DNA of 8,797 bases from an uncultured archaeon. Its GTDB lineage: Archaea; Asgardarchaeota; Jordiarchaeia; Jordiarchaeales; Jordiarchaeaceae. The stretch lies in assembly GCA_964510585.1 (NCBI GenBank), contig CAZECW010000164.1, positions 1 through 8,797 of the forward strand, in the 5' to 3' direction. Made by a program: the position numbers and the translations under genes. Every line of letters starts with the position of its first letter. The first letter of the stretch is position 1. Positions 1 to 8,797 of the stretch are shown here, piece after piece. The notes below the pieces were generated by a model. That model was not told the origin of the DNA, made no database searches, and was given only the letters and a program-made list of their open reading frames with translations.

Positions 1-2
1 GC

Positions 3-386
3 CTAACTAATATTTCTAAACTTTTATCCGTTATTGTAAATGCGTATGATAAGATTGGTTCAAATGGAATCATCATTCTTTACTCTCTTTCAACCTTGTT
101 GGAACACGCAGATTTTCAGAAATCCTATAGTTTCATGACTGGGTTGAAAGCACTAACTGAGGAGAGAAACTGTCTAGGATTCACTGTCCTGACCAGCGGA
201 ATGCACCCTGAAATGCAAATAAACGCCTTCAAACACATAGTTAACGGAATAATCGAAATGCAGTTCAAACACGAGAATGAAACAACAACGCGAAAAATAA
301 GAGTCATAGGACTGGGAGCAAGACTAAACCTCCTTAACTGGAAAGAATTCACCATAACGCCAGACGGAATCAAGCTAGCCAAATAA
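3..386 (+). CDS. 3' part of a RAD55/KaiC-like (RecA-superfamily) ATPase-domain protein, truncated by the window start
   Basis: The frame is open from base 3 (LTNISKLLSVIVNAYDKIGSNGIIILYSLSTLLEHADF...) to TAA at 384-386, so the ORF-track start at 96 is internal. It has Walker-B-position 'IIILYSLSTLL', then 'TSGMH...HIVNGIIEM...RKIRV...WKEFTITPDGIKL', resembling the C-terminal strands of archaeal RAD55/KaiC-like proteins (recognised by eye). Confidence 0.65.
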   Translation, partial: LTNISKLLSVIVNAYDKIGSNGIIILYSLSTLLEHADFQKSYSFMTGLKALTEERNCLGFTVLTSGMHPEMQINAFKHIVNGIIEMQFKHENETTTRKIRVIGLGARLNLLNWKEFTITPDGIKLAK

Positions 387-434
387 ACAAGACCCAAAAA
401 ACAATCCGCCACCCAAAAACCGCACAGCTCAACA

Positions 435-486
435 AAACCAAAAAAGGTTCCCTCACACCATTTAGGTAGATTCCTCTTTTTGGTTT
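435..486. terminator. Candidate bidirectional terminator between the convergent ATPase gene and trpA
   Basis: Inverted repeat AAACCAAAAAAGG (435-447) / CCTCTTTTTGGTTT (473-486): 13 bp with one bulge and a 25-nt loop. It gives a U-tract on each strand. Confidence 0.5.
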
Positions 487-632
487 ATTTTTCCTCTTTC
501 CTTCTGCTTCTACAATGTTCTCAAACACATTTTCAAAGTAGAAGGAAATTGTGCACGTGTCTATTGGGTGGACGGTTTTAGATGTGGGACTGGGGTGACG
601 TTGTGGCGTGGGTGTTTCCTTCCTTTGGGCGA

Positions 633-1451
633 TTAAGTTTTCTTTTTCGTTGCCCCTTTTAGCTGGTTTACATATTCTTTCAATGTTTTGAGCATTTCTC
701 CCTCATCGTTATCGTGTTTCTCTTCTATGATTTTTATGATTTGGCTTCCCACTATGGCTGCGTCTGCTCCTTTTTCTACTATTGCTTTTACATGCTCGGG
801 TTTTGATATTCCAAAGCCTACAGCTAGAGGAATTCTTCCCCGCGTAATAGGAAGTGTTTTTTCAATTAGTTTAATGGTTTGTTCTTGTATCTTCTGTCGC
901 GCTCCCGTTACCCCATAGATTGATACAAGGTAAAGGAAGCCTGAAGTGTTCTCCACAATTTTTACTAGGCGTTCAGTAGGTGTGGATGGAGCTGCAAGAA
1001 ATATGGTGTCCACCTCGTATTTTTCAGCGGTTTTCCTATATTCCCCAGCTTCTTCTATGGGTAGGTCGGGAACAATTACCCCACTGATTCCTGAGGATTC
1101 GGCTACTTCAAAAAAGCTTTTGACCCCCATCCGGTAAATGGGATTATAATATGTCAGAATTACCAGTGGAGTATTGTTTCTCTGCTTGATTTCTTCCGCT
1201 ATTTCAAAAACTTTTCTGGGCGTAGTTCCAGCCTGCAAAGCCTTTGTAGTTGCAGTCTGAATTGTGGGGCCGTCAGCTATAGGGTCTGAAAAGGGGATTC
1301 CCAGCTCAACTATGTCTGCTCCTCCACGAATTAACGTGTCCGCAATGATGAGGGTGTCTTCCAGTTCCGGATAGCCGGCGGTAATGTAGGTGATTAGTCC
1401 ACCTTCACTTCGAGCCCTAAGTTCAGAAAATGCTTTCTCCAGTTCCCTCAC
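633..1451 (-). CDS. trpA: Tryptophan synthase alpha subunit
   Basis: Motifs [27 protein letters not shown] (catalytic Glu/Asp), [34 protein letters not shown] and [12 protein letters not shown] start overlaps the trpB stop (GTGA). Confidence 0.98.
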
Positions 1452-2662
1452 ATTTCAACCCCCAAATGTTTCGCCACCACTTCTGCGTCTTTGTCTCCCC
1501 TTCCAGATAGGGTTACCACAACTATTTTGTCTCTGCCCAAATTTTTGGCCAACTTCATGGCGAATGCCAAGGCGTGGGCGGGCTCAAGCGCAGGAATGAT
1601 ACCTTCACTCTTTGACAGTTCAAGGAAAGCATCTATTGCCTCTTCGTCTGTTGCGGCAACATACTTTGCCCTCCCTATACTTTTGAGAAAGGAGTGTTCT
1701 GGCCCCACACCCGGATAGTCTAGGCCCGCTGAAATACTGTGAGTGGTTAGGATCTGGCCATTTCCGTCCTGTATAATGTATGTTAACATTCCATGAAAGA
1801 CTCCCTCTTCTCCCCCGCAAAGCGAGGCTGCATGTTTCCCGGTCTCAATTCCCAGGCCTGCGGCTTCAACGCCATAAAGTTCTACTTGCTCATCGTCTAG
1901 GAAGGGGTGGAATGTGCCTATGGCGTTGCTTCCCCCACCCACGCAAGCCACGAGAGCGTCTGGAAGCCTTTTCTCCTTCTCCAATATTTGCTGTCTTATC
2001 TCATTTCCAATAACGCTTTGAAAATCCCTCACTATCATAGGGTAGGGGTGGGGACCCACAACGGAGCCTATCAAATAGTAGGTGTCCTGGACGTTGGTCA
2101 CCCAGTCTCTTAGGGCCTCATTGATGGCGTCCTTCAATGTTTTTGAGCCGGAGTTTACGGGGTGGACTTCGGCTCCCAAAAGCTTCATTCTAAAAACGTT
2201 GAGTTTTTGCCTCTCTATGTCTTCAGAGCCCATATATATTTCCGCTTTTAGTCCCAGGGCGGCGCAGGCTATGGCTGTGGCGACACCATGTTGCCCAGCT
2301 CCGGTCTCCGCAATTATTCTCTTTTTTCCCATTCTTTTTGCAAGTAGTGCCTGCCCCAACGTATTGTTTATCTTGTGTGCTCCTCCATGAGCCAAGTCTT
2401 CACGTTTAAGATAGATTTTCGCTCCACCAATTTTTTTGGTTAGGTTTTCCGCATAGTATGTGGGGGTGGGCCTTCCAGCATATTCCGCTAAGTAATATTT
2501 TAACTGTTTCTGAAATTCCTGGTCGCGTTTGGCTTCTAGGTATGCCCTTTCAAGTTCTTCACAGGCTGGCATAAGTGTTTCGGGTACGAATTGGCCGCCG
2601 TACTTTCCAAATTTACCATTTACGGGATAGCTTTTCAATTTCCCCTTTGGTTTAGACTCCAT
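1448..2662 (-). CDS. trpB: Tryptophan synthase beta subunit (TrpB1 type)
   Basis: Motifs [35 protein letters not shown] (PLP lysine), [35 protein letters not shown] and LSGRGDKD. Confidence 0.98.
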
Positions 2663-3320
2663 TTGTATCTACTTCCTTAGCATTTTTCACAAATCGATAA
2701 ACTTTTTCCAAGTCTTTAACTCCAGGGCTAGCCTCAACACCGCTGGAAACATCCACAGCGTAAGGCTCAACCAATGCTACTGCTTGCTTCACATTTTCCG
2801 GAGTTAGTCCTCCCGCAAGGATTAATGGTTCAGGATATATGGCTTCTCTCACCCGTCTACTCAAGTTCCAATCATGAATTCTCCCCGTACCTCCATACTT
2901 GCCTGGCACACTGGTGTCCAGAAGAACTGCGTCCAATATTTCAGCAGCTCTCACTGCGGCGTCCAATGTGTCCAGAGAACCATGTTGTGGGACTCCTACG
3001 GCCCCAATTATTCGGATGTCTGGATATCTTTCCCGCGTCTCCTGATAAATCTGGTTGGATGCGTGGATTTGTAGTGTGCTGGGGTTCAATTCCTCACAAA
3101 TTTTTTCTAGGTGGTTGAGACTGCTGGCAACCGTGACTATGACTGCCTCCATAAAAACTGGTACATTTCTCATCATTTCTTTTGCTCTATCAAGGGACAG
3201 GTTTCTGGGTGACTCAGGGACATTCACAACAAATCCCACCGCGTCCGCTCCAGCATCTATGACTGCTTGGAGGTCTCTAGTTGAGGTTACTCCACAGATT
3301 TTAACGCGAACAAGTCTCAA
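2652..3320 (-). CDS. trpF: Phosphoribosylanthranilate isomerase
   Basis: Motifs [32 protein letters not shown]...[21 protein letters not shown] and [13 protein letters not shown] start overlaps the trpC stop (TTGA), with GGTGGA upstream. Confidence 0.96.
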
Positions 3321-4099
3321 AACGATTCCACCAACTGCATCACTTTATCTCTTATGTTTTCAGACTCCATGATGGAGGTTCCAACGAGAAACGCATGGGC
3401 ACCACATTCTCTGAGGAAGCGAATATCCTCTGGCGTGTTTATGCCGCTTTCACTCACAACCACTTTTCCCTTCGGGTGGTGCTTGGCTAGAATATGCTTC
3501 GTAACTTCCAAGTTTACCATTAGTGTTTTTAGGTCGCGGTTATTTATGCCAACAAGGTCCGCTCTTGTTTTCACTGCTCTAAGAAATTCATCTTCACTGT
3601 GTGACTCCAAAAGCACCTCTAAACCAAAACTGTGAGCCTTCTCAATCATGCTTTGAACATTTCCTTCACAGTAACCCCTATCAAAGAGGGCTTGTATCAG
3701 AAGGATGGCGTCCGCCCCACTCCTATAAGCTGCTTCAATCTGAACCGGGCTCAGAACAATGTCCTTCATAAGTATTGGAACACTCACCCGGCTTCGAATT
3801 TCACCTATGAATTGGAGTTTCCCACCAAAATTTTTAGGCTCAGTGATTACAGATATGCCGACTGCTCCCCCCTCCTCTAAGTCCCTTGCAATTATCCCCG
3901 GAGGAGTATACTCTCTTAAGACCCCCTTGGATGGTGAAACAAACTTTATCTCGGAAATAATGGGTGCCCTAGCGCACCGTAAGACTGCTTCCCTTAAACT
4001 TAATCCAGCTGAAAGACGAAATTTTGGAATGTTATTGTAGTAGCCTTCTTCCACACGCTTGACTGCTTCTGCGGCTAAATGGTCTATGTAGTCAGGCAT
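3317..4099 (-). CDS. trpC: Indole-3-glycerol-phosphate synthase
   Basis: Motifs IISEIKFVSPSKG, GAVGISVITEP, PILMKD, GADAILLI, LVGINNRDL, VSESGI and AFLVGTSIM. Start moved to ATG at 4099 (MPDYID...), which follows GAGGA and overlaps the trpD stop. The track's 4150 start lies inside trpD. Confidence 0.95.
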   Translation of the reverse strand: MPDYIDHLAAEAVKRVEEGYYNNIPKFRLSAGLSLREAVLRCARAPIISEIKFVSPSKGVLREYTPPGIIARDLEEGGAVGISVITEPKNFGGKLQFIGEIRSRVSVPILMKDIVLSPVQIEAAYRSGADAILLIQALFDRGYCEGNVQSMIEKAHSFGLEVLLESHSEDEFLRAVKTRADLVGINNRDLKTLMVNLEVTKHILAKHHPKGKVVVSESGINTPEDIRFLRECGAHAFLVGTSIMESENIRDKVMQLVESF

Positions 4100-5153
4100 A
4101 CTTATCCTCATACTCCTCAAGTATTGATAGTTTTCCGCCGGATCTCTCAATCAAATTTTTCAATTTCTGGTATGCAGCCCCACTCTCCAAGGATTCCCTT
4201 GCCAGTTCTATTCCTTCATCTATGGTTTCAGCTCTTCCGCCAACTACCATCCCCGCCGCCGAGTTTAGAAGCACCATGTTCCTTCTTGGATCCTGACGTG
4301 GAAGACGGTCGCTTAACAATCTCACAAGAAGTTTAGCGTTCTCTTCAGGAGACGCCCCGCTTATCTCTTCTGGCTTAGCTATTTTGAAACCGAATTCTTT
4401 GGGCGAAATTTCCTTTATGACCACTTCTCCGTCTCTGAGCTGAGCTACCAGTGTTTTGCCAATTATGGAGATTTCATCCAATCCATCTAAGCCGTGTACC
4501 ACCATTGCTTCTTCGCATCCCAACTCTCTCAAAACTTGGGCTATGGGTTCAACCCATTCCCTACTGTAGACTCCCAGCACCTGAGCATTGGCATTTGCAG
4601 GGTTTGTTAATGGTCCGAGTATGTTGAAGACTGTGCGTATGCCTATTTCTCTTCTTGGCCCAATAGCGTGCTTCATTGCTGGGTGAAAGTTTGGAGCGAA
4701 AATGAATCCAACCCCTATTTTTTCAATGCTTTCTTCCACGGCTCTGGGTTCCATATTAAGATTGAAGCCGAGTTTCTCCAAGACGTCGCTGCTACCACTT
4801 TTGCTTGTGACTGAGCGGTTACCGTGCTTGGCGACAGGTATTCCAGCACCGGCGATAATAAAGGCCCCAGCGGTGCTCACATTAAAGGTTTTTATCCTGT
4901 CCCCTCCAGTTCCGCAGGTGTCCACCAGTCGACCATTGACCTTTGGATTAATGCGGTGGCAGAATTCCCTCATCACTGCTGCGAATGCCGATATTTCTTG
5001 GACCGTTTCACCCTTCATTCTGAGGGCGGTCAAAAAAGAGCCAATCTGAGCCTGTGTAGCGCCTCCTGACATTATTTCCTTCATTATGGCTGTTGCCTCA
5101 AAACTGTTCAGGTCAATTCCTTCAACCAGTTTTTGGATTCCCTCTTTAATCAT
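4092..5153 (-). CDS. trpD: Anthranilate phosphoribosyltransferase
   Basis: Motifs IGSFLTALRMKGET, DTCGTGGD...TFNVST, AKHGNRSVTSKSGSSDVLE, RTVFNILGPLTNPA and VVHGLDGLDEIS. The likely start is ATG 5153 (MIKEGIQKLV), downstream of GGTGAG; GTG 5165 is an alternative. Confidence 0.96.
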   Translation of the reverse strand: MIKEGIQKLVEGIDLNSFEATAIMKEIMSGGATQAQIGSFLTALRMKGETVQEISAFAAVMREFCHRINPKVNGRLVDTCGTGGDRIKTFNVSTAGAFIIAGAGIPVAKHGNRSVTSKSGSSDVLEKLGFNLNMEPRAVEESIEKIGVGFIFAPNFHPAMKHAIGPRREIGIRTVFNILGPLTNPANANAQVLGVYSREWVEPIAQVLRELGCEEAMVVHGLDGLDEISIIGKTLVAQLRDGEVVIKEISPKEFGFKIAKPEEISGASPEENAKLLVRLLSDRLPRQDPRRNMVLLNSAAGMVVGGRAETIDEGIELARESLESGAAYQKLKNLIERSGGKLSILEEYEDKYA

Positions 5154-5157
5154 AGTT

Positions 5158-5739
5158 TCACTCACCGTCCAAAAAGTTTTTAATCATTCTTTTTCCACCC
5201 CTGGTTAGGATTGATTCGGGATGAAACTGGACTCCCTCAATTGGATACTCAACGTGGCGAACCGCCATAATTTCTCCGCCATCTACTGACTCAGCAGTAA
5301 TCTCCAAGCAGGACGGTATTGATTCCCGTTCTCCCACCAAAGAGTGGTAACGAGTAGCCAAAAAGGGATTCTCCATTCCCCTAAAAACGCCCCGACCATT
5401 ATGTCTTATAAGGCTCGTTTTTCCATGCTTCAGGTTCTTGGCACCGGAAATCCTTCCCCCAAAAGTGGAGATAATTCCCTGGTGTCCCAAACAAACCCCC
5501 AAAGTGTTAACCCTGCAACTCAAACTTCGCAGGATTTCAGAACACACTCCAAAGTACCGCTCATCCTCAGGAGTTCCGGGGCCAGGAGAAATAATTATTC
5601 TGTCTGGAAATAGTTTTGCAGCCTTCTTCAATGTTATTTCATCGTTTCGATAAACAATTGGCTCCGCTCCCAGCTCACCCACATACTGTACCAGATTGTA
5701 AACGAAGGAGTCATAATTATCAATGATGAGAACCCTCAC
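5158..5739 (-). CDS. trpG: Anthranilate synthase component II (glutamine amidotransferase)
   Basis: Motifs LIIDNYDSFVYNL, IIISPGPG, GVCLGHQ (catalytic Cys), RYHSL and GVQFHPES (His-x-Glu). GTG start overlaps the trpE stop (GTGA), with GGAGGGTGGTGA upstream. Confidence 0.97.
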   Translation of the reverse strand: MRVLIIDNYDSFVYNLVQYVGELGAEPIVYRNDEITLKKAAKLFPDRIIISPGPGTPEDERYFGVCSEILRSLSCRVNTLGVCLGHQGIISTFGGRISGAKNLKHGKTSLIRHNGRGVFRGMENPFLATRYHSLVGERESIPSCLEITAESVDGGEIMAVRHVEYPIEGVQFHPESILTRGGKRMIKNFLDGE

Positions 5740-7161
5740 AGTTCACCACCCTCCGACAATTCTAATGCTCTGAGCAAAGCTCTTGCCTTGTGCTCAGTTT
5801 CAAACCACTCCTTTTCAGGCACCGAGTCAGCCACTATTCCCGCCCCAACCTGGATGAAGCACTTATCCCTGTCTGCAACCAGTGTCCTTATAGTTATGGC
5901 GAAATCCATATTACCATTGTAGGAAAAATAGCCAACAGCACCAGCATATGGACCCCTTCTTGTAGGCTCAAATTCTTCAATTAACTCCATAGCCCTCACC
6001 TTTGGGGCTCCCGAAACCGTACCAGCTGGAAAAACCGCTCTCAGAGCATCGTAGCAACTACAGTCCTCTCTAAGCTTTCCAACCACCCTAGAAACAATGT
6101 GTTGAACATGGCTATACTCGTGCACCTGCATAAATTCTGGGACGCAAACACTTCCAAAACGTGACACCCGACCCAAATCATTCCTAGCAAGATCAACAAG
6201 CATCACGTGCTCAGCGCACTCCTTCTCATCCGCCAAGAGATCCCTTGCCAAAACTCTATTTTTCTCCGGGTCTTCCACCCGGGGCCTGGTGCCAGCGATG
6301 GGAAAGGTTTCAACATTGCCCCGCTCAACCCTCACAAGCATCTCGGGACTGGAACCCACAATTTGCCTTTCCCCCATCTTTAAAAAATACATGTATGGGG
6401 AGGGGTTAATCTCACGGAGAGCCAAATAGAATCGGGTTAGGTCTCCCCTGAAATTGAAATCAAATCTTTTGGATAAAACCACCTGGAAAATGTCGCCGGA
6501 AAAAATGTACTTTTTGGCTCCCTCAACTGCTTCCTCATACTTTTCTTTTGTTATGTTAACCTTGGGACTGGTGAAAGATAAACTTCCCGGACCGTTTGGC
6601 TCTGCCAGCTCTGCCAATTCTCTGGAGCGGTCTTCTTCTCGGTAATAGTATAGGGTTAACCCTCGGATGTGGTCGAAAACCACGCCGTCGTCGTAAACTG
6701 CCATCTGGAGGTCTGGATATTTTAAGTCGTCCACCGAATGGTTGGGTAGTTTCTCCCAGTAGCGTATGGAGTCGTAGGAGATGTATCCAACGGCTCCCCC
6801 CACAAACCGTGATTTTTCAAGGTGGCTTTTGTAAGTTTTTCTCCCCAGAACTTTTTCCACAACTTTGAGGGGGTCACTGGATTTGATTTTGGTCTTCTCA
6901 TCGGATTCCATGTTTTGTATTGTTGTTTGGCCATTCTTTGAGGTTATGACCTGTTTGGGTGTAAATCCTATAAATGAGAATTGGGCTAGCTTCTTTGGCC
7001 CCTCCATGGATTCAAGGAGGTATGCATACTGGTATTTTTCGTGGATTTTCAAGAAGAGTTCTGTTGGTGAGAGTTTGGTTGATAATTTTTTGATGTGGAA
7101 CTGGCTAGAGGAGTGGTTCTTGTAGGTGTTCTGCGATTTGTGCCCAAAGGCTATGCCTCAC
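5736..7161 (-). CDS. trpE: Anthranilate synthase component I; proposed 474-aa product from GTG 7161 with a +1 frameshift after codon 5
   Basis: Motifs [70 protein letters not shown] and GAGIVADS make the identity near-certain. The frame stays open 5' of the track's TTG 7052 (...[37 protein letters not shown]) up to TGA at 7160-7158, with no ATG/GTG/TTG in that stretch. The start at 7161 is inferred. Confidence 0.85.
7105..7161 (-). CDS. 18-aa zero-frame leader [21 protein letters not shown], overlapping the trpE frame and containing one Trp codon
   Basis: Reads GTG AGG CAT AGC CTT TGG GCA CAA ATC GCA GAA CAC CTA CAA GAA CCA CTC CTC TAG, 9 nt downstream of AGGAGG. Confidence 0.7.
   Translation of the reverse strand: MRHSLWAQIAEHLQEPLL
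7144..7149 (-). promoter_or_regulatory. Putative +1 ribosomal frameshift site CUU-UGG (slippery Leu codon followed by a Trp codon)
   Basis: Same CUU-U slip as bacterial prfB (CUU UGA), with Trp in place of the stop. A +1 shift gives (TTT) GGG CAC AAA..., which is the trpE frame. Confidence 0.65.
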
Positions 7162-7170
7162 TGTGCTAAT

Positions 7171-7176
7171 CCTCCT
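7171..7176 (-). promoter_or_regulatory. Shine-Dalgarno sequence AGGAGG for GTG 7161
   Basis: Minus strand reads ctAGGAGGattagcacaGTG: a perfect SD core with a 9-nt spacer. Confidence 0.8.
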
Positions 7177-7208
7177 AGAATGGTTGTCTTACAAAATCGT
7201 ATGGTAAG

Positions 7209-7243
7209 ATTTATACCCTTGTGAGCTATTTAAAACTTACGCG
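7209..7243 (-). promoter_or_regulatory. Archaeal promoter region of the trp operon; TATA candidates TTTTAAATA (7235-7227) and TATAAAT (7215-7209)
   Basis: Minus strand reads cgcgtaagTTTTAAATAgctcacaaggg-TATAAAT-c in the intergenic region 5' of the RBS. The sequence alone cannot show which box is used. Confidence 0.6.
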
Positions 7244-7257
7244 TACAAAAATGTACA
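7242..7257. promoter_or_regulatory. Tandem TRP-box-like operator (TGTACA-N4-TGTACG on the minus strand)
   Basis: One perfect and one 5/6 match to the TGTACA TRP box bound by TrpY in Methanothermobacter. The boxes are 10 bp apart, form the palindrome GTACA-N4-TGTAC, and abut the BRE position of the upstream TATA candidate. Confidence 0.55.
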
Positions 7258-7265
7258 TTAAAGGC

Positions 7266-7308
7266 GGGAAAAAACCCTCAAACAACCCCTACAAACACTC
7301 CCAAAAAA
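7266..7308 (-). terminator. Oligo-T terminator candidates downstream of the glycoside hydrolase-like gene
   Basis: Minus-strand T6 tracts at 7308-7303 and 7274-7269 (GGGTTTTTTCCC) in a G/T-rich segment after TAA 7351. Confidence 0.4.
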
Positions 7309-7350
7309 GCTTATTTTCAGAATACTCCCCACAGATAGAGGAGCGCGGAT

Positions 7351-8658
7351 TTAGTAGGTGAATACGTGTTTATTGAATGGTATGATAGTTGCTTTCTTTT
7401 CTTTCGTTGGTGGGGGTGTTCCAAGCAGGTTTCCTGCGGTGTTTGCAATAATTATCTCTATGATGTTTTCACCCTTCTGCACCAGATCTGTTACATCTAT
7501 TCTGTGCGGTGGCCAAAGTCTCGTACCGGCCTCTTTTCCATTAATTTTGACGGTGAATACGTTCTGGAACCCCTCACATTCCAATATGAGCTTCTTTTCT
7601 AGGTATTCTTCAACTAGGTTAAATTTCTGCTTTAGTGTGATGTCGCCACTATAGTTGGGAATTTCCCTCTCTACTTCATTTTTTTCTTGGGTAATGAATT
7701 TCGGCTCATCAATTTTTCGGTCTACAACCGCAAATTTTCCCACAAGCACGACTGGCTCAATGGCGTGATTGGTTGGAACATTATCCTTGTAGTTGGGGTA
7801 CCGGGTTTTAATAGTGATTTGGTTTCTTCCCCTCCTCAAATATTTCTTAACCTCCAGGAAACGGTTGCTTCGATCCCACAGGAAGCATTTTTGCGGTTCC
7901 TCCTCCACCCTGAACCCGTTTATGTAGACTTGGAATGGTTCCCCCAAATCCTCATAGACCAACTGCACCCTCTCTGGGATATGCCTCAATTCAAACTCGT
8001 TGGTCATCTGGTAATCGCTTCCAAGAGGTATGACCTCTGCGGAAAAATCGGCTCCACTCTCCTTCACCTTCTCCTCCAGTAAATCTAAAACCTCGAAGGG
8101 ACAATACTCCCTCAAATCAATGCCCAGGACAGCGGCGAGTGCGGGGAGCTGCGAGTACATTTCCTCCATGGGCATGTATCTTCCAACCGTCAGTAGTTTT
8201 TCACCGTTTTTCTTTTTCCCCTGGAATTCCACACTTTCTCCGACTTTTACTCTCCAAGGATCTAAAACCATGTAGTTGGTGGGGACCTCCACGCTCCACT
8301 TTGAAATGGTTATCGGTTCAAGGAGAGGCGGAGACTCGGCGGTGAGTTCGCGTCCCTCAAATATTATCTTGGGCTCAGAAATTCTTGAGTATCCCAAAAT
8401 TTTTTGGGTGTTTTCATCAATGCCCTCTATATTAACGTTTGAGTAAGTCAGGTGCCTTTTTTCTTTTCCCCTCCTCACGACGAAGTAAACGCCTTCGCAG
8501 GCTTCAAACATGTGCGGAATTATGGTTTTTCCCATTTCTCTACGGTAAACGTATACGGGTGCTATTTCTCCCGTTTCTGGAACCCATTTCTCAAGTCTAC
8601 CTGTGGCGTTTAGGATAATTTCTCCCTCGATTCTTTCTTCAGACAGGTTAGCCACAAA
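7351..8658 (-). pseudogene. 3' portion (435 codons) of a large GH106 (alpha-L-rhamnosidase)-like glycoside hydrolase gene interrupted by an IS insertion
   Basis: Contains FVANL...G.LEKWVPETGEI, FEACEGVYFVV, VYING...LRRGRNQITI, IEPVVLVGKFAV, NYSG and VKINGKEAGTRLWPPHRIDVTDLVQKGENIIEIIIANT. By eye these resemble the C-terminal beta-sandwich domains of GH106/GH2-like proteins. Similarity starts exactly at the IS end (TCAA|TTT GTG GCT AAC). The first 35 residues of the track ORF are IS-derived. Confidence 0.65.
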
Positions 8659-8797
8659 TTGACACTCTCCGCGACTAAAGTCGGGAGATTCTTGCTTCTG
8701 GCTCATCGGGAGCCTTCGAAGCAATGGGTGTGCCATCACCCAGTTAACACGCCCTTCCCTCAAAGGGAACGGCGTCTATGTTGGCACCCTCATGGGG
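8639..8797 (-). ncRNA. Putative TnpB reRNA (omega RNA): scaffold from the IS right end plus a guide from flanking DNA
   Basis: Four consecutive stem-loops (8775-8749, 8742-8725, 8722-8694, 8688-8666) end at TCAA. The predicted guide is the flank TTTGTGGCTAACCTGTCTGA. No tnpB ORF can be confirmed inside the window. Confidence 0.55.
8659..8797 (-). mobile_element. Right end of an IS200/IS605-family element (IS1341/IS605 type), extending beyond the window
   Basis: Minus strand reads ...AAGAAT-CTCCCGAC-TTTA-GTCG-C-GGAG-AGTG-TCAA. It has a subterminal hairpin, the GAAT guide tetranucleotide at the hairpin foot and a terminal TCAA cleavage site, matching IS608/ISDra2 right-end architecture. Confidence 0.85.

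Follow-up and report, generated by a model that had tools for sequence, protein, structure and literature searches.

Reading frames at the 5' end of trpE

The trp operon described here raises the question of how TrpE can be translated at all, since its reading frame is closed by a stop codon at the only start with a ribosome-binding site, and its earliest canonical in-frame start lies too far inside the protein to serve. The window, by which we mean the whole 8,797-nt stretch of DNA analysed, is an entire 8.8-kb contig from a 3.78-Mb metagenome-assembled genome (MAG). By the names that near-identical proteins bear, it belongs to Candidatus Freyarchaeota / Jordarchaeia, a group of hot-spring Asgard archaea. 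An ORF listing and a domain search placed a trp operon on its minus strand, in the order trpE-G-D-C-F-B-A. The product of the trpE frame matches two Pfam domains, PF04715 (Anth_synt_I_N, from residue 29; 2.6e-38) and PF00425 (Chorismate_bind; 1.7e-98), and the TrpE of S. solfataricus, whose structure has been solved (1QDL; E = 1.3e-101). Both domains, together with the trpG, trpD, trpC, trpF, trpB and trpA genes downstream, identify the product as anthranilate synthase component I. The features that define the problem are the following.

633–5739, minus strand: trpG-trpD-trpC-trpF-trpB-trpA, each junction overlapping or abutting
5736–7145, minus strand: trpE coding sequence, in the +1 frame after the proposed shift (PF04715 and PF00425; 1QDL)
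7050–7052, minus strand: TTG, the earliest canonical in-frame start of the trpE frame, without a Shine-Dalgarno (SD) sequence and rejected as the true start
7105–7161, minus strand: leader ORF of 18 codons in the zero frame, from GTG (7161–7159) to TAG (7107–7105)
7144–7149, minus strand: proposed slip site CTT TGG, with UUU at 7148–7146 and GGG as the next codon at 7145–7143
7158–7160, minus strand: TGA stop of the trpE (+1) frame, sharing bases with the leader start (G-TGA), seen by frame translation
7171–7176, minus strand: SD sequence AGGAGG of the leader start, with a 9-nt spacer, read in the sequence

The original prediction had claimed that this AGGAGG serves GTG 7161 and an 18-codon zero frame ending at TAG, that trpE lies in the +1 frame, is closed by the TGA on the GTG and has no ATG, GTG or TTG before TTG 7052, and that the lone Trp codon of the leader stands directly after CTT. 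On re-reading of the sequence all of this held. The leader stops 12 codons past its Trp codon, and the trans-frame protein was recomputed as 5 + 469 = 474 aa, the length first given. The SD partner was taken from a closed genome of the same genus, in which the 3' end of 16S rRNA reads GGATCACCTCCT.

Opened from TTG 7052, the trpE frame corresponds to ORF 5736–7052. The suspicion that this start would cost the protein a conserved segment was confirmed by alignment: P31 and F35, invariant among 16 homologues, fall upstream of it, and residue 6 of 1QDL already aligns to residue 24 of the trpE frame. An AlphaFold model of low overall confidence (mean pLDDT 54.5), used here for the N-terminal strand and helix only, places a strand at 21–24 and a helix at 31–41 as confident N-terminal elements, with TTG 7052 inside the first predicted helix. 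We therefore reject TTG 7052 as the start, because it lacks an SD sequence and would cost the protein its first strand and helix together with both invariant residues, P31 and F35. With the TGA closing the frame at the leader start, the window then offers no other route to TrpE.

Gene callers deal with this frame in various ways. Some emit truncated proteins of 438 aa or 423 aa; in a large protein database there are truncated N-termini (MKIH..., MEGP...), others that begin at fortuitous ATG or GTG codons (MFG..., VFG...) and others with variable upstream extensions; and the NCBI pipeline (PGAP) starts trpE of a near relative (L182) at ATA. Given such truncated or ad hoc starts, many genomes of Bathyarchaeia, Asgard archaea, Nitrososphaerota and Methanobacteriaceae would carry a wrongly annotated trpE.

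Conservation of the layout

A one-nucleotide assembly error, which the original prediction had listed as something to check, was not seen in independent assemblies. Logan contigs from four hot-spring metagenome studies cover 7053–7176 with zero indels; the sole indels in these contigs are intergenic (7268–7314), in a relative of ~95% identity. Among the public runs searched, none of the listed holders of this stretch is an RNA run. Transcriptional slippage was also considered and set aside: the T and G runs are just 3 nt long and run length is not conserved.

Scanning species-representative genomes and metagenome contigs, followed by scripted analysis, yielded 53 distinct trpE loci with the same device, namely a start codon, usually four more codons, NTT TGG, and trpE in the +1 frame of the leader (53/53), though this count overstates their independence because the loci are phylogenetically related. 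The archaeal carriers are Freya-, Jord- and Odinarchaeia, many Bathyarchaeia, one Methanomethylicaceae MAG, Methanobacteriaceae, and Nitrososphaerota including Nitrosopumilus, Nitrosocaldus and Nitrososphaera. Three bacterial MAGs (Thermotogae, Acetothermia) carry it on a trpE of archaeal type; two further bacterial matches (L083 and L153) look like chance. Within the genus, all five other genomes that hold trpE have the device, one of them closed, and it recurs in the trpE-bearing genomes searched from the sister family and in one Odinarchaeia genome. About 100 other trpE loci, mostly bacterial, are without it. The zero frame ends 1–26 codons after the Trp codon across the 53 loci (median 11), in a stretch whose sequence is not conserved, and the codon that overlaps the leader start is TGA or TGG in relatives. 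The alignment of related genomes proposed with the original prediction thus found every expected element kept: ribosome-binding site, start, a few codons, NTT TGG, trpE in +1, a short zero frame and variable flanks. Indel-free independent contigs and the recurrence of the layout at other loci together show that it is not an artefact.

Some orthologues are nevertheless in frame, and on this point the expectation that relatives would share the +1 layout stood for the 53 loci but not for lineages that appear hard-wired. In a Nitrososphaeraceae locus (L055), trpE reads GTG AGG GAT ATT TCT GGA, or M-R-D-I-S-G..., in a single frame; judged by its sequence, this N-terminus is the trans-frame product predicted for a leader of the MRD type, as though a single base were missing. 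In one Bathyarchaeia record (L183, P0068) leader and trpE share one frame, which makes it either a degenerate variant or an assembly error.

Anatomy of the proposed slip site

The sequence TTTGG is invariant at all 53 loci. Phe codons in the same trpE genes are split between TTT and TTC (562 : 590), yet TTT occupies the site every time. The Trp codon is codon 6 at 43 of the 53 loci, and the 43 five-codon leaders could be compared position by position: T2 and G3, G5, and T14, T15, T16, G17 and G18 never vary, position 4 holds only purines, G or T occupies position 6, A8 is present in 79% and T9 likewise in 79%, and N13 is free. The stretch T14–G18 is exactly what re-pairing from NUU-U to UUU, with UGG in the A site, would need. 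The slip codon itself had been given as CUU. That is so in the window and at 22 loci (CTT), but GTT (17), TTT (10) and ATT (4) also occur, so the rule for the family is NUU.

Two observations bound the place of the frame change. In two Bathyarchaeia lineages (L035/L102 and L037) a TAG stands in the trpE frame right before TTT (...TTA GTT TGG... in the leader frame), and in two other loci (L005 and L010) the leader ends one codon past TGG. The in-frame TAG and the early leader stops together confine the change to NUU-UGG-NNN. Within these nine nucleotides the sole conserved feature is NUU-UGG, and its assignment as the frameshift site is, on comparative grounds, well supported.

Other readings of the conserved bases fit less well. 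Positions 4–9 vary with a period of three and can be read as +1-frame coding (G-I-A), contrary to the TAG in L035 and L037. Translation in the +1 frame from the GGN codon, giving G-I-A-F-G, meets that TAG at the third codon of the motif in L035/L102/L037; V-N-T or V-N-V takes its place in other clades, and the bases under constraint are those that match the anti-SD. A start at the TTG within TT-TGG would fall in the third frame and leaves the invariant T14 and G18 unexplained; only at one locus (L045, TTTTGG) is trpE in frame with this TTG.

The device appears to be confined to trpE in this genome. A pattern scan gave 67 candidates, with no convincing copy other than trpE itself; many are of the TTTGGAGG type, in which the GGAGG could be the ribosome-binding site of a downstream gene. 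The trpS gene of the same genome has an ordinary start. NNU codons in archaea are read by G34 tRNAs; Aragorn found only 5–6 tRNAs in the MAG, too small a set from which to name the one that reads CUU.

An element complementary to the anti-SD

Conservation extends upstream of the slip codon, where the window holds one further feature.

7156–7159, minus strand: internal SD-like GAGG (leader codons 1–2), 6 nt 5' of the slip codon, a putative frameshift stimulator identified by duplex energy

Pairing of the 16S tail GGAUCACCUCCU with the 12 nt just before the slip codon averages -8.0 kcal/mol, compared with -3.4 for controls, which were 7858 12-mers from inside the same trpE genes. Fully 55% of leaders reach -8 kcal/mol or better, against 4.3% of controls; the duplex in the window is weak (GAGG, -5.6 kcal/mol). 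Complementarity to the anti-SD thus accounts for the conserved positions 4–9. The form of the element differs among groups. Leaders of Freya and Bathyarchaeia show GAGG/GGGG(N)ATC, those of Nitrososphaerota, of other Bathyarchaeia and of the bacteria show GGTGAY, and Methanobacteriaceae have AGGAGTGA or GGCAGTGA. Leaders with 7 or 13–14 codons ahead of the Trp codon still place it at the same distance from the slip codon, and this fixed distance despite differing leader length assigns the element to the slip site, not to the start. The GGAGG-equivalent core lies 6–7 nt from the slip codon, compared with the optimal 3 nt in E. coli prfB. By analogy we propose this element, which was absent from the original prediction, as a putative prfB-like stimulator.

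Searches for other signals at the leader were negative. The folding energy of the 60 nt that follow UGG is -2.4 kcal/mol (z ~0), with no family trend towards a downstream stimulatory structure; no terminator-like site was found at the leader; and the leader in the window has no Rfam match at E <= 1, Trp_leader included.

Proposed mechanism

Taken together, these data make it likely that TrpE is produced by a +1 frameshift at 7149–7144 that senses Trp-tRNA. Ribosomes would load at GTG 7161, the only start with an SD sequence, and make M-R-H-S-L, bringing CUU into the P site and UGG, the lone Trp codon of the leader, into the A site. With Trp-tRNA plentiful, UGG would be read, translation would end 12 codons on with release of a useless 18-mer, no TrpE would be made, and the overlapping downstream trp genes would probably go unmade too. 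With Trp-tRNA scarce, the A site would stay empty and the peptidyl-tRNA-Leu could move from CUU to the overlapping UUU; GGG would be decoded next and the 474-aa TrpE (MRHSL-GHKSQ...) completed, and the rest of the operon would probably follow through its overlapping junctions, the translation of trpG to trpA being probably coupled to that of trpE. Like the internal SD of prfB, the purine-rich, anti-SD-complementary stretch directly before the slip codon probably keeps the paused ribosome in place or biases it. More speculatively, the site may lie so near the start that no second ribosome loads behind the paused one, and collision-triggered quality control would be avoided. We infer the slipping itself and how efficient it is, the part played by the SD-like element, and a dependence on Trp-tRNA that is read from the invariant UGG and the function of the gene.

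Alternative explanations

Could the gene simply be broken or mis-assembled by a one-nucleotide indel, or TrpE be made in truncated form from TTG 7052? The source MAG is in 217 contigs and gene callers do emit the 438-aa and 423-aa proteins, but the four metagenome assemblies free of indels at 7053–7176, the closed genome of the same genus and some 50 other loci with the same layout, and the lack of an SD sequence and the loss of P31, F35 and the first strand and helix at TTG 7052 make this very improbable. A less drastic alternative dispenses with the frameshift and takes the leader as an ordinary upstream ORF with a Trp codon, overlapping a true trpE start that is modulated by occlusion; this start would be ATA 7154–7152 in the window and GTG or ATG in other lineages. 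PGAP's choice of ATA in the near relative agrees with it, and in-frame codons near TTT, either a GTG three codons ahead of it or an ATG or GTG one codon ahead, are present in many homologues and in several lineages, where they could act as direct starts with the internal SD-like element as their ribosome-binding site. However, the sister family has GTC or TTC in place of the ATA, and in the lineages with TAG directly after the ATA-equivalent codon (L035/L102/L037) trpE-frame translation from upstream of TTT is barred. No canonical in-frame start lies between the last trpE-frame stop and TTT at 30 of the 53 loci, and 22, the window included, have none before the conserved domain. In the window the SD stands 16 nt from the ATA and the GAGG only 1 nt from it. 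Occlusion would also leave the invariant T14 and T15 unexplained, and a ribosome stalled at UGG would cover the start and give regulation of the wrong sign. We regard the upstream-ORF reading as unlikely.

A subtler alternative accepts the +1 shift at NUU-UGG and denies its regulation by Trp: the shift might be constitutive, or might sense another cue such as translation stress or the modification state of a tRNA. The anatomy of the site demonstrates a slip site, not regulation, and UGG, the one codon of its box and served by one tRNA, might just be decoded slowly in these organisms. Against this, UGG fills the A site at all 53 loci, across phyla of very different codon usage, and it is the first gene of Trp synthesis that carries the device, with no other convincing copy in the genome and an ordinary start on trpS. 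Since both the invariance of UGG and the identity of the gene argue for Trp sensing, we hold a shift indifferent to Trp to be improbable and retain the Trp-tRNA-sensing frameshift as the preferred explanation.

Promoter and upstream control

The region upstream of the leader contains two further features.

7227–7234, minus strand: archaeal TATA box TTTAAATA, 65 nt upstream of the leader start, read in the sequence
7242–7257, minus strand: inverted boxes TGTACA-N4-TGTACG, next to the TATA box on its upstream side and possibly an operator of the TrpY type, read in the sequence

The distance from TATA box to leader start is 65 nt in this genus, 40–44 nt in Bathyarchaeia and 22 nt at Nitrosopumilales-type loci. 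An SD-like word is present at -16..-4 in most loci. At Nitrosopumilales-type loci exactly 22 nt separate the end of the TATA box from the leader ATG, and an SD is absent; given the usual geometry of archaeal promoters, this ATG is probably the 5'-terminal start of a leaderless mRNA. The TGTACA-type boxes are kept at same-genus and sister-family loci and in several Bathyarchaeia. We take TGTACA to be the TRP box of M. thermautotrophicus, and its position beside the TATA box suggests an added, TrpY-type layer of transcriptional control by Trp. TrpY is known to bind TRP boxes; the regulation of archaeal trp genes is otherwise poorly known (PMC6737238).

Relation to known regulatory systems

The closest parallel is prfB, the gene for RF2 (CUU UGA C, with AGGGGG upstream). 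Both have a short zero-frame ORF with the functional product in the +1 frame, and in both a P-site NUU is followed by U and can re-pair on UUU (CTT T in the window; T14–T16 invariant in the family). An anti-SD-complementary element lies just upstream of the slip codon in each, and the Bathyarchaeia leader ATG GGG TAT C.. CTT TGG resembles prfB AGG GGG TAT CTT TGA. The logic would be shared as well: the rate of decoding in the A site reports the end product of the pathway, and only the post-slip product is functional, giving negative feedback. Unlike prfB, whose sensor is a stop codon and a release factor, the trpE device would sense through the sense codon UGG and Trp-tRNA; its product is a biosynthetic enzyme and not a translation factor, the shift falls at codon 5/6, right after initiation, the SD-like core stands 6–7 nt from the slip codon where prfB has 3 nt, and most hosts are archaea. 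We found no sequence homology and the gene is not RF2; by this comparison the relation to prfB is one of analogy, not membership.

Bacterial trpL attenuation likewise places a short leader ORF before trpE, in which Trp codons sense charged tRNA-Trp. The present leader differs in having one Trp codon, not a tandem, no alternative hairpins or terminator and no Rfam Trp_leader match, and it overlaps trpE out of frame, with a change of frame as its output and not transcriptional read-through; it does not qualify as a bacterial trp leader attenuator. Antizyme (OAZ) also uses a metabolite-dependent +1 shift as a feedback sensor, but there the signal is polyamines, the shift takes place at a stop codon and a pseudoknot is involved. 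In E. coli, hungry-codon frameshifting is a +1 slip that follows when shortage of an aminoacyl-tRNA leaves the A site empty, as proposed here, but it is known in starved cells as an error process; a 2016 review of recoding treats it as such, with no natural use for amino-acid biosynthesis genes, and lists few archaeal recoding cases. TrpY and Tar provide Trp-responsive control of archaeal trp operons, and the TGTACA-type boxes hint at a repressor here too; those are protein–DNA systems acting on transcription, whereas the trpE device would be translational and encoded in the mRNA.

No description of a trpE frameshift was found in the full-text literature searched or in the 2016 recoding review, in agreement with the original statement that no described equivalent was known for trp operons. 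This looks like an apparently undescribed case of autoregulatory +1 frameshifting in which a sense codon, decoded by the aminoacyl-tRNA of the pathway itself, serves as the sensor.

Implications

On balance we favour the view that the device is an ancient switch shared across phyla, through which archaea, lacking bacterial-style attenuation, read charged tRNA-Trp by a +1 shift at NUU-UGG, but hold this broader reading with less confidence than the frameshift at the locus itself. Since the site spans only ~18 nt and is present in the cultivable Methanobacterium and Nitrosopumilus groups, the device is directly testable. If true, such a switch would be the first natural use of hungry-codon frameshifting to turn on an amino-acid biosynthesis pathway, and other amino acids, as well as aminoacyl-tRNA synthetase genes, may follow the same principle. 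If confirmed, a sensor built from a sense codon and an aminoacyl-tRNA would stand beside RF2 and antizyme among the few autoregulatory frameshifts. Archaea would then have a ribosome-based equivalent of the bacterial trp attenuator; the device would explain how trp operons are controlled in lineages without TrpY or Tar, and could be the 'third mechanism' of archaeal trp regulation that has been sought (PMC6737238).

Linker and operon downstream of the proposed slip site

Between the slip site (CTT TGG) and the TrpE fold lies a linker, beyond which the trp genes follow closely on one another.

7086-7143, - strand: linker from the slip site to the TrpE fold, ~20 codons
633-5739, - strand: trpE-G-D-C-F-B-A junctions, all six overlapping or abutting (4-59 nt)

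In the window and in its counterparts at all loci, the linker is variable in length and sequence, A/C-rich, G/T-poor and unstructured, and pLDDT is below 50 over its first ~17 residues. Such junctions fit a model in which translation of the entire operon is coupled to the frameshift in trpE.

Variants, annotation and distribution of the proposed frameshift leader

Natural in-frame variants of the leader, the short ORF in front of trpE, occur in other genomes. In a Nitrososphaeraceae MAG (L055), the in-frame leader reads M-R-D-I-S-G..., matching the predicted product of +1 frameshifting, and the sequence looks like a one-base deletion relative to the frameshift layout. A TTG within TTTTGG is in frame with trpE in a Thaumarchaeota MAG (L045), and a single frame holds both leader (MRNNIW) and trpE in a Bathyarchaeia locus (L183:301-390, record P0068).

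In the window's clade, trpE is systematically mis-annotated. The NCBI annotation of a near relative (GCA_030587375.2, L182:301) starts trpE at ATA, immediately 3' of GTGA, and other gene callers give proteins truncated to 438 aa or 423 aa.

In four Nitrosopumilales-type loci (L051, L107, L109 and L172), the leader ATG lies exactly 22 nt from the end of the TATA box and no SD precedes it; because of this arrangement, their trp mRNA is probably leaderless, with the frameshift leader at its very 5' end. Bacterial MAGs assigned to Thermotogae (L062, L068) and Acetothermia (L089) carry an archaeal-type trpE, and in them the module ..GGTGATCGN GTT TGG closes longer leaders, with 12-14 codons before the Trp codon. 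This shared gene and module suggest that trpE and its recoding site moved together into these bacteria by horizontal transfer.

Genomic context and promoter of the trp operon

Upstream of the operon and on the same strand is a 470-aa ORF (7351-8763, - strand), whose only domain is a weak C-terminal glycosyl-hydrolase-2 sugar-binding-like match; a partial KaiC-like ATPase ORF (3-386, + strand) occupies the opposite contig end. Elsewhere in this genome, trpS (G000:C161:3996-5126) starts in the ordinary way, at a GTG with an SD, and lacks a Trp-codon leader.

The trp promoter contains the following elements.

7242-7257, - strand: TGTACA-tttt-TGTACG boxes, directly 5' of the TATA box
7234-7227, - strand: TATA box, TTTAAATA

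Similar boxes are present in trpE promoters of the same genus, the sister family and several Bathyarchaeia, and the pair may be a TrpY-type operator. If so, the trp operon would be under Trp control at both transcription and translation.
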